A stretch of DNA of 64,000 nt from an uncultured delta proteobacterium. Its GTDB lineage: Bacteria > Desulfobacterota > Binatia > Binatales > Binataceae. The position numbers were made by a program, and so were the translations under genes. This document shows, piece by piece, positions 1 through 64,000 of the stretch (position 1 is its first letter; each line of letters starts with the position of its first letter). The stretch lies in NCBI GenBank assembly GCA_963794325.1, contig CAWCDG010000007.1, positions 1 through 64,000 of the forward strand, in the 5' to 3' direction. The notes under the pieces were generated by a model. The model searched no databases. It saw only the letters and a list, made by a program, of their open reading frames with translations, and was not told the DNA's origin.

Positions 1-597
1 TACGCCAAGCTGCTGCACGAAGATTTGAAGCTGCGCGATTTTATCAAGAAGCGGCTCTACCACGCCGGTATCTCGCGAATTGAAATCGAGCGGATGGCCA
101 ACAAGGCCAAGATAAATATTTACACGGCGCGTCCCGGTATCGTGATCGGCAAGAAGGGCGCGGAAATCGACAAGCTCAAGCTCGATATCCAGAAGCTGAT
201 GAAAGGGCGCGACTCGTTCATCAATATCCACGAGGTGCGCCGCCCCGACCTCGATCCGCAGCTGGTTGCCGAGAATATCGCGCTCCAGCTCGAACGTCGC
301 GTCGCCTTTCGCCGCGCGATGAAAGAGGCGGTCACCCGCGCGATGCGAATGGGTGCGCAGGGCGTCAAGGTGCACGTCGCGGGACGCCTCGGCGGTGCGG
401 AAATCGCGCGCCAGGAATGGTATCGCGAGGGCCGCGTTCCGCTGCAGACGTTGCGCGCCGACGTCGCCTACGGCTTTGCCGAAGCGCGCACGACTTACGG
501 CCAAATCGGCGTGAAGGTCTGGATTTTCCGCGGCGAAGTTCTAACCCGCAAGGATGCGGACGCGAAACGCGCAGGCACTCCGGCGCAGGCGAATTGA
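1..597 (+). CDS. rpsC: 30S ribosomal protein S3 (5' end outside window)
   Basis: Frame 1 is open from base 1; motifs [32 protein letters not shown]; lies upstream of rplP. Confidence 0.97.
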
Positions 598-606
598 AGA
601 AGCAGG

Positions 607-1032
607 ATGCTCGCACCAAAAAAAGTTAAATGGCGCAAGATGATGAAGGGCCGCGTCCGCGGCGCCGAGTCGCGCGGACTCACGCTCGCGTTCGGCGACT
701 ACGGCCTCAAGTCACTCGAGACTTGCCGTATCGACACGCGCGCCCTGGAAGCCGCCCGTATCGCACTGACGCGCCATATCAAGCGCGGCGGCCGCGTCTG
801 GATTCGTGTCTTCCCCGACAAGCCCTTCACGAAAAAGCCGGCTGAAACCCGCATGGGCAAGGGCAAGGGATCGCCCGAAGGATGGGTCGCGTGCGTTCGG
901 CCGGGCAGGATTCTATTCGAGATGGAAGGCGTCGATTACGCGACGGCGAAAGAAGCGATGCGGCTGGCGGCGCACAAGCTTCCGATCAAAACAATTATGG
1001 TCTCGCGCGAGGAGGGTGGCCTTGGAGCTTGA
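607..1032 (+). CDS. rplP: 50S ribosomal protein L16
   Basis: [32 protein letters not shown]; S10 operon order. Confidence 0.98.
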
Positions 1033-1240
1033 CGAACTAAGGCAGATGACCGCGCCGGACTTGCAGGTCAAAGAGCGCGAGGCGCGCGAGGAAATTTTCC
1101 GCCTGCGCTTGAAGCTGCGCACCAATCAGCTCGACAATCACGCGGGCTACCGGCGCGCGCGCCGCGAGTTGGCGCTCATTTTGACGCTGCTCGGCGAGAA
1201 AAAGCGCCGCGAGAATGCTACGGAGAAGAAGGCAAGTTAA
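1022..1240 (+). CDS. rpmC: 50S ribosomal protein L29 (TTG start inferred)
   Basis: C-terminal part of track ORF 806..1240 reads (M)ELDELRQMT...[14 protein letters not shown]...RRARRELA; GGAGG at 1011-1015; lies between rplP and rpsQ, TAATG overlap with rpsQ. Confidence 0.9.
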
Positions 1241-1494
1241 TGCGGGAGCGAATTAAACGGCGCGAAGGGACCGTGGTCTCCGCCAAGATGACCAAGACCG
1301 TGCTGGTCAAGGTCGATCGCATGGTCGAGCACGAGCTGTATGGTAAGCGCGAGCGTCGCAGCACCAAGTTCATGGCGCATGACGAACGCGGCGAGTGCAA
1401 AGAGGGCGACCGCGTGCTGATTATCGAGTCGCGCCGGCTCTCCAAAAACAAGCGCTGGCGCGTCAGCAAAGTTCTAAAAAAGGCGGCGGGGTAA
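1240..1494 (+). CDS. rpsQ: 30S ribosomal protein S17
   Basis: [27 protein letters not shown]. Confidence 0.97.
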
Positions 1495-1503
1495 GGGCGC
1501 GAG

Positions 1504-1871
<368 letters not shown>

Positions 1872-1872
<1 letters not shown>

Positions 1873-2204
1873 TGGCGTCGGCGAAGTACAAGATTAAGAA
1901 GAATGACACCGTGATGGTCGTCACCGGCCGCGACCGCGGCAAGACCGGCAAGGTGATGCGGGTGTTGCCGGAGCGCGGGCGCGTCGTGATCGAGCGGCTC
2001 AATATCGTCAAGCGCCACAGCAAGCCGCGCGGTGCGCAGAGCCCCGGCGGAATCGTCGAGAAGGAAGCGCCGATCGACATCTCGAACGTCATGATTTTTT
2101 GCGATCGCTGCAATGCTCCGGTGAGGGTCGGGATCAAAGCTGCCGACGACGGCTCGAAGAGCCGGGTCTGCCGGCGATGCGGCGAGACAATAGGTAACGA
2201 CTAA
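1872..2204 (+). CDS. rplX: 50S ribosomal protein L24 (with CxxC...CxxC)
   Basis: ATG 1872 overlaps rplN stop (TGATG); [30 protein letters not shown]; CDRC and CRRC present. Confidence 0.95.
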
Positions 2205-3043
2205 TGGCTGACAAAAAAGATAAGCCGGATAAAGTCGATCAGGCCGCCAAGGCCGAGCAGACCGCCAAGTCTGACGCCGCGGCCAAGGCCAAGCGCGAAG
2301 GAAAGGCGCGCCAGGCTCAGCAGAAGCAGGCTGCCGAGGATGCGAAAGCGTCGGCCGCGGCGCCGCTGCCGCCCGAGCCCAAGCTGCCGGCGCGCCTGCG
2401 GGTGCGCTTCGAGAATGAAATCGCGCCGGCCCTGATGCGCGAGCTTAAGATCGACAACAAGATGCGCGTGCCGCGGCTCGAGAAGATCACGATTAACATG
2501 GCGCTGCAGGAAGCTCGCGACAACGTGAAGATCCTCGACTCGGCGCTCGAAGAGCTTAAGGTGATCGCCGGACAGAAGCCGGTGCTGACCCGCGCGCGCA
2601 AGGCGATATCGAATTTCAAGCTGCGCCAGGGGATGCCGATTGGCGTGATGGTCACTCTGCGGCGCGAAAAGATGTGGGAGTTTTTCGATCGGCTGGTGAA
2701 CATCTCGCTGCCTCGCGTGCGCGACTTCCGCGGCGTCAGCGACAAGGCTTTCGACGGGCGCGGCAACTACTCGCTCGGCTTGAAGGAACACACGATTTTC
2801 CCCGAACTCAACCTCGACAAGGTCGAGAAGGTCAAGGGCTTGACGATTTCAATTACGACCACCGCGCGCAGCGATTTCGAAGGGCTGACGCTGCTGCGTG
2901 CGCTCGGGATGCCGATGCGCGGAGCGGCCGAGCGTGAGGCCGACGCGGCCAAGGCGGCGGCAGTAGCGCAAGCACATGCGGCCGCCAGGGCTGCGGTCGC
3001 GGCTGCGGCAACCCCGCCGCCGGCGCCGGATCAGGGGGCATAG
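2204..3043 (+). CDS. rplE: 50S ribosomal protein L5 with long N- and C-terminal Ala/Lys-rich extensions
   Basis: Core [38 protein letters not shown]; ATG overlaps rplX stop (TAATG). Confidence 0.96.
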
Positions 3044-3052
3044 GGACATCAA

Positions 3053-3238
3053 ATGGCGAAAACGTGCCTGCGGGTCAAGGCGACTCGCAAACCAAAATTC
3101 AAAGTGCGCGCATACAACCGATGCCCGCTATGCGGCCGCGCGCGCGCTTACTACCGGCGTTTCAAGATGTGCAGGTTGTGCCTGCGCAAATACGCGCTCG
3201 ACGGCAAGTTGCCCGGCGTGATCAAAGCGAGCTGGTAA
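3053..3238 (+). CDS. rpsN: 30S ribosomal protein S14, short zinc-binding (type Z) form
   Basis: 61 aa; YNRCPLCGR and CRLCLR; ends PGVIKASW. Confidence 0.97.
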
Positions 3239-3250
3239 AAGAGACCAATT

Positions 3251-3649
3251 ATGTCGCAGACCGATCCGATTGCTGAACTGCTCACCCGAATCCGCAACGC
3301 GATGCGCGCGCGGTACAACGAACTCACCCTGCCGCATTCACGGCTGCGTGAGGCGATTTGCCGCGTGCTGATGGCCGAAGGCTTTCTGAGTGGCGTCGAA
3401 GTGGGCGGCGAAGCACCCAAGAAAATGCTGGCGCTCAAGCTGCGTTACTCGCCGACCCGCGAGTCGGTAATTCGCGGGATCGATCGCATCAGCAAGCCGA
3501 GCAATCGACGTTATGCGGGTGCTGCCGAGATCGGCAAGGTGCGCGGCGCGATGGGCGTGCAAATCGTTTCCACTCCGCTCGGCGTGATGACCGGTCGCGA
3601 GGCGCGGCGCAGAAAGGTCGGCGGCGAAATTCTCTGCAGGGTTTGGTAA
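3251..3649 (+). CDS. rpsH: 30S ribosomal protein S8
   Basis: TDPIAELLTRIRNA, IVSTPLGVMT, GGEILCRVW. Confidence 0.98.
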   Translation: MSQTDPIAELLTRIRNAMRARYNELTLPHSRLREAICRVLMAEGFLSGVEVGGEAPKKMLALKLRYSPTRESVIRGIDRISKPSNRRYAGAAEIGKVRGAMGVQIVSTPLGVMTGREARRRKVGGEILCRVW

Positions 3650-3655
3650 TCAGCC

Positions 3656-4207
3656 ATGTCGCGCATAGGAAGACTACCGATTCATCTCGACAAGACCGTC
3701 AAGGCCTCGGTTACCGGCTCGACGCTCAAAGTCGAAGGCCCCAAGGGCAAGCTCGAGATCAAGCTTCATCCCGGCTTCACCGTCGAGATCAAGGATTCGG
3801 AAATCCTCGTGAAGCGTCCGGGCGATACCAGCGAGGAGCGCTCGATTCACGGGCTGATGCGCAAGCTGGTCGCCAACATGGTCGAAGGCGTCGGCAAGGG
3901 ATTTACGCGAGTGCTCGAGATTAACGGCGTCGGCTATCGCGCGGAGGCCAAGGGCCAGCAGGTAAATCTGACGCTCGGCTACTCGCATCCGATTGTGTAT
4001 CAGCTTCCCCAGGGCGTCACCGCAAAAGTTGAGAAGCAGGTGACGGTCACACTCGAGAGCGCCGACCGGCAGTTGCTCGGCACCGTCGCGGCGCAGATTC
4101 GCGAGCTTCGGCCGCCGGAGCCGTACAAGGGAAAAGGAATCAAGTACGCCGCCGAGACCATTCGTCGCAAGGCCGGCAAGGCTGCGGCGGGCTCGACCTC
4201 GGCGTAA
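3656..4207 (+). CDS. rplF: 50S ribosomal protein L6
   Basis: [33 protein letters not shown]. Confidence 0.98.
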
Positions 4208-4221
4208 AGGTTGTAACGATT

Positions 4222-4584
4222 ATGGCGCTAGTGCGATCAGAAAAACGCAAGCTGCGACAGGGACGCGTGCGCCGCAAGGCGGTCGGCAACGACAGTCGCC
4301 CGCGGCTGTCGGTGTTCCGCTCGCTGCATCATATATACGTCCAGGTGATTTCCGACGAGAGTGGTCGCACGCTCGCCGCCGCCTCGACCGAAACGGCCGG
4401 TGTGCGCGAGGGCCTGACCAGCAAGCGCAATCTCGCGGCCGCCAAAGCGGTGGGCAAGGCGATCGCGGAACGATGCCTTCAGAGCGGCATCTCGAATGTC
4501 GTGTTCGATCGAAACGGATTTCTCTATCACGGCCGCGTCAAAGCGGTGGCCGACGCGGCGCGCGAAGCGGGGTTAAAATTTTGA
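4222..4584 (+). CDS. rplR: 50S ribosomal protein L18
   Basis: [35 protein letters not shown]. Confidence 0.98.
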
Positions 4585-5126
4585 ACGGCAGGCAACGAAC
4601 ATTACGCGAAGGCACGGTCGTCCAGCGAATCGATCCGCAGGGCCTCGAGATCAAAGAGAAGGTCGTGCATATCAACCGCGTCGCGAAAGTCGTGAAGGGT
4701 GGACGCCGCTTCAGCTTCAGCGCGCTGGTGGTTGCGGGCGATCACAACGGGCTGGTCGGATTTGGTCTGGGCAAGGCCAACGAAGTGCCCGAGGCGATTC
4801 GCAAGGGCGTCGATCGCGCCAAGAAAAGTCTGGTTCGCGTGCCGATTCAGGACGGTACTATTCCGCATGAAGTGGTCGGACGTTTCGGCGCTGGACGCGT
4901 CGTGCTGCGGCCGGCTGCCGAGGGCACCGGGGTTATCGCAGCCGGCGGTGTGCGCGCGGTGGTCGAGCTCGCGGGTATCCGCAACATCCTGACCAAGCGG
5001 CTGGGCTCGTCGAATCCTCACAACCTGGTGAAAGCCACCCTCGAAGCGCTCGCCGAACTGCGCAGCACCCAGGATATCAACCGTCTCCGCGGCCGCACCC
5101 CAAATCAACCCGAAGCCGCCGCGTGA
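4581..5126 (+). CDS. rpsE: 30S ribosomal protein S5 (TTG start overlapping rplR stop inferred)
   Basis: [29 protein letters not shown]; TTGA overlap at 4581-4584 is more plausible than the track start at 4473. Confidence 0.95.
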
Positions 5127-5144
5127 TCGAGGCTTTAGAATACG

Positions 5145-5327
5145 ATGTCCGATAAAATCCGCGTCAAGCTCGTCGGCAGTCCGATCAGCACCAATCGCCG
5201 CGTGCGTGAGACGGTCAAGGGCCTCGGCCTCGGCAAAGTCGGCAGCGTGCGCGAGCTCAAGCGCAGCGCGGCGGTCGAGGGGATGGTCAAACGGCTGAAG
5301 CATCTGGTAGTCGAGCTCAAGGATTAG
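5145..5327 (+). CDS. rpmD: 50S ribosomal protein L30
   Basis: 60 aa; KLVGSPI...TVKGLGL...[10 protein letters not shown]; lies between rpsE and rplO. Confidence 0.93.
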
Positions 5328-5336
5328 GCTCTGTTT

Positions 5337-5804
5337 ATGGATTTGAAGGATCTGAAACCGTCTCCCGGCTCGACCCATCGCAAACGCCGCGTCGGACGTG
5401 GAATCGGCTCGGGCCACGGCAAGACCGCCGGCCGCGGGCACAAGGGATTGGGCGCGCGCTCGCACGGCAACACGCCGCCGAGTTACGAAGGCGGCCAGAT
5501 GCCCTTGCAACGGCGCTTGCCCAAGCAGGGATTTCGTCGCACCCTTAAGAACCAGGCGCGTCGCGAGGAATTCGCGATTGTGAATCTGTCGCGGCTCGGC
5601 GACTTCGACGCAGGCGTCACTATCGACGCCGCCGCACTCGCCGCGCGCGGACTGATTCCCGCCGGTCGCAAGGTCAAGGTTTTAGGCGACGGCGATTTGA
5701 AGAGTAAGATTAAAGTGCGCGCCGATGCGTTCTCGAAAAGCGCGCTGGATAAAATCGCCGCCGCGGGCGGCGTCGCGGAGTTGGTAGCGCCAAAAGAAAG
5801 CTAG
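5337..5804 (+). CDS. rplO: 50S ribosomal protein L15
   Basis: [33 protein letters not shown]. Confidence 0.98.
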
Positions 5805-7112
5805 ATGCTCGACGGGTTTTCAAACGCCTCGCGCATCCCTGAATTGCGCCGACGGCTGGTTTTCACCGCCCTCATGCTGGCTGTGTACCGGATTGGTGTC
5901 GCCGTGCCCACCCCCGGCATCGACGGCCAGGCGCTCGCGTCGTTCTTCGACGCTGCCAGTGGCACGCTCTTCGGATGGGTCAATCTGTTTTCGGGTGGCG
6001 CGCTCGAGCGCTTCTCGGTCCTCGCGCTCGGCATCATGCCGTACATCTCGGTCGCCATCGTCCTCGACCTGCTGAAAATCGCGTCGCCCTATCTCGACGA
6101 GCTATACAAGGAAGGCGAGGCCGGCCGCCGCAAGATTACCCAGTACACCCGCTATGGCACCGTGCTGCTGGCTCTTTTCCAGGGCACGATGATCGCGTTC
6201 TCGCTGGAAAAGATTCAGGCCCCCGGCGGCGGCAGTATCGTTTACAATCCCGGCCCCGGCTTCATCGTGATGACGGTGCTTACCGTGACCGCCGGGACGA
6301 TGTTCCTGATGTGGATTGGTGAGCAGATCACTGAGCGCGGAATCGGCAACGGCATTTCGCTGATCATCATGGCGGGAATCGTTGCTCGACTCCCGAGCGC
6401 AATCGGCACCACCGCGCAGTTTGTGCGCGAGGGCGAAATGAGCATCTTCCTGCTCATCTTCATCCTCGCAGTCGCCGCGGGGGTTATCTTCGGTATCGTT
6501 TATATCGAGACTGCGCAGCGCCGCATCCCGATCCAGTATGCGCGCCGAGTCGTCGGTCGCCGCGTGTACGGCGGTCAGAGCTCGCATCTGCCCTTGAAGA
6601 TCAACACCTCGGGCGTCATTCCGCCGATTTTTGCCTCCGCGCTATTGGTCTTCCCGGCGACGCTCGCGACCTTCGTTCCATTTTTGAAACCGTATTCGAG
6701 TTACCTGACTCCCGGCGGCATCTACTACGACCTCGTTTACGTCGCGCTGATTTTCTTCTTTTGTTATTTCTACACGTCGGTGACTTTCAACCCGGTCGAC
6801 GTCGCCGACAATCTAAAAAAATACGGCGGCTTCATCCCGGGGATCCGGCCCGGACGTTTCACCGCCGACTATATCGACCGCGTGTTGTCGCGAATCACGC
6901 TCGGCGGCGCGGTTTACGTGAGCGCCGTATGCGTCCTGCCGACCATCCTTATCGCGCGCTTCAACGTGCCGTTCTTCTTCGGCGGCACCGCACTGTTGAT
7001 CGTCGTGGGCGTCGCGCTCGACACGGTCGCACAAATCGAAACCCATCTGTTGACTCGCAACTACGAGGGCTTCATGCGTCGTGGACGGGTCAAGACCAAG
7101 AGGGGTGCCTAA
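5805..7112 (+). CDS. secY: Preprotein translocase subunit SecY
   Basis: LGIMPYIS, GIGNGISLII, GFIPGIRPG, FGGTALLIVVGV; multi-pass membrane protein. Confidence 0.99.
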   Translation: MLDGFSNASRIPELRRRLVFTALMLAVYRIGVAVPTPGIDGQALASFFDAASGTLFGWVNLFSGGALERFSVLALGIMPYISVAIVLDLLKIASPYLDELYKEGEAGRRKITQYTRYGTVLLALFQGTMIAFSLEKIQAPGGGSIVYNPGPGFIVMTVLTVTAGTMFLMWIGEQITERGIGNGISLIIMAGIVARLPSAIGTTAQFVREGEMSIFLLIFILAVAAGVIFGIVYIETAQRRIPIQYARRVVGRRVYGGQSSHLPLKINTSGVIPPIFASALLVFPATLATFVPFLKPYSSYLTPGGIYYDLVYVALIFFFCYFYTSVTFNPVDVADNLKKYGGFIPGIRPGRFTADYIDRVLSRITLGGAVYVSAVCVLPTILIARFNVPFFFGGTALLIVVGVALDTVAQIETHLLTRNYEGFMRRGRVKTKRGA

Positions 7113-7116
7113 TCAG

Positions 7117-7779
7117 GTGAGGATTGCGCTGCTGGGCCCGCCGGGTGCGGGCAAGGGTACTCAGGCGCGGGCGCTCGCACTGCTATGGGGTATCCCGCAA
7201 GTTGCCAGCGGCGATCTCTTGCGAGCGGTAGTGCGCGAAGACTCGGAACTTGGTCGCGAGGCGGCCAGCTACATGGATCGCGGGCAACTGGTGCCCGACG
7301 AATTGGTGCTCAAACTGATCGCGGAACGGCTCAGGGAAAAAGACGCCCACAAGGGATTCATCCTGGACGGATTTCCGCGCAACGTGTCGCAAGCGGAAGC
7401 GCTGGCGAAGGGACTCGATCGGTTCGGGCTGAAGCTCGACAAAGCGGTCGCGGTAATCGTGCCCGACGAAGAGATCGTGAAGCGAATTTCAGGACGGCGC
7501 ACTTGCGCGAAATGCAATGCGATGTATCACGTGGCCTTCGAGCCGCCGGCGAAGCCCGGCATATGCGACAAATGCGGAGGCCAACTTTATCAGCGCGAAG
7601 ACGACGCCGAGGACACCGTGCGCGAACGCCTCAAAGTCTATGCGGAAACCACCCGCCCGCTGCTCGATCATTACGGCCGGCTCGGCTTGCTCGCGCAGGT
7701 CAACGGAGTAGGCCGCACCGACGACGTCGAAAAGCGGATCCTGTCCGCAGTAAACGGAGTCGCACCGCCGCCCAAGTGA
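7117..7779 (+). CDS. adk: Adenylate kinase with zinc-binding LID (GTG start inferred)
   Basis: LLGPPGAGKGTQA, ILDGFPR, CAKC...CDKC in LID, QREDD. Confidence 0.97.
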   Translation: MRIALLGPPGAGKGTQARALALLWGIPQVASGDLLRAVVREDSELGREAASYMDRGQLVPDELVLKLIAERLREKDAHKGFILDGFPRNVSQAEALAKGLDRFGLKLDKAVAVIVPDEEIVKRISGRRTCAKCNAMYHVAFEPPAKPGICDKCGGQLYQREDDAEDTVRERLKVYAETTRPLLDHYGRLGLLAQVNGVGRTDDVEKRILSAVNGVAPPPK

Positions 7780-7852
7780 AAGATGCGAACGGCGCAATCA
7801 TGATTATTATTTCCGCGCGCGACAACGGAGCGCGGTCTTTATACTGAAATAA

Positions 7853-8623
7853 ATGATTACTATTAAAACTGCGGCTGAAATTGCCGTGATGCGGAAGGCG
7901 AGCCAAATCGTCGCTGAGATTCTCGAGGCGCTGGCCGCGGCCGTCCGCCCGGGAATCACGACTGAGGAGCTCGATAAGCTGGCTGAAGATCTGACCTACA
8001 AAAAAGGCGCAAAGCCCGCCTTCAAGGGCTACAAGCCGGGCGATGTCGTGTACCCGAAATGCCTGTGCGTGTCGATTAACAATGAAATCGTCCACGGCAT
8101 CCCGTCGAGCCGCAAATTGAAAGCCGGCGACATCGTCGGTCTCGACTTTGGCGTCGTGTACGAAGGCTTCTATGGCGACTCTGCCCGCACGGTCGCGGTC
8201 GGCCCGGTGCCCGAGCGGGTGACGCGGCTACTGCAGGTGACCAGGCAGTCCCTCTACGCGGGAATCGCACAGGCCCGCGCCGGCAATCGCATTAGCGACA
8301 TCGCGCGCGCGGTGCAGGAAACAGTCGAGCGCGCCGGGTTTTCGGTGGTGACTGACTTCGCGGGCCACGGCATCGGCCGCCGCCTCCACGAGGACCCGCA
8401 GGTGCCGAATTATTTTCGCCCCGGGATGCCGAATCCGCGCCTTCGCGAGGGCATGGCACTGGCAATTGAGCCGATGGTTAACGAGGGAACCCCCGATTTG
8501 GAGATACTTTCCGATGGCTGGACTGCGGTGACGGCGGACGGTAAACTATCTGCCCACTTCGAGCATTCCATCGCAATCACTTCCAACGGACCTGAAATTT
8601 TAAGCGAACTGGAAAATGTCTAA
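7853..8623 (+). CDS. map: Methionine aminopeptidase type I
   Basis: [31 protein letters not shown]. Confidence 0.98.
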
Positions 8624-8834
8624 AGGCGACGCAATCGAAGTACAAGGGACGGTTCAGGAAGCCCTCCCCAATGCGGTGTTCAGAGTAACGCTCGACAACG
8701 GGCACAAGGTGTTGGCCCATATTTCGGGCAAGATGAGGATGCATTACATCAAGATTCTGGCGGGAGATAAGGTCACGGTGGAACTCTCTCCGTACGACCT
8801 GACTCGCGGCCGGATAACTTATCGGATGCGATAG
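8616..8834 (+). CDS. infA: Translation initiation factor IF-1
   Basis: [36 protein letters not shown]. Confidence 0.98.
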
Positions 8835-8842
8835 AGATTCAT

Positions 8843-8956
8843 ATGAAGGTCAGGGCGTCGGTAAAAAAGATTTGTAAGAACTGCAAAGTGGTGCGTCGCG
8901 AAGGCGTCGTGCGCATCCTGTGCTCCAACCCGCGCCACAAGCAGCGCCAGGGCTAG
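8843..8956 (+). CDS. rpmJ: 50S ribosomal protein L36 (below ORF-track length cutoff)
   Basis: Translated by hand: [37 protein letters not shown], 37 aa. Confidence 0.97.
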
Positions 8957-8969
8957 GAAGGGTCTCGCG

Positions 8970-9353
8970 ATGGCACGAATTGCTGGAGTCGAACTCCCGA
9001 AAAACAAGCGGATGGATATAGCGCTCACCTATATCTACGGAATAGGCCGGCCGAGCGCGCTGAAAATCCTCGCTGCTGCGAAGGTCGATCCTGCAATCAA
9101 GACTGACGACCTGTCCGCCGACCAGCAGGTCCATATCCGCCAGGTGATCGACACCGACTTCGAAGTCGAAGGCGATTTGCGCCGCGACTTTCAGCAGTCG
9201 ATCAAGCGCCTGATGGATCTTGGATGCTACCGCGGCATCCGGCATCGTCGAGGACTTCCGGTCCGTGGCCAGCGCACGCATACCAACGCACGCACCCGCA
9301 AAGGCCCGCGCAAAGTCGTCGCGGGCAAGAAGATGGCGCCGCCCAAGGGCTAA
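8970..9353 (+). CDS. rpsM: 30S ribosomal protein S13
   Basis: [42 protein letters not shown]. Confidence 0.98.
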
Positions 9354-9430
9354 CGTCCAAAAGCGCGCGACAGGAAGGAAATTTTCGCCGATCTGCCACA
9401 GACAACTGGATTCACTGAAAAAAGAAAAAA

Positions 9431-9883
9431 ATGGCTGAAGAAACTAAAGAAGAGAAGAAGCCCGCTGCTGCGACGCCCGCTGCTGGTGCTGCTGGAGCAC
9501 CTGCTCCTGCGCCGCGCCGCAAGAAGGTCCGCCGCAACGTTCCCGAAGGCGTTGCGCATGTGCATGCGACCTTCAACAACACGATCGTGACGATCACCGA
9601 TCAGCAAGGCACCGTGATTGCCTGGTCGAGCGCCGGCTCGGTCGGCTTCAAGGGCTCGCGCAAAGGCACTCCTTATGCCGCCCAGATGGCGGCGGAAGCG
9701 TGTGCGCGCAAATGCTCGGAAGTTGGGATGCGCGCGGTTGTCGTCCATGTCAAAGGTCCCGGCGGTGGACGCGAATCAGCTGTGCGCGCGCTGCAAGCGG
9801 CGGGTCTCGGCGTGATCTCAATCAAGGACGTCACTCCGATTCCGCACAACGGATGCCGTCCGCCAAAACGGCGTCGAGTCTGA
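9431..9883 (+). CDS. rpsK: 30S ribosomal protein S11 with Ala/Pro-rich N-terminal extension
   Basis: [45 protein letters not shown]. Confidence 0.98.
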
Positions 9884-9920
9884 CCCGAAATACTCGCGAG
9901 TGAAGAAGGCAATATAGAAC

Positions 9921-10547
9921 ATGGCAAGGAACCTAGGCCCCGTTTGCCGCTTGTGTCGGCGCGAAGGATTGAAACTCTTCCTCAAGGGAGAGCGATGCTA
10001 CAGCGACAAGTGCGCGATCGAGCGGCGCAACTATCCGCCCGGCGCACACGGACAGGCGCGCACGCGGTTTTCTGAATTCGCGATCCGTCTGCGCGAGAAG
10101 CAGAAGGTCAAGCGCATCTACGGGATGATGGAGCGGCAGTTCTCCGAATACTTCGCGATGGCCGAGCGGATGGACGGAGTTACCGGCGAGAATTTGCTCG
10201 TGTTACTCGAGCGGCGCCTCGACAACGTGGTGTATCGCCTCGGCTTCGCAAGTTCGCTCGCGCAGGCGCGACAAGTCGTTCGTCACGGACATATCCAGGT
10301 AAACGGCAAGAAAGTTACGATTCCCTCGATCCTGGTCGAGGTTGGCAGTGTGATCAGCGTGGCCGAGGCGAGCCGCACCAAAAAGGTGATCGTCGAGGCA
10401 ATCGAGATGGCGCAGCGTCGCGGCGTACCGCCGTGGATGGCACTCGAGCGCGAACAATTCCGCGGCTCGCTCCGGTCGCTGCCGGCGCGCGCTGAACTGA
10501 CAATGCCGATCAGCGAGAAGCTGATCGTCGAGCATTACTCAAGATAG
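9921..10547 (+). CDS. rpsD: 30S ribosomal protein S4 (zinc-binding type)
   Basis: CRLCRRE...[31 protein letters not shown]. Confidence 0.98.
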
Positions 10548-10632
10548 GGCGGAGGCTACCGATTCTGGCGTCCCGGTCCGTGGTGGACCTGTGTGGGCGC
10601 GGGAAATCCATCGGGAAAAAAGAGCATAGACC

Positions 10633-11661
10633 ATGCAAAATGACTGGCGAGACCTGATCAAACCCAAGACTGTCGAGTTCGACGAGAAGGAAGTCACTCC
10701 TTCCTACGGCAAATTTTCCGCGGAACCGCTCGAACGCGGCTACGGAATCACCGTTGGCAACGCGCTGCGGCGCATCCTGCTGTCCACGCTGCCCGGCTAC
10801 GCGATTACGGCAGTCAGGATCAAAAACGTACTGCACGAGTTCTCGACTCTGGCCGGCGTCAAGGAGGACGTGACCGACATCGTCCTCAACCTCAAGGAAA
10901 TCCGTCTCCGCCTGCATGAAGGCGAGCAGATTACCGCGACCCTCAAGGTCAAGGGCGAGGCGCAAGTCACCGCACGCGACATTACCGGCGGACCAAGCCT
11001 CGAAATTCTGACCCCCGACAAGCATATCGCGTCGCTCGACAAGGGCGCCGACCTCGATATGGAACTCGTCATCAAGCGCGGCCGCGGCTACGTTCCCGGC
11101 GAGCGCACCGAAGACGAGGAAGCAATCGGCACGATTCGCCTCGACGCGATCTTCTCGCCGATTCGCAAAGTTAATTTCACCGTCACTAACGCGCGCGTCG
11201 GCCAGCGTACCGACTACGACCGCCTCGCGCTCGAAATATGGACCGACGGCTCGATCAACCCGCGCGAGGCGCTCACTTACGCGGCGCGCGTGATGCGCGA
11301 TCAGATGACGATTTTCGCTGGTGTCGAAGAAGAAGCCGAAGTGCCCGCCGGCGCAGTCGAAGGCGGCGAGGCTCGTCCCTCGATGAGCGAGCTGCTCTAT
11401 CGTCCGGTCGAAGGCCTGCCGATTTCGGTGCGCGCGTTCAACGGATTGCAGAACGCCGACATCAAATACATCGGCGAGCTCGTCCAGCGCACCGAGCAGG
11501 ACATGCTGAAAATCAAAAACTTCGGCCGCAAGTCCCTCAACGAGATCAAGGAAGTCCTCGCCGACATGGGCCTCTCGCTCGGCATGCGCCTCGAGAATCT
11601 GCCGCCGCGCGGCGAGCTCGACCGCATGTGGGAAGAGCAAGAACGCCGCGAGTCGGCGTAA
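10633..11661 (+). CDS. rpoA: DNA-directed RNA polymerase subunit alpha
   Basis: EPLERGYGITVGNALRRILLS, ARVGQRTDYDRL, KNFGRKSLNEIK. Confidence 0.99.
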   Translation: MQNDWRDLIKPKTVEFDEKEVTPSYGKFSAEPLERGYGITVGNALRRILLSTLPGYAITAVRIKNVLHEFSTLAGVKEDVTDIVLNLKEIRLRLHEGEQITATLKVKGEAQVTARDITGGPSLEILTPDKHIASLDKGADLDMELVIKRGRGYVPGERTEDEEAIGTIRLDAIFSPIRKVNFTVTNARVGQRTDYDRLALEIWTDGSINPREALTYAARVMRDQMTIFAGVEEEAEVPAGAVEGGEARPSMSELLYRPVEGLPISVRAFNGLQNADIKYIGELVQRTEQDMLKIKNFGRKSLNEIKEVLADMGLSLGMRLENLPPRGELDRMWEEQERRESA

Positions 11662-11708
11662 AGTCCGACGGGAATCCGCATAGCGGGTTGTAAGGTTTGG
11701 TGTAACTG

Positions 11709-12161
11709 ATGCGTCATCTCAATTCGGGCCGCAAGCTCAATCGCACCTCGGCGCATCGTAAGGCGCTGTTCAAGAACATGGTGCTCGCGCTGATTCGTCA
11801 CGAACGAATCAAGACCACCGATCCCAAGGCCAAGGAGCTGCGGCGCATCGCCGATCGGATGGTCACGCTCGGCAAGCAGAACGATCTCGCCGCGCGACGC
11901 CGCGCGTTCGCGGCGTTGCAATCGCATGATGCGGTCAAAAAGCTGTTCGACGAGATTGCGCCGCGCTTCAAGGATCGCAATGGCGGCTACACGCGCGTGA
12001 TCAAATTCGGTCATCGCCGCGGCGACGCGACGATGATGTCGGTGATCGAGTTCACCGGCCAGGAAGAGCAGACCAAGACCAAGAAGCCGCGCAAGCGCTC
12101 GGCCGCCAAGAAAGAGGGCGCGACCACCGAGCGTCCGCGTCGCGCCGCCGCCGCCGGCTGA
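11709..12161 (+). CDS. rplQ: 50S ribosomal protein L17 with basic C-terminal tail
   Basis: [35 protein letters not shown]. Confidence 0.98.
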
Positions 12162-12184
12162 TCCTACTCAAACGTCAATACGTG

Positions 12185-12220
12185 AAAGGGCACGAAGATA
12201 ATCTCTTCGTGCCCTTTTTA
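12185..12220. terminator. Intrinsic terminator of the alpha operon, probably bidirectional
   Basis: Perfect 14-bp stem AAAGGGCACGAAGA (12185-12198) / TCTTCGTGCCCTTT (12204-12217) ending in a T run; lies between convergent genes. Confidence 0.85.
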
Positions 12221-12222
12221 TC

Positions 12223-12471
12223 TTACCCGATGCTCTCCAGCAGCTGTGCACGAATCGCCATGTGCGCGCTCTTGAGCCCCGACAGTATTCCGTCTTCGAA
12301 GTTCCACTCTCCGCTCGCCATCAGGTCGGCGAAGTCGTTCGGATTGCGAATGTCCTCTGTGGTGAGGCCCGGATGAATCGCGCGCGCCATCGCGAGCACC
12401 TTGCTCTCCTGCTGCGCGATCATCTCGAGCATCAGGCGATCGATTAGTGCCAGTGTCTCGCGCGTGGCCAT
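12223..12471 (-). CDS. Small hypothetical protein (82 aa), divergent from tldD
   Basis: MATRETLALIDRLMLEMIAQQESK...LTTEDIRNPNDF...FEDGILSGL; helical, protein-like composition; fills the gap between the terminator and tldD. Confidence 0.7.
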   Translation of the reverse strand: MATRETLALIDRLMLEMIAQQESKVLAMARAIHPGLTTEDIRNPNDFADLMASGEWNFEDGILSGLKSAHMAIRAQLLESIG

Positions 12472-12548
12472 CCGCGAATCGTAACGGATCGAGCACCTTC
12501 TTGGCGAGTCCGCGCTTTGATATTGTTGATTCATAGGCGGCAAATATA

Positions 12549-13997
12549 ATGTCCAACGAACTGGTTGCTCCCGATAAATTTTTCCTGAATCGATTCGGCA
12601 TGAATCACGGCGCGCTCGAGCGAATCCTCGGCAGCGCGCTCGAACGCAAGGCCGACTACGCCGATCTCTACTTCGAGTACAAAAGCAGTGAAGGGCTCGC
12701 GCTCGAAGAATCGATGGTGAATCACACCAGCAAAAGCGTCAGCCACGGCGTCGGCGTGCGTGTGTGTGCCGAGGATCGCACCGGCTACGCGTACTCCGAC
12801 GAGGTCACGATCGACCGGATGCGCCTTGCGGCCGAAGCTGCTCGCGCTATCGCCGATCAGCGCGGTACGGCGCCCGCTGCGGTGCAGGTCGGCACTCCGG
12901 TCCAGCGCCATGCGCTGTACGATCTCCCCAGCACGCCGCTCGACGTTCCAGTGCAGGATCGCGCCAGGCTGCTGAGCGAGATCGATCGTATCGCGCGCGC
13001 CGCCGATCCTCGCGTGAAGAACGTGATGGCGTCGTTCGCGTGCGAGCGCAAAATCGTGATGATCGTGAAAAGCGACGGCCAGGTCGCCGCGGACGTGCAG
13101 CCGCTGTGCCGGCTCAACGTCACCGTGATCGCCGACGACGGCAAGGGCCGCCAGGTTGGCTCCTACGGCGGCGGTGGGCGCGTCGAATGGAACTATTTCA
13201 TCGAGAATGATCGATGGCGCGAGTACGCGCTCGAAGCTGCGCGGCAAGCGATCGTGAACCTCGACGCGGTCGATGCGCCCGCGGGCGAGACAGTCGTCGT
13301 GCTCGGCCCCGGATGGCCCGGAATTCTGCTGCACGAAGCGATTGGCCACGGTCTCGAAGGCGATTTCAACCGCAAGAAGACCTCGGCGTTCGCAGATCGA
13401 ATCGGCCAGAAAGTCGCGAGCGAACTCTGCACCGTGATCGACGACGGCACGATTCCGAATCGCCGCGGCAGCCTGAACGTTGACGACGAAGGCACTCCTA
13501 CTTCGCGCACGGTGCTGATCGAAAAGGGAATCCTGCGCGGCTATCTGCAGGATCGGATGAACGCGCGGCTCATGAAGATGGAGCCGACCGGCAACGGACG
13601 CCGCGAGAGCTTTGCGCATTCGCCGATGCCTCGAATGACCAATACCTTCATGCTCAACGGCGAATCGACGCCCGAGGATATTCTCAAGTCGGTTAAGAAA
13701 GGCCTCTATGCCGTCAACTTCGGCGGCGGACAGGTCGATATCACTAACGGCAAATTTGTCTTTTCAGCGAGTGAGGCATACCTGATCGAGGACGGCCAGG
13801 TGACGCGGCCCGTAAAGGGCGCGACGCTTATCGGCAACGGCCCCGACGTGCTGACTCGCGTCTCGATGGTCGGCAACGACCTCGCTCTCGACGCGGGCGT
13901 CGGCACCTGCGGCAAGGACGGCCAATCGGTGCCGGTGGGCGTGGGACTGCCGACGATTCGCATCGACGGCATAACAGTCGGCGGCACACGCGCCTGA
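12549..13997 (+). CDS. tldD: Metalloprotease TldD
   Basis: PGILLHEAIGHGLEGDFNRK, PMPRMTNT, CGKDGQSVPVGVG. Confidence 0.96.
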   Translation: MSNELVAPDKFFLNRFGMNHGALERILGSALERKADYADLYFEYKSSEGLALEESMVNHTSKSVSHGVGVRVCAEDRTGYAYSDEVTIDRMRLAAEAARAIADQRGTAPAAVQVGTPVQRHALYDLPSTPLDVPVQDRARLLSEIDRIARAADPRVKNVMASFACERKIVMIVKSDGQVAADVQPLCRLNVTVIADDGKGRQVGSYGGGGRVEWNYFIENDRWREYALEAARQAIVNLDAVDAPAGETVVVLGPGWPGILLHEAIGHGLEGDFNRKKTSAFADRIGQKVASELCTVIDDGTIPNRRGSLNVDDEGTPTSRTVLIEKGILRGYLQDRMNARLMKMEPTGNGRRESFAHSPMPRMTNTFMLNGESTPEDILKSVKKGLYAVNFGGGQVDITNGKFVFSASEAYLIEDGQVTRPVKGATLIGNGPDVLTRVSMVGNDLALDAGVGTCGKDGQSVPVGVGLPTIRIDGITVGGTRA

Positions 13998-14025
13998 CAA
14001 TCCGAATGACAGCGGGAAAAATCTG

Positions 14026-15375
14026 ATGGCGACGATTGATATCGGGCTCGCCAACTGGGTGCTCGAAGAGGCGAAACGGAAAGGCGCCAGCGCGGCGGAA
14101 GTCTTGTGCGTAAGCGCTGAGTCGCTCGAGGCTGGCGTGCGCATGGGGGAGGTCGAGAAACTCAAAAGCTCGCGCGAGCGGCGCCTCGGACTGCGCGTGT
14201 TTTGCGGCCAGTCATCCGCCACTTCGTCGACTGCCGAACTCGAACGCGATTCGCTCGGCGCCTTCGTCGCGAGCACGGTCGAACTCGCGCGCTTGTCGGC
14301 TGCCGATCCATGGGCGGGATTGCCCGACCCTCACCTGCATCCGAAATCGTTGCCCGAGCTTTCTCTCGCGGATCCGGACAGCGGAATAGTTTCTGCGGAT
14401 CGCGCACTCGAAATTGCGCGCACCGGCGAGAACGCGGCACTGAAATTCGATCCGCGCATCAAAAATTCCGGCGGCGCTGAATTCGGCTCCGGCCGCTACC
14501 AGGTCCTGTTCGCCAACAGCCAGGGCTTCTCCGGCGACTATGCCGGCACTTCGTACAGCCTGGTGGTGGCGCCGATCGCGCAGGATGGCGACGCGATGCA
14601 ACAGGGGTACTGGTACACCTCGAATCGCCGCTTCGGGAAACTGGAAGATGCGGAGTCGGTCGGCGTTACCTCGGCCAAGCGCGCATTGCGCCGGCTCGGC
14701 GCACGCAAGATCAAGACGACGCACGCACCGGTGGTCTTCGATCCCGACATGGCCGCCGGCTTGATTCGATCGATCGTCGGCGCCGCGTCAGGGCCCGCAT
14801 TATATAAAGGAGCGTCGTTCCTGATCGGGCAGTTGGGCAAAACGATCGGGGCTTCGAACGTCACCATCGTCGACGACGCGCTGATTCCCGGCGGCCTCGG
14901 CTCGAAGCCTTTCGACGGCGAGGGCCTGCCGACCTCGCGCAAGAACGTGTTTGACAAGGGCGTGCTCGCAACCTACCTGCTCGACTCATATTCGGCGCGC
15001 AAACTCGGCCTCAGTCCGACCGGCAACGCCGCGCGTTCCGTCGGCGAGGCTCCCAGCGTCTCGACTACCAATCTGTATCTTGAGCCGGGCAGCTACACGC
15101 CCGCGCAGATCATCGGCTCAGTGAAAAATGGTCTCTACCTCACCGAGACCATCGGTTTCGGCGTGAACATGGTTACCGGCGACTATTCGCGCGGCGCAGG
15201 CGGAATCTGGATCGAGAACGGCGAACTCGCCTACCCAGTGCAGGAGATCACAATCGCGGGCAACCTGAAGGACATGATCGCCGGCGTCGAGATGATCGGC
15301 AACGATCTCAACTGGCGATCATCGACCGTCGCGCCCACCATCAAGATTGCCGAGATGACGGTCGCCGGCGCCTGA
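14026..15375 (+). CDS. pmbA: Metalloprotease TldE/PmbA
   Basis: PFDGEG, GVNMVTGDYSRGA, PVQEITIAGNL; directly after tldD. Confidence 0.93.
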   Translation: MATIDIGLANWVLEEAKRKGASAAEVLCVSAESLEAGVRMGEVEKLKSSRERRLGLRVFCGQSSATSSTAELERDSLGAFVASTVELARLSAADPWAGLPDPHLHPKSLPELSLADPDSGIVSADRALEIARTGENAALKFDPRIKNSGGAEFGSGRYQVLFANSQGFSGDYAGTSYSLVVAPIAQDGDAMQQGYWYTSNRRFGKLEDAESVGVTSAKRALRRLGARKIKTTHAPVVFDPDMAAGLIRSIVGAASGPALYKGASFLIGQLGKTIGASNVTIVDDALIPGGLGSKPFDGEGLPTSRKNVFDKGVLATYLLDSYSARKLGLSPTGNAARSVGEAPSVSTTNLYLEPGSYTPAQIIGSVKNGLYLTETIGFGVNMVTGDYSRGAGGIWIENGELAYPVQEITIAGNLKDMIAGVEMIGNDLNWRSSTVAPTIKIAEMTVAGA

Positions 15376-15497
15376 GCGCGCCCGGCGCCAACCTTTAACT
15401 GGCCTTTATCTCTCGCTTGACCTAACTGCACCCCTGGGCTAACTATTTGTAGGGTTTAATTACACACCGGCCGTCATATGGCGCAGCCGATGGGGAG

Positions 15498-16334
15498 ATG
15501 CCTATGAATCTTCAGGTTTCGGCACAAGCTCAGGAAAGGCTGCTGACCAAGCTCTCATCGATGGGGCTTCCGCGATCCGCGGCGACAGCACTCTTCGAGC
15601 GTCACATGCTCGTGCGCTATCCGAGGGGCGCCGAGCTATTCACGATGGGCTCGCCGGCCGACGTCGTCTTCGCCGTGCTGACGGGCCTCGTCAAGGTCCA
15701 CAGTTCGCGAGCCGGCAGCGATCCGGTGTTGGTCGAGCTGGCCGGTCCCGGCGACCTCGTCGGATACGCCGATTTCGCCGACGCTGACGGCGCGCGTTCG
15801 CAGCTTTTCGAGGCGACCGCGCTGACCAACACCTGTGTTGCGCTGTTCACCCGTCATCAGATCGCTGAAGTGCTCAAGGGCCTCCAGCCGGAGGCGCTGC
15901 TGCGGATCACAGAGGCGATCAATACGATGTGGTCGTCGGTCGTTTACCGCTACGCGACGTTCCTGGGAATGTCGCTGCGCAAGCGGCTCGAGATTGTTCT
16001 CGGCGAATTGGCTGAACGCTTCGGCGTGCCTGATTCGCGGGGAACTCTGCTCCTGCCCGAGCTCGCGCAGGAAGAACTCGCGGAGATGATCGGTAGTTCG
16101 CGCCCGATGGTCAGCAAGCTTCTTACCGAGATGACCGAGCGCGGTATGCTGATTCGCGAGGGACGCCGTCACATCCTGCTCGCAGTTCAGAAACCGGCGG
16201 ACACAGTTGCGGCGTCCACTCCACGGGAACCCAGCCTGCATCCCGCGTTCGAGCCCGCGCGATCGGCCACCCGCCGCGTACGCGCGGATCGCCGCGCGGT
16301 TCGCGTACCCGCCGCGCCGATCGTTAATATCTAG
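15498..16334 (+). CDS. Crp/Fnr-family transcriptional regulator
   Basis: cNMP-binding-like beta-barrel (YPRGAELF...GLVKV...GPGDLVG) and HTH LAQEELAEMIGSSRPMVSKLL. Confidence 0.88.
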   Translation: MPMNLQVSAQAQERLLTKLSSMGLPRSAATALFERHMLVRYPRGAELFTMGSPADVVFAVLTGLVKVHSSRAGSDPVLVELAGPGDLVGYADFADADGARSQLFEATALTNTCVALFTRHQIAEVLKGLQPEALLRITEAINTMWSSVVYRYATFLGMSLRKRLEIVLGELAERFGVPDSRGTLLLPELAQEELAEMIGSSRPMVSKLLTEMTERGMLIREGRRHILLAVQKPADTVAASTPREPSLHPAFEPARSATRRVRADRRAVRVPAAPIVNI

Positions 16335-16361
16335 CTCGCCTCTCTTAAGGAGAAGCACTGA

Positions 16362-16399
16362 TGCGCCCGACTGTGAACCTCGCAGTCGGGCGCAGCTTT
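16362..16399 (+). terminator. Hairpin after the Crp/Fnr gene, probable terminator
   Basis: TGCGCCCGACTGTG / CGCAGTCGGGCGCA stem, 5-nt loop, followed by GCTTT (weak U tract). Confidence 0.55.
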
Positions 16400-16428
16400 G
16401 ATCACCGCCGTTCGGGTGAACTTCCCAT

Positions 16429-16456
16429 TTGACCAAAACCGGAAAGTGGTTAGGTT
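16429..16456 (+). promoter_or_regulatory. Putative sigma70 promoter of clpB
   Basis: TTGACC-N16-TAGGTT, ending 11 nt before ATG 16468. Confidence 0.4.
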
Positions 16457-16467
16457 TAAGGGGTCAC

Positions 16468-19080
16468 ATGAACGCCAACCGGTTTACCGAAAAACTTCAG
16501 GAAGCGCTCGGCCGCGCGCAGAACGCCGCACTCAGCGCCCATAACCAGGCCGTTGACGTCGAGCATTTGCTCGCGTCGCTGCTCGAAGACAACGAAGGCT
16601 TGGCGTCGTCGATTCTCAAGCTTACGGGTGCCGACCGTGACGCGGTGAGTCATAAGGTTGAGGCTGAACTCGCCAAAATCCCAAAGGTAACCGGCGGCGG
16701 CGCCGACAGCGGACAGGTCTACGCGACTCAGCGTCTCGGCCGCGTGCTCGCGCGTGCCGAAAAGGAAGCGGGCAAGCTCAAGGACGAGTATGTCTCCGTC
16801 GAGCACGTGTTGATCGCGATGCTCGATGAACCCGGCGCTGCTTCGAAAATTCTGCGCGAAGCTGGTTTGACTCACGACAAGTTGATGGCGGTCCTCAAGA
16901 AGGTCCGCGGCAATCAGCGCGTCACCTCGTCGAACCCCGAAACGACTTACCAGTCGCTCGAAAAGTATGGTCGCGATCTGACTGAACTCGCCGCAGCCGG
17001 CAAGATCGATCCGGTCATCGGACGCGACGAGGAAATTCGCCGCGTGATCCAGGTCCTCTCGCGACGCACCAAGAATAACCCGGTGCTGATCGGCGAGCCG
17101 GGCGTCGGCAAAACCGCGATTGTCGAAGGATTGGCGCGCCGTATCGTCCAGGGCGATGTGCCCGAGAGCCTTAAGAATCGCAAGCTGGTCGCGCTCGACA
17201 TGGGCGCGCTCATCGCAGGCGCCAAATTCCGCGGCGAGTTCGAGGAACGTCTCAAGGCCGTCCTGAAAGAAGTGAAGGAAGCCGAGGGCGAGATAATTTT
17301 GTTCATCGACGAGTTGCATACTGTCGTCGGTGCGGGCGCTGCGGAAGGCGCGATGGATGCGTCGAACCTGCTCAAGCCGATGCTGGCGCGGGGCGAACTG
17401 CATTGTATCGGCGCGACCACGCTCGACGAGTATCGCAAATATATCGAGAAGGACGCTGCGCTCGAGCGCCGCTTCCAGCCTGTGATGGTCGAGGAGCCGA
17501 GCGTCGAGGACACAATCTCGATTCTGCGCGGGCTCAAGGAGCGCTACGAGGTCCATCACGGAATTCGAATCAAGGACTCCGCGTTGGTGGCCGCCGCGGT
17601 GCTCTCGAAACGCTACATCACCGATCGATTTCTGCCCGACAAGGCGATCGACCTGGTCGATGAAGCGGCGGCCAAGCTGCGTACCGAGAAGGAGTCGATG
17701 CCGGTTGAGATCGACGAGGTCAATCGGCGTGTGATGCAGCTCGAAATTGAGCGCGAGGCGCTCAAGCGCGAGTCCGATCAGGCGTCTCGCGACCGGCTGC
17801 AGAAACTCGAGAAGGAACTCGCCGAATTCAAGGAAAAGCGCGCGGGCCTGCAGGCACAGTGGGAAACCGAGACTGGCGGACTCGAAAAACTCGCAAAGAC
17901 TAAAGCCGAGATCGAACAGACCAAGCTCGCGATCGAAAAAGCCAAGCGCGAGTACGACCTGAACAAGGTCGCCGAGCTGCAGTACGGCACGCTCGCCTCG
18001 CTCGAGAAGCAGCTCGCCGAGGAAGAAGGTCAGCTCATCGAGAAGAACGCCGGCGGCAAGCGTCTGATCAAGGAAGAAGTCGACGAGGACGATATCGCCG
18101 AGGTCGTCTCGCGATGGACCGGGGTTCCGGTTTCGCGCCTCCTCGAAGGCGAGGTGCAAAAGCTCGCGCATCTCGAAGAGCATCTGCACAAACGAGTCAT
18201 CGGCCAGGACGAAGCGGTCACCGCCGTTGCCGACGCAGTGATTCGCGCACGATCGGGTTTGAAGGATCCCAACCGTCCGATCGGGTCGTTCATTTTTCTG
18301 GGACCCACCGGCGTCGGCAAAACCGAACTCGCGCGCGCACTGGCCGAGTTCCTCTTCGACAGCGAAGCCGCGATGATCCGAATCGACATGTCCGAGTACA
18401 TGGAGAAGCACACCGTCTCGCGATTGGTCGGCGCACCGCCGGGCTATGTTGGCTTCGACGAGGGCGGGCAACTGACCGAAGCAGTGCGACGCCGCCCGTA
18501 CTCGGTTATCCTGTTCGACGAGATCGAAAAAGCGCACGCCGACGTATTCAACGTCCTGCTGCAATTGCTCGACGACGGCCGGCTCACCGACGGTCACGGC
18601 CGTACGGTGGATTTTCGCAACACCGTCGTGATCATGACCTCGAATATCGCGAGCCAGATTATTCTCGGGTTCAAGGGGCAGGATTACGAGAAGATGAAGG
18701 AGCAGGCGCTCGAGGTCTTGCGACAGAGTTTCCGGCCCGAGTTCCTCAACCGCGTCGACGAGGTCGTCGTGTTCCATCCGCTGACTCGAGACGAGCTGCG
18801 CCAGATCGTCGATGTGCAGCTGGTCCGTCTGCGGCAGCGGCTCGAGGAGCGTAAGATCGAGCTCGAGTTGACCGACAAAGCGCGCGACTATCTGGCCGAG
18901 CGTGGCTACGACCCGTCGTACGGCGCGCGTCCGCTGAAGCGACTGATCCAGCGCGAACTCGAGACAACGCTGGGACGGAAGTTGCTATCGGGTGAGATTC
19001 GCGACAATTCGCGCGTCATAGTAGACGCCGGTGCGCGAGGCTTGGAGTTTTCCAGCAAGCCTCTCGCCAATGCCGACTAA
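16468..19080 (+). CDS. clpB: ATP-dependent disaggregase ClpB
   Basis: Two AAA+ modules ([16 protein letters not shown]), coiled-coil M domain with KVAELQYG; [14 protein letters not shown] start. Confidence 0.98.
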
Positions 19081-19118
19081 GTAGCTGTTTCTTCAACATA
19101 TTTGAATGTGTCCGATCC

Positions 19119-19161
19119 GAGCGTCTGACGCTCTTGCTTGCCACAAAATAAGCGTTATACT
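19119..19161 (+). promoter_or_regulatory. Putative sigma70 promoter with abutting palindromic operator, upstream of the cupredoxin gene
   Basis: GAGCGTC-T-GACGCTC (19119-19133) directly followed by TTGCTT-N16-TATACT (19134-19161). Confidence 0.5.
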
Positions 19162-19286
19162 TTAGAGATAGTGATGCTCGCAGAGCGATGCAATTAGAAC
19201 TACTAATGTATGAATGGTGCGTCGCTGCTGCGGGTAAAAGAAATTAGTACCCCGGAGATAATCCGGCATTTCAAAAGGATGAGGTA

Positions 19287-19745
19287 ATGGCTAGTTCTAC
19301 AATCGATCTTCGCATCGCGTCCGCTGCTTCACGCAAGCCGCGCTCGCGAATTATTATCCGCATAGCAATCGTTATCGCCGCTCTCGCGGTCGCCGCGTCA
19401 CTCGCGTTGCTGCCCGATCCCGCCAAGGCCGCCGCCAATCCTGTTGTGATCAATATGGCCGACAAACAGCCCTTCTACGCGCCCGAAAAGGCCACGATAA
19501 GAGTCGGCGACACCGTGAAATGGGTGAACAACGGCGAGACGGTGCATTCTGTCTCGACCAGCGCAGCCAACGCGCAGAATCCCAAGGATACCTCGATGCC
19601 AAAAGGCGCGACCGCTTTTGACTCAGGCTTCATCCCGCCCGGCGGCGACTACAGCTACACTTTCACGGTCCCGGGCACCTATCGCTACTTTTGCCTTCCG
19701 CATGAAAAGGCGGGTATGGTCGGGATGATCGTCGTTAAGAAGTAG
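19287..19745 (+). CDS. Exported plastocyanin/azurin-family cupredoxin
   Basis: Signal-like N-terminus; type-1 copper ligands HSV...CLPHEKAGM (H, C-x2-H-x4-M). Confidence 0.9.
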   Translation: MASSTIDLRIASAASRKPRSRIIIRIAIVIAALAVAASLALLPDPAKAAANPVVINMADKQPFYAPEKATIRVGDTVKWVNNGETVHSVSTSAANAQNPKDTSMPKGATAFDSGFIPPGGDYSYTFTVPGTYRYFCLPHEKAGMVGMIVVKK

Positions 19746-19766
19746 CGACAGGAGCTTACCGGAAAC

Positions 19767-20315
19767 TTGATCGGTCCACTTCCCAGGACCATTCGCGCAG
19801 CGGGCTCGATGCTGGCGGCGGCAATTGCGATCACGATGTCGCCAGTGCCAGCGCTTTGTTTCCCGTGGAGTATCGACATGTACCGCGGGCCCGAGGTTCA
19901 GCCGTACGCCGAGTCGCCGCGCATCACTCCTGCCGACACGATTCCGGTGCATGGCGGAGAACCGCCGATGAATCTCGAGCAAGCGACGATCAAGATGCAC
20001 AACCCCTTGCAGCCGACGCCTGAAAACCTCGCCAAGGGCAAAGAGCAGTTCAACACCTACTGCGCTCCGTGCCACGGAGAATCGGGACGGGGTAACGGTC
20101 CGGTCGCGCATATCCTGGCAAAGCCGCCAAAGAATCTGATTTCTGGTACGAGCAAGGATCTCCCCGACGGGTACATCTACGGCGCGATTCGCGACGGTGT
20201 CCTGGTGATGCCTTCCTATGCCGAAGAAATGCCGGCCGATCAGCGCTGGCAGGTCGTGATGTACATCCGATCGATGCAAAGCGAAGCCACAAAGGCCAAA
20301 GTCGCCGGAAACTGA
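19767..20315 (+). CDS. Exported monoheme c-type cytochrome (ActE-like); start uncertain (TTG 19767 or ATG 19809)
   Basis: Single CxxCH (YCAPCHG), distal MPSY, W..V.Y helix; N-terminal DMY...QPY segment. Confidence 0.85.
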   Translation: MIGPLPRTIRAAGSMLAAAIAITMSPVPALCFPWSIDMYRGPEVQPYAESPRITPADTIPVHGGEPPMNLEQATIKMHNPLQPTPENLAKGKEQFNTYCAPCHGESGRGNGPVAHILAKPPKNLISGTSKDLPDGYIYGAIRDGVLVMPSYAEEMPADQRWQVVMYIRSMQSEATKAKVAGN

Positions 20316-20512
20316 CCTCGCACCTGGACGCCGCCCGTCCCCGCATAGTGCATTATGCGATGCGAAGGGTGCTTTCGGTCGTCGATCTAAATCTGTTTAA
20401 TCAATTGTCGATTGCAGGCTCGCCGTGGCTTAAGTAACCGGTGAATCACGGCGATGGAACCTTTCCGCGCCGCTGACGTATTGGAGTGGGCGGTGCGGAC
20501 TCAGGAGTTGCG

Positions 20513-21790
20513 ATGCCAGCGACGAAGTTCGGCGGTGCTCTCACGCTTGCGATTGCGGCAATTGGATTTGTCGGCTCGCTCGCGTGCGCCGCGGACGCTC
20601 CGCTCTCTGAATCGCAGCTCGTCGAAATCGCGATCGAGGCCAATCCCGCAGTCAAGTCCGCACGCTATCGATGGGACGCCGCGGTGCATTCGATAAAGCA
20701 GACCGTCGCGCCCAACGATCCGATCTTCACTTACACCAATAGCGACAGTGTGAAGAGTCCGGTAGGGCGCGCGGCGCTGCGGGAGTTCAATTTCACCGAG
20801 AAGTTTCAATTTCCCGGCAAGGCTCTCCATCAGCGCGACCAGGCAATCGACGCGGCCGAGATTGCGCATCTTATGCTCGTGGCGACGGTTCGCGACGTCC
20901 GCGCAGCGACCGAGATCGGCTATTTTCAGCTGGTGCTCGACCAGACGCTGAGCGAGGTCAACGCCGAGAACGTCAATAACCTTGACCAGGTCGTCAGGGT
21001 CGCGGAGACGGCCTACTCGGCTTCGGCGGTGCAGCAGACCGACGTGATCAGCGCCGAGTTCAACCTCGCCGCTGCGCGCCAGCTTCAACACCAGTACTTG
21101 ACGGCGGTCGCAAACGATGAGACCGCGCTGAATCTTCAACTCTATCGCCCGGTCGGCTCCCCTTTGATTGTCGATCGAACTCTCAAACTGGAACCGCTCA
21201 CCTTCCCGCTCGACGCGCTGATCGATCGCGCCTACGCAGCGCGGCAGGAAATCCTCGAAGCGGCGCTCGCAGAGCGCAACGCGAATACCGCGCTGTATCT
21301 TGCCAAGATGGAATACCTGCCGGACTTTACCGCGGGCGTTCAATACGATGACTACCTGGTTCCCAGCTTCGCTCCGAGACCGAGTCAGAAACGCGATTGG
21401 GTCGGCATCATCGGGTTCAACTTGCCGGTTTTTTTCTGGATGAAGCAGGACGAGGACGTTGCGCGCGCGAAGGCTAATCTGGCAGCCGCGCGTTCCGATC
21501 AGGCTCTCACAAAAATTCAGACGGCGGCCGCAGTGTCCATTTTGTTCCGCAGCGCGCAGTACGCCTACGAAACCGCAATCCTCTATCGCGATTCGTTGAT
21601 TCCCCTGGCGCGGCAGAATTTTCGCGTCGCGCTGACTGCATACCAGGGTGGTAAAATCGATTTCACGACGCTTTCAACCATACTGCAAAGCGGATTCGTT
21701 GCGCGCCTGAGTTACCTGCAGGCGGCAAATCAATTTCTGGCCGGCGAAGTCTCGCTGGAGCAGGCAATCGGAGCGCCGTTGCATCAATGA
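20513..21790 (+). CDS. TolC/CzcC-family outer membrane efflux protein
   Basis: AGGAG RBS before ATG 20513; 'AIEANP', YLPDF, 'AYQGGKIDF'; first gene of an OMF-MFP-RND trio. Confidence 0.88.
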   Translation: MPATKFGGALTLAIAAIGFVGSLACAADAPLSESQLVEIAIEANPAVKSARYRWDAAVHSIKQTVAPNDPIFTYTNSDSVKSPVGRAALREFNFTEKFQFPGKALHQRDQAIDAAEIAHLMLVATVRDVRAATEIGYFQLVLDQTLSEVNAENVNNLDQVVRVAETAYSASAVQQTDVISAEFNLAAARQLQHQYLTAVANDETALNLQLYRPVGSPLIVDRTLKLEPLTFPLDALIDRAYAARQEILEAALAERNANTALYLAKMEYLPDFTAGVQYDDYLVPSFAPRPSQKRDWVGIIGFNLPVFFWMKQDEDVARAKANLAAARSDQALTKIQTAAAVSILFRSAQYAYETAILYRDSLIPLARQNFRVALTAYQGGKIDFTTLSTILQSGFVARLSYLQAANQFLAGEVSLEQAIGAPLHQ

Positions 21791-22911
21791 ACTCCCGGAA
21801 CAATCTCGTCGCGCTCGCGGCTATCGTCGCCGCCGTTCTGCTCGGCGGATGCCGCGGCGATTCGGCCAGCCGCGCCGCTCCGGTCCCGGAAGCAACGCCG
21901 GCAATACACCTAATCAAGCAGCAGGGCGTCGAGCTGCTGCAATTCAACGCGAGCGACGTTCCCGGCCTGTCGATCCTGCAGGTGCAGAACATCGAGATGC
22001 CTGGCCTGCTCGAGACCTCCGGACAGATCACCTACGACGACCGCAGTGTCTCGACGATCGTTTCCCGCGTGCAGGGACGAATCGAGCAAACGCGCGTCTC
22101 GCTGTGGGACAACGTCCAGCGCGGTGAAAAAATCCTCGCGCTGTACAGTCCCGACTTCATGACCGCGGAAGCCGAGTATCTCCAGGCGCACGAATCTTCA
22201 AAACTGATGACAGCGCCGGGCGTCGGTGCTTCGTCGGATTTTGCCGGCGCTCTGTCACAGGCGGCGAAACGCAAACTTCAGTTTCTCGGGATGAGCGATG
22301 CCGACATCGCAGCCATCAAAGCGCCCGATCCCACTGTCTGGATGCGCGCGCCCATCAGCGGCACCGTCGTGGACAACAAGGCGCAGCGCGGCGCCGCGGT
22401 CAATCCGGGCGACGTACTGTTTTCCCTCGGCACGCTCAACGACGTCTGGATCACTGGCGACATCTACGAGGACGACCTCGCGCGCGTACACGTCGGCCAG
22501 GATTTGTCTGCGGTGACGACCGCGTTTCCCGACGAGGTCTTCCATGGCGTGATCGCGCGCATCAGTCCGAACATCGATCCTGCGACGCATACCCTTCAAA
22601 TCCGGTGCGCTGTGAAAAATCCCGGCGGCAAACTGAAGCCGCAGATGCTCGCGAGGGTGACGATTGTTACGCGCCCCGGCGAGGCGCTGGTGATCCCGCA
22701 GGACGCCCTCGTCTTCGACATCGACAACTATTACGCCTTCGTCGAGGTCAGCCCCGGCACCTTCGAGCATCGCAAAGTCTCGATCGCGTCGTGGAGCAAG
22801 GTCGGTTACGCGCGCATAGTTACCGGGCTCAAATCCGGCGATCTCGTGGTTAGCGGCGAGACGCTACAGGTCAACTCGCTGTGGCATCAAGCGCATGGTG
22901 AAAGCTCCTAG
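21787..22911 (+). CDS. RND periplasmic adaptor (CzcB/CusB-like) lipoprotein
   Basis: Lipobox LGGC; LYSPDF, RAPISGTV, IDPATHT, LKPQM; ATGA overlap with the OMF gene. Confidence 0.9.
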   Translation: MNSRNNLVALAAIVAAVLLGGCRGDSASRAAPVPEATPAIHLIKQQGVELLQFNASDVPGLSILQVQNIEMPGLLETSGQITYDDRSVSTIVSRVQGRIEQTRVSLWDNVQRGEKILALYSPDFMTAEAEYLQAHESSKLMTAPGVGASSDFAGALSQAAKRKLQFLGMSDADIAAIKAPDPTVWMRAPISGTVVDNKAQRGAAVNPGDVLFSLGTLNDVWITGDIYEDDLARVHVGQDLSAVTTAFPDEVFHGVIARISPNIDPATHTLQIRCAVKNPGGKLKPQMLARVTIVTRPGEALVIPQDALVFDIDNYYAFVEVSPGTFEHRKVSIASWSKVGYARIVTGLKSGDLVVSGETLQVNSLWHQAHGESS

Positions 22912-22954
22912 ACTGGCCGTAACTGGCCATCGAAACGGGAATCCTGGCTAAGCG

Positions 22955-25900
22955 ATGATTCGATCGTTGATGGCGCTGGCTCTTCGCGAGCGAATAGTCG
23001 TCATCGGCATCGCTTTGATGCTGTTGCTGGCAGGCATCTTTTCGTTCTCGCAACTCGACATCGAAGCGTATCCGGATCCGGTTCAGCCGCTGGTCGAAGT
23101 TCTGTCGCTGCCCAACGGCCTGAGCGCTGAAGAAGTTGAGAAGCTGGTCACGGTACCGACCGAATACGGTCTGGCCGGGATGCGCGATCTCCAGGCGATG
23201 CGATCGATTTCGCTCTACGGCCTGTCGGACATTCGCTGCTACTTTTCGTGGGACAGCGACTACTACTGGGACCGCGTCGAGACCATCAACCGGCTGTCGT
23301 TCATCACCTTGCCACAAGGCGTGACGCCGGCAATCTCTCCCGACAATCCAATCGGCGAAATTTACCGCTACACCGTCGAAAGTCCCAATCACGATCTCAC
23401 GGCTGAGAAGACGATCGAGGACTGGATTCTCGAAAAACAAATCCGCACGGTGCCCGGCGTCGAGGACGTATCGGGTTTCGGCGGATTGACCAAGCAATTC
23501 CACGTGGACGTCGATCCGCACAAGCTGAACTACTACCAGGTCCCGCTATCCACTTTGATTTCGGCATTGCAGAACTCGAACACCAACTCCGGCGGCAACT
23601 ATATGAGCGTCGGCGAGCAGGCGTTTGACGTCCGCGGGCTGGGATTTTTCCGCGACCTCGACGACATTCGCGACGTCGTGCTCAACGCCAACAAATCCAC
23701 CCCGATCAAAGTTTCCAATGTTGCCGACGTCGAGGTCGGCTATGCGCCGCGGCTCGGCATCGTCGGCAAGGACAATCAGAACGAAGTCGTCACCGGCATC
23801 GTGCTGATGCGCAAGTTCGGTAATACGCTCCAAACTCTCAAAGGCGTCGAAGCCAAGGTCCACGACCTCAACACGTCGGGCATCCTGCCCGCGGGCTACA
23901 AAGTCGTGCCGTACTACGATCGGACGACGCTGGTCGAGACCACACTGCACACGGTGCTCGAGAATCTCACGCTCGGGATGGCGCTGGTCTTCCTCGTACT
24001 GGTCTTTTTTCTCGGCAACCTGCGGGCCGCACTTATCGCGGCGATTAACATCCCGCTGGCGCTCTGCGGCGCGTTCGCGCTGATGCATCTGACCAATACG
24101 CCGGCCAATCTTATCTCGTTGGGCGCGATCGACTTCGGCATCATCATCGATACCACCGTTATCGTGATGGAAAATATCGAACGGCATCTGACCGCGCCCG
24201 AGCGATCGCACGAAAGCTATCGGCTTCGAATCCTGGCCGCCGCGCAAGAGGTAGGCGGTCCGATGTTCTTCTCGACGCTGATTTTCGTGATCGCGTTCCT
24301 GCCGCTGTTCACGATGCGCGGGGTCGAGGGCGCGATCTTCTCGCCGATGTCGCACACCTACGCGTTCGCGCTGGGCACCGCGATTTTGCTCGCGGTCACG
24401 CTGTCGCCGGTGCTGTCTTCGTATTTCTTCGCGCGTGGCATGCGCGCGATTCACAATCCCGTCTGGACCGCAATTGCGGCCTTCTACCACGGGATGTTCG
24501 AGCGGATTCTGCGTTGGCCGCGGCTGACCCTGGCCATGATTGCTTTGCTGGTGGCGGGAGTCCTGTCGTTGTTCCCGCTGCTGGGCGGCCAGTTTCTGCC
24601 CAAGCTCGAGGAAGGAAATATCTGGGCGCATGCGACAATGCCGCTCACGATTTCGCTCGAGCACGGCGCCAGGCTGTGCAACCAGATGCGCTCAGTCTTC
24701 AAGAGCTTCCCCGAGGTCAATTCGGTGGTGTCGCAGCTCGGCCGCCCCGACGACGGCACCGAGACCGCGGGCTTTTTCAACATTGAGTTCTCGGTCGAGC
24801 TGAAGCCGGACGATCAATGGCCGGCCGGCATGACCAAACCGAAACTCGTGAAGCAGATCGACGACAAACTTACCCGGAAATTTCCCGGCGTGAGCTTCAG
24901 CTACTCGCAAAACATCGAGGACAACATCGACGAAGCGATCTCCGGCGTGAAGGCCGGCGAAAATGCCATCAAGGTTTTCGGCCAGGACCTTGCCACCGAC
25001 GAACGTCTCGCCAACGACATCAGGGAAACCCTGGGCGGAGTCCCCGGCGTCGTCGACGAGGTAGTGCTCCGCTCGATGGGCCAGCCGAATCTGCAAATCA
25101 CCCCCGACCGCGCCGCGTGCGCGCGTTATGGGCTCAACGTCGGCGACGTCGGCGCGATTGTGCAGGCGGCGATTGGCGGCCAGGCCGTCACCCAGGTCCT
25201 CGAAGGTGATCGGCGCTTCGACCTGGTCGTGCGATGGAAGCCGGAGTATCGCGAGAGCCTCGACGCGGTGCGTCAAATCCGCGTCAACCTGCCATCCGGC
25301 GGCCAGATCCCGCTGGACCAGGTCGCCAAAATCGAGACCGCCGAGGGCGCGTCGTTCATCTACCGTGAGGCGCTGCAGCGTTACGTGCCGGTCCGGTTCT
25401 CCGTGCGCGATCGCGATTTGCAGAGCACCATCATCGACGCCAAGCGTCGAATCTCAAAGGAAGTCCATGTTCCGGAGGGCGTGCACCTGGAATGGTCCGG
25501 CGAGTACGGCGAGCTTCAGGCGGCCAATCGCCGCTTCGCCATCGTCGTGCCGTTCGCGCTGTTGCTGATAGCGGGCGTGCTGTACGCCGCCACTCAATCG
25601 CTCATCGACACCTTCATCATCATGGCGCAGATTCCGGTCGCGTGCCTGGGAGGAGTTCTCGCGCTGATCATCACCGGCACTCCGTTCAGCGTTTCTGCCG
25701 GCGTTGGATTCATTTCGATTTTCGGAATCGCGGTCATGGACGGCATACTGCTGAGCTTCTACATCCGCCGGCTTTGGGAAGAGGGCAATCCGTTCGTCGA
25801 GTCGATCATCACGGGCTCCGACCGCCGCTTGCGCGCCACGATGATGACCGACCTGGTTGACGCGCTCGGCTTGCTGCCGGCGGCGGTCTCGACGCGAATC

Positions 25901-26089
25901 GGCGCCCAGACGCAGCAACCGCTGGCGATCGTCGTCATCGGTGGCGCGCTGGCGATTATGATGCTGACGCGAATCCTGCAGCCGGTGCTGATCTACCTGT
26001 GCCATCGCCGATTGCGCCTCGACGATCAGAACCGCGCGCGTATGACTCAGTCTTTCGAGCCAATCGAACCCGAGCCCGAAACGATTTGA
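22955..26089 (+). CDS. czcA: Heavy-metal efflux RND permease, CzcA type
   Basis: 1044 aa; IEAYPD; TM4 SLGAIDFGIIIDTTVIVMEN (CzcA-like DFG..D...EN); GAQTQQPLAIVVIGG. Confidence 0.85.
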   Translation: MIRSLMALALRERIVVIGIALMLLLAGIFSFSQLDIEAYPDPVQPLVEVLSLPNGLSAEEVEKLVTVPTEYGLAGMRDLQAMRSISLYGLSDIRCYFSWDSDYYWDRVETINRLSFITLPQGVTPAISPDNPIGEIYRYTVESPNHDLTAEKTIEDWILEKQIRTVPGVEDVSGFGGLTKQFHVDVDPHKLNYYQVPLSTLISALQNSNTNSGGNYMSVGEQAFDVRGLGFFRDLDDIRDVVLNANKSTPIKVSNVADVEVGYAPRLGIVGKDNQNEVVTGIVLMRKFGNTLQTLKGVEAKVHDLNTSGILPAGYKVVPYYDRTTLVETTLHTVLENLTLGMALVFLVLVFFLGNLRAALIAAINIPLALCGAFALMHLTNTPANLISLGAIDFGIIIDTTVIVMENIERHLTAPERSHESYRLRILAAAQEVGGPMFFSTLIFVIAFLPLFTMRGVEGAIFSPMSHTYAFALGTAILLAVTLSPVLSSYFFARGMRAIHNPVWTAIAAFYHGMFERILRWPRLTLAMIALLVAGVLSLFPLLGGQFLPKLEEGNIWAHATMPLTISLEHGARLCNQMRSVFKSFPEVNSVVSQLGRPDDGTETAGFFNIEFSVELKPDDQWPAGMTKPKLVKQIDDKLTRKFPGVSFSYSQNIEDNIDEAISGVKAGENAIKVFGQDLATDERLANDIRETLGGVPGVVDEVVLRSMGQPNLQITPDRAACARYGLNVGDVGAIVQAAIGGQAVTQVLEGDRRFDLVVRWKPEYRESLDAVRQIRVNLPSGGQIPLDQVAKIETAEGASFIYREALQRYVPVRFSVRDRDLQSTIIDAKRRISKEVHVPEGVHLEWSGEYGELQAANRRFAIVVPFALLLIAGVLYAATQSLIDTFIIMAQIPVACLGGVLALIITGTPFSVSAGVGFISIFGIAVMDGILLSFYIRRLWEEGNPFVESIITGSDRRLRATMMTDLVDALGLLPAAVSTRIGAQTQQPLAIVVIGGALAIMMLTRILQPVLIYLCHRRLRLDDQNRARMTQSFEPIEPEPETI

Positions 26090-26155
26090 CAACGAAACGG
26101 GCTTCGAGTATCGCCAAGCCCCGCCGCGCACCTCTCTTCGAGGAAGGATAAGAAT

Positions 26156-27283
26156 ATGCCGCAACAAGCTGATGCCGAACGATATCGGGAGAACTGGCAA
26201 GACGAGGTTGACAGCGCCGCCGAGTATCGAGCGATGGCGGAGAGCGAGCCCGATCCAAAGATCGCCAAAGTGTATTCCAACCTCGCGAGCATGGAGGAGG
26301 CGCACATTTCTTTTTGGGAAGAGAAGTTGCGCTCTGCCGGGGAGACGGTCGGAGAACGCCGGCCGTCGTGGCGCAGCCGCGCTCTCGCCTGGATCGCTCA
26401 CAGGCTTGGCCCTGACGCGGTCCTTTCGACGATCGCCGCGAAGGAGGCCATGGACCGGAACGTCTATGTGAAACAGCCCGAGACCAGCGGCACCCGGATG
26501 AGCGCGCAGGAACAATGGCATACCCGGGTTTTGAGCCAACTGCTGCGCACACAGCCTCGGGGTTTGAGCGGAAGCTTTCTGGGTCGACTCGAGGGAAGGC
26601 ATCGCGCAGTAGGCGGCAATGCCCTGCGCGCCGCGGTGCTGGGCGCGAACGATGGCCTCTGTTCGAATCTGAGCCTGGTGATGGGAGTGGCGGGTGCGTC
26701 GATTAACCGTCATGGCATCCTCGTAACTGGTGTAGCGGGCCTCATTGCGGGCGCGTGCTCGATGGCGCTGGGAGAGTGGGTTTCCGTGACTAGTGCACGA
26801 GAGCTGGCCGAGCGAGAGATTCGGATCGAATCGAGTGAGCTGCAGGAAGATCCCAAGGGCGAAGGCGAGGAGCTGCAGCTGATCTACGAATCGAAAGGGC
26901 TGAGCGCCGATGAAGCGAAGCGCGTGGTCGATCAAATGCTTTCGGACAAGACCGCGACCCTCGACGCACTCGCACGCGAGGAACTGGGGATCGATCCAAA
27001 TGAATTGGGTGGCTCCGCCAATGAGGCTGCGCTGACGTCATTCATGCTCTTCGCACTGGGCGCGATAGTCCCAATTCTCCCGTTTTTCGTCACCGCTGGA
27101 CGTGTTGCAGTTGTCACAAGCGTCGTACTTAGCGGGCTCGCCTTGTTCGCGATCGGCGCCGCGATCACGATCTTTACCGGCGTGGCCGTCTGGCGCTCCG
27201 GGAGCCGACAGCTCGCACTGGGGTTAGGAGCTGCGGGCGTAACTTTTCTAATTGGCCGGGCTATCGGGACCACTCTAACTTGA
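26156..27283 (+). CDS. VIT1/CCC1-family transporter with N-terminal ferritin/rubrerythrin-like domain
   Basis: N-terminal DEVDS...EEAH...EQWH; VIT1 motifs LRAAVLGANDGL and SMALGEWVSV. Confidence 0.9.
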   Translation: MPQQADAERYRENWQDEVDSAAEYRAMAESEPDPKIAKVYSNLASMEEAHISFWEEKLRSAGETVGERRPSWRSRALAWIAHRLGPDAVLSTIAAKEAMDRNVYVKQPETSGTRMSAQEQWHTRVLSQLLRTQPRGLSGSFLGRLEGRHRAVGGNALRAAVLGANDGLCSNLSLVMGVAGASINRHGILVTGVAGLIAGACSMALGEWVSVTSARELAEREIRIESSELQEDPKGEGEELQLIYESKGLSADEAKRVVDQMLSDKTATLDALAREELGIDPNELGGSANEAALTSFMLFALGAIVPILPFFVTAGRVAVVTSVVLSGLALFAIGAAITIFTGVAVWRSGSRQLALGLGAAGVTFLIGRAIGTTLT

Positions 27284-27348
27284 AGCGATCGCGAAGCATC
27301 GCTGTGAATTGTAAACCGTGCTAAATGGGCGGAAGGAGGATCTCGGCG

Positions 27349-28191
27349 ATGGAATTTGAGATGCTCGCGAGTGGTTACGGTCTGCTCGAAGCGCCGCGTG
27401 TCGACGATCTCGGCCGTCTCTATTTCAGTGACATTCCCAACGGCGGCATCTACCGGCGCAATCCGGGCGGCAACGTCGAAACGCTGATCCCCAAACGCAA
27501 GGGCGTCGGCGGGATGAACTTCAACCGAAGCGGCGGGCTGGTGCTCACCGGCCGCGCCCTGATTCATTGGGACGAGAAGACCGGCAAGAGCCGCGACCTG
27601 TTCGCCGCGTGGGAAGGCAAGCCGATCAGCATGAACGATCTCACCTGCGACGATCACGGCAGCGTCTTCACCGGCACCATCAACTTCAATCCGCTGAGCA
27701 ACGACAAGCCGATTCCCGGCAGCTTGTTCCGCATCGATCCGCCGGGGCGCCCGGTGAAGTTGTGGGACGGCATCGAGGTCAGCAATGGTCTCGGGTTCAG
27801 CCCCGACAGAAAGCATCTATACCATTCAGATTCTCCCACTGGCGCGGTGTGGGTTTACGACGTTACGCACGAGCGCGGTGTCAAAGACCGACGGATATTT
27901 GCGAAAATGCCAGAGGGGATGCCCGATGGGTTGGCGGTCGACGCGCAAGGCGGCGTGTGGGTTGCCGCGGTGCGGGTCGGCGAGGTCGTGCACTTCTCGA
28001 AGGACGCCACGGTGGTGAAGCGAATCAAATTGCCGGCCACGATGGTGACGAGCCTGGTGTTCGGCGGCCGCGACCTGCGCGATCTCTTCGTCGTGACTGC
28101 CGACAATACCGACGATCCAAATTGCAAAGGGACGATCTTTCGCGGGCGCGCCGACGTCCCGGGACTGCCGGTGCCGAAAGCGAACTTCTAG
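27349..28191 (+). CDS. SMP-30/gluconolactonase-family protein
   Basis: GGAGG RBS; LLEAP, MNDL, SNGLGFSPD, PDGLAVDAQGGVW. Confidence 0.92.
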   Translation: MEFEMLASGYGLLEAPRVDDLGRLYFSDIPNGGIYRRNPGGNVETLIPKRKGVGGMNFNRSGGLVLTGRALIHWDEKTGKSRDLFAAWEGKPISMNDLTCDDHGSVFTGTINFNPLSNDKPIPGSLFRIDPPGRPVKLWDGIEVSNGLGFSPDRKHLYHSDSPTGAVWVYDVTHERGVKDRRIFAKMPEGMPDGLAVDAQGGVWVAAVRVGEVVHFSKDATVVKRIKLPATMVTSLVFGGRDLRDLFVVTADNTDDPNCKGTIFRGRADVPGLPVPKANF

Positions 28192-29081
28192 GTTTTTGCT
28201 CTCGACAGCGGGGCGACTACGATTGCCTCGACCGGTAACTGTTCGTGGGATCCGGCCAGCAGCGCGCCAGCGGCGATCGTCAATACGAATGCGCCGACGC
28301 GCATCGCGGCGGCGGTCGGACTGGCAGGCAATCGTTCGCCGAATATGACTAGCCCGCCGACGATTGGCACGATATTCGACAGCGCACCCGACAGCGGCAT
28401 CGCGATTATCGCGCGCGCCGAATGAAACGAGTTCTGCAGCGTGACGATGCCGAGTATGTTGGCGACGATCATGCAATAGACATATGGATTCAACGTTAAT
28501 CGCACAGCGAGTGATGCGGCATCGCCGGCAAACTCGACGGTCATCGCCTTGGTGAAAATTGCTCCGAGGCCGAATGCGACGCCGGAGAAAATCGCGGCCG
28601 CAGTTCCACTTGCGTTCAGCCGCGCGACGGCCATAGGAGCCAATCCGGCGAGCGTGAGCAGTATGGTGAAGATCACCAGGGTTACGGGCTCGAAGACGCC
28701 CTCAAGCTCGCTGCCGTTAAGCGACAGGCTCAGCATCAACATCCCGAACACGATCGCGCCGATGCCGGCCCATTCGCGAGGATTCGCTCGCTCGCCGAGA
28801 ACCACCACCGACGCAACTACGAACAGCGCGATTCCGCCCTGTCCCATCACCGCCACCATCGACACCGGCGCTCGCGACACCGCAATCACGTAACAGGCCC
28901 AGCCCGCGGTCTGGACGCCGAGTCCGCCGATCCACATTGGATCGCGAAGCCACACGGCGACCGCGCCGATCGTGTTCGCACCGGTTGCAATTGGGAGATG
29001 CGCCGAGCGCGTCTTCATCATCAGCAATCCGAGCGCCATCAGCGCGCTGGCAACAATCGCGAGAGACAAGTAGAGAATCAC
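28188..29081 (-). CDS. DMT/EamA-like membrane transporter, last gene of the hpnJ-hpnI run
   Basis: Highly hydrophobic, two-repeat architecture with 'LGER' and 'FGER' motifs; 4 nt after hpnI. Confidence 0.75.
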   Translation of the reverse strand: MILYLSLAIVASALMALGLLMMKTRSAHLPIATGANTIGAVAVWLRDPMWIGGLGVQTAGWACYVIAVSRAPVSMVAVMGQGGIALFVVASVVVLGERANPREWAGIGAIVFGMLMLSLSLNGSELEGVFEPVTLVIFTILLTLAGLAPMAVARLNASGTAAAIFSGVAFGLGAIFTKAMTVEFAGDAASLAVRLTLNPYVYCMIVANILGIVTLQNSFHSARAIIAMPLSGALSNIVPIVGGLVIFGERLPASPTAAAMRVGAFVLTIAAGALLAGSHEQLPVEAIVVAPLSRAKT

Positions 29082-29085
29082 GCCT

Positions 29086-30243
29086 TCAGCTCTTTACTTC
29101 GCGCATCGCGCCGCCCCTGATCACCTTGAACTGCCGTCCCGCCCACATCACTTTGTTGCTGAGCAGGCTGGCGAACCAGACGCCGGTCATTACCAGGTCC
29201 TTGAAAGGAACAATCCACAGCTCGCTCAGCATCTCGGGCATCTTCAGCACCCAGCCGACGATCGCCGCCGACATCGCAAGCCGCGCGGCAACCACCAGCA
29301 CTAACGCGGCGAAGGCGGCGACGCTACCGCGGGTGGCGGCCACCAGCATCAGCGCCCAGAACGGGCCGTGCATCAGAATGGTCGCGACGCTGATCGGACG
29401 CACCGTCCGATAGGTGCGCGCCCATCGCAATTGATGATGCCAGAAATCACCGAAACTCTTTTCCTCGCAGGTCAACGTGACGATCGAGTTGGACAGTTTG
29501 ATCTCGTAGCCCTGCGAATTGGCGAAATTGCCCAGATAGAAGTCGTCGGCCAGCATGTTCCTGACCGCCCGGAACCCGCCCGCCGCCTCGAGCACGTTGC
29601 GCTTGATTGCGATCGTCGCGCCGAGTGCGTAATGCATCGGCTCGATCATTTCCGCCAGCAGGATTTGCGGCAGAAAATCGGTGTTTACATAGAGTGCCTC
29701 GAGCCGCGACGCGAACGAACCGCCGGGGCGCGCCCGATACGCGCAGGTCACGATGCCGACTTTCTCGTCTGACATCAGCTCGCCAACGATTCGCTTCAGG
29801 TAATCGCGATCGACCGATACGTCGGCGTCACTGAGCACGAAAATTTCGGCTTTCTCGGCGCGATCGGCCATCTTGACCAGCTTGGCGATTTTGCGATTGC
29901 TGCAGTTGGGCTCCTCGCCAATCACCAGCGTGATATTCGCGTACTGATAGCGTTGTCGCAGTGCCACCGGAATTTCGGCAGCCGCGTCTTCATAGCTCTC
30001 GACGCCAAAGTAAAACTCGACGCGCGGGTACGCGATTTCCAGAAAACTGACCAGGTTCGCAGCCAGCGAATTGCTGCTGCCATGCAGCGGCTTCAGTACG
30101 GCCACGCGCGGCGGAACTTTGGGAATCGGGGGCAGGGGAGAGGTTGTGCGTCTTGCAAACCTGATCGCAGCGGTGGTCGCCGCGCCGTAGTAGAGCATCG
30201 AGACGAGAACGGCCGCAGCCGGTAAAGCGATCCAGATGGTCAT
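29086..30243 (-). CDS. hpnI: Hopanoid glycosyltransferase HpnI (ceramide glucosyltransferase-like GT2)
   Basis: LKPLHG, NRKIAKL, SDADV, LADDFYLG, HQLRWART; adjacent to hpnJ. Confidence 0.85.
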   Translation of the reverse strand: MTIWIALPAAAVLVSMLYYGAATTAAIRFARRTTSPLPPIPKVPPRVAVLKPLHGSSNSLAANLVSFLEIAYPRVEFYFGVESYEDAAAEIPVALRQRYQYANITLVIGEEPNCSNRKIAKLVKMADRAEKAEIFVLSDADVSVDRDYLKRIVGELMSDEKVGIVTCAYRARPGGSFASRLEALYVNTDFLPQILLAEMIEPMHYALGATIAIKRNVLEAAGGFRAVRNMLADDFYLGNFANSQGYEIKLSNSIVTLTCEEKSFGDFWHHQLRWARTYRTVRPISVATILMHGPFWALMLVAATRGSVAAFAALVLVVAARLAMSAAIVGWVLKMPEMLSELWIVPFKDLVMTGVWFASLLSNKVMWAGRQFKVIRGGAMREVKS

Positions 30244-30343
30244 CGAATGATTCGCGCCGCGATCTTAGCAGGGGCGAAAGATCGCGCCACAGACATCCTG
30301 TTGCGGCCCTCGCGTTCCCCTTACTCGCGCCCCGAATTCTGTG

Positions 30344-31792
30344 TCAGGCCGACGCCTGCTGGGCCGTCTGATGCCGTCGCTGGCGCATCGTCGAGAGAAA
30401 TTGCCGCCCCTCGTTGAGCATCCGCTTGGTCTCTTCCATCGAGGTCATCATCTTCTTCACCGACTTCAAGATGTACTTCGGCCGGAAGTAGAAGCTGCGA
30501 TAGAAGCGCTCGACCGCGCCGTAAATCTCCTCGTTGGTCAGGCCCGGATACGTGATCGTGCATTTCTGATAGCCGGATTCGTCGAGCAGCGGATCGACCG
30601 CCAGGAAGCCGTTCTTCGTCACGTAGTCGAAGAGCTCGGTGCCCGGATACGGCGACGCGAGCGACACCTGGATCGTCTCGCAGTCCATCTCGCGCGCGAA
30701 CCGGATCGATTCCTCGATGGTCTCCTTGTTCTCGCCCGGCAGGCCGAGGATGAACGTTCCATGAATCAGGATCCCAAGCTCGTGGCAATCCTTGGTGAAG
30801 CGCCGCGCGCGATCGATGCCGACGCCCTTCTTGATATTTTTCAAAATCTGCGCGTTGCCCGACTCGTAGCCGACCACGAACAGCCGGAGCCCGCCGTCCT
30901 TCATGATCTTCAGCGTTTCGTAATCGACGTTGGCGCGCGAGTTCGTGGACCAGGTGATTCCGAGCGGCTTCAACAGCTGCGCGATTTTGCGCGCGCGCGC
31001 CGGGTCCGCGGTGAAAGTGTCGTCGTCGAAGAACAGTTCCTTCATCTTCGGGAACTTCGACTTCATCGCCGATACTTCTTCGTACACATTCTCCGGGCTC
31101 CGCACGCGGTAGCGATGGCCCTGCGTGACCTGCGGCCACAAGCAGAACGTGCATCGCGCCGGGCATCCGCGTCCGGTGTACATCGACACGTACGGATATT
31201 GGCAATACGGGCTGTTGTACTTCAGATAGTCGAGGTTCTTTTCATAGACCTCGGTCACGAACGGCAGCTTGTCGAGCTCTTCATCGGTAAGCGCCGGCCG
31301 GTCCGGATTGTGATGCTGGGTGCCGTTCTTCTGCCAGCTGATTCCGCCGATCGTGCTCCAGTCGCGGCCCTCCGCTACCTCGAGCATCGAGTAATCGAAT
31401 TCTTTTCGCGCCGCGATATCGATCGCTGCCGACAGTTTCAGCGTCTCTTCAGGACGCGCCGTCGGATGCCCCCCGACCATCGCGATGATCGCATTCGGAT
31501 TCTTCGCCTTGATCGCTTCGGCCGTGCGCGCGTCCATCCTGAGTGACGGCGTCGAGGTGTGAATCACGACCAAGTCGTAATTTTTCGCCTCGTCAACCGT
31601 CATTTCGACCGTGTAATTATGCGGCGGCGCGTCGAGCAGACGGGCGCCCGGAATCATCCCGGCGGGATATGCGAGCCACGTCGGATACCAAAAAGACCAG
31701 ACCTCGCGCGTCGCCTGGTAACGTGAACCGGCACCCCCGTCGAAGTCGTCGTACGAGGGTGGATTCAGGAAAAGCGTTTTCATCACATCCAT
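30344..31792 (-). CDS. hpnJ: Hopanoid biosynthesis-associated radical SAM protein HpnJ
   Basis: Characteristic N-terminus KTLFLNPPSYDDFDGGAGSRYQ...FWYPTWLA; CPARCTFC; FFDDDTFT. Confidence 0.92.
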   Translation of the reverse strand: MDVMKTLFLNPPSYDDFDGGAGSRYQATREVWSFWYPTWLAYPAGMIPGARLLDAPPHNYTVEMTVDEAKNYDLVVIHTSTPSLRMDARTAEAIKAKNPNAIIAMVGGHPTARPEETLKLSAAIDIAARKEFDYSMLEVAEGRDWSTIGGISWQKNGTQHHNPDRPALTDEELDKLPFVTEVYEKNLDYLKYNSPYCQYPYVSMYTGRGCPARCTFCLWPQVTQGHRYRVRSPENVYEEVSAMKSKFPKMKELFFDDDTFTADPARARKIAQLLKPLGITWSTNSRANVDYETLKIMKDGGLRLFVVGYESGNAQILKNIKKGVGIDRARRFTKDCHELGILIHGTFILGLPGENKETIEESIRFAREMDCETIQVSLASPYPGTELFDYVTKNGFLAVDPLLDESGYQKCTITYPGLTNEEIYGAVERFYRSFYFRPKYILKSVKKMMTSMEETKRMLNEGRQFLSTMRQRRHQTAQQASA

Positions 31793-31949
31793 ATTTTGAG
31801 CTTACCTTAAGCCTGTCCGATTGGTTAGTCAGATGGATAATACAAACCAAGACCGTCGAAGGCAAGAATGCACGAGCCAAATACCCGCTTTGCGATCGGT
31901 GGTCGACCGTTTGCGAGCTCAAAACCTCACATTTTCGAGGAATTTTGCA

Positions 31950-31965
31950 TGGCACAGGTGATGCT
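31950..31965 (+). promoter_or_regulatory. Sigma54 (-24/-12) promoter
   Basis: TGGCACAGGTGATGCT: GG-N10-GC with TGGCAC; ends about 25 nt before ATG 31990, with GAGG RBS in between. Confidence 0.7.
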
Positions 31966-31989
31966 CAATTACCCCTGAGGGTTACGTTA

Positions 31990-32262
31990 ATGAAAAGCAA
32001 GATTCTCACCGCAATTGGGGCGATTTCGCTCGGGTTCGGGATGTTCGCGCTGTCAGGCTGCTACGAAACGAACTACCCGGGGTACGGCGGCTACGGCTAT
32101 GGATCAGGATACGGACCGGGATACTACTCAGCGCCGGTCGTCGTCGAGGATCGTTCGTGGCATTGGTGGGGCCATCACGACCGCGATGACGATCATCACT
32201 ATGAATCGCGCAGCAACAGTGGGCACGAGGAGCACGCCAATCGCGATAGCGACCACGACTAG
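31990..32262 (+). CDS. Small lipoprotein with Gly/Tyr-rich linker and His/Asp-rich tail (90 aa)
   Basis: C-terminal part of track ORF 31543..32262; MKSK + hydrophobic core + LSGC lipobox; RBS and sigma54 promoter upstream. Confidence 0.8.
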   Translation: MKSKILTAIGAISLGFGMFALSGCYETNYPGYGGYGYGSGYGPGYYSAPVVVEDRSWHWWGHHDRDDDHHYESRSNSGHEEHANRDSDHD

Positions 32263-32289
32263 ACACCGAGTGCTAAAACACTCCGCGGA

Positions 32290-33060
32290 TTAGGGGCGAG
32301 GTTCCTTCGTCGCGACAATAATCATCCGACGGGTGCCGATCCCGTACTCCTCGCCCTCGAATCCGCCGAACACCTTGGTCACTCGCATGCCCACGCGCTC
32401 GAGCAGGCGCGTCATCTCGGTCAGCGTGTACAGCCGGATCATGTGCCCGATCGATTCGCGGCGCCCGCCCTTTGGATCCACCACGATGAAGTGCACGTGC
32501 ATCCGGCTGGTCGCGAGATCGAGGTCGCGCCGCTCGACATACAACGTCCCGTCGGCGCCGGTATGCCAGTCGTTCCGGATATAGTTGTCGATAGCCCATT
32601 CGCGGTTCAGCATATCCAACAGGATTCGCCCGCCGGTTTTCAGCGCCCTGGCCGCCGATTCCAGCACTTTCAAATCCTCGGCCTCGGACTCGAGGTATCC
32701 GAATGACGAATACATATTGACGATGGCGTCGAACTTGTCGGCGAACGGAATCTCGCGCATGTCGGCGGCGACCGTCTCGATTTCAACCTTGCTCGCCTTG
32801 GCGGCCTGTTGCGCGAGTTCCACGTAATCCGGATTCAGATCGAGGCCCGTGACCTTCAATCCACGTTTCGCGAGTTGCACCGAATGCCGTCCCTGTCCGC
32901 AGCACAGATCGAGGACCGACGCGCCTTCCTTCAACTGAAGCGCGCCGGTCACGAAGGCGCTCTCTTTTTCAGCGCGCTCTTCCGTGAACATGTGGCCATA
33001 CACGTTCAGATAGTCGTTACGAAAAAAATCCACGTACCAAGCAGAACCTTGCGATACCAT
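32290..33060 (-). CDS. Class I SAM-dependent methyltransferase
   Basis: VLDLCCGQGRH, GLDL, ADMR, SSFGY; start at MVSQGSAWY. Confidence 0.9.
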   Translation of the reverse strand: MVSQGSAWYVDFFRNDYLNVYGHMFTEERAEKESAFVTGALQLKEGASVLDLCCGQGRHSVQLAKRGLKVTGLDLNPDYVELAQQAAKASKVEIETVAADMREIPFADKFDAIVNMYSSFGYLESEAEDLKVLESAARALKTGGRILLDMLNREWAIDNYIRNDWHTGADGTLYVERRDLDLATSRMHVHFIVVDPKGGRRESIGHMIRLYTLTEMTRLLERVGMRVTKVFGGFEGEEYGIGTRRMIIVATKEPRP

Positions 33061-33200
33061 CGCGATGCCTCTCAAGCGGTCAGGGTGAAATTGACAGTCC
33101 AAGTTAACGCATAACCCGCCTGCAAGATCGAGTCAGCCACAGAGCCAGTGGCTCGATCGCTTTCGATGATGCTACGGTCTTGCGCTTGGAGAGAGTGCGC

Positions 33201-33848
33201 GTGGAAAAGATTTCAATACTCGCGAGCGGTGGGCTGGACAGCTCAGTCCTCATCGCGAAGCTGGCAGCCGATGCCGAAGTGTACCCGATCTACGTTCAAT
33301 GCGGTTTCAAGTGGGAGGATGCGGAACTTGAGTTTCTTCGCTTGTTCGTCGACGCGCTCCACAATCCAAATGTAAAGCGTGCAACCATCCTCTCGGCCCC
33401 AACCGCGGCTCTCTATGGCGACCATTGGAGCGTCACCGGAGCGCGCGTTCCCGGCGCCGACGAGCCGGATGAGAACACTTACCTTCCCGGCCGAAACATT
33501 CTTCTCATTTCGTTGGCCGCCATCTGGGGCAGCACCCACGGCGTATCGCGCATCGCGATTGGATCGCTCGGCGGCAATCCTTTCCCCGATGCGACGCCGG
33601 AGTTTTTCGAGAGCTTCGGAATCGATCTCAGTCTCGGACTAGGGCATAGAATCTCGATCGAGGCACCGCTGCGCGGCTTCCACAAGGAAGAACTGATCAA
33701 GCAATTCAAAGATCTACCGCTGCAGCTTACCCTGACCTGCATGGCACCCACGGGCTCGATCCACTGCGGACAATGCAACAAATGCTTCGAACGCCAGCAG
33801 GCCTTTCTTAAAGCAGGCGTCACCGATCGCACGATCTATCTAAGATAG
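33201..33848 (+). CDS. QueC-like PP-loop ATPase (7-cyano-7-deazaguanine synthase family, divergent)
   Basis: SGGLDS, YLPGRNILL, zinc motif C-x8-CxxCxxC (TCMAPTGSIHCGQCNKC); lacks canonical YGQRH. Confidence 0.82.
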   Translation: MEKISILASGGLDSSVLIAKLAADAEVYPIYVQCGFKWEDAELEFLRLFVDALHNPNVKRATILSAPTAALYGDHWSVTGARVPGADEPDENTYLPGRNILLISLAAIWGSTHGVSRIAIGSLGGNPFPDATPEFFESFGIDLSLGLGHRISIEAPLRGFHKEELIKQFKDLPLQLTLTCMAPTGSIHCGQCNKCFERQQAFLKAGVTDRTIYLR

Positions 33849-33855
33849 CCGTTCA

Positions 33856-34866
33856 GTGCAGAGATTCCTGACCATAACCCTTTTACTTGTGCAGATAGGT
33901 ATCGTCGCGTCCTGTACTTCTCGTCCCTCGGGCGACACTAAACCATCCACCGCACTCAAAGTCGCGTTGCTTACTCCCGGCCCCGTCAGCGACGCTGGCT
34001 GGAACGCAGCTGCATATCAAGGCCTGGAACTGATCAAGGACAAGCTTGGCGCCGACACCGCCCTGGTACAGACCAAATCGCCTGCCGATTTCGAAGACGC
34101 CTTCCGCGATTTCGCATCACGAGGCTTCGACCTGATCTTCGCCCACGGGTTTGAGTACACCGACTCCGCCCTCGAAGTATCGCGGAGTTTCCCTAAGACT
34201 TACTTCGTCGTCAGCTCGGGCAGTGAGTCGTCCGCAAATGTCGCATCGATAACTTTCAACGTCGATCAGGCGACGTATGTGGAAGGCGTGCTGGCCGGCG
34301 GCGTCTCGAAAACCGGAGTAGTAGGGGCCGTAGGCGGGATAGAACTGCCGTCGATCAAGTTGTTCTTCGAGGGTTTCAAGCGAGGGTTTCTTTCAGTACA
34401 GCCCAAAGGCCGTATCCTGATCAGCTACACTGGCAATTTCGATGACGTCGGCGCAGCTAAGGAAGCCGCACTCGCACAGATCAGCCAGGGTGCCGACGTT
34501 CTGATACACAACGCAGACGCAGCTGGCCTGGGCGTCTTTCTTGCCGCCCAGCAGGGTCACGCCTACGCTTTCGGAGTCTTCACCAATCAGAATAACGTCG
34601 CCCCTGACGTGATCCTCGCCAGTGCGGTGACCTCAACTCCATTGGCCTTTCTCAAAATCGCCACCGAAGTGAAGGACAAGACCTTTCATCCCGGGATGCT
34701 GGAATTCGGAATGCAGGACGGAATGGTCAACGTGGTATTCAACTCAAAGCTGGAATCGCACATCCCGCCAGCCGCGCTGGAACGCGCCCGCAAGGTCGAG
34801 CACGATCTTGCAACCGGTAAGCTACTTCTTTCACCGACTGCCCTTCCACCTGCGCCAGCCAAATGA
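33856..34866 (+). CDS. BMP-family (PnrA/TmpC-like) substrate-binding lipoprotein
   Basis: Lipobox VASC; PGPVSDAGWNAAAYQGL, FAHGFEY, SKTGVVG, QGADV. Confidence 0.88.
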   Translation: MQRFLTITLLLVQIGIVASCTSRPSGDTKPSTALKVALLTPGPVSDAGWNAAAYQGLELIKDKLGADTALVQTKSPADFEDAFRDFASRGFDLIFAHGFEYTDSALEVSRSFPKTYFVVSSGSESSANVASITFNVDQATYVEGVLAGGVSKTGVVGAVGGIELPSIKLFFEGFKRGFLSVQPKGRILISYTGNFDDVGAAKEAALAQISQGADVLIHNADAAGLGVFLAAQQGHAYAFGVFTNQNNVAPDVILASAVTSTPLAFLKIATEVKDKTFHPGMLEFGMQDGMVNVVFNSKLESHIPPAALERARKVEHDLATGKLLLSPTALPPAPAK

Positions 34867-34906
34867 AGGACTTCGAATCAGTGAACCATAGGATGCCTTG
34901 CAAGCC

Positions 34907-35443
34907 ATGAGTCCTTATCTCTTGGCGGGACTAATCGTTCTCGGCGGGTTGGCCGTATTTTTCACCCTGCCATGGACCTTGCCGCGATCGTGGTTTAGGA
35001 CGCTCTTCTATCGCGGCGGCAGGCCGAATGCGTTCACCAAGCGGCTCAACTCCGCACAAGCGCGACTTACAGCGCGCGGAATCTTCCCGCCATTGTTGGT
35101 GGCGCTGGAAACGAAGGGTCGCCGAACCGGCAAACCGTCCCTGGTCCAACTGGTGGTGACTAATGTCGGCGCGGAACGATACCTGGTCTCGATGCTCGGA
35201 GAGAACGCCGACTGGGTCCGCAATACGCGCGCCAGCGCAGGTGCCGGATTGCTCCGCCACAAAATAACAGAGCAGGTGATGCTGGAGGAAGTGCCGGTGT
35301 CGGATCGCGCGCCGATCCTGAAGGCCTATCTGCAAGTGGCACCAGGTGGCCGCCCGCATTTCGACGTAAACCGCGACGCACCACTGGCTGATTTCGAGAA
35401 AATCGCCGCGCGCTATCCCGTATTCCGTATCGTCACACAGTGA
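34907..35443 (+). CDS. Deazaflavin (F420)-dependent nitroreductase-family (DDN-like) protein with N-terminal membrane anchor
   Basis: LETKGRRTGK, DWVRN, YPVFRI split-barrel pattern. Confidence 0.75.
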   Translation: MSPYLLAGLIVLGGLAVFFTLPWTLPRSWFRTLFYRGGRPNAFTKRLNSAQARLTARGIFPPLLVALETKGRRTGKPSLVQLVVTNVGAERYLVSMLGENADWVRNTRASAGAGLLRHKITEQVMLEEVPVSDRAPILKAYLQVAPGGRPHFDVNRDAPLADFEKIAARYPVFRIVTQ

Positions 35444-35533
35444 TTGAATCATCTGCCGATTTGTACTGATGTCGCGGACAGACTTAGACGCGTTTGCGTT
35501 CGTATCGGTTCGCTCGTACACTGCCGGTCGATT

Positions 35534-36532
35534 ATGACTGCCAACAATCTTCGAGTCTGGCTGTGTGCGGGCGCCATCCTCTTAGCCTCCTGCTCTGCCG
35601 ATTCAACGGGACCAGTCTCACAGAACGTAGCATCGAACCAACAATCGCGGGATCAGCTTGATTCCCAGAATTCCGGCGCGTCGCCGGCATGGCTTGTCGA
35701 GTTGAACCGCCTGCGCAAGACTGGTGGTCTCAAGCCAGTTGCGGAGAATGGAGCACTTAGCCGCGACTGCGAAGCCCACGCGAAATACCTAGTCGAACAA
35801 GGACCCGCGACAGAGCCTCAGTTCGAATCCTACAAAGCAGCTATCGGACTTGCTGCTCATCACGAGGATCCTTCAAGCCCACATTTCAGTGCCGCCGGCG
35901 CTGAATGCGCGGCTGGAGGCAAGGAAGCGATGGGCGTGTCTCAAAGCAACGATGTCGCGTGGGGCCGCGATCCGATCAATGACCTAGACGGTCTTTTCTA
36001 TGACGCGCCCTTCCATAGGCTATCGCTGCTTGCTCCGTGGGCTACGGTCGCCGGTTATGGAACCTGTGGAGATTATCCGAAACGAGTAGGTACTATGGCG
36101 TTGCGGGGAGAGGGTGGAATCGGCTCGCCCCTGATAATATTCCCGACCGATGGTTCCACTGTGCCCGTAGGAAAAATCGAGAGCTTCGAGGCGCCGGACC
36201 CTCTCTCATCCTGTCCGGGTTACAAAGTTCCGATAGGACTTCCAATCACTTTACAGCTAGGGTCCGGCTATCGAGGCAGAATGCAATCGTATTCGATAAC
36301 TGGCCCAGCCGGCGTGGTTGAGACCTGCGCGTTCGATTGGCTGACCTACCACAATCCCGACGCTGCCATGCAAGAGCACGCGCGAGAGCTACTCCGCGCC
36401 TTTGGAGCCATCGTTCTTATTCCGCGGCAACCTCTTATCAATGGTACCTATAAGGTTGCGGTCTCGACCGGTCGGCAGAACTTCTCATGGAGTTTTGCCG
36501 TTGCGCAACCATCATCTCTTGTTTGGCAATAG
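35534..36532 (+). CDS. CAP/SCP-domain lipoprotein
   Basis: Lipobox LASC; LNRLRK, HAKYL, HHED, APFHRLSLL; extra C-terminal beta-rich domain. Confidence 0.75.
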   Translation: MTANNLRVWLCAGAILLASCSADSTGPVSQNVASNQQSRDQLDSQNSGASPAWLVELNRLRKTGGLKPVAENGALSRDCEAHAKYLVEQGPATEPQFESYKAAIGLAAHHEDPSSPHFSAAGAECAAGGKEAMGVSQSNDVAWGRDPINDLDGLFYDAPFHRLSLLAPWATVAGYGTCGDYPKRVGTMALRGEGGIGSPLIIFPTDGSTVPVGKIESFEAPDPLSSCPGYKVPIGLPITLQLGSGYRGRMQSYSITGPAGVVETCAFDWLTYHNPDAAMQEHARELLRAFGAIVLIPRQPLINGTYKVAVSTGRQNFSWSFAVAQPSSLVWQ

Positions 36533-36533
36533 C

Positions 36534-37500
36534 TTAGTCATGCAGCTCCGGTGTTTTACCGGGCGCCGGTGTAGTGGCGAAGGCAATGGCACCTGTCAAA
36601 CCTCCGACCATCGTAGTCGCAAACCACAGCAATCCCAGCGCGATTGCGTCCTCTTTTCGCATCCCGGCCATCCCGAACAGCACCAGGTAAGCTGATTCAC
36701 GAATCCCCAACCCATTCAAGGTCAGCGGCAGGCTCGCGAACACGTTCGCAATCGGAACGCAAAGAATAAACAAGGTGAGCGGCGCGGTGAGACCAAGACC
36801 GGCTGCCAGGATGTACTGTCCCGCCGCCAGCGTAACCTGCAGCACGATCGACAAAGCGATCGCCGGGAGAAGGGCGGCAGGATGATGCAGATACGGCGCA
36901 ATGATTCCGCCCGCGCGGCGAACAGGCCGCGGCATTAGATGAATCAGGCGCGCGACGAGCGGACCTGCAAGAAATCCAGCGAAGGCAATCGCACCGACCA
37001 CGACGCGTCGGCGTGATTACCGACGATGGAATCGATGCGAAGTTCAGAAAGATCGCGGAAAAGGCCGCCAGCCAGAACAGACCGATCAACCCAACGCCGC
37101 GATCGGCGACCACCGACGCGATTGCCTCGCCCATCCTGCCGTGCCGCCGCCCGAGATAAACGGATCGCGCCGCGTCGCCGCCGAGCAATCCCGGCACGAA
37201 CAAGTTGGTAAACATCCCGACGAAGGTGTAGGCGAGGAACTCGCTATACCGGCCGTGCACTTTCAGAATCGCGGCGAGCAGCCGCCATCGATAAGCACAC
37301 ATCGCCTGACCCGCGACATACAGCGCGACAACCGCGGCAAAGTACGCGGGACGCTCACGGCTCAGGATTCGAAAAATCGGACGCGCATCGTAACGCCACA
37401 GCAACACCGCAACAACCGCGAGGCCCAACCCTGCGCGGATCGCAAACGCGCGATAGGGATGCGACGGCGCGGGTTGCTCAGTTGACGGTGATTGAGTCAC
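36534..37500 (-). CDS. Lysylphosphatidylglycerol-synthase TM-domain / flippase-like protein (UPF0104), interrupted by a 1-nt frameshift near 37005
   Basis: AYRWRLL, FTNLFVPGLLGGDAAR, VVADRGVG in one frame; SLPLTLNGLGIRE in another; removing one base near 37005 joins them. Start approximate (GTG 37500 or 37518). Confidence 0.78.
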
Positions 37501-39213
37501 GGCGCGAGATTCGTTCACGTCGGATAATTGCCCTCTTCTTTCCTTCGACGCGATCACGTCGAACTCGCCGAAGCGTTCCTTCATTCGCGCGAGGTCGCCA
37601 GCGTCGAGCACCACTACGACGCGTTCCGGCTGGTCCCATCGACGAAACATCTGATCGTCATTGTTCATGAACCAATCGTGCGCGTCCGGGTCGAGTCGCG
37701 ATCCGAAGTCGAGTTCGGTGCGACCGCCGAGCAGCACGACGCGCTTGCGATTGTAAAACGGCAGCGACTGAACGTAGCGATGGTAGCAGATGATATTCGC
37801 GTCGGGCGCCTTTTCGGCGATCGCGCGGCTGAGTGCTGCGTATGAACGCATCGGCTCGGTTTCGAGCCGCGCCCATCCGCCCGCGATCAACGCGAACGCA
37901 AGCGTAACGACGATAGCTCCGAGCCCGAGAGCCGTGCGTCGCATCACGAACATCAACGTTGTGACCGCGCCGCCAACTACCAGTATCGCACCGATCGCGT
38001 ACAACGCAGGGCGCGCGGCCATTACGTACGGTGTCCGGAATTGCGGCGCCGCGATCGCCGTGATGATCACGCCGACGCCTAACAGCGCCAGCATCGGCCC
38101 GCTTTCGATGAGGATCCGCGAATCGGGCGGTCTGCGCGCGGCGCGCGAGTCTGCGGACGGCCATGCGCATGCCACGAGTCCGTCAGCGATCAGTACGGCC
38201 AGCGGCGGGACAGCGGGCAGGATGTACGGGATCAGTTTTGCGCTGGCGCAGGAGAAAGCCACCACCGTGACGCTCGCCGCGATGAGGCAGAAACTCCGGG
38301 CCGGGTTGCGCGCACTCTCGCGCCAGGTGAGGAACGGCACGAGCAGCGTCCACGGCAACAGTCCGATCGCGAGCACAGGAAGGTAAAAGTAGAACGCTTC
38401 GCTGTGGCTGTAGTCGGTTTCGAACACGCGCCGCAGATGCTCACCGACGAAATAGAAGTTGGCGAAGCCTGGCTCGCGGATCGTCATCATCACAAACCAC
38501 GGCGCCGCGATCAGCGTGGTGAGCAGGAGTCCCGGCATCGCGCGGAATTTCGCGATTGCGCCGCGCAGTTCGCGCTTCAGTGCGAGCCAAATCAGCATCG
38601 ACAGAATTGGCAGCGCCGCGCCGACCGGCCCCTTCGTCATAACGGCCAGACCCATCGCGACGTACGCTATCCAGCACCAGCGACCGCCTTCATGCCAGTG
38701 CAGGTACAGCGAGAATGTCGCGATTGTCACCAGCGCCGTCAGCAGCATGTCGGTGGTGAGGACTTGCGCCATCAACGCGTACAGAGGAGTCGTCGCGAGA
38801 ATCGCGGCAGCGAGAATCGCATGGCGGCGGCCGAATGCGCGCAGTGCGAATACGTACGTGGCGAGTATTCCGGTGATTGCGGACAACGCGACCGGGAGGC
38901 GCGCGGCAAATTCCGACACGCCAAAGATCCAGAAGGAGAGGGTCGTCAGCCAGTAGAGCAGCGGCGGCTTCTCGACGTACGCGACGTAGTTGAGATGGGG
39001 CACGAGCAGGTTGCCGCTCTGGAGCATCTCGCGCGCGATCTCAGCGTAGCGCGCCTCGTCGGGTTCCCACAGGCCGAATGAACCGAGGTGAAACATGCAG
39101 ACCGCCAAGGAAAGCGCGACGATTGCCGCGAGGTCGAATGCGCTCGGCGTCGCAGCAGCCGACGGCGCGGCGAAACTGGGCGATCCGATTTCGTTGCGTG
39201 CGGTCCCGGACAC
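37478..39213 (-). CDS. ArnT/GT83-like membrane glycosyltransferase; 3' end probably frameshifted near 37548
   Basis: LWEPDEARYAEIAREM, EKPPLLYW, MTKGPVG, KLIPYILP; restoring one base gives C-terminus ...EGKKRAIIRR...TVN* ending at 37478. Start uncertain (GTG 39213). Confidence 0.8.
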
Positions 39214-39244
39214 GAGGGTTGAGTCTAACGTGCCGATGGGATGC

Positions 39245-40960
39245 CTAATAGCCGACGGCGCCGCCGCCTTTACGCGGGTCGGCCGCGCCACGGAGATTTG
39301 CGGGCGCGATTGTGATCGCACCGACGGCTCCGAGATTCGGCACGACCTTGAGCTTGTAGCCCATCTGCTCGAGCGCGGTGCGCGTCGTCGCGGGCATTGC
39401 CTCTTCGACGATCACGACGTCCGGCGCGGCCTGCTCATGAATTCGCGGCTCGCCGACGGCGCTCGTCGCGTCGAGATGGAACGCGAGAATGTTGAGCGTG
39501 ACCTGCAAAACTCCGCTGATGATTGTTGGACCGCCGGAGCCGCCGGTCGTCATCACTGGCACGCCGTTCTTCGTCACGATTATCGGCGTCATCGAAGAGA
39601 GCGGGCGCTTGCCGCCGCGCACCTCATTGGCGCGCTCACCTTCGAGGTGATACGCGTTCGGCACGCCGGGCGCGACGGCGAAATCGTCCATCTCATCGTT
39701 GAGGATGATGCCCAGTGCGGGCACGCTGACCTTGGCACCGAACACGGTGTTGATGGTGGTGGTCAGCGCGACGACATTGCCGTCCTTGTCGGCGACGAGC
39801 AGATTGGTGGTGCCGTGATCGTGCGCCGGCGCAACAGGTGGCGGCGACGTTTTCGGATGCATCGCGCGCTCGCGCAGTTGCTGGATGTTGTCCTTGCCCA
39901 GGAGCTTCTCAATCTCGACGCCCACAAACTCCGGATCAGCATATCGCTCGCGATCGATGAAACCCTGGCGCATCACTTCGATCAGACGCGCGAGGTACGG
40001 CGGCGAGTCGACGCCGAGTCCCGCCAGATGTCCCGAATCAAGCGCGCCGAGCATCTCGAGGACGACCCCGCCCGACGACGGCGGCGGCATCGCATAAACA
40101 TCGTAGTCCTCGTAGCGATGGTGAATCGGGTTGCGCCAGTCGGGACGGTAGTTCGAGAGATCGGTGTTGCTGATCAGCCCGCCGTGCGCCTTTATGAATG
40201 CGACGAGCGCGGCAGCGACCTGGCCGTGATAGAAGTTCGTGACCGGATCGTCGCCGAGGCTCTTCAGAGTTGCCGCCAGATTCTTTGCGACGATCGTGTC
40301 GCCGGCTTTGAGCGGAGAGCCGTCGGGTTTGAGGAAAACCTGGCTCAGCCCGGGATCGCTTTTCAGCTTCGGCGCGAGCATCGCGATCTCCTTCGCCAGG
40401 TGATCGCTAGCGAGGTAACCATCGCCGGCTAATTTCTCCGCAGGCGCCGCGATCTGCTGAAACTTCATCGTGCCAAAACGCCTTAGCGCCGCGTCGATAC
40501 CCGCAATCTCACCCGGCACGCCAACCCCGAGGATGCCGTCGCGGGCCAAATCCTCATCGGGCTGGCCGTTGCGCATGTACATGTCGGGACGAGCCTGAAG
40601 CGGCGCGGCCTCGCGATAGTCGAGTGCGTAGAAGGCATGCGCCTTCGCCATATAGATGAGCATGAAGCCGCCGCCGCCGATTCCGCACGCAGCAGGGTTG
40701 GTAACCCCGACCGCCAATTCAGTGGCAACCGCGGCGTCAACGGCGTTACCGCCTTGTTTGAGAACCTCGACGCCGGCGCGCGCGGCGTCCTCGCTTTCCG
40801 ACACCACCATCCCGTGGACACCGGCGGCGGAGGTTTGTGGAGGGGCTGACTCCGCATCGGAACGCGGCGCAACCGACAGCGCGAGCGCGAGAATGATTAA
40901 CGGGGCAATCGCACGCGAGCGGGCGGCGGCCAAAAGATGAGTCCGGCGTGGCATCAACAT
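39245..40960 (-). CDS. ggt: Gamma-glutamyltransferase (exported)
   Basis: GGNAVDAAVA, GIGGGGFM, MPPPSSGG, HGTT autocleavage Thr, NDEMDDF, RPLSSMTP, GSGGPTI; start approximate. Confidence 0.93.
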   Translation of the reverse strand: MLMPRRTHLLAAARSRAIAPLIILALALSVAPRSDAESAPPQTSAAGVHGMVVSESEDAARAGVEVLKQGGNAVDAAVATELAVGVTNPAACGIGGGGFMLIYMAKAHAFYALDYREAAPLQARPDMYMRNGQPDEDLARDGILGVGVPGEIAGIDAALRRFGTMKFQQIAAPAEKLAGDGYLASDHLAKEIAMLAPKLKSDPGLSQVFLKPDGSPLKAGDTIVAKNLAATLKSLGDDPVTNFYHGQVAAALVAFIKAHGGLISNTDLSNYRPDWRNPIHHRYEDYDVYAMPPPSSGGVVLEMLGALDSGHLAGLGVDSPPYLARLIEVMRQGFIDRERYADPEFVGVEIEKLLGKDNIQQLRERAMHPKTSPPPVAPAHDHGTTNLLVADKDGNVVALTTTINTVFGAKVSVPALGIILNDEMDDFAVAPGVPNAYHLEGERANEVRGGKRPLSSMTPIIVTKNGVPVMTTGGSGGPTIISGVLQVTLNILAFHLDATSAVGEPRIHEQAAPDVVIVEEAMPATTRTALEQMGYKLKVVPNLGAVGAITIAPANLRGAADPRKGGGAVGY

Positions 40961-41037
40961 CAGGGCTTTACTAACAGCCATCGCCGACCGATGAAAGGTA
41001 TGCACGAGCTCAATTGTGGTGCCGTCGGAAAATCCGA

Positions 41038-42240
41038 TTAACTGCCTGACAGCCGAAGTTCGCTGAGTCCGCGCAGGGCCATCGAGCCGCGATACTCCAG
41101 TTTGGCCTGTGGGTTGGCCAGTTGCAGTCGTGGGAATTTGTTCAGCATCGATTCGATAGCGATTGCGCCTTCCAGCCGCGCGAGCGGTGCGCCGAGGCAG
41201 AAGTGAATTCCCTCGCCGAACGACACATGCTCGTTGGGATCGCGTGCGACGTCGAAGTTTTCGGGATTCGGGAAATGTGCGGGGTCGCGATTTGCGGCCG
41301 CCAGCAGGATGAAAGCGAGACTGCCCATAGGAATCTCGGTGCCGCCGACGCTGGTCGAAGCCGTCGGCATCCGCACCGTCATCTGGACGGGCGGGTCGTA
41401 GCGCAGCATCTCCTCGATCGCTTTTGGGATCAGATCGCGGCTGGCACGCAGGCGATTCTGCTGCTCGGGATTGCGGCATAGCGCGAGCAGGCCGTTACCG
41501 ATCAGGTTGGTGGTCGTCTCGTTCCCGGCCAATAGCAACAACACGACGAACGCCAGCAGCTCGTTTTCGTTGAGCGCGTCGGACTCGTCTCGTGCGGTGA
41601 CCAACGCGCTGATCAAGTCATCGGCGGGATTTGCGCTCCGTTGCTTGATTGCCTCGGCCAGGTAGCGGCGGAGTTCATCCTTGGCGGCGAGGCCGGCCGC
41701 AGACGGGCCGGCCCCCATCTCCTGGCCGAATGAGCTGATCAGATCGTTGGACCATTGCTTGAATTGCGCGTGATCGTTGGGTGACACCCCGAGCATCTCC
41801 GCGATCACAATCACCGGCAGCGGATTGGCGAGCGCCGCCATCGCTTCGATTCCGCTTTCGCCGGAGTCCGTCGCGCGGCTCAACAAGTCGTTGGTTATCT
41901 CACGAACCCGCGGCTCGAGCTCGCGCACGCGTCTCGGCGTAAAAGCCTTGCTGACCAGCCGTCGCAGGCGCGAGTGCACTGGAGGATCGGCGGTGAGAAT
42001 CGTCGGCGCGCCGCCGAATGGATCGATGCGCTCGCGAAATGGAATCTCCGGACGCCGAACGGTGAAACGCTCGTGGTCGTGCAGCACCGTGACGACATCG
42101 TCATAGCGCGCGATAATGGTCGTCGGCAGGAAGAGTTGAAGCTGTCGGGGAGGACCGTCCAGCAGCGCGGGGAAGTGCGGATATGGATTCGCGCGAAAAT
42201 CGGGATCGAATGGGTTGAAATAGAAATCAGCCTGAGCCAT
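41038..42240 (-). CDS. Cytochrome P450
   Basis: DPPVHSRLR, AGNETT I-helix, EMLR (ExxR), FGEGIHFCLGAPLAR heme motif. Confidence 0.97.
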   Translation of the reverse strand: MAQADFYFNPFDPDFRANPYPHFPALLDGPPRQLQLFLPTTIIARYDDVVTVLHDHERFTVRRPEIPFRERIDPFGGAPTILTADPPVHSRLRRLVSKAFTPRRVRELEPRVREITNDLLSRATDSGESGIEAMAALANPLPVIVIAEMLGVSPNDHAQFKQWSNDLISSFGQEMGAGPSAAGLAAKDELRRYLAEAIKQRSANPADDLISALVTARDESDALNENELLAFVVLLLLAGNETTTNLIGNGLLALCRNPEQQNRLRASRDLIPKAIEEMLRYDPPVQMTVRMPTASTSVGGTEIPMGSLAFILLAAANRDPAHFPNPENFDVARDPNEHVSFGEGIHFCLGAPLARLEGAIAIESMLNKFPRLQLANPQAKLEYRGSMALRGLSELRLSGS

Positions 42241-42397
42241 TGGCGCCTCCGGAGAACGGGAACTTGATTGTAGTGAAACCCGCGGTGGGTTTCACGCTTC
42301 CTTCGGCTAAGTACGGTTCCTTGAGCGGGGCGGGACGATGGTGCTTTAATCGGCTCCTCAAGCTTCCCGCAAAGCGTTCACCAAGAGAGGTATCGCC

Positions 42398-43579
42398 ATG
42401 GCTTATGCACCTGCTAATCGCGCGATGTATGACGCTGACAGCCATATCATGGAGCTTCCGGATTTTCTGCAGAAGTACGCCGATCCGGAGCTGCGCAACG
42501 ACATCCCGGCGGTAAGCTACAGCGCGTCGCTGGTCACCGACGAGGAAGTCGCGGAGATCATGGCGCGCGGCGGGCGGCATACTGAGCAGCACGTCGCCGA
42601 GCTGATCGCGCTTGGCGATAATCTAATCGAGAGGTCGAAAGAGATTCAGGCGTTGGGTGCGTTTGATGGACGCGAGCGCTCGAAGGCGATCGACATGCTC
42701 GGGTTCAAGAAACAACTGGTGTTCGCGACCCATAGTGTCACGATGCCGTTTTCGCCAAGCTCGAAAATCTCGCCGAAGCTGCGCTATGGCGCGGCGCGCG
42801 CGCACAATCGGCACATGGCGGAATTCTGCGGGAATGACTCGCGCCTGATGGGCGTCGCGATCGCGCCGCTGGACGTGCCCGAACTCGCGCTCGAGGAACT
42901 CGAGTTCGCGCTGAAGAGCGGCGCCGAAGCCATCTGGGTGCCCCATCACCCGTGCGGCGGCCGCTCTCCCGGACACGTCGAGTTCGATCCTTTCTGGACA
43001 CGGCTGGTCGAGTCGAACACTCCGTTCGTGATGCATGTCGGTGGATCGCCGCTGCAATTGGATAAGGCGTGGATAAACAATGGCCGGCCGCCGGTCAAAG
43101 ACTGGATGGGCGGCGGCGAGAATCTTCGCACCAAGGACATGGCCGTGCTGCATCAGGGGCCGGAGACGTTTCTTTCGATGATGTTGATCGACGGCGTATT
43201 CGAACGGTTTCCGAAACTGCGCGGCGGATGTATCGAGCTGGGCGCGGGATGGGTACCGGCGATGCTCGTGCGGCTGGACTGGACGGTAAAAATTTGGAGC
43301 AAGACGGATGCGAACCTCGCGCGCTTCACGCGCAAGCCGTCGGAACAGCTCACGCAACAGATGGCATTCACGCCGTTCGTGTTCGAGGACGTTGGCGCCC
43401 TGATCGATCAGTCAAATCCGGAGCTGTACCTGTTCTCGACCGACTACCCGCACACCGAAGGCGGCCGCAACCCAATCGCGCGCTTCGAGACCTCGCTGGG
43501 AGATCGCTCCGAGCAAATCCGCGACCGGTTTTATTCCGAAAACTTTCTGCGTATTTTTCCTGAAGCACGCGCGTCGTAA
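42398..43579 (+). CDS. Amidohydrolase-family (Amidohydro_2) protein
   Basis: DADSHIME, MHVG, FERFPKLR, ELGAGW, FSTDYPHTEG. Confidence 0.9.
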   Translation: MAYAPANRAMYDADSHIMELPDFLQKYADPELRNDIPAVSYSASLVTDEEVAEIMARGGRHTEQHVAELIALGDNLIERSKEIQALGAFDGRERSKAIDMLGFKKQLVFATHSVTMPFSPSSKISPKLRYGAARAHNRHMAEFCGNDSRLMGVAIAPLDVPELALEELEFALKSGAEAIWVPHHPCGGRSPGHVEFDPFWTRLVESNTPFVMHVGGSPLQLDKAWINNGRPPVKDWMGGGENLRTKDMAVLHQGPETFLSMMLIDGVFERFPKLRGGCIELGAGWVPAMLVRLDWTVKIWSKTDANLARFTRKPSEQLTQQMAFTPFVFEDVGALIDQSNPELYLFSTDYPHTEGGRNPIARFETSLGDRSEQIRDRFYSENFLRIFPEARAS

Positions 43580-43603
43580 ACGCGCATCTAACAGGGGGGA
43601 CAG

Positions 43604-44578
43604 ATGGCTCATTTTCTTACCGTACCGATCAATGAGAACGGGATTATCACCGACAAAAACATCGGCATGGAAATCCAACGCGCCGCGGTTGCGCCGTTCG
43701 CGTTTACTGATGTCTTCCTCTACTCGCATGGATGGTGGACCAATGCGACGGCGTCGATGGCCGACTACAATGATTTCTCGATCGGGTTCGCGCGCACGCT
43801 CGAGAGTTTGATCCATCGAAATCCGAACCCACTTCGGAACATCGTGCCTGGGTTTTCCGCGCTTAGCGTCGGCGTGCATTGGCCTTCGATGCTTTCGGAA
43901 GACGACGACTCGATGGTGAATTTCGCGGAAGCCTCCTCTTTTTTCACGATGGAATATCGAGCCGACGATGTTGGCCAGACCGCCGGCTATGCCTTGCTGC
44001 GCCTTCTGCTCCAGAGCCGACAAGGCGCAACGCCGTTCAGGTTTCATCTGCTCGGGCACAGTTTCGGCTGTCGAGTAGTGCTGTCGACCCTGGAACAATT
44101 GACCAAAGACGCAAATACCCTGCCGCTGGCTGCTCAAACCCAGTTCAACGTGGTTTTGATAGAAGCTGCCGCGGATTCCGATTCGTTGGCACCGGGCAGG
44201 CTCTATGAAAATATTTTGACGAGTATCCCGAACATCAAAATACTGGCCACCACGTCGGCTAACGACAGAGCGGTGAACACGTTGTATCCGGTGGCGCAGG
44301 GACTCGCGCACATCTTCAATCACCCGCTGGATCCTATTACTGCGATGGGTGCGGTGGGGTTCGACACTGCCCCTGCACCGAACGCCATTCAAAACATTGC
44401 GATCGGCCCTGGAAACGTTCCGGCGCCGGCTGGAAGGTTTGTAGTGGCGGACCTTACGCCGCTCCATCAAGCTCGACGTCTTGCCGACCCGACGGTGTAC
44501 AACAGCTTTTCGGGCCAACATTCAGACATTTATCTGGACGAGATTTACCAGCTGATCGCCATGTTTCTCGGTACTTGA
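43604..44578 (+). CDS. Alpha/beta-hydrolase-fold protein
   Basis: YSHGW oxyanion segment, GHSFG nucleophile elbow, ND and GQHS candidate acid/His. Confidence 0.8.
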   Translation: MAHFLTVPINENGIITDKNIGMEIQRAAVAPFAFTDVFLYSHGWWTNATASMADYNDFSIGFARTLESLIHRNPNPLRNIVPGFSALSVGVHWPSMLSEDDDSMVNFAEASSFFTMEYRADDVGQTAGYALLRLLLQSRQGATPFRFHLLGHSFGCRVVLSTLEQLTKDANTLPLAAQTQFNVVLIEAAADSDSLAPGRLYENILTSIPNIKILATTSANDRAVNTLYPVAQGLAHIFNHPLDPITAMGAVGFDTAPAPNAIQNIAIGPGNVPAPAGRFVVADLTPLHQARRLADPTVYNSFSGQHSDIYLDEIYQLIAMFLGT

Positions 44579-44583
44579 AAGTC

Positions 44584-44617
44584 AGCGGCGGCGGACTTGA
44601 TAGTCCGCCGCCGCTTT
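44584..44617. terminator. GC-rich hairpin between convergent genes (bidirectional terminator or REP-like)
   Basis: Perfect 14-bp stem AGCGGCGGCGGACT-TGAT-AGTCCGCCGCCGCT. Confidence 0.7.
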
Positions 44618-44631
44618 CGCATCAGACTCGA

Positions 44632-45642
44632 TCACGCTTCGACCCGGCTCGGGCGCATCCGGAGAATCGGGTGCGAGTTGCCCAGGCATTCGCGCAGCAC
44701 TCCGAGATAGCTGCGCGACACGTGAACCGACTCCTTGAAGTCCGACTTCGACATCAGCACGCGATGGAGTTCCGGCAACCGGTAGAACGGAACGCTCGGG
44801 TAGAAATGATGTTCGATGTGATAGTTCACGTTCTTCGGCGCGACGAAGATGTGCGCTAGCAGCGACGCGCCCGTGGACCTGGTCTGCGCGTACGCGTTGG
44901 CGCGACCTTCGATTGCGGAATGTTCGGCGATGCTGCGGATGCGGAAGATCACCGTCATCCAGGTGAACAACGGCACGAACCAGTACATAAGGAGAAGGTG
45001 AATCGCGCCGAACCACGCGAGCACTGTGATCACTGCGGCGTAGAAGCCGTATCGTGCCACCAGGAACCCGCGACTCACGCCCGCGTCCCGCGAGAGAAGC
45101 ATCAACGCCAGCTTGAGATAGTAGATAGCGCCCAGGCCCGACAGATCGCGAAGCATCAACAGAGTGAGCCGGCTCCAATGCTTCGGAAATACCCACGTCG
45201 GGTCACCCTGGCGGCGCGCCCAGTCGGGATCCTTGGCAGAATTCAGGTAGCGATGATGCGCGAAATGGTTCCTGCGATAGGCGCGTGCCGAAATGAGGTT
45301 CGGCCACGCGAGGATAATTTCGGCGGTCCAATCGTTCAGGCGCCGGCCACGGAAGAGGCGATAATGAACGCCGTCGTGCATCAGGATGAGTAGCGCGTGT
45401 TGGCGCGCACCGATGAACGCCACGGTCAGAAGGTACAGCGCGAGGTTGAAATGACGCTGGCATAGAAAGATCGCAGTCAGTATCAGCATCCATTCCGCGA
45501 CGATATGAAGAGTGCTCCGGAGCGGGCTTAGCGCGGACAAATCGCGCAGCTCCTCCCTGGTCAGCTTGACCGGGATGGCGCCGTCGAGATCGTCGGACGG
45601 GCGTTCCTGTGCACCGCGATCTTTGGTCAGATCGATATTCAT
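44632..45642 (-). CDS. Membrane di-iron desaturase/hydroxylase (fatty acid desaturase family, RtxC-like)
   Basis: His boxes HDGVH, HFAHH, HIEHH plus AEH; PSVPFYRLP; GAGG RBS. Confidence 0.9.
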   Translation of the reverse strand: MNIDLTKDRGAQERPSDDLDGAIPVKLTREELRDLSALSPLRSTLHIVAEWMLILTAIFLCQRHFNLALYLLTVAFIGARQHALLILMHDGVHYRLFRGRRLNDWTAEIILAWPNLISARAYRRNHFAHHRYLNSAKDPDWARRQGDPTWVFPKHWSRLTLLMLRDLSGLGAIYYLKLALMLLSRDAGVSRGFLVARYGFYAAVITVLAWFGAIHLLLMYWFVPLFTWMTVIFRIRSIAEHSAIEGRANAYAQTRSTGASLLAHIFVAPKNVNYHIEHHFYPSVPFYRLPELHRVLMSKSDFKESVHVSRSYLGVLRECLGNSHPILRMRPSRVEA

Positions 45643-45729
45643 AGTTTTTCCTCGTTTGATTGAATCCGCTTGATAGCGGCGGATTGAGTGAATGTTGTGT
45701 TCAATCCTCCGGATCGTCGAAGAATCGAT

Positions 45730-46413
45730 TCAGGCATGCGCAGGCATGGCAGGTATCTCGCCGACACCGAGCGGACAGCGATTTGCCGCCGGCCTCAACC
45801 GATCGGATCTGTCGAACCGGACGGTGCGATAGTTGTCCGGGGTTTCGATCTTCAAGCGATGTACATTTGAGGTGAGTTTCGCCAGCGCTTCTCCCTCGAG
45901 GACCATCGGCTGAACCCAGAGCCGGCCGTCGTCCGGTCCCTCGAGATACGGATACTCCACGGGCACGCCAGCCTTGACGAAGCCCATAGCCCTGTAAAAT
46001 CCGCCATGATCGGACCTTCCCGCAGCCAGATAGACGAGTACCGCGTCAGGATTCCTGCGAACGACCTGAACTGCGATTCCGCGCCACGCGTGCATGCCAG
46101 CGCCGCGTGACAGCGACCAATGATCGCTGCATTCCAGCACCGATTGAGGCGCGTATCGCGAGAGGTCTGGCTCACTACAGCTTTGCGGATGGGCGGCGAG
46201 GTCATGAAGTGCGACCCCGGCTGTCATGCTCTGCAAGCCGTCGTGGTCGATTTCGAACAATCCATAGAGGCCTGCGGCGGCCAGACGCCGCTTATTTTTC
46301 GCCTGCGAGCGGCCGATATCTCTGAAGGTGGCCCCGTGGCGAGCGCGTGCTTGTGCAAGGCGTTGGGCGAACAGGTCTCGTTCGTCCTCTGTCGTTAAGA
46401 GGCGCATTTCCAT
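45730..46413 (-). CDS. Hypothetical GNAT-fold acyltransferase (LuxI/FeeM-like), 227 aa
   Basis: AGGAG RBS 7 nt before ATG 46413; MRLLTTEDER start, VLECSDHWS strand, GAG, HGGFYRAMGF..G GNAT motif. Confidence 0.6.
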   Translation of the reverse strand: MEMRLLTTEDERDLFAQRLAQARARHGATFRDIGRSQAKNKRRLAAAGLYGLFEIDHDGLQSMTAGVALHDLAAHPQSCSEPDLSRYAPQSVLECSDHWSLSRGAGMHAWRGIAVQVVRRNPDAVLVYLAAGRSDHGGFYRAMGFVKAGVPVEYPYLEGPDDGRLWVQPMVLEGEALAKLTSNVHRLKIETPDNYRTVRFDRSDRLRPAANRCPLGVGEIPAMPAHA

Positions 46414-46763
46414 TGGATGACTCCTTTTTGTTGCGATGAGCGATTGGCGAAATGAGCGAGGCGAGGTAGTCAAGCCCCGGAGGAGGCGGACTGCGGGCGT
46501 TTGCCGCGCAGCGACCCGGCATAGCAAAAAGTTGACGTTCCAGAGACCTGAAATGTGATAGGAGAATCATTTAAAAGAGAGGATCAGTCATTTTTAACTC
46601 CATCCGATGACAAATAGTCAACACAGAAATGAGCGGATCGCGATGATTGTTGGTCGCATGAAATCGAGATCAGGCGTGGTTTCTTCTAGACGGACGTTGT
46701 GATACGTAAACTAACGTTAGGCGTCTTTAACTGGCGGAGCGTGGTCTGTATAAACTCGGGGTC

Positions 46764-47591
46764 ATGTCGGGGGTGAGCGTGACAGTCAGGGGAACCAGCA
46801 ACAAATCGTCTTTCGACGTGCTCGCGTCGGAAATTGTGAAGGCGAGCAGGTCGCGGACTTCAATCGGCTCTCGCGGTGCGACTGCGGAGATTCAGTCACT
46901 TGAGCAACAGGACTACGGGCGCTCGCTCAGAACATTGCTGGGGCGATCCGAGGTTCGGCAGATTCTGGCGGAAGCGAGAAGCTCCGTGTGGCCGCGCTTG
47001 AACGCCGAATCGGTGCGGTTGGTTTCGCCGACGGAATTCACACGACTATGGTCGCGGTTAGGAGTTCAGTTCAAGTTGGCAAGCCTGCGCGGAGCGGAAG
47101 GACTCGCGCTGTTAGGATTTTACGTGCGGGAAATGGGCGGATCGCGGTTGCCTCTAATCTGCGTGAATACGGCGCATCACCCTGCAGCGATCGGTGCGGC
47201 ATTCTCTCACGAAATGGGCCATCACCTGATCGGACGTCTTTTTGATTCGCACAAACAACACGCCCAGTTGTTGACCAACACAGCCTATGGAGAGCATCTG
47301 TTCGATCGTGAGGAACTGGCTGCGGATATTCTGGTGAGCCTGGGCGTATTTCCCCAGGCGATCGCGCGTAAGATTTTTTTGAAATCCCAGCAGGGGAAAC
47401 AGGCCCGGTCCCGGTCCGCGCCCGCGATACTCCCGGATTCAACCTCGGCGAAGGTGCTCAAATATTTCGAGGATCAATTCGGTCTTACCTTCGGCGGCCA
47501 GCTTCCCTCCGGCAAGAAGCTTCAGTATCTGGCCGGGGTGATTCATTTTGCAAAATTGAGACGCGCTCTTCTGACCGAATACGGCATGTGA
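46764..47591 (+). CDS. IrrE/ImmA-like (M78) zinc metallopeptidase, stand-alone
   Basis: ICVNTAHH...AFSHEMGHHL (HExxH) and downstream EELAADILVSLGVFP (third-ligand ExxA motif). Confidence 0.72.
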   Translation: MSGVSVTVRGTSNKSSFDVLASEIVKASRSRTSIGSRGATAEIQSLEQQDYGRSLRTLLGRSEVRQILAEARSSVWPRLNAESVRLVSPTEFTRLWSRLGVQFKLASLRGAEGLALLGFYVREMGGSRLPLICVNTAHHPAAIGAAFSHEMGHHLIGRLFDSHKQHAQLLTNTAYGEHLFDREELAADILVSLGVFPQAIARKIFLKSQQGKQARSRSAPAILPDSTSAKVLKYFEDQFGLTFGGQLPSGKKLQYLAGVIHFAKLRRALLTEYGM

Positions 47592-47722
47592 GGCCAGCAA
47601 GCATCCGTTCCTGATTCTTCAGGGCACTGCCGCTCCCGGCTTGTGCGTGGATCCGATTTACTTCTAGGATCATTCGGCTCCTAGTTTTAGACTTCGAGGA
47701 AATCTGGTCGAGGAGAGACGAT

Positions 47723-48934
47723 ATGGAACTGGCACCCAAGCGGGCCGGATTCGCGCCGGAACGAATCAATCGGATCACCGAGCATCTCGACAAGAATTAC
47801 GTCGCGCCGGGCAAAATCGCCGGATGCCAGACGCTGGTCGCGCGGCATGGGCACGTCGCCTATTTCAAATCGCAGGGCCTGATGGATCGAGAGCGCCGCA
47901 AGCCTCTCGCGGACGACACGATCTTTCGGCTGTATTCGATGACCAAGCCGATCACGTCGGTCGCATTGATGACGCTCTTCGAGCAGGGGCACTTCCAGCT
48001 CAACGATCCAGTGTCGCGATTCATCCCGGCGTGGCGCGATCACAGAGTGTGGGTATCCGGCGAGGGCGCGAGCATGGAGACGGCGGCGCCGTCGCGGCCG
48101 ATGACGATGCGTCACGTGCTTAGCCACACTGGCGGTCTCACATATGGTGCGACCAATCATCCTGTCGACCGGGCATATCGCGAAGCGGGAGTGGGGCGAG
48201 GTGCCGGCGAGACGCTAAGCGGGTTCGCGGAAAAGCTGGCGAAGGTGCCGCTACGTTATCAGCCGGGAGAGCGCTGGATGTACTCGCTGTCGACCGACGT
48301 ATGCGGTTACCTGGTCGAGGCGATCTCAGGAAAACGTTTCGATCAATACTTGCAGGAAACTATTTTCGACCCGCTCGACATGAAGGATACATCGTTCATG
48401 GTTGCGCCTCGCAAGGCGGATCGTTTTGCCGCCAACTACGAGCGGCAGGCCGATAAGAGTCTCAAGCTGATAGACGATCCGGAGCGGAGTAACTATCTGA
48501 AGCAGCCGACGTTCTTCTCCGGCGGCGGAGGACTTACCGGCACGACCGCCGACTATCTGCGCTTTTGCGAGATGCTGCGCCGCGGCGGCGAGTTGGACGG
48601 TGTGCGCATCCTGGGACCTCGCACAATTGAGTTGATGCATCTTAACCACCTGGCGGGCGGTAAAGACCTGAGCCAGATGGCGATTGGCGCGTTCTCGGAG
48701 ACTGCCTATGAAGGTGTAGGTTTCGGGCTGGGCTTCGCGATGACGCTTGGACAGGTCGAAGCGGGCGCGCTTGGAGGCGGGGACTACTATTGGGGCGGCG
48801 CCGCGTCCACTATATTCTGGGTGGATCCCAAGGAGGACTTGGTCGTGATCTTCATGACCCAGTTGATGCCCTCGGCTACGTTCAATTTCCGTGGACAACT
48901 AAGAAACATCATCTACTCGGCTATCGTCGAGTGA
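47723..48934 (+). CDS. Serine hydrolase, beta-lactamase class C/esterase family
   Basis: IFRLYSMTK (SxxK), LSHTGGL, PGERWMYS, WGGAAST. Confidence 0.92.
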   Translation: MELAPKRAGFAPERINRITEHLDKNYVAPGKIAGCQTLVARHGHVAYFKSQGLMDRERRKPLADDTIFRLYSMTKPITSVALMTLFEQGHFQLNDPVSRFIPAWRDHRVWVSGEGASMETAAPSRPMTMRHVLSHTGGLTYGATNHPVDRAYREAGVGRGAGETLSGFAEKLAKVPLRYQPGERWMYSLSTDVCGYLVEAISGKRFDQYLQETIFDPLDMKDTSFMVAPRKADRFAANYERQADKSLKLIDDPERSNYLKQPTFFSGGGGLTGTTADYLRFCEMLRRGGELDGVRILGPRTIELMHLNHLAGGKDLSQMAIGAFSETAYEGVGFGLGFAMTLGQVEAGALGGGDYYWGGAASTIFWVDPKEDLVVIFMTQLMPSATFNFRGQLRNIIYSAIVE

Positions 48935-48944
48935 GGAGTGCGCG

Positions 48945-49907
48945 ATGAAGGCTGCGGTTTACTATCAAAACGGCGGGCCAGAAGTTCTCAAGTATGAAGA
49001 CGTGCCCGATCCTGAATGCCATCCTAAAGGAGTAGTGATTCGTGTCGAGGCTGTAAGTATCGAAGGCGGCGACACGCTTAACCGATGGCATGGTGCGCTG
49101 GCCAGTAAGCCTCATGTGGTTGGGTACCAGGCCGGCGGCGAAATCGTCCAGGTTGGATCGGAGGTGACGGACCTGAAGGTAGGACAGAAGGTCACCACCG
49201 TCTTCGGAGCCGGTTCTCATGCGGCTTTGCGGGCGGTGCCGGCGCGCAACGCATGGCCGGTGCCTAAGGGGTTCGACATCAAGCTGGCCGCGGCTATCCC
49301 CGTGCCATTCGGCACCGCGGACGATTGCCTGTTCGAGTTCGGGCATTTGAACTCGAACGAGACAGTCCTGGTGCAGGCGGGCGCCAGCGGCGTAGGTGTC
49401 GCAGCGATTCAACTGGCCAAGCGCGCAGGCGCGACTGTTCTAGCGACGGCGTCGAGCAACGAACGGCTGGAACGGCTTAAGCCGCTAGGCCTCGACCATG
49501 GCATCAACTATAAGACTGACGACGTTGTGAAGTCGGTGATGAAGATAACTCACAACCGGGGCGTCGATCTCGTGGTTGACCCGGTAGGTGGCGCTACCCT
49601 CCAAGGCAGCCTGCTATCGCTCGCTTATCGCGGACGCGTGTCGATGGTCGGATCGGCGGGACGCGAAGCGATGACCGTCGATGTCTCTTCGTTGATGGCG
49701 GGCAATCGATCCTTGACGGGAGTCTTTCTGGGAGCCGAGATAGGGACCGATCGCGCGCATAACATGATCCAGCGTCTGATCGACGAAGCAGCTCGAGGCG
49801 AGTTAAAGGTCGTAATCGATCGAACCTTCCCGCTGTCGGAGGCTGCGGCCGCTCACGCTTACATCGAGAGCCGGCAAGCTGTCGGCAGGGTTCTGCTTAT
49901 CCCCTAG
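48945..49907 (+). CDS. MDR-family NADPH:quinone oxidoreductase
   Basis: GGPEVLKYEDVPDP, AGASGVG, FPLSEAAAAH, GRVLL. Confidence 0.92.
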   Translation: MKAAVYYQNGGPEVLKYEDVPDPECHPKGVVIRVEAVSIEGGDTLNRWHGALASKPHVVGYQAGGEIVQVGSEVTDLKVGQKVTTVFGAGSHAALRAVPARNAWPVPKGFDIKLAAAIPVPFGTADDCLFEFGHLNSNETVLVQAGASGVGVAAIQLAKRAGATVLATASSNERLERLKPLGLDHGINYKTDDVVKSVMKITHNRGVDLVVDPVGGATLQGSLLSLAYRGRVSMVGSAGREAMTVDVSSLMAGNRSLTGVFLGAEIGTDRAHNMIQRLIDEAARGELKVVIDRTFPLSEAAAAHAYIESRQAVGRVLLIP

Positions 49908-49994
49908 CAGGGTGTTGAGGAAACCCCGACGATGAATCCTTCCGCAAAATTGATTTCAACACCCTGCGTAAAAGCTGGCCGCTTTCCTTTATCT

Positions 49995-50032
49995 TCTCTC
50001 CCGCTCTGTTGCGGGGGAGATAAGAGAGGGGG
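49995..50032. repeat. Short palindromic extragenic element
   Basis: TCTCTCCCGC-TCTGTT-GCGGGGGAGA stem followed by TAAGAGAGGGG; single copy seen in this window. Confidence 0.4.
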
Positions 50033-50093
50033 AGCAGGCCGTGATTTATCAACGGCCTGCTAGGATCACAGTCTTCGCGGATAGCAGCGAAGA

Positions 50094-53000
50094 ATGCCGG
50101 CGGCAGCGAAAGCAAAAACTCGTATCGAAGCGCCCGCAACGCCACCGCGGGCGCACGCTGCGCGGAAGATTTTCAATTCGGCGAAGCTTAGAGCAGAAGC
50201 CGGCGGGCTGACGCTGCTAGGTCTGGCGCTGATCGTAAACGCAGTATTGTTGTGGCCGGAAATTCGCATCGAGCGGGTGCCGGTCAACGACCTGACTTTC
50301 CATATCGCCGCGTCGCAACGCCTGGCGCAGAGTCTGATCACTGGTGACTCATTCCTGGACCCATGGATGTCGCAATGGGCGCTGGGATATCCGCTATGGC
50401 ACTTCTATCAGCCGCTTCCGCACATGATTGCGGGACTGTGGCTAGCTGCCACCAGCCATTTCGCGTCGGCGCCCGCGTCATTTGCGGTGCTCTACTATCT
50501 ATTGATGGTGGCCCTGCCTGCATCCACTTATCTGGGTGCGCGACTATTCGGGTTGGAGCCGATTGCAGCAGGATTTGCTTCCATTCTGATCATTAGTGTT
50601 AGCGAGGTTGGCGATCTCAGCCGTTATGGGGTGGCGTACGGCGCTTACGTTCGGCGCGGGTCGGGCCTTTACACGCAACTAATGTCCTACAACCTGCTGA
50701 TGCCTGCACTAGGACTCGCCAATTACTCGCTCAACACCGGCAGGCGGAAAATTCTATCAGCCAGCCTGGTTGCCTTGACAGCCCTATCGCACGTCGTGTT
50801 CGGTTATGCCGCAATAGTGTCAGTAGCGATAGTGGCCCTGGTTGGCCCGCGGGGCGATCGCTCGCGACGACTCGTCCGCGCCGCAGGGGTCCTGATTCCC
50901 GCCTTCATCTTGCTTGCATGGTTTGTGGTTCCGATGCTGCTGGCGAGCGGCGAAGCGAACCGATGCCGCTGGGACGACGTTTGGAAGTTCGATTCGTGGG
51001 GCGCGAGGAACATATTCGACGCGCTCTTATCCGGGCGCTTTTTCGATGAAGGCAGATTGCCCGTCATGACGTTGGCGCTGGCGGTCTCGTTGATGCTCGC
51101 AGTGTATCGGTGGAAAAGACCGATGGCGCGACGGCTGCTGGTTCTGACCGCGGTCTGGCTGGCGATTTTCTTCGGCCGGGCGACCTGGGGATATTTCATG
51201 ATCGCCCTGGGGCTTCCGCGGACCTTTCATATCAGCCGGTTCGAGTCGGTATTCGAACTGTTTGCCGTACTGTTGATGGCGTGGGCGCTAGCGAAAATAG
51301 TCGCGGCGGCGTGGAAAGCCGGACGTGCAGCAAGGCTGGTGGCTGTGATCGCGTTGAGCGCGATGGCATTAGTAATGTTCGTTGAGCGCTTCAATTTCCT
51401 CACGCTAAGTAACTATTGGGGAGACGAAAGTCTGGCGGGAATTGCGAGTGAAGGATCCGATCTCGAAGCTGCGCTAGCCGACATCCGTACGATCACGCGC
51501 GAACGTCCGGGCCGGGTGTGGTCAGGTCCTACCGGAATGTGGGCCGCTAAGTTCCAAATCGCCAAGACACAGCCCTATACGTTTCTCTCGCTCGCAGGAT
51601 TCGATGAGCTCAGCTTTCTTTACCACAGCTTGTCATGGAGCTCGGACGTGACTGCCGAACTCAACGAACGCGATCCTTACCAGGTCAAGTTATTCGCGAT
51701 GCGTGCCGTGCTGGCGCCCACGAATCAAGAGATGCCTTCCTACTTCAAACGTCGAGCAGTCCACGGCAAGCTCGCGGTTTACGAGGCTTCGAACGAAGGT
51801 TACTTCGGACTGGTGGACATCGGCGCGCGATATGATGGCCCACTAACGACGGTGCTCAATCGGGACTGGCGATGGATGGATGATCCTGGGGTTCGGGCCG
51901 GCGCAGTTGTCGCCTTGGGTGGCGATCTCCGCGGAGTGCCCGAATGGAAGTTGTTCGAATCGCTGCCGCCACTCAATCCGAGCTTCTCGACTCCGCGCGG
52001 CTCAGTAATTTCCGAAAGCAAGCAGGGTGAGACCTACGGCGCGCACCTCGCGGTCCTACGCCCGTGCTATGCGCTGCTTAAGATCACTTACTTCCCGGGC
52101 CAGCAGGCCACCGTTGACGGAAAGCCTGCGCCCATATTTCGCGTGTATCCCAATTTCTGTGCAATTCCAGTCGGGCCGGGAGAGCATCAGATAGAAGTGC
52201 GGTACCATCCGGGACCTATCAAGCCGATATTGCTGGTTACTGGATTCATATTGGTCGGACTTATCGCGCAGGCGATGCGCAAGCCGAACTACGCGGCGAG
52301 CGAGCAAAGAATCGCCGCACGGCTCGCCGAGTTGGCGACACCTTGGGACACTCCGCGCATGCGGACAGCGCTGGCGCTAGCGGTACTGGTCTTACTCTTT
52401 ACGCGCGCGCTTTTCAGCGGCAATCTGCTCATGGGACATGACTCACTAGCCTATCCGCCGCGACTGACCGAATTTGCGAAGGTACTGAGCGACCACCAAT
52501 TCCCGCCAGTATGGGCGCCGGACCTGGGATCAGGCCATGGACAGCCGCTGTTCGAATTCGCACCACCTCTGATCTATGCGACCGCATTGCCTTTCTTCAG
52601 AGGCGGCATGTCACTTGCTGATTCGCTTCAATTCGGATTGGCGATGCTGTTCGCGCTCGGCGCCATCGCAATTTTTCGAATCGGGCGAAAGCTCTCGTTT
52701 TCTCGGCTGGCTTCAGTCGGCGCCGCGGCCGCATGGCTGTTCGCTCCATACCAGGCTCTGGACATTTACGTGTGCGGGCGATTCGCCGAGTCGGCCGCGA
52801 TTGCAGTAGCTCCTATCGGGCTGCTCGGCCTCCTCATAGCTCTTCAGCGTCCGACTGTAATCAGTGTGTTGGTAGGCGCACTAGCTGTGGCGCTGCTGCC
52901 GCTGGCGCACAATGCGGTCGCGTTGCTGATGTTTCCGGCATTTGCGGCAATAGTAGTCGTTCGCGCCGCGGTCTCGGATAGTCGGCTGAGAACCGCAGCC

Positions 53001-54056
53001 GCTGGGGCTTCCGTGCTCGTCGGCGGGCTAGGACTTAGTGCTTTCTTCTGGCTTCCTGCGTTCCTCGAACGCGATCTAGTCAAGACCAACCTTCTGCTGA
53101 CCGGCGTACTAAATTGGACCAACTACATTATCAACCCCTCCCAGTTGCTTTGGTCGCCCTGGGGATACGGCATCTCGATGCGCGGCCCTACGAACGGCAT
53201 CTCTTACTCACTCGGGCTCTTCCACATAGCCTTGGCCGTCGCGGGAGTACTTATCGCGATCCGCGCGGCGAATCGTATTCGCCGCCTTGACGCCTTAGTC
53301 TTCGCCGGCGCGGCGGTGGTCGGCGCACTGTTAGCCACTGACTGGTCATGGAAGATTTGGGAGCACGTCGCCACTCTTCAATATCTCGTTTATCCGTGGC
53401 GTACCTTATGTGTTCCAGCTCTCTTCATGCCATTGCTGGCTCTCTATGCGTTCGACCGGATGGGCCAGAGACTAGCATCTACGGCGATTGTAGTCCTCGT
53501 AGTATTTAACCTGGCGCACACTCAACCCAAGGGAATTGAGACCTATGACGAGGCCTACTATAGTGCAGACCTGATTGCTCAAAAAGGAATCAATACGACC
53601 ACTCGCGAAGAGTATGAGCCGCAAACTGTCTATCACCGTCCCGCGTTTGACCCTGTATCTCTCAAAGGTGTGAGATCGGCGCCGGTCGTATCGCAGCTTG
53701 CGGTCAGCTCGAACCGCCAGTCGTTCACGGTTGACGCGAGCGAGCCCTCGTTAATGCAGGATTCGATCTTCGACTATCCCGGATGGACGGTGCTGGTTGA
53801 CGATAGCGAAGTTGCGACCTCGCCAGCCTCGGATAGCGGCGAGATCACCTTCAATGTCCCATCGGGTATTAATAGCGTCCTGGTTGAGCTACGTCCTACT
53901 CCTGTTCGGCGATGGTCTTACTATGCATCTCTGGCCACGGGCGCAGTGATGATTCTCATAATGACGTTTGCACTGATCACCGGGCGGAAACGTAGGGAGC
54001 CAGTCGATAAGGCTGGATCTACAGCTAAAAAAGCTCGCCCGATGAAAAGCGCTTGA
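50094..54056 (+). CDS. 1320-aa polytopic membrane protein: two tandem GT-C ('PTPS-related'/YfhO-like) modules
   Basis: Module 1 ND..FH...W...WALGYPLWHFYQPL ... YFPGQQATVDG; module 2 HD...Y...WAPDLGSGHGQPLFEFAPPL ... DYPGWTVLVDD. Confidence 0.75.
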   Translation: MPAAAKAKTRIEAPATPPRAHAARKIFNSAKLRAEAGGLTLLGLALIVNAVLLWPEIRIERVPVNDLTFHIAASQRLAQSLITGDSFLDPWMSQWALGYPLWHFYQPLPHMIAGLWLAATSHFASAPASFAVLYYLLMVALPASTYLGARLFGLEPIAAGFASILIISVSEVGDLSRYGVAYGAYVRRGSGLYTQLMSYNLLMPALGLANYSLNTGRRKILSASLVALTALSHVVFGYAAIVSVAIVALVGPRGDRSRRLVRAAGVLIPAFILLAWFVVPMLLASGEANRCRWDDVWKFDSWGARNIFDALLSGRFFDEGRLPVMTLALAVSLMLAVYRWKRPMARRLLVLTAVWLAIFFGRATWGYFMIALGLPRTFHISRFESVFELFAVLLMAWALAKIVAAAWKAGRAARLVAVIALSAMALVMFVERFNFLTLSNYWGDESLAGIASEGSDLEAALADIRTITRERPGRVWSGPTGMWAAKFQIAKTQPYTFLSLAGFDELSFLYHSLSWSSDVTAELNERDPYQVKLFAMRAVLAPTNQEMPSYFKRRAVHGKLAVYEASNEGYFGLVDIGARYDGPLTTVLNRDWRWMDDPGVRAGAVVALGGDLRGVPEWKLFESLPPLNPSFSTPRGSVISESKQGETYGAHLAVLRPCYALLKITYFPGQQATVDGKPAPIFRVYPNFCAIPVGPGEHQIEVRYHPGPIKPILLVTGFILVGLIAQAMRKPNYAASEQRIAARLAELATPWDTPRMRTALALAVLVLLFTRALFSGNLLMGHDSLAYPPRLTEFAKVLSDHQFPPVWAPDLGSGHGQPLFEFAPPLIYATALPFFRGGMSLADSLQFGLAMLFALGAIAIFRIGRKLSFSRLASVGAAAAWLFAPYQALDIYVCGRFAESAAIAVAPIGLLGLLIALQRPTVISVLVGALAVALLPLAHNAVALLMFPAFAAIVVVRAAVSDSRLRTAAAGASVLVGGLGLSAFFWLPAFLERDLVKTNLLLTGVLNWTNYIINPSQLLWSPWGYGISMRGPTNGISYSLGLFHIALAVAGVLIAIRAANRIRRLDALVFAGAAVVGALLATDWSWKIWEHVATLQYLVYPWRTLCVPALFMPLLALYAFDRMGQRLASTAIVVLVVFNLAHTQPKGIETYDEAYYSADLIAQKGINTTTREEYEPQTVYHRPAFDPVSLKGVRSAPVVSQLAVSSNRQSFTVDASEPSLMQDSIFDYPGWTVLVDDSEVATSPASDSGEITFNVPSGINSVLVELRPTPVRRWSYYASLATGAVMILIMTFALITGRKRREPVDKAGSTAKKARPMKSA

Positions 54057-54058
54057 CG

Positions 54059-54778
54059 CTAGGCCACGAATATCTCTTCGAAGAAGTCGGACATAGCTTT
54101 CCACGATCGTGTGTCCACTAGCTTGTTGTAACCGATACCCGGCATGCCAATACTGTCCGAGTTCGGATTGGTGAAGCTATGCTTCGCGCCTCCATAGACG
54201 ATCACCTGCCAGTCTGCGCCGGCGTTCTTCATCTCAGTCTCGAAGGCAGTGACCTGTTCGAACGGGATCATGGTGTCATCAGCGCCGGTGCACACGAGGA
54301 TTTTCGTTTTAACCTTGCCTGCCTCGGCCGGTCGCAGTGTTTGCAGTCCGCCATGAAAGCTGACGATACCCTTGAGCGGCGCGCCGTCGCGAGCGAGTTC
54401 CAGCGAGAACGTACCGCCCATACAGAATCCTATCGCGGCCAGCCGGGCAGGGTCGGTCTGCGGCATTGACGCGAGACGGTCGAGCGCCGCGCGACCGCGC
54501 TTGCGGAGTTTGGCCGGATCCGTAAAAAGCGGTGTCGCAAGCTTCATCGCCTCGGGCAGGCTCGATACTTCGATTCCGTTGCCATACGGATCGCCGGCGA
54601 ATGCGACGTAGCCCAGCTCTGCCAGGCGCTCGGCGCGTTTCTTCGCATGCTCACCCAGTCCGAACGCCTCCGGCATCACGAGGACGCCAGGCCGCTTGCC
54701 GGTTTTCTTCTCGTCGTACGCGAGATAGCCGCGAAGGGCTACGTCGCCGTCCTTGTATTCGATTGTTTCTGTTTTCAT
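54059..54778 (-). CDS. Dienelactone hydrolase-family protein
   Basis: PEAFGL, GFCMGG nucleophile Cys, SFHG, AKHSFTNP. Confidence 0.93.
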   Translation of the reverse strand: MKTETIEYKDGDVALRGYLAYDEKKTGKRPGVLVMPEAFGLGEHAKKRAERLAELGYVAFAGDPYGNGIEVSSLPEAMKLATPLFTDPAKLRKRGRAALDRLASMPQTDPARLAAIGFCMGGTFSLELARDGAPLKGIVSFHGGLQTLRPAEAGKVKTKILVCTGADDTMIPFEQVTAFETEMKNAGADWQVIVYGGAKHSFTNPNSDSIGMPGIGYNKLVDTRSWKAMSDFFEEIFVA

Positions 54779-54886
54779 TCGCGTCTCCGATGAGTGTGAT
54801 TCAATCGCCATCTTGCACAATTCGAGCATTTTCTGGAAGCGCCGGAATAGTTGTAGGTTAACGCATCGCGAGCCGAGGAGGCTTCA

Positions 54887-55621
54887 ATGCTCGAGCTGTA
54901 TCACGCCCACATTTCGACGTGCAGTCAAAAGGTCCGGCTGTGCCTGGCGGAGAAGGGGCTAGTGTGGACCAGCCATCCAATCGAATTTGCACGTGGTGAG
55001 CATCTGATGCCGGCGTATCTCGCTCTGAATCCCAACGGCGTCGTACCTACGCTGGTGCATGACGGGCGTCCCGTCATCGACTCGTCGGTGATCTGCGAAT
55101 ACCTCGAGGAAATCGCTCCCAGCGAAGGCAGCGCGCTGATGCCTCGCGACGCTTACGGGCGGGCGCGAGTCCGCGCGTGGCTGCGTTACATCGAGGAAGT
55201 GCCGACCGCGGCGATTCGTGTGCCGTCGTTCAACGGGTTGTTTCTCAAGGGATGGCGCCAGATGAGCGACACGCAGCGCGCTGGATACATCGCAGCAACG
55301 CCGCTGCGCAAGGGACACTATCGTCGCTTCGGCACCGAAGGCTTTTCGAAAGATCAGATGGACGAATCCACCGAGCGGCTGCGCCAGACCGTCGAGAGAA
55401 TCGACTCTGCGGTTGCGAAGACCGCGCAGTGGCTGGCAAGCGATACGATCTCGCTGGCCGACTTATGCGTACTGCCGACGATCGTGCGGATGTCGGACAT
55501 CGGCCTCGAACATGTATGGCGCGACCTGCCCAACATGACGGATTGGTACGCGCGAATCAGATCGCGGCCGTCATTCGAGCAGGCATTCTATCCGGGCGCG
55601 CGCGTCTCGGTTGCCGATTAG
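54887..55621 (+). CDS. Glutathione S-transferase-family protein
   Basis: STCSQKVRL, NPNGVVPTL, DSSVICEYL, SLADL; GGAGG RBS. Confidence 0.92.
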   Translation: MLELYHAHISTCSQKVRLCLAEKGLVWTSHPIEFARGEHLMPAYLALNPNGVVPTLVHDGRPVIDSSVICEYLEEIAPSEGSALMPRDAYGRARVRAWLRYIEEVPTAAIRVPSFNGLFLKGWRQMSDTQRAGYIAATPLRKGHYRRFGTEGFSKDQMDESTERLRQTVERIDSAVAKTAQWLASDTISLADLCVLPTIVRMSDIGLEHVWRDLPNMTDWYARIRSRPSFEQAFYPGARVSVAD

Positions 55622-55661
55622 GAATTCGCGGCGCGACGCGAGTTTTGCTAGGAGCTTGGTT

Positions 55662-56156
55662 ATGGCAGATCCCGATTTCGGTCAGTTCAAGCTGGTGCAC
55701 AAAGGCCATTCGTTCGAAGAATTCCACGAGGGCCAGGTCTTCGATCATCATTGGGGCCGCACGATCAACGCCGGCGACAATTCGCTCTTCACCACCGCGA
55801 CGCTGGCGCACTGCCCGCTGTACTTCAACGCGGAGTATGCGCGCGCGCACGGTCATCCCGATGTGGTCGTCGATCCGATGCTGGTTGCGTGCACGGTGGT
55901 CGGCATCTCGGTCGAGGATTTGAGCGAAGCGGGCGGACCGTTCCTCGGCATTAACAATTTGGAATTTCACCGCCCGGTCTATCCAGGAGACACGCTGACC
56001 GCGCGCAGCACTGTCGTCTCGACGCGCGAATCGGCGAGCCGCGGAAATTTCGGAATCGTCACCTGGCGCACTGAAGCGCGCAATCAACGCGACGAACTCG
56101 TCATCAGCTACGAGCGCACCAACCTCGTCGCCAAACGCAGAGGAGCGCCATTGTGA
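55662..56156 (+). CDS. MaoC-family (hot-dog) dehydratase 1
   Basis: FEEFHEGQVFDHHWGRTI, PLYFN, PVYPGDTL; GGAG RBS. Confidence 0.88.
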   Translation: MADPDFGQFKLVHKGHSFEEFHEGQVFDHHWGRTINAGDNSLFTTATLAHCPLYFNAEYARAHGHPDVVVDPMLVACTVVGISVEDLSEAGGPFLGINNLEFHRPVYPGDTLTARSTVVSTRESASRGNFGIVTWRTEARNQRDELVISYERTNLVAKRRGAPL

Positions 56157-57329
56157 GTTACATGACCGACGAGCGGCGGATGATTCAGCAGACGGCGCGC
56201 GACTTCGCGATGAACGAAGTTTTGCCCATCGCGAACAAGCTCGATCCCGAGCAAGGCGACATCCCGATGTCAGTTGCGGGACAAGCTGGCCGAGATGGGC
56301 TACTTCGGCGTCGTCATTCCGGAGGAATACGGCGGGCTCGGCATGGGCGCGTTCGAGTACGCGTTGATTACCGAGGAACTCGCGCGCGCATGGATGAGCG
56401 TCGCGAGCATCATCGCGCGCGGTAACGGACTCGGCGGCGGTTTCACGGCGGCTCAGCGGCGCGAATACCTTCCGCGGATGGCACGTGGAGAATTTCTCGG
56501 CGCGGCTGCGCTGTCGGAGCCTGACGCGGGATCCGATCTCGCCAACGTCTCGTGCAAAGCGACGCGCGACGGCGACGGCTGGATGCTCAACGGCACCAAG
56601 ACCTGGTGCACATTTGCCGACGGCGCGGATTTCATCTCGGTGCTCGCGCGCACGAAGCAGCCGTCTGATCCGCGCCGCCGTCACGAGGGCATCAGCCAGT
56701 TCCTCGTTCTCAAGGAGCGCGGCAAGTTTCCGCCGGGGCTCACGGGTTCGCCGATTCGCAAGATTGGGTACTTCGGATGGAAGACGTGGGAGCTGCACTT
56801 CGACAACTTCAAGCTGCCGGCCGACGCGTTGCTCGGACGAGAGCGCGAAGACCGCGGCGAGGGCAAGGGATTCTACGGGGCAGTCAGCGGGCTGGAGGTC
56901 GCGCGCGTGCATACTGCGGCGCGTGCGATCGGGTTGGCGCGAGGCGGCCTCGAAGACGCGTTGTCATACGCGCAGAAGCGGGTCGCATTCGGGCAGCCGA
57001 TCGGAGAATTCCAAGCGATTCGATTCAAGCTCGCCGAAATGGCGACCGAGATCGAAGCCGCGCGCCAGCTCATGTACTTCGTCGCGACGGAAGTCGATAG
57101 CAAGCGGCGATGCGACAAGGAGGCCTCGATGGCGAAGCTGTTCGCCTCCGAAATGGCCGAGCGCGTGACCAGCCAGGCGCTGCAGATTCACGGCGGCTAC
57201 GGATACACCAAGGACTTCCCGCTCGAACGCTACTGGCGCGACGCGCGCCTGACCAAGATTTTCGAAGGCACTTCTGAAATCCAGTTGCGTATCATCTCCG
57301 ATCGCCTGCTGCCGAGGGTGCGAAAGTGA
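56153..57329 (+). CDS. Acyl-CoA dehydrogenase with a 1-nt frameshift at 56270-56273
   Basis: N-terminus (ERRMIQQTARDFA) in one frame, remainder (PEEYGGLG, LSEPDAGSD, IHGGYGY, IFEGTSEIQ) in the next; one extra base in ATG-TCAG-TTG. Confidence 0.88.
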
Positions 57330-57811
57330 GTACGTCTATCTCGAAACTGACTGGCAAGGGCAATTATTTCGAAGACTTCGAAGTCGGCGCGAAGATGCGT
57401 CATGCGCGCGGCACCACCATCGGCGAGATCGAAAATCAGATGCTCACGAAGCTCGTGCTGAACACCGCCGACGGCCACTACAACGAGCATCGCATGCGAT
57501 CGACGCAATTCGGCCAGCGCCTGGTCTTCGGCCTCGTGACCGGATCGGTATGCATCGGGCTGGCGACGCAGGATACCGCCGAAAATGCGCTCGCGGAGCT
57601 GGGCCTGACGGGTATCAGGTTCACGTCGCCGGTTTTTCATGGCGATACGCTCTATGCGTACACGGAAGTGCTCGAAAAGCGCGACGCCGATCGCGACGAC
57701 GCCGGCATCGTGCGCTTCAAGCATTGGGGAACCAAGCACGACGGGACGATCGTCTTCGAGGGCGAGCGCACAGTGCTAATCAAGCGCCGCTCGCATTGGG
57801 GCAATCGATGA
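57326..57811 (+). CDS. MaoC-family (hot-dog) dehydratase 2
   Basis: GNYFEDFEVG..MRHARGTTI, LNTADGHYN, PVFHGDTLYA; GTGA overlap. Confidence 0.88.
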   Translation: MSTSISKLTGKGNYFEDFEVGAKMRHARGTTIGEIENQMLTKLVLNTADGHYNEHRMRSTQFGQRLVFGLVTGSVCIGLATQDTAENALAELGLTGIRFTSPVFHGDTLYAYTEVLEKRDADRDDAGIVRFKHWGTKHDGTIVFEGERTVLIKRRSHWGNR

Positions 57812-59007
57812 ACGCGCGCACCGGGCCGCTGTCAGATGTTCGCGTGCTCGATCTCACGCAGGCGCTGGCCGGTCCATACTGCACGATGCTGCTGGCCGAC
57901 CTCGGCGCCGACGTTATCAAGGTCGAACCTCCCGCCGGCGACATGAGCCGAAGCATGGGACCGCATCCGGCGGATCGCAAAGGATGCGACTACGGCGGCT
58001 ACTTCGCGAGCGTCAATCGCAACAAGCGCAGCATCGTGCTCGACATCAAGACCGACGCGGGCCGCGACGCATTCTTCAAGCTCGTGAAGACGGCGGATGC
58101 GGTCGTCGAGAACGCGAAGACCGGCGTGATGGATCGCGCGGGAGTCAGCTACGAGCGGTTGCGTGAAATAAATCCGGCGCTGGTGTATGCCGCGATTCGT
58201 GGCTTCGGCGATCCGCGCACCGGCGCGAGCCCGTATGCGAATTGGCCGGCGTTCGACATCGTCGCGCAGAGCATGGGCGGGCTGGTTGCGATCACTGGTC
58301 CGCAAGGCAGCGCAGGCTACAAAGCCGGACCGGGAGTCGGCGACATTTATCCCGGCACTCTCGCCGCGTTGGGCGTTGTGTCTGCGGTTCATGCGGCGCG
58401 CCGCACCGGGCAGGGGCAATTTCTCGACGTCGCGATGTACGACGCGATCCTCGCGCTGTGCGAGATGATCGTTTACAGCTATTCGGCGGCCGGCATCGTC
58501 CGTGAGCCTGCAGGCAACGGCACTGCGGTGCTGTGTCCATTCGATATTTTTCCAACGCGCGACGGCGCGGTCGCGATCGCGGCGCCCGGCGAGAATCATT
58601 GGAAGATTTTGTGCGACGCGATCGGCCGGCCCGAGCTGGTGGCTGACGATCGCACGCGCAACGTCAATCGGCGCGTCGCCAACGCCGATTTCGTCCGCGG
58701 CACCCTCAGCGAGTGGACGAAGGCGCACACCACGCGCGATGTCGTCGGCGCGATCGGTGGCAAGGTGCCGGTTGGCCCGGTCAACACCGCCAGAGATATT
58801 TTCGAGGACCCGCATCCAAAGACGCGCGACATGCTGGTCCAGGTCGAGCAGCCGGGCGACAATCCTCCGCTGGTGATCGCGGGATGTCCGATCAAGCTGA
58901 CCAGGACGCCGTCGGGAATCTATGCGCGCGCGCCGCGCCTCGGCGAGCATACCGATCAGGTGCTGGCTGACGTGGGAATTTCAATCGCGCGAAAGGAGCA
59001 ATCATGA
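57808..59007 (+). CDS. Family III (CaiB/BaiF) CoA transferase
   Basis: RVLDLTQALAGP, LADLGADVIKVE, NRNKRS, AFD, APRLGEHT; ATGA overlap. Confidence 0.93.
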   Translation: MNARTGPLSDVRVLDLTQALAGPYCTMLLADLGADVIKVEPPAGDMSRSMGPHPADRKGCDYGGYFASVNRNKRSIVLDIKTDAGRDAFFKLVKTADAVVENAKTGVMDRAGVSYERLREINPALVYAAIRGFGDPRTGASPYANWPAFDIVAQSMGGLVAITGPQGSAGYKAGPGVGDIYPGTLAALGVVSAVHAARRTGQGQFLDVAMYDAILALCEMIVYSYSAAGIVREPAGNGTAVLCPFDIFPTRDGAVAIAAPGENHWKILCDAIGRPELVADDRTRNVNRRVANADFVRGTLSEWTKAHTTRDVVGAIGGKVPVGPVNTARDIFEDPHPKTRDMLVQVEQPGDNPPLVIAGCPIKLTRTPSGIYARAPRLGEHTDQVLADVGISIARKEQS

Positions 59008-59912
59008 CTCTTCGATTAAGACGTTCCGAACTTTCGACCCCGGCTTCGAGTCCGAAGATGATCGAGAAGGCGATGGCGACTGCCGCCGACATGGTGTTTC
59101 TCGATCTCGAGGATGCGGTCGCGCCGTCGCAGAAAGAAGCGGCGCGCAAGAACGCGGTCGATGCGCTCCGCAATCTCGATTGGGGCAACAAGGTGCGCGC
59201 AGTGCGCGTCAACGGCGCGGATACGCACTGGGCACACGACGATGTGATCAACGTCGTCGAGGGCGCGGGCGACAAGCTCGACGTAATCATCGTGCCGAAG
59301 CCGAAGGCGCCGCGCGACATCTGGTTCTTCGACACCCTGCTGACGCAGCTCGAGACCAAACTCCATCTGAAGAAAAAGATCGGACTCGAAGCTCTGATCG
59401 AGGAAAGCGCTGCGCTCGCGCGCGTCGAGGAAATAGCGGCGTCGTCGCCGCGTCTCGAGGCGCTCATACTCGGCTTCGGCGATCTGTCGGCGAGTCAGGG
59501 GATGCGCTTCGGCGTCGCCAGCGATCCGGCGCTGCGGTATCCCGGCGACATGTGGCATCACGCGCGCGTGCGGATGATCACGGCGTGCCGCGCCAACGGC
59601 CTCGACGCGATCGACGGTCCGTTCGGCAACTTCAAAGATCCGGACGGCTATCGGCGTGAGGCGACGTGGGCGGCGACGCTCGGAGCGGTCGGCAAATGGG
59701 CGATACATCCCAGCCAGATTGAAATTGCCAACGACGTGTTCGCGCCGACCCCGCACGAAATCGAAAACGCGCGCAAAATGTCCGAAGCCTATCAAGCCGC
59801 CACCCGCGACGGCGCCGGCGCCGCAGGCGCCGGCGGAATGCTCGTGGACGCAGTCGCAGTCCGAATCTTCGAAGGAGTCCTCGAGCGCGCCCGCCTCACC
59901 GGCCGCGCTTAA
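59004..59912 (+). CDS. CitE-like acyl-CoA lyase (malyl-/citramalyl-CoA lyase family)
   Basis: RRSELSTP, LDLEDAV, VRVN, LIE, GFGDLSAS, IDGP, GKWAIHPSQI, GMLVD. Confidence 0.92.
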   Translation: MTLRLRRSELSTPASSPKMIEKAMATAADMVFLDLEDAVAPSQKEAARKNAVDALRNLDWGNKVRAVRVNGADTHWAHDDVINVVEGAGDKLDVIIVPKPKAPRDIWFFDTLLTQLETKLHLKKKIGLEALIEESAALARVEEIAASSPRLEALILGFGDLSASQGMRFGVASDPALRYPGDMWHHARVRMITACRANGLDAIDGPFGNFKDPDGYRREATWAATLGAVGKWAIHPSQIEIANDVFAPTPHEIENARKMSEAYQAATRDGAGAAGAGGMLVDAVAVRIFEGVLERARLTGRA

Positions 59913-59918
59913 AAGTCA

Positions 59919-59960
59919 CGCCTGCGCGGCGCGCGCCAAGGGGTGACCCCTTGGAACCCG
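59919..59960. repeat. Extragenic palindromic element after the lyase gene
   Basis: CCAAGGGG-TGA-CCCCTTGG (59936-59954) followed by AACCC and preceded by a GC-rich CGCCTGCGCGGCG tract. Confidence 0.4.
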
Positions 59961-60285
59961 ATGTTACCGCGCTTTTCGAAGGTGTTGCCAAGTGGGCCCT
60001 CTTAACCGGCCGCGGTGTCCCTCGCAGCTTTCCAGCGGACGTTTGTCGAAAACCTTTATATTTCAGAAACTCCTTCGCGCGCGCGTTGTGAAGCTGATGA
60101 AAAATCGCAATCGAAAGGTAATGTACCAAAGTACAATATCCGCCCGTAACGGATCGGAGTATTTACCGAGGAAGAGTGCTGACGAAGGTCGGATCAAATC
60201 GTGACCACCCATCTCGGCACTGACTTTTTTCCCTCAATGGAGAGAGTTGACCTGAAATTCGCAATCTAACCAAAAGGAGATTGAA

Positions 60286-61779
<1,494 letters not shown>

Positions 61780-61808
61780 CCTGCCATCGAGCATCGACGA
61801 ACAGCTAG

Positions 61809-61844
61809 GGTGCTGTGTCCGGCCGGGGCGCAGGGCACAGCACC
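61809..61844. other. Stem-loop downstream of the sulfatase (stabiliser or terminator-like, no U tract)
   Basis: GGTGCTGTGTCC / GGGCACAGCACC. Confidence 0.45.
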
Positions 61845-61894
61845 TATCCTGACGCCCTGAGCGCAGCACCTAGAGATGAACATCGCGCGTTAAC

Positions 61895-62581
61895 GTGACC
61901 AGCACACCAAAGGCTTATCGCCAAGCCCTCGAGCCCCCGCGCGGCGCAGCCGTCGCCGGCGTGATTTTCTCGTTGCTGACGATCGTTGGACTGGGGCTCG
62001 TCCGGTACGCTGTGCCAACCGATCTGTCCCTGCCTGGTGTTTGGCTGACCGAGCCACACCGCCGAAACGCGGTACGGTATGCCCTCAACCTTGTTCCATT
62101 TGGCGGGATCGCATTTCTGTGGTTCATCGGTGTGCTCCGCAGCCGCATGGGAGAGCTTGAAGATCAGTTTTTCGCGACCGTATTTCTGGCCAGCGGGTTG
62201 CTGTTCGTCGCTTGCCTGTTCGGTTCCGCGGCGGTGATGGCAGCGCTGATTGAGTCAGTGGCCCAAGGTAATATCGCTAACGAGACCTACTACTTTAATC
62301 GCCGCGTAAGCGACGCCCTACTGAACCTGTTCGCCATGAAGATGGCAGGGGTCTTCATGTTCTCAACCTGCACCATCGGATTGCGTACTGCCATTTTCCC
62401 GCGCTGGGTGGCATTCCTGGGCTACGCGTGTGCCTTGGTGCTATTGGCAGTGATCGCGAACTGGAGATGGATCACGCTGGTCTTTCCCATCTGGATGCTG
62501 CTGGTTAGCGCGCAAATTTTATCGGCGGACTATCGCTCTCGACTAGCCGGAACAGCCGGTGGGGAGCACCCTCAGCCTTAA
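61895..62581 (+). CDS. Hypothetical integral membrane protein
   Basis: About six hydrophobic segments; FGGIAFLWFIGVLR...EDQFFATVF; follows the sulfatase. Confidence 0.75.
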   Translation: MTSTPKAYRQALEPPRGAAVAGVIFSLLTIVGLGLVRYAVPTDLSLPGVWLTEPHRRNAVRYALNLVPFGGIAFLWFIGVLRSRMGELEDQFFATVFLASGLLFVACLFGSAAVMAALIESVAQGNIANETYYFNRRVSDALLNLFAMKMAGVFMFSTCTIGLRTAIFPRWVAFLGYACALVLLAVIANWRWITLVFPIWMLLVSAQILSADYRSRLAGTAGGEHPQP

Positions 62582-62615
62582 GGACGAAGCACAACTCAAA
62601 GGGAGCCCAACGCAA

Positions 62616-63011
62616 ATGGCCGAGCAGACTTCGCAGAGCGCACCGCCGCTCGACAATTCGACCATACTGGCCTTTGATCGCACCCGCGCTGCCTACGAGC
62701 GCACGATGATGGCGTGGATCAGAACCGCGACTTCGCTAATAACCTTCGGCTTCACCATCTACAAATTCTTTCAGATCGAAGCGCCTCCGCCCGGACATCA
62801 GAATCGCCTAATCGGGCCACGCGGCTTCGCCTTCATACTGGTGAGCATCGGACTCTTCTCACTGATCCTGGCGACCCTTGAGCACCGCCAGAACATTCGA
62901 ACGCTCGGAGCGCAATACGCCGGGAAGCGGCGCTCACTGGCTGTGCTGGTCGCCGCGCTGATCTCGATCCTCGGGATACTCGCACTTGTCGTGATAATTT
63001 TTCGTCAATAA
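62616..63011 (+). CDS. DUF202/YidH-family membrane protein
   Basis: AYERTMMAWIRTATSLITFGF signature; three TM segments. Confidence 0.85.
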   Translation: MAEQTSQSAPPLDNSTILAFDRTRAAYERTMMAWIRTATSLITFGFTIYKFFQIEAPPPGHQNRLIGPRGFAFILVSIGLFSLILATLEHRQNIRTLGAQYAGKRRSLAVLVAALISILGILALVVIIFRQ

Positions 63012-63028
63012 CCGCCGTCGACAAAGAG

Positions 63029-63299
63029 CTACTCTGGTTTGAGCCGGGGATCCTCAGTCGAAACGCATTGCGCCTGCTTGTAGATATTGACCCAGACCTG
63101 TCTGTTCTTGGAGTTCGTCCGTCGAATGTCCCTATCCAGCACATGCTCGCATTCATCCTTGTTGCGATAGGTCGTAGGCCGCTTTAGCCATTGGCTGAGT
63201 GGCGCATCCACGTTGCCCGTTGGATAGTCGCGGCCCGTTGGCGGCAACATCAGGATACCAGCCGACCAAAGCGAGCGCGGCAGCGTGGTGCGTCTTCAT
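63029..63299 (-). CDS. Small secreted two-Cys hypothetical protein, split by a 1-nt frameshift at 63253-63254
   Basis: Removing one base (TGG TAT C CTG ATG) joins MKTHHAAALALVGWY to LMLPP...APLSQW...C...CVSTEDPRLKPE. Confidence 0.7.
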
Positions 63300-63353
63300 T
63301 CTACTTTTCTTTGAGTCGAGGATCCTCGATGGCGACGCAAGCGGCATGATCTT

Positions 63354-64000
63354 TCACTTTGGGGCTTGCGACTGGAAGAAGGTCCACATCGTGGCGTTCG
63401 CGTCGATGTTGTCGGTTACGGGGCCGAGGATTTTTGTCGCCAGCCATCCTTGATGAGCGCCCGGCCAGGTGTGGCCACCGTCCTGCACGATGACGTTCTC
63501 CAGTCCGCGCCCGGGTGGACAGGAATAGGTCTCGACGGTTACCTGCATCGGATCGTTTTTCGTCGACAGTTGCGTTTTTTGCGCCGCGCCGCAGCCGTTG
63601 CGTTTCTGCCAGATAGCGACCGCCTGCGCATTGCTCATCGCGGAGCCGCGGTTGCCGAATTGTGGAGCGATCGGGCCGCCATTGAACGGAACTAATTTGT
63701 CAGCGGTGCCGTGAAAGAAGATTACAGGCATGGGACGCGGCGAAGGGCACACCGCATCGACCGGCTGGGTCGCCGCTATCACCGCGATTCCGGCCAGCGC
63801 GTCCGGCATCACGCATGCCATGTGCTGCGCCATGAAGCCGCCGTTGGAAATTCCCGCGGCATAGACGCGCTTCGGATCGATCAGTCCCTGCGCGGCGACC
63901 TCTGCCAGCATCGCCTTCATGAACCCGATATCGTCCGCGGCGGATTCATGTCCGATTACGCGGCCGTCATTCCAATGCTTTTCGATACCATTCGGATACA
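63354..64000 (-). CDS. PHB depolymerase-family / LpqC-like esterase (5' end outside window)
   Basis: GISNGGFMA nucleophile elbow, FHGTAD, GGHTWPG; frame stays open to the window edge (WNDGR...DDIGF). Confidence 0.85.
   Translation of the reverse strand, partial: YPNGIEKHWNDGRVIGHESAADDIGFMKAMLAEVAAQGLIDPKRVYAAGISNGGFMAQHMACVMPDALAGIAVIAATQPVDAVCPSPRPMPVIFFHGTADKLVPFNGGPIAPQFGNRGSAMSNAQAVAIWQKRNGCGAAQKTQLSTKNDPMQVTVETYSCPPGRGLENVIVQDGGHTWPGAHQGWLATKILGPVTDNIDANATMWTFFQSQAPK

Follow-up and report, generated by a model that had tools for sequence, protein, structure and literature searches.

A very divergent M78-type metallopeptidase encoded opposite a FeeM-like acyltransferase operon in uncultured Binatia: a candidate protease-repressor switch

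Introduction

What does a zinc metallopeptidase do in the position in which a LuxR-type receptor would face a synthase gene? This question is raised by a locus in a 64,000-nucleotide stretch of DNA from an uncultured member of the Binataceae (hereafter, the window). An initial annotation of the window had proposed a stand-alone IrrE/ImmA-type metallopeptidase that is tied, as a protease switch, to a small-molecule synthase.

M78 proteases and XRE-type repressors form switches through which DNA damage or stress triggers prophages, mobile elements, anti-phage operons and the radiation response of Deinococcus. In the accessible part of the CapH/CapP preprint (Lau et al.), the repressor and the M78 peptidase, which has the active site H96/E97/H100/E129 in CapP, lie immediately upstream of the operon that they control and in the opposite orientation, with a shared promoter region, and the repressor is cut upon a stress signal. 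The accessible text on Xre-COG2856 modules (PMC2701414) describes a third component and COG2856 proteins of approximately 160 aa, and that on the structurally related MtPrpR (PMC6765138) reports that this protein binds CoA.

Results

The window protease is a very divergent M78-type zincin

The window protease (Table 1) matched no Pfam family even at E ≤ 10, no NCBIfam model and no PADLOC model. When 82 aligned relatives were scanned one by one, 24 matched Peptidase_M78 (PF06114) at E ≤ 0.01, with a best value of 5.1 × 10−6, and no other family was matched by more than one of them. The profile search that had been suggested for this protein was thus positive for a minority of its relatives and negative for the protein itself. 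In a separate scan of 14 relatives, 12 of which are 280-399 aa long, five scored 16.6-20.3 bits against PF06114, below the 22-bit cut-off, and none had an HTH domain.

An AlphaFold2 model of the window protease (pLDDT 90.4, pTM 0.89) has the M78 peptidase-domain fold. Its eight best structural matches are CapP, IrrE/PprI and MtPrpR, the last of which is 8% identical to the window protein. The structural alignment spans model residues 56/65 to 271/273, CapP residues 6-183 of 278 and IrrE residues 8-167; among PDB sequences, the family profile reached CapP only at E 0.1. The complete zinc site, H-E-x-x-H plus a downstream glutamate, is present (H149, E150, H153 and E184), which confirms the two sequence motifs that had been annotated, and 31 residues separate HExxH from the glutamate compared with 29 in CapP as given in the accessible part of the preprint. 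The model predicts a helical N-terminal segment of approximately 55-64 residues beyond the peptidase fold, shorter than the 90 residues that were first assumed. The C-terminal helices (198-273), which had been regarded as a further extra region, are modelled as part of the peptidase domain, where they align with CapP and IrrE. The N-terminal segment and the peptidase domain together consume all 275 residues, and a C-terminal GAF sensor domain is absent. On the basis of the motif, the transitive profile matches and the fold, we conclude that the protein is a very divergent M78 (ImmA/IrrE/CapP-type) zincin, in agreement with its first assignment as an IrrE/ImmA-type metallopeptidase.

Table 1. 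Positions of the features discussed, numbered from the first letter of the window.
Feature	Position	Strand	Remarks
Membrane di-iron FA_desaturase-family CDS, second gene of the acyltransferase operon	44632..45642	-	PF00487, E 6.8e-40
Orphan GNAT-fold acyltransferase CDS	45730..46413	-	227 aa, starts MEMRLL; FeeM/LuxI-like by structure
Shared divergent control region, acyltransferase/protease	46414..46763	.	350 bp; gap 340-450 bp in 17 orthologous loci
Inverted repeat TGACAAATAGTCA, candidate operator	46608..46620	.	T[GA]AC-N5-GT[CT]A at the aligned position in 16/17 orthologous control regions
Divergent M78-type zinc metallopeptidase CDS	46764..47591	+	275 aa (275 codons); likely true start is the GTG at 46779
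HEMGH, residues 149-153	47208..47222	+	Zinc ligands H149 and H153, catalytic E150
EELAAD, residues 183-188	47310..47327	+	E184 is the likely third zinc ligand, 31 residues past H153
Junction; relatives have the XRE gene, a 444-aa gene or both at this point	47596..47622 (approximate)	.	blastn of 47540-47760

A word-indexed search of 5.8 billion proteins yielded 450 protease homologues at E ≤ 0.001 among 4511 candidates. Because an exhaustive HMMER search of 1.84 billion proteins found only 172 cluster representatives, the family is small. Among its full-length members (235-330 aa), 194 of 197 retain HExxH, the loss of which would have refuted the annotated idea; of the three exceptions, one carries HEIARH, one is apparently frameshifted and one is an unrelated repeat protein. 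Residues G118, F119, H149, E150, E184 and R266 are invariant in the alignment of 82 sequences, in which H153, A187, D188, H261 and others are at least 90% conserved; in a second protease alignment, H151, at the same site as HEMGH, is invariant. Judged by this conservation, the window ORF is a real gene under constraint and not a chance ORF. The aligned upstream regions of 17 orthologues suggest that its true start is the GTG codon noted in Table 1, which would give a protein of 270 aa.

None of the 450 homologues has a name other than 'hypothetical' or a precomputed Pfam domain. The sources of close homologues are named 'Candidatus Binatus' or 'Binataceae'. One 271-aa protein among the 14 relatives scanned separately contains a PAS domain.

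The divergent operon encodes an orphan FeeM-like acyltransferase and a membrane oxygenase

The head-to-head arrangement of the protease with an acyltransferase operon was confirmed, the GNAT gene being followed on the same strand by the desaturase-family gene (Table 1). We found 231 GNAT homologues, all without names or domains. None of 45 aligned members matched any Pfam model at E ≤ 0.05, the protein had no sequence-profile match to FeeM (PF21926), PF13444 or Autoinducer synthase, and the family profile found nothing relevant among PDB sequences. The MEMRLL start is conserved in 31 loci. By structure comparison, its fold is nearest to that of N-acyl amino acid synthases or AHL synthases: the best match is FeeM, and the AHL synthases RpaI, TofI, LasI and MesI are also among the nearest solved structures. 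The view that a synthase lies where a LuxR-type receptor would face it is therefore borne out on the synthase side by structure.

A language-model look-alike search had ranked clusters of the Mom protein (PF25680) first for the GNAT (score 0.93, 193/256 shared features). We rejected this reading: there was no Pfam match, hhalign against Mu Mom gave a probability of 0.9%, a Mom model ranked 45th in a viral structure library, and tblastn found no match in phage genomes.

For the oxygenase gene, the NCBIfam models that come nearest are those of the arginine hydroxylase GntB (2.5 × 10−33) and the ketolase CrtW, both far below their cut-offs. This desaturase-family gene follows the GNAT gene in 17/17 orthologous loci and in 14/14 loci of paralogue clade A. 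A MacB/FtsX-type permease is encoded in paralogue A loci.

The protease and the acyltransferase are inherited as a unit

We tallied the copies of the locus in 25 genomes of one genus by combining the coordinates of four whole-genome searches (Table 2). The protease family occurs in 24/24 other genomes of the same genus, with one to six copies per genome, and in 0/16 genomes from other families of the class. A GNAT gene is divergent from the protease in 41 of 46 full-length copies, at a distance of 340-540 bp, and an XRE gene overlaps or abuts the 3′ end of the protease in 14 of 46; these loci come from one genus and are non-independent, the independent units being approximately three paralogue clades, the sister genus and a distant lineage. 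The counts include one clade A locus from G024 and one class B locus from G019, both of them unpublished genomes, and dropping the two loci makes no substantial difference. The loci lie at conserved chromosomal sites among housekeeping genes and without mobile-element genes.

Table 2. Neighbours of the protease gene by group.
Group	Copies	GNAT divergent	Oxygenase	XRE gene
Orthologues of the window gene	17	17 (340-450 bp)	17	Directly downstream in 4 (0-16 bp or overlapping)
Paralogue clade A (including G000 C3:83471-86364)	14	14	14	4.7-6.4 kb away in 13, adjacent in 0
Paralogue clade C	10	10	0	Overlapping downstream in 10
Solo copies	5	0	0	0
Class B (more distant)	31	0	0	580-760 bp upstream, same strand, in 7

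From one set of 32 loci, maximum-likelihood trees were built for the GNAT and for the protease; both recovered the same three groups as single branches, with supports of 100/100, 100/100 and 97/92 in the GNAT tree and of 100, 96 and a weak 38 in the protease tree (a quick tree), and contained the same sub-clades. The pair was therefore duplicated and inherited as a unit. The proposed link between the protease and a synthase operon is thus strengthened, since 41/46 full-length copies lie opposite a member of one GNAT family and since duplication has affected the pair as a whole.

The serine hydrolase that follows the protease in the window had been considered as a signal-degrading partner. Across loci whose proteases share 52-73% identity, the beta-lactamase-family gene (47723-48934) and the zinc-ADH gene behind it share 93-97%. 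The hydrolase was found in 11/16 orthologous loci, one further locus being cut by the contig end; it abuts the protease in five of the 11, and other genes intervene in the remaining six. The four most distant orthologous loci lack the hydrolase but retain the protease, the GNAT and the oxygenase. From this pattern of conservation and placement, the hydrolase is therefore a neighbour by synteny that lies outside the module, and its role as a signal-degrading partner was rejected. This beta-lactamase-family gene is unrelated housekeeping.

An XRE partner accompanies the protease in some loci and in other lineages

The XRE partner belongs to a specific family of 144-153 aa that consists of an N-terminal HTH_3 domain (E 1 × 10−13 to 1 × 10−15), an invariant HPEA-like motif, a variable linker and a conserved C-terminal domain. 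Its PDB matches cover the generic HTH only, with ImmR, CapH and DdrO among the weak rows, and its match to the PADLOC capH model (E 3.7 × 10−9) likewise lies over the generic HTH part. In locus L035, the stop codon of the protease and the start codon of the XRE gene overlap as ATGA.

In a profile search of 301 genomes across the phylum, full-length members of the protease family were found only in G000, G240 and G298, which belong to the family of the window, and in G087 and G042, which belong to family f13. G298 represents another genus of the window's family (g19) and contains two loci in which a GNAT gene is divergent from a protease-XRE pair, plus one class-B pair. In family f13, the operon has the order ECF sigma factor, protease, XRE and histidine kinase, and its protease matched the family profile with a probability of 99.2% (E 1.4 × 10−19, 218 columns). 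This operon is divergent from a B12-radical-SAM gene that is followed by a FeeM gene recognized by Pfam (PF21926, E 1.5 × 10−17). The f13 FeeM protein (locus L076) has no detectable sequence similarity to the Binatus GNAT (hhalign probability 0.4%). Because the two are non-orthologous, a FeeM-type synthase faces the regulator pair in two lineages by way of different genes. The f13 class comprises only two genomes of one genus and therefore counts as a single extra observation.

The description of the protease as stand-alone thus holds for the window copy, near which no HTH gene was found, and fails for the family, given that an XRE gene overlaps the 3′ end in 14/46 copies, including 4/17 orthologues, and accompanies the protease also in another genus and in a distant lineage. 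The neighbourhood check gave a correspondingly divided answer: the homologues lie beside XRE repressors, which speaks against the annotated idea, and also beside GNAT/desaturase genes, which speaks for it.

The linked XRE gene was lost in the window lineage

Among 16 long ORFs scanned between 36.7 and 56.9 kb, we found no HTH, integrase, phage or toxin families, so that the absence of such genes next to the protease, as reported at first, was reproduced; nor does the window contain a member of the family-specific XRE group. The 131-bp spacer 3′ of the window protease is collinear with that of L036, L045 and L037. In L033, L034, L035, L039, L041 and L048 it is split at query positions ~57-83, with a cassette in between. 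The XRE gene is kept in four orthologous loci (L035, L039, L041 and L046) and is followed by a 444-aa gene with a weak ORF_12_N match in L035, L039 and L041. The 444-aa gene occurs alone in L033, L034 and L048, and the window, L036, L037, L038, L040 and L045 have neither gene. L035, L039 and L041, which bear the XRE gene, form basal branches of the 13-member subclade to which the window belongs, in the GNAT tree as well as in the protease tree, and this basal position fits a loss of the XRE gene over a gain. By its distribution among these loci, the window copy has secondarily lost a linked XRE gene, with a deletion at the junction listed in Table 1; neither this gene nor the 444-aa gene lies ahead of the beta-lactamase-family gene.

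A close copy of the XRE gene of the orthologue clade was not found elsewhere in the window's genome, in which the best match is 44-46% identical (the genome is 85% complete). The genome encodes five XRE paralogues elsewhere, one of which (C3:343136-343594) is of the clade C type and is 86% identical to the XRE of L057; its own protease and GNAT neighbours are missing. The other four lie at C3:6337-6786, C3:78962-79378, C4:302065-302478 and C2:260894-261292. The protease is intact without an adjacent XRE gene in 13/17 orthologous loci and in 14/14 paralogue A loci, and its main job could in these cases be independent of XRE.

The shared control region contains a candidate operator

The alignment of the 17 orthologous control regions contains conserved blocks, and one of them holds the inverted repeat listed in Table 1. 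From its conservation at the aligned position, we infer that this repeat, TGAC-N5-GTCA, is a candidate operator. In 15 control regions of paralogues, the motif T[GA]AC-N5-GT[CT]A occurred once (L064) and at a different position; the paralogue clades have conserved blocks of their own, and no operator common to them was found. The extended form of the repeat occurs once per strand in the 4.45-Mb genome compared with 0.74 expected per strand, which is approximately chance, and we therefore dismissed a wider regulon for the candidate operator. Consensus sigma-70 promoters were not found between 46300 and 47800, and no ORF of 20-40 aa in the control region is conserved as a frame in the alignment of the 17 regions.

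Discussion

Because the layout equals that of capH/capP, which according to the accessible part of the preprint lie upstream of and opposite to the operon that they regulate, we favour, with somewhat more than even confidence, a CapH/CapP-like protease-repressor switch for an operon that would make a lipid or signal of the N-acyl-amino-acid type, with the window copy acting on an XRE paralogue in trans. The fold, the catalytic residues, the gene linkage and the XRE loss are observed at the loci themselves; the cutting of the repressor, the operator, the signal and the product belong to the proposed mechanism, as follows. The window protein would be an active and highly divergent M78 zinc endopeptidase and would form the protease half of the switch. 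The ancestral operon would have consisted of the overlapping protease and XRE genes, transcribed away from the controlled operon from a promoter region common to both, and the controlled operon would encode a FeeM-like N-acyltransferase, here together with the membrane di-iron oxygenase. Its product is probably a modified N-acyl amino acid or aminolipid. By analogy with ImmA/ImmR, IrrE/DdrO and CapP/CapH, the XRE repressor would occupy the shared control region, for which TGAC-N5-GTCA is the candidate site, and would be cut by the protease once a stress or metabolic signal arrives. In the window lineage, where the linked XRE gene was deleted, the substrate would need to be one of the five XRE paralogues, reached in trans. 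Besides the layout, this reading is supported by the M78 identity of the protease, by the linkage to XRE genes and to the acyltransferase operon, and by the conservation of the candidate operator. It is weakened by the lack of an XRE gene at the window locus and of a close counterpart of the orthologue-clade XRE elsewhere in the 85%-complete genome, by the loci in which the protease stays intact with no XRE gene beside it, by the missing GAF sensor domain, by an inverted repeat that the paralogue clades do not share, by the absence of a Pfam or NCBIfam match for the window protein and the weak match of its family profile to CapP (E 0.1), and by the small number of independent observations.

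The same switch might instead control toxic or defensive cargo, with the GNAT, with or without the oxygenase, as a toxin-like or anti-phage effector. In the accessible part of the preprint by Lau et al., CapH/CapP-like pairs head diverse immune operons, and in that of PMC2701414, Xre-COG2856 pairs are linked to toxins and GNAT-Xre pairs are proposed as toxin-antitoxin systems. The patchy, multi-copy occurrence of the module within the genus would suit such cargo, as would the capH match of the XRE protein in PADLOC (E 3.7 × 10−9), although this covers the generic HTH part. The protease, the GNAT and the oxygenase are, however, all without a PADLOC match, and the loci occupy conserved chromosomal sites with housekeeping neighbours and no mobile-element genes. 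In structure, the GNAT best matches enzymes that make lipids or signals (FeeM and the AHL synthases) and not tRNA-acetylating toxins, and the membrane oxygenase and the MacB/FtsX-type permease of paralogue A fit biosynthesis and export. We consider a toxic or defensive role rather unlikely.

On mechanism, the rival that we take most seriously is that the zincin acts on the acyltransferase pathway, either by trimming or recycling the N-acyl product as an amidohydrolase or by maturing or removing the GNAT as a protease, with the tie to XRE being secondary. Its weight derives from the fact that the GNAT is a steadier neighbour (41/46) than an adjacent XRE gene (14/46); in addition, the catalytic residues are kept in loci that lost XRE, and the protease-GNAT pair co-duplicates. 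Against this rival, the protease gene is divergent from the GNAT gene and not co-transcribed with it, whereas the protease and XRE genes overlap. The close structural relatives are all regulators or repressor-cleaving proteases, with no small-molecule amidases among them, and family f13 keeps the protease-XRE pair while its acyltransferase is a different, non-orthologous FeeM gene. A direct part in the pathway thus appears improbable to us.

A variant with LuxI/LuxR-like logic would make the M78 protease the receptor of an autoinduction or feedback circuit, in which it senses an N-acyl amino acid or an acyl-CoA/ACP-linked intermediate from the synthase opposite, destroys the XRE protein and so raises expression of the synthase operon. 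This would explain why the protease stays with the synthase after loss of the repressor; we regard it as a speculative proposal with a small chance of being correct. A non-proteolytic sensor of the MtPrpR/RamB kind, with an M78-like domain that would bind a ligand of the acyl-CoA type and regulate without cleavage, is very improbable in view of a full zinc site (H-E-x-x-H...E) that is invariant or nearly so across the family and of a window protein that lacks an HTH domain of its own and a cysteine-rich cluster region and is only 8% identical to MtPrpR.

Returning to the protease-repressor switch, we note that M78-XRE switches themselves are well known; what is new here is a clade this divergent, together with its gene order, the biosynthetic nature of its cargo and the fact that the repressor gene has been lost naturally. 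CapP and CapH, as an M78 peptidase and an XRE repressor, control CBASS and other defence operons, whereas the Binatia cargo comprises a FeeM-like acyltransferase and, in some loci, a di-iron oxygenase. CapP has a central HTH and a C-terminal GAF domain; the window protein has neither, is without a recognisable cysteine-switch loop and resembles known proteins at a level below Pfam and PADLOC thresholds. The gene order in Binatia is protease and then HTH, with the genes overlapping, and the window copy has no linked HTH gene. The window protein also differs from IrrE (PprI) of Deinococcus by the missing GAF domain, and its XRE partner matches DdrO only through the generic HTH (6jq1, E 0.72). 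The IrrE/DdrO regulon is dispersed, whereas the switch in Binatia would apparently control a single divergent operon, with the candidate operator occurring once in the genome on that strand.

In architecture, the module also resembles ImmA/ImmR of ICEBs1 and the phage-type Xre-COG2856 pairs, which according to the accessible text of PMC2701414 share a small single-domain protease without a sensor domain that is co-transcribed with an XRE repressor. In contrast to these, the Binatia loci are chromosomal and off mobile elements, their constant partner is an acyltransferase gene, and the window protein is about 100 residues longer than the ~160-aa COG2856 proteins of that text, with its extra N-terminal helical segment (~55-64 residues). 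With LuxI/LuxR-type and FeeM-type loci, the module shares a regulator gene that is divergent from a synthase gene and a GNAT whose nearest structures are FeeM and the AHL synthases, but a protease, alone or together with an XRE repressor, takes the place of a LuxR-type receptor. Among the matches listed in literature searches on COG2856/XRE/acetyltransferase and on Binatota/Binatus, there was no description of a protease-acyltransferase pairing.

In uncultured soil Binatia, where genomes carry several paralogous copies, an M78-XRE-type switch would be bound to biosynthetic cargo, as it would in a distant lineage that has a bona fide FeeM gene. If this is true, the outputs of this class of regulators widen to lipid or signal synthesis, two orphan protein families gain a testable role, and the natural series of loci with and without a repressor gene becomes a way to learn how such proteases choose their substrates in trans. 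Among the eight sequencing runs listed, none was of RNA, and those that shared at least half of the words were soil metagenomes from one study.

A second copy of the module and an orphan regulator gene in the same genome

The genome that contains the window (G000) encodes further loci related to the module formed by the M78-type protease gene and the divergent GNAT and desaturase genes. Clade C is a paralogue clade of this module in which a gene for the paired repressor-type family (XRE) overlaps the 3′ end of the protease gene. The orphan clade-C XRE gene of G000 is 86% identical to the XRE gene that overlaps the protease gene in other genomes, and its neighbours are a gene for enoyl-CoA hydratase on one side and a 169-aa ORF on the other; both the protease and the GNAT gene that flank clade-C XRE genes elsewhere are missing at this site. 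Overall, the clade-C XRE type was found in 22 of the 25 genomes of the genus (79-90% identity), and only 7 of those 22 have it paired with a protease.

In G000 the module occurs in full a second time, and there it continues into a longer minus-strand operon encoding the GNAT protein, the desaturase, a 398-aa ORF, a MacB/FtsX-type permease and an S9/DLH hydrolase, at the end of which lies a convergent AlgH-like gene that itself overlaps an XRE gene. This extended operon may represent an export branch for the module product. The locus of the further XRE paralogue, where the phage-integrase gene appears truncated, looks like a mobile-element remnant.

Features in the window, elsewhere in G000 and in a distant lineage
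Feature	Position	Strand	Remarks
Second full module copy	G000 C3:83471-86364 and flanks (L071)
Further XRE paralogue	G000 C3:3903-6786 (L070)		adjoins HTH_17 (excisionase-like) and phage-integrase genes
Orphan clade-C XRE gene	G000 C3:343136-343594 (L069:6134-6595)
ArnT/PMT-like + LPG_synthase_TM protein	window 36697-39321	-	long ORF
Gamma-glutamyltranspeptidase	window 39245-41479	-	long ORF
ORF in the extra ~1 kb	window 43604-44578	+	GHSFG nucleophile-elbow motif; weak DUF900 alpha/beta-hydrolase matches
YfhO-like membrane protein	window 50094-54056		1320 aa
Distant locus L076	G087 C3:136000-149500		small genomes (1.9 Mb)

Variation among related loci

Split genes occur in single genomes, namely XRE in L055, GNAT in L059, and the desaturase gene in L036 and in the clade-A paralogue of genome G006 (C4:986436-987354); these are decay or assembly errors. 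At the distant locus L076, the protease-XRE pair shares one operon with an ECF sigma-factor gene on one side and a histidine-kinase gene on the other, and is faced by a B12-binding radical-SAM gene and a Pfam-FeeM gene.

Other genes in the window

The Amidohydro_2 and desaturase genes are separated by approximately 1 kb (43580-44630), a stretch that has no counterpart in any of the 16 orthologous loci, where the two genes abut. The YfhO-like gene is a presence/absence polymorphism in otherwise collinear DNA: it is carried by orthologous loci L034, L037, L040, L041 and L045, split in L036 and missing from L033, L035, L038 and L039. The two minus-strand ORFs overlap by 77 bp as listed; because the GGT Pfam match starts only at residue 238, the true start of the gamma-glutamyltranspeptidase is probably further downstream.
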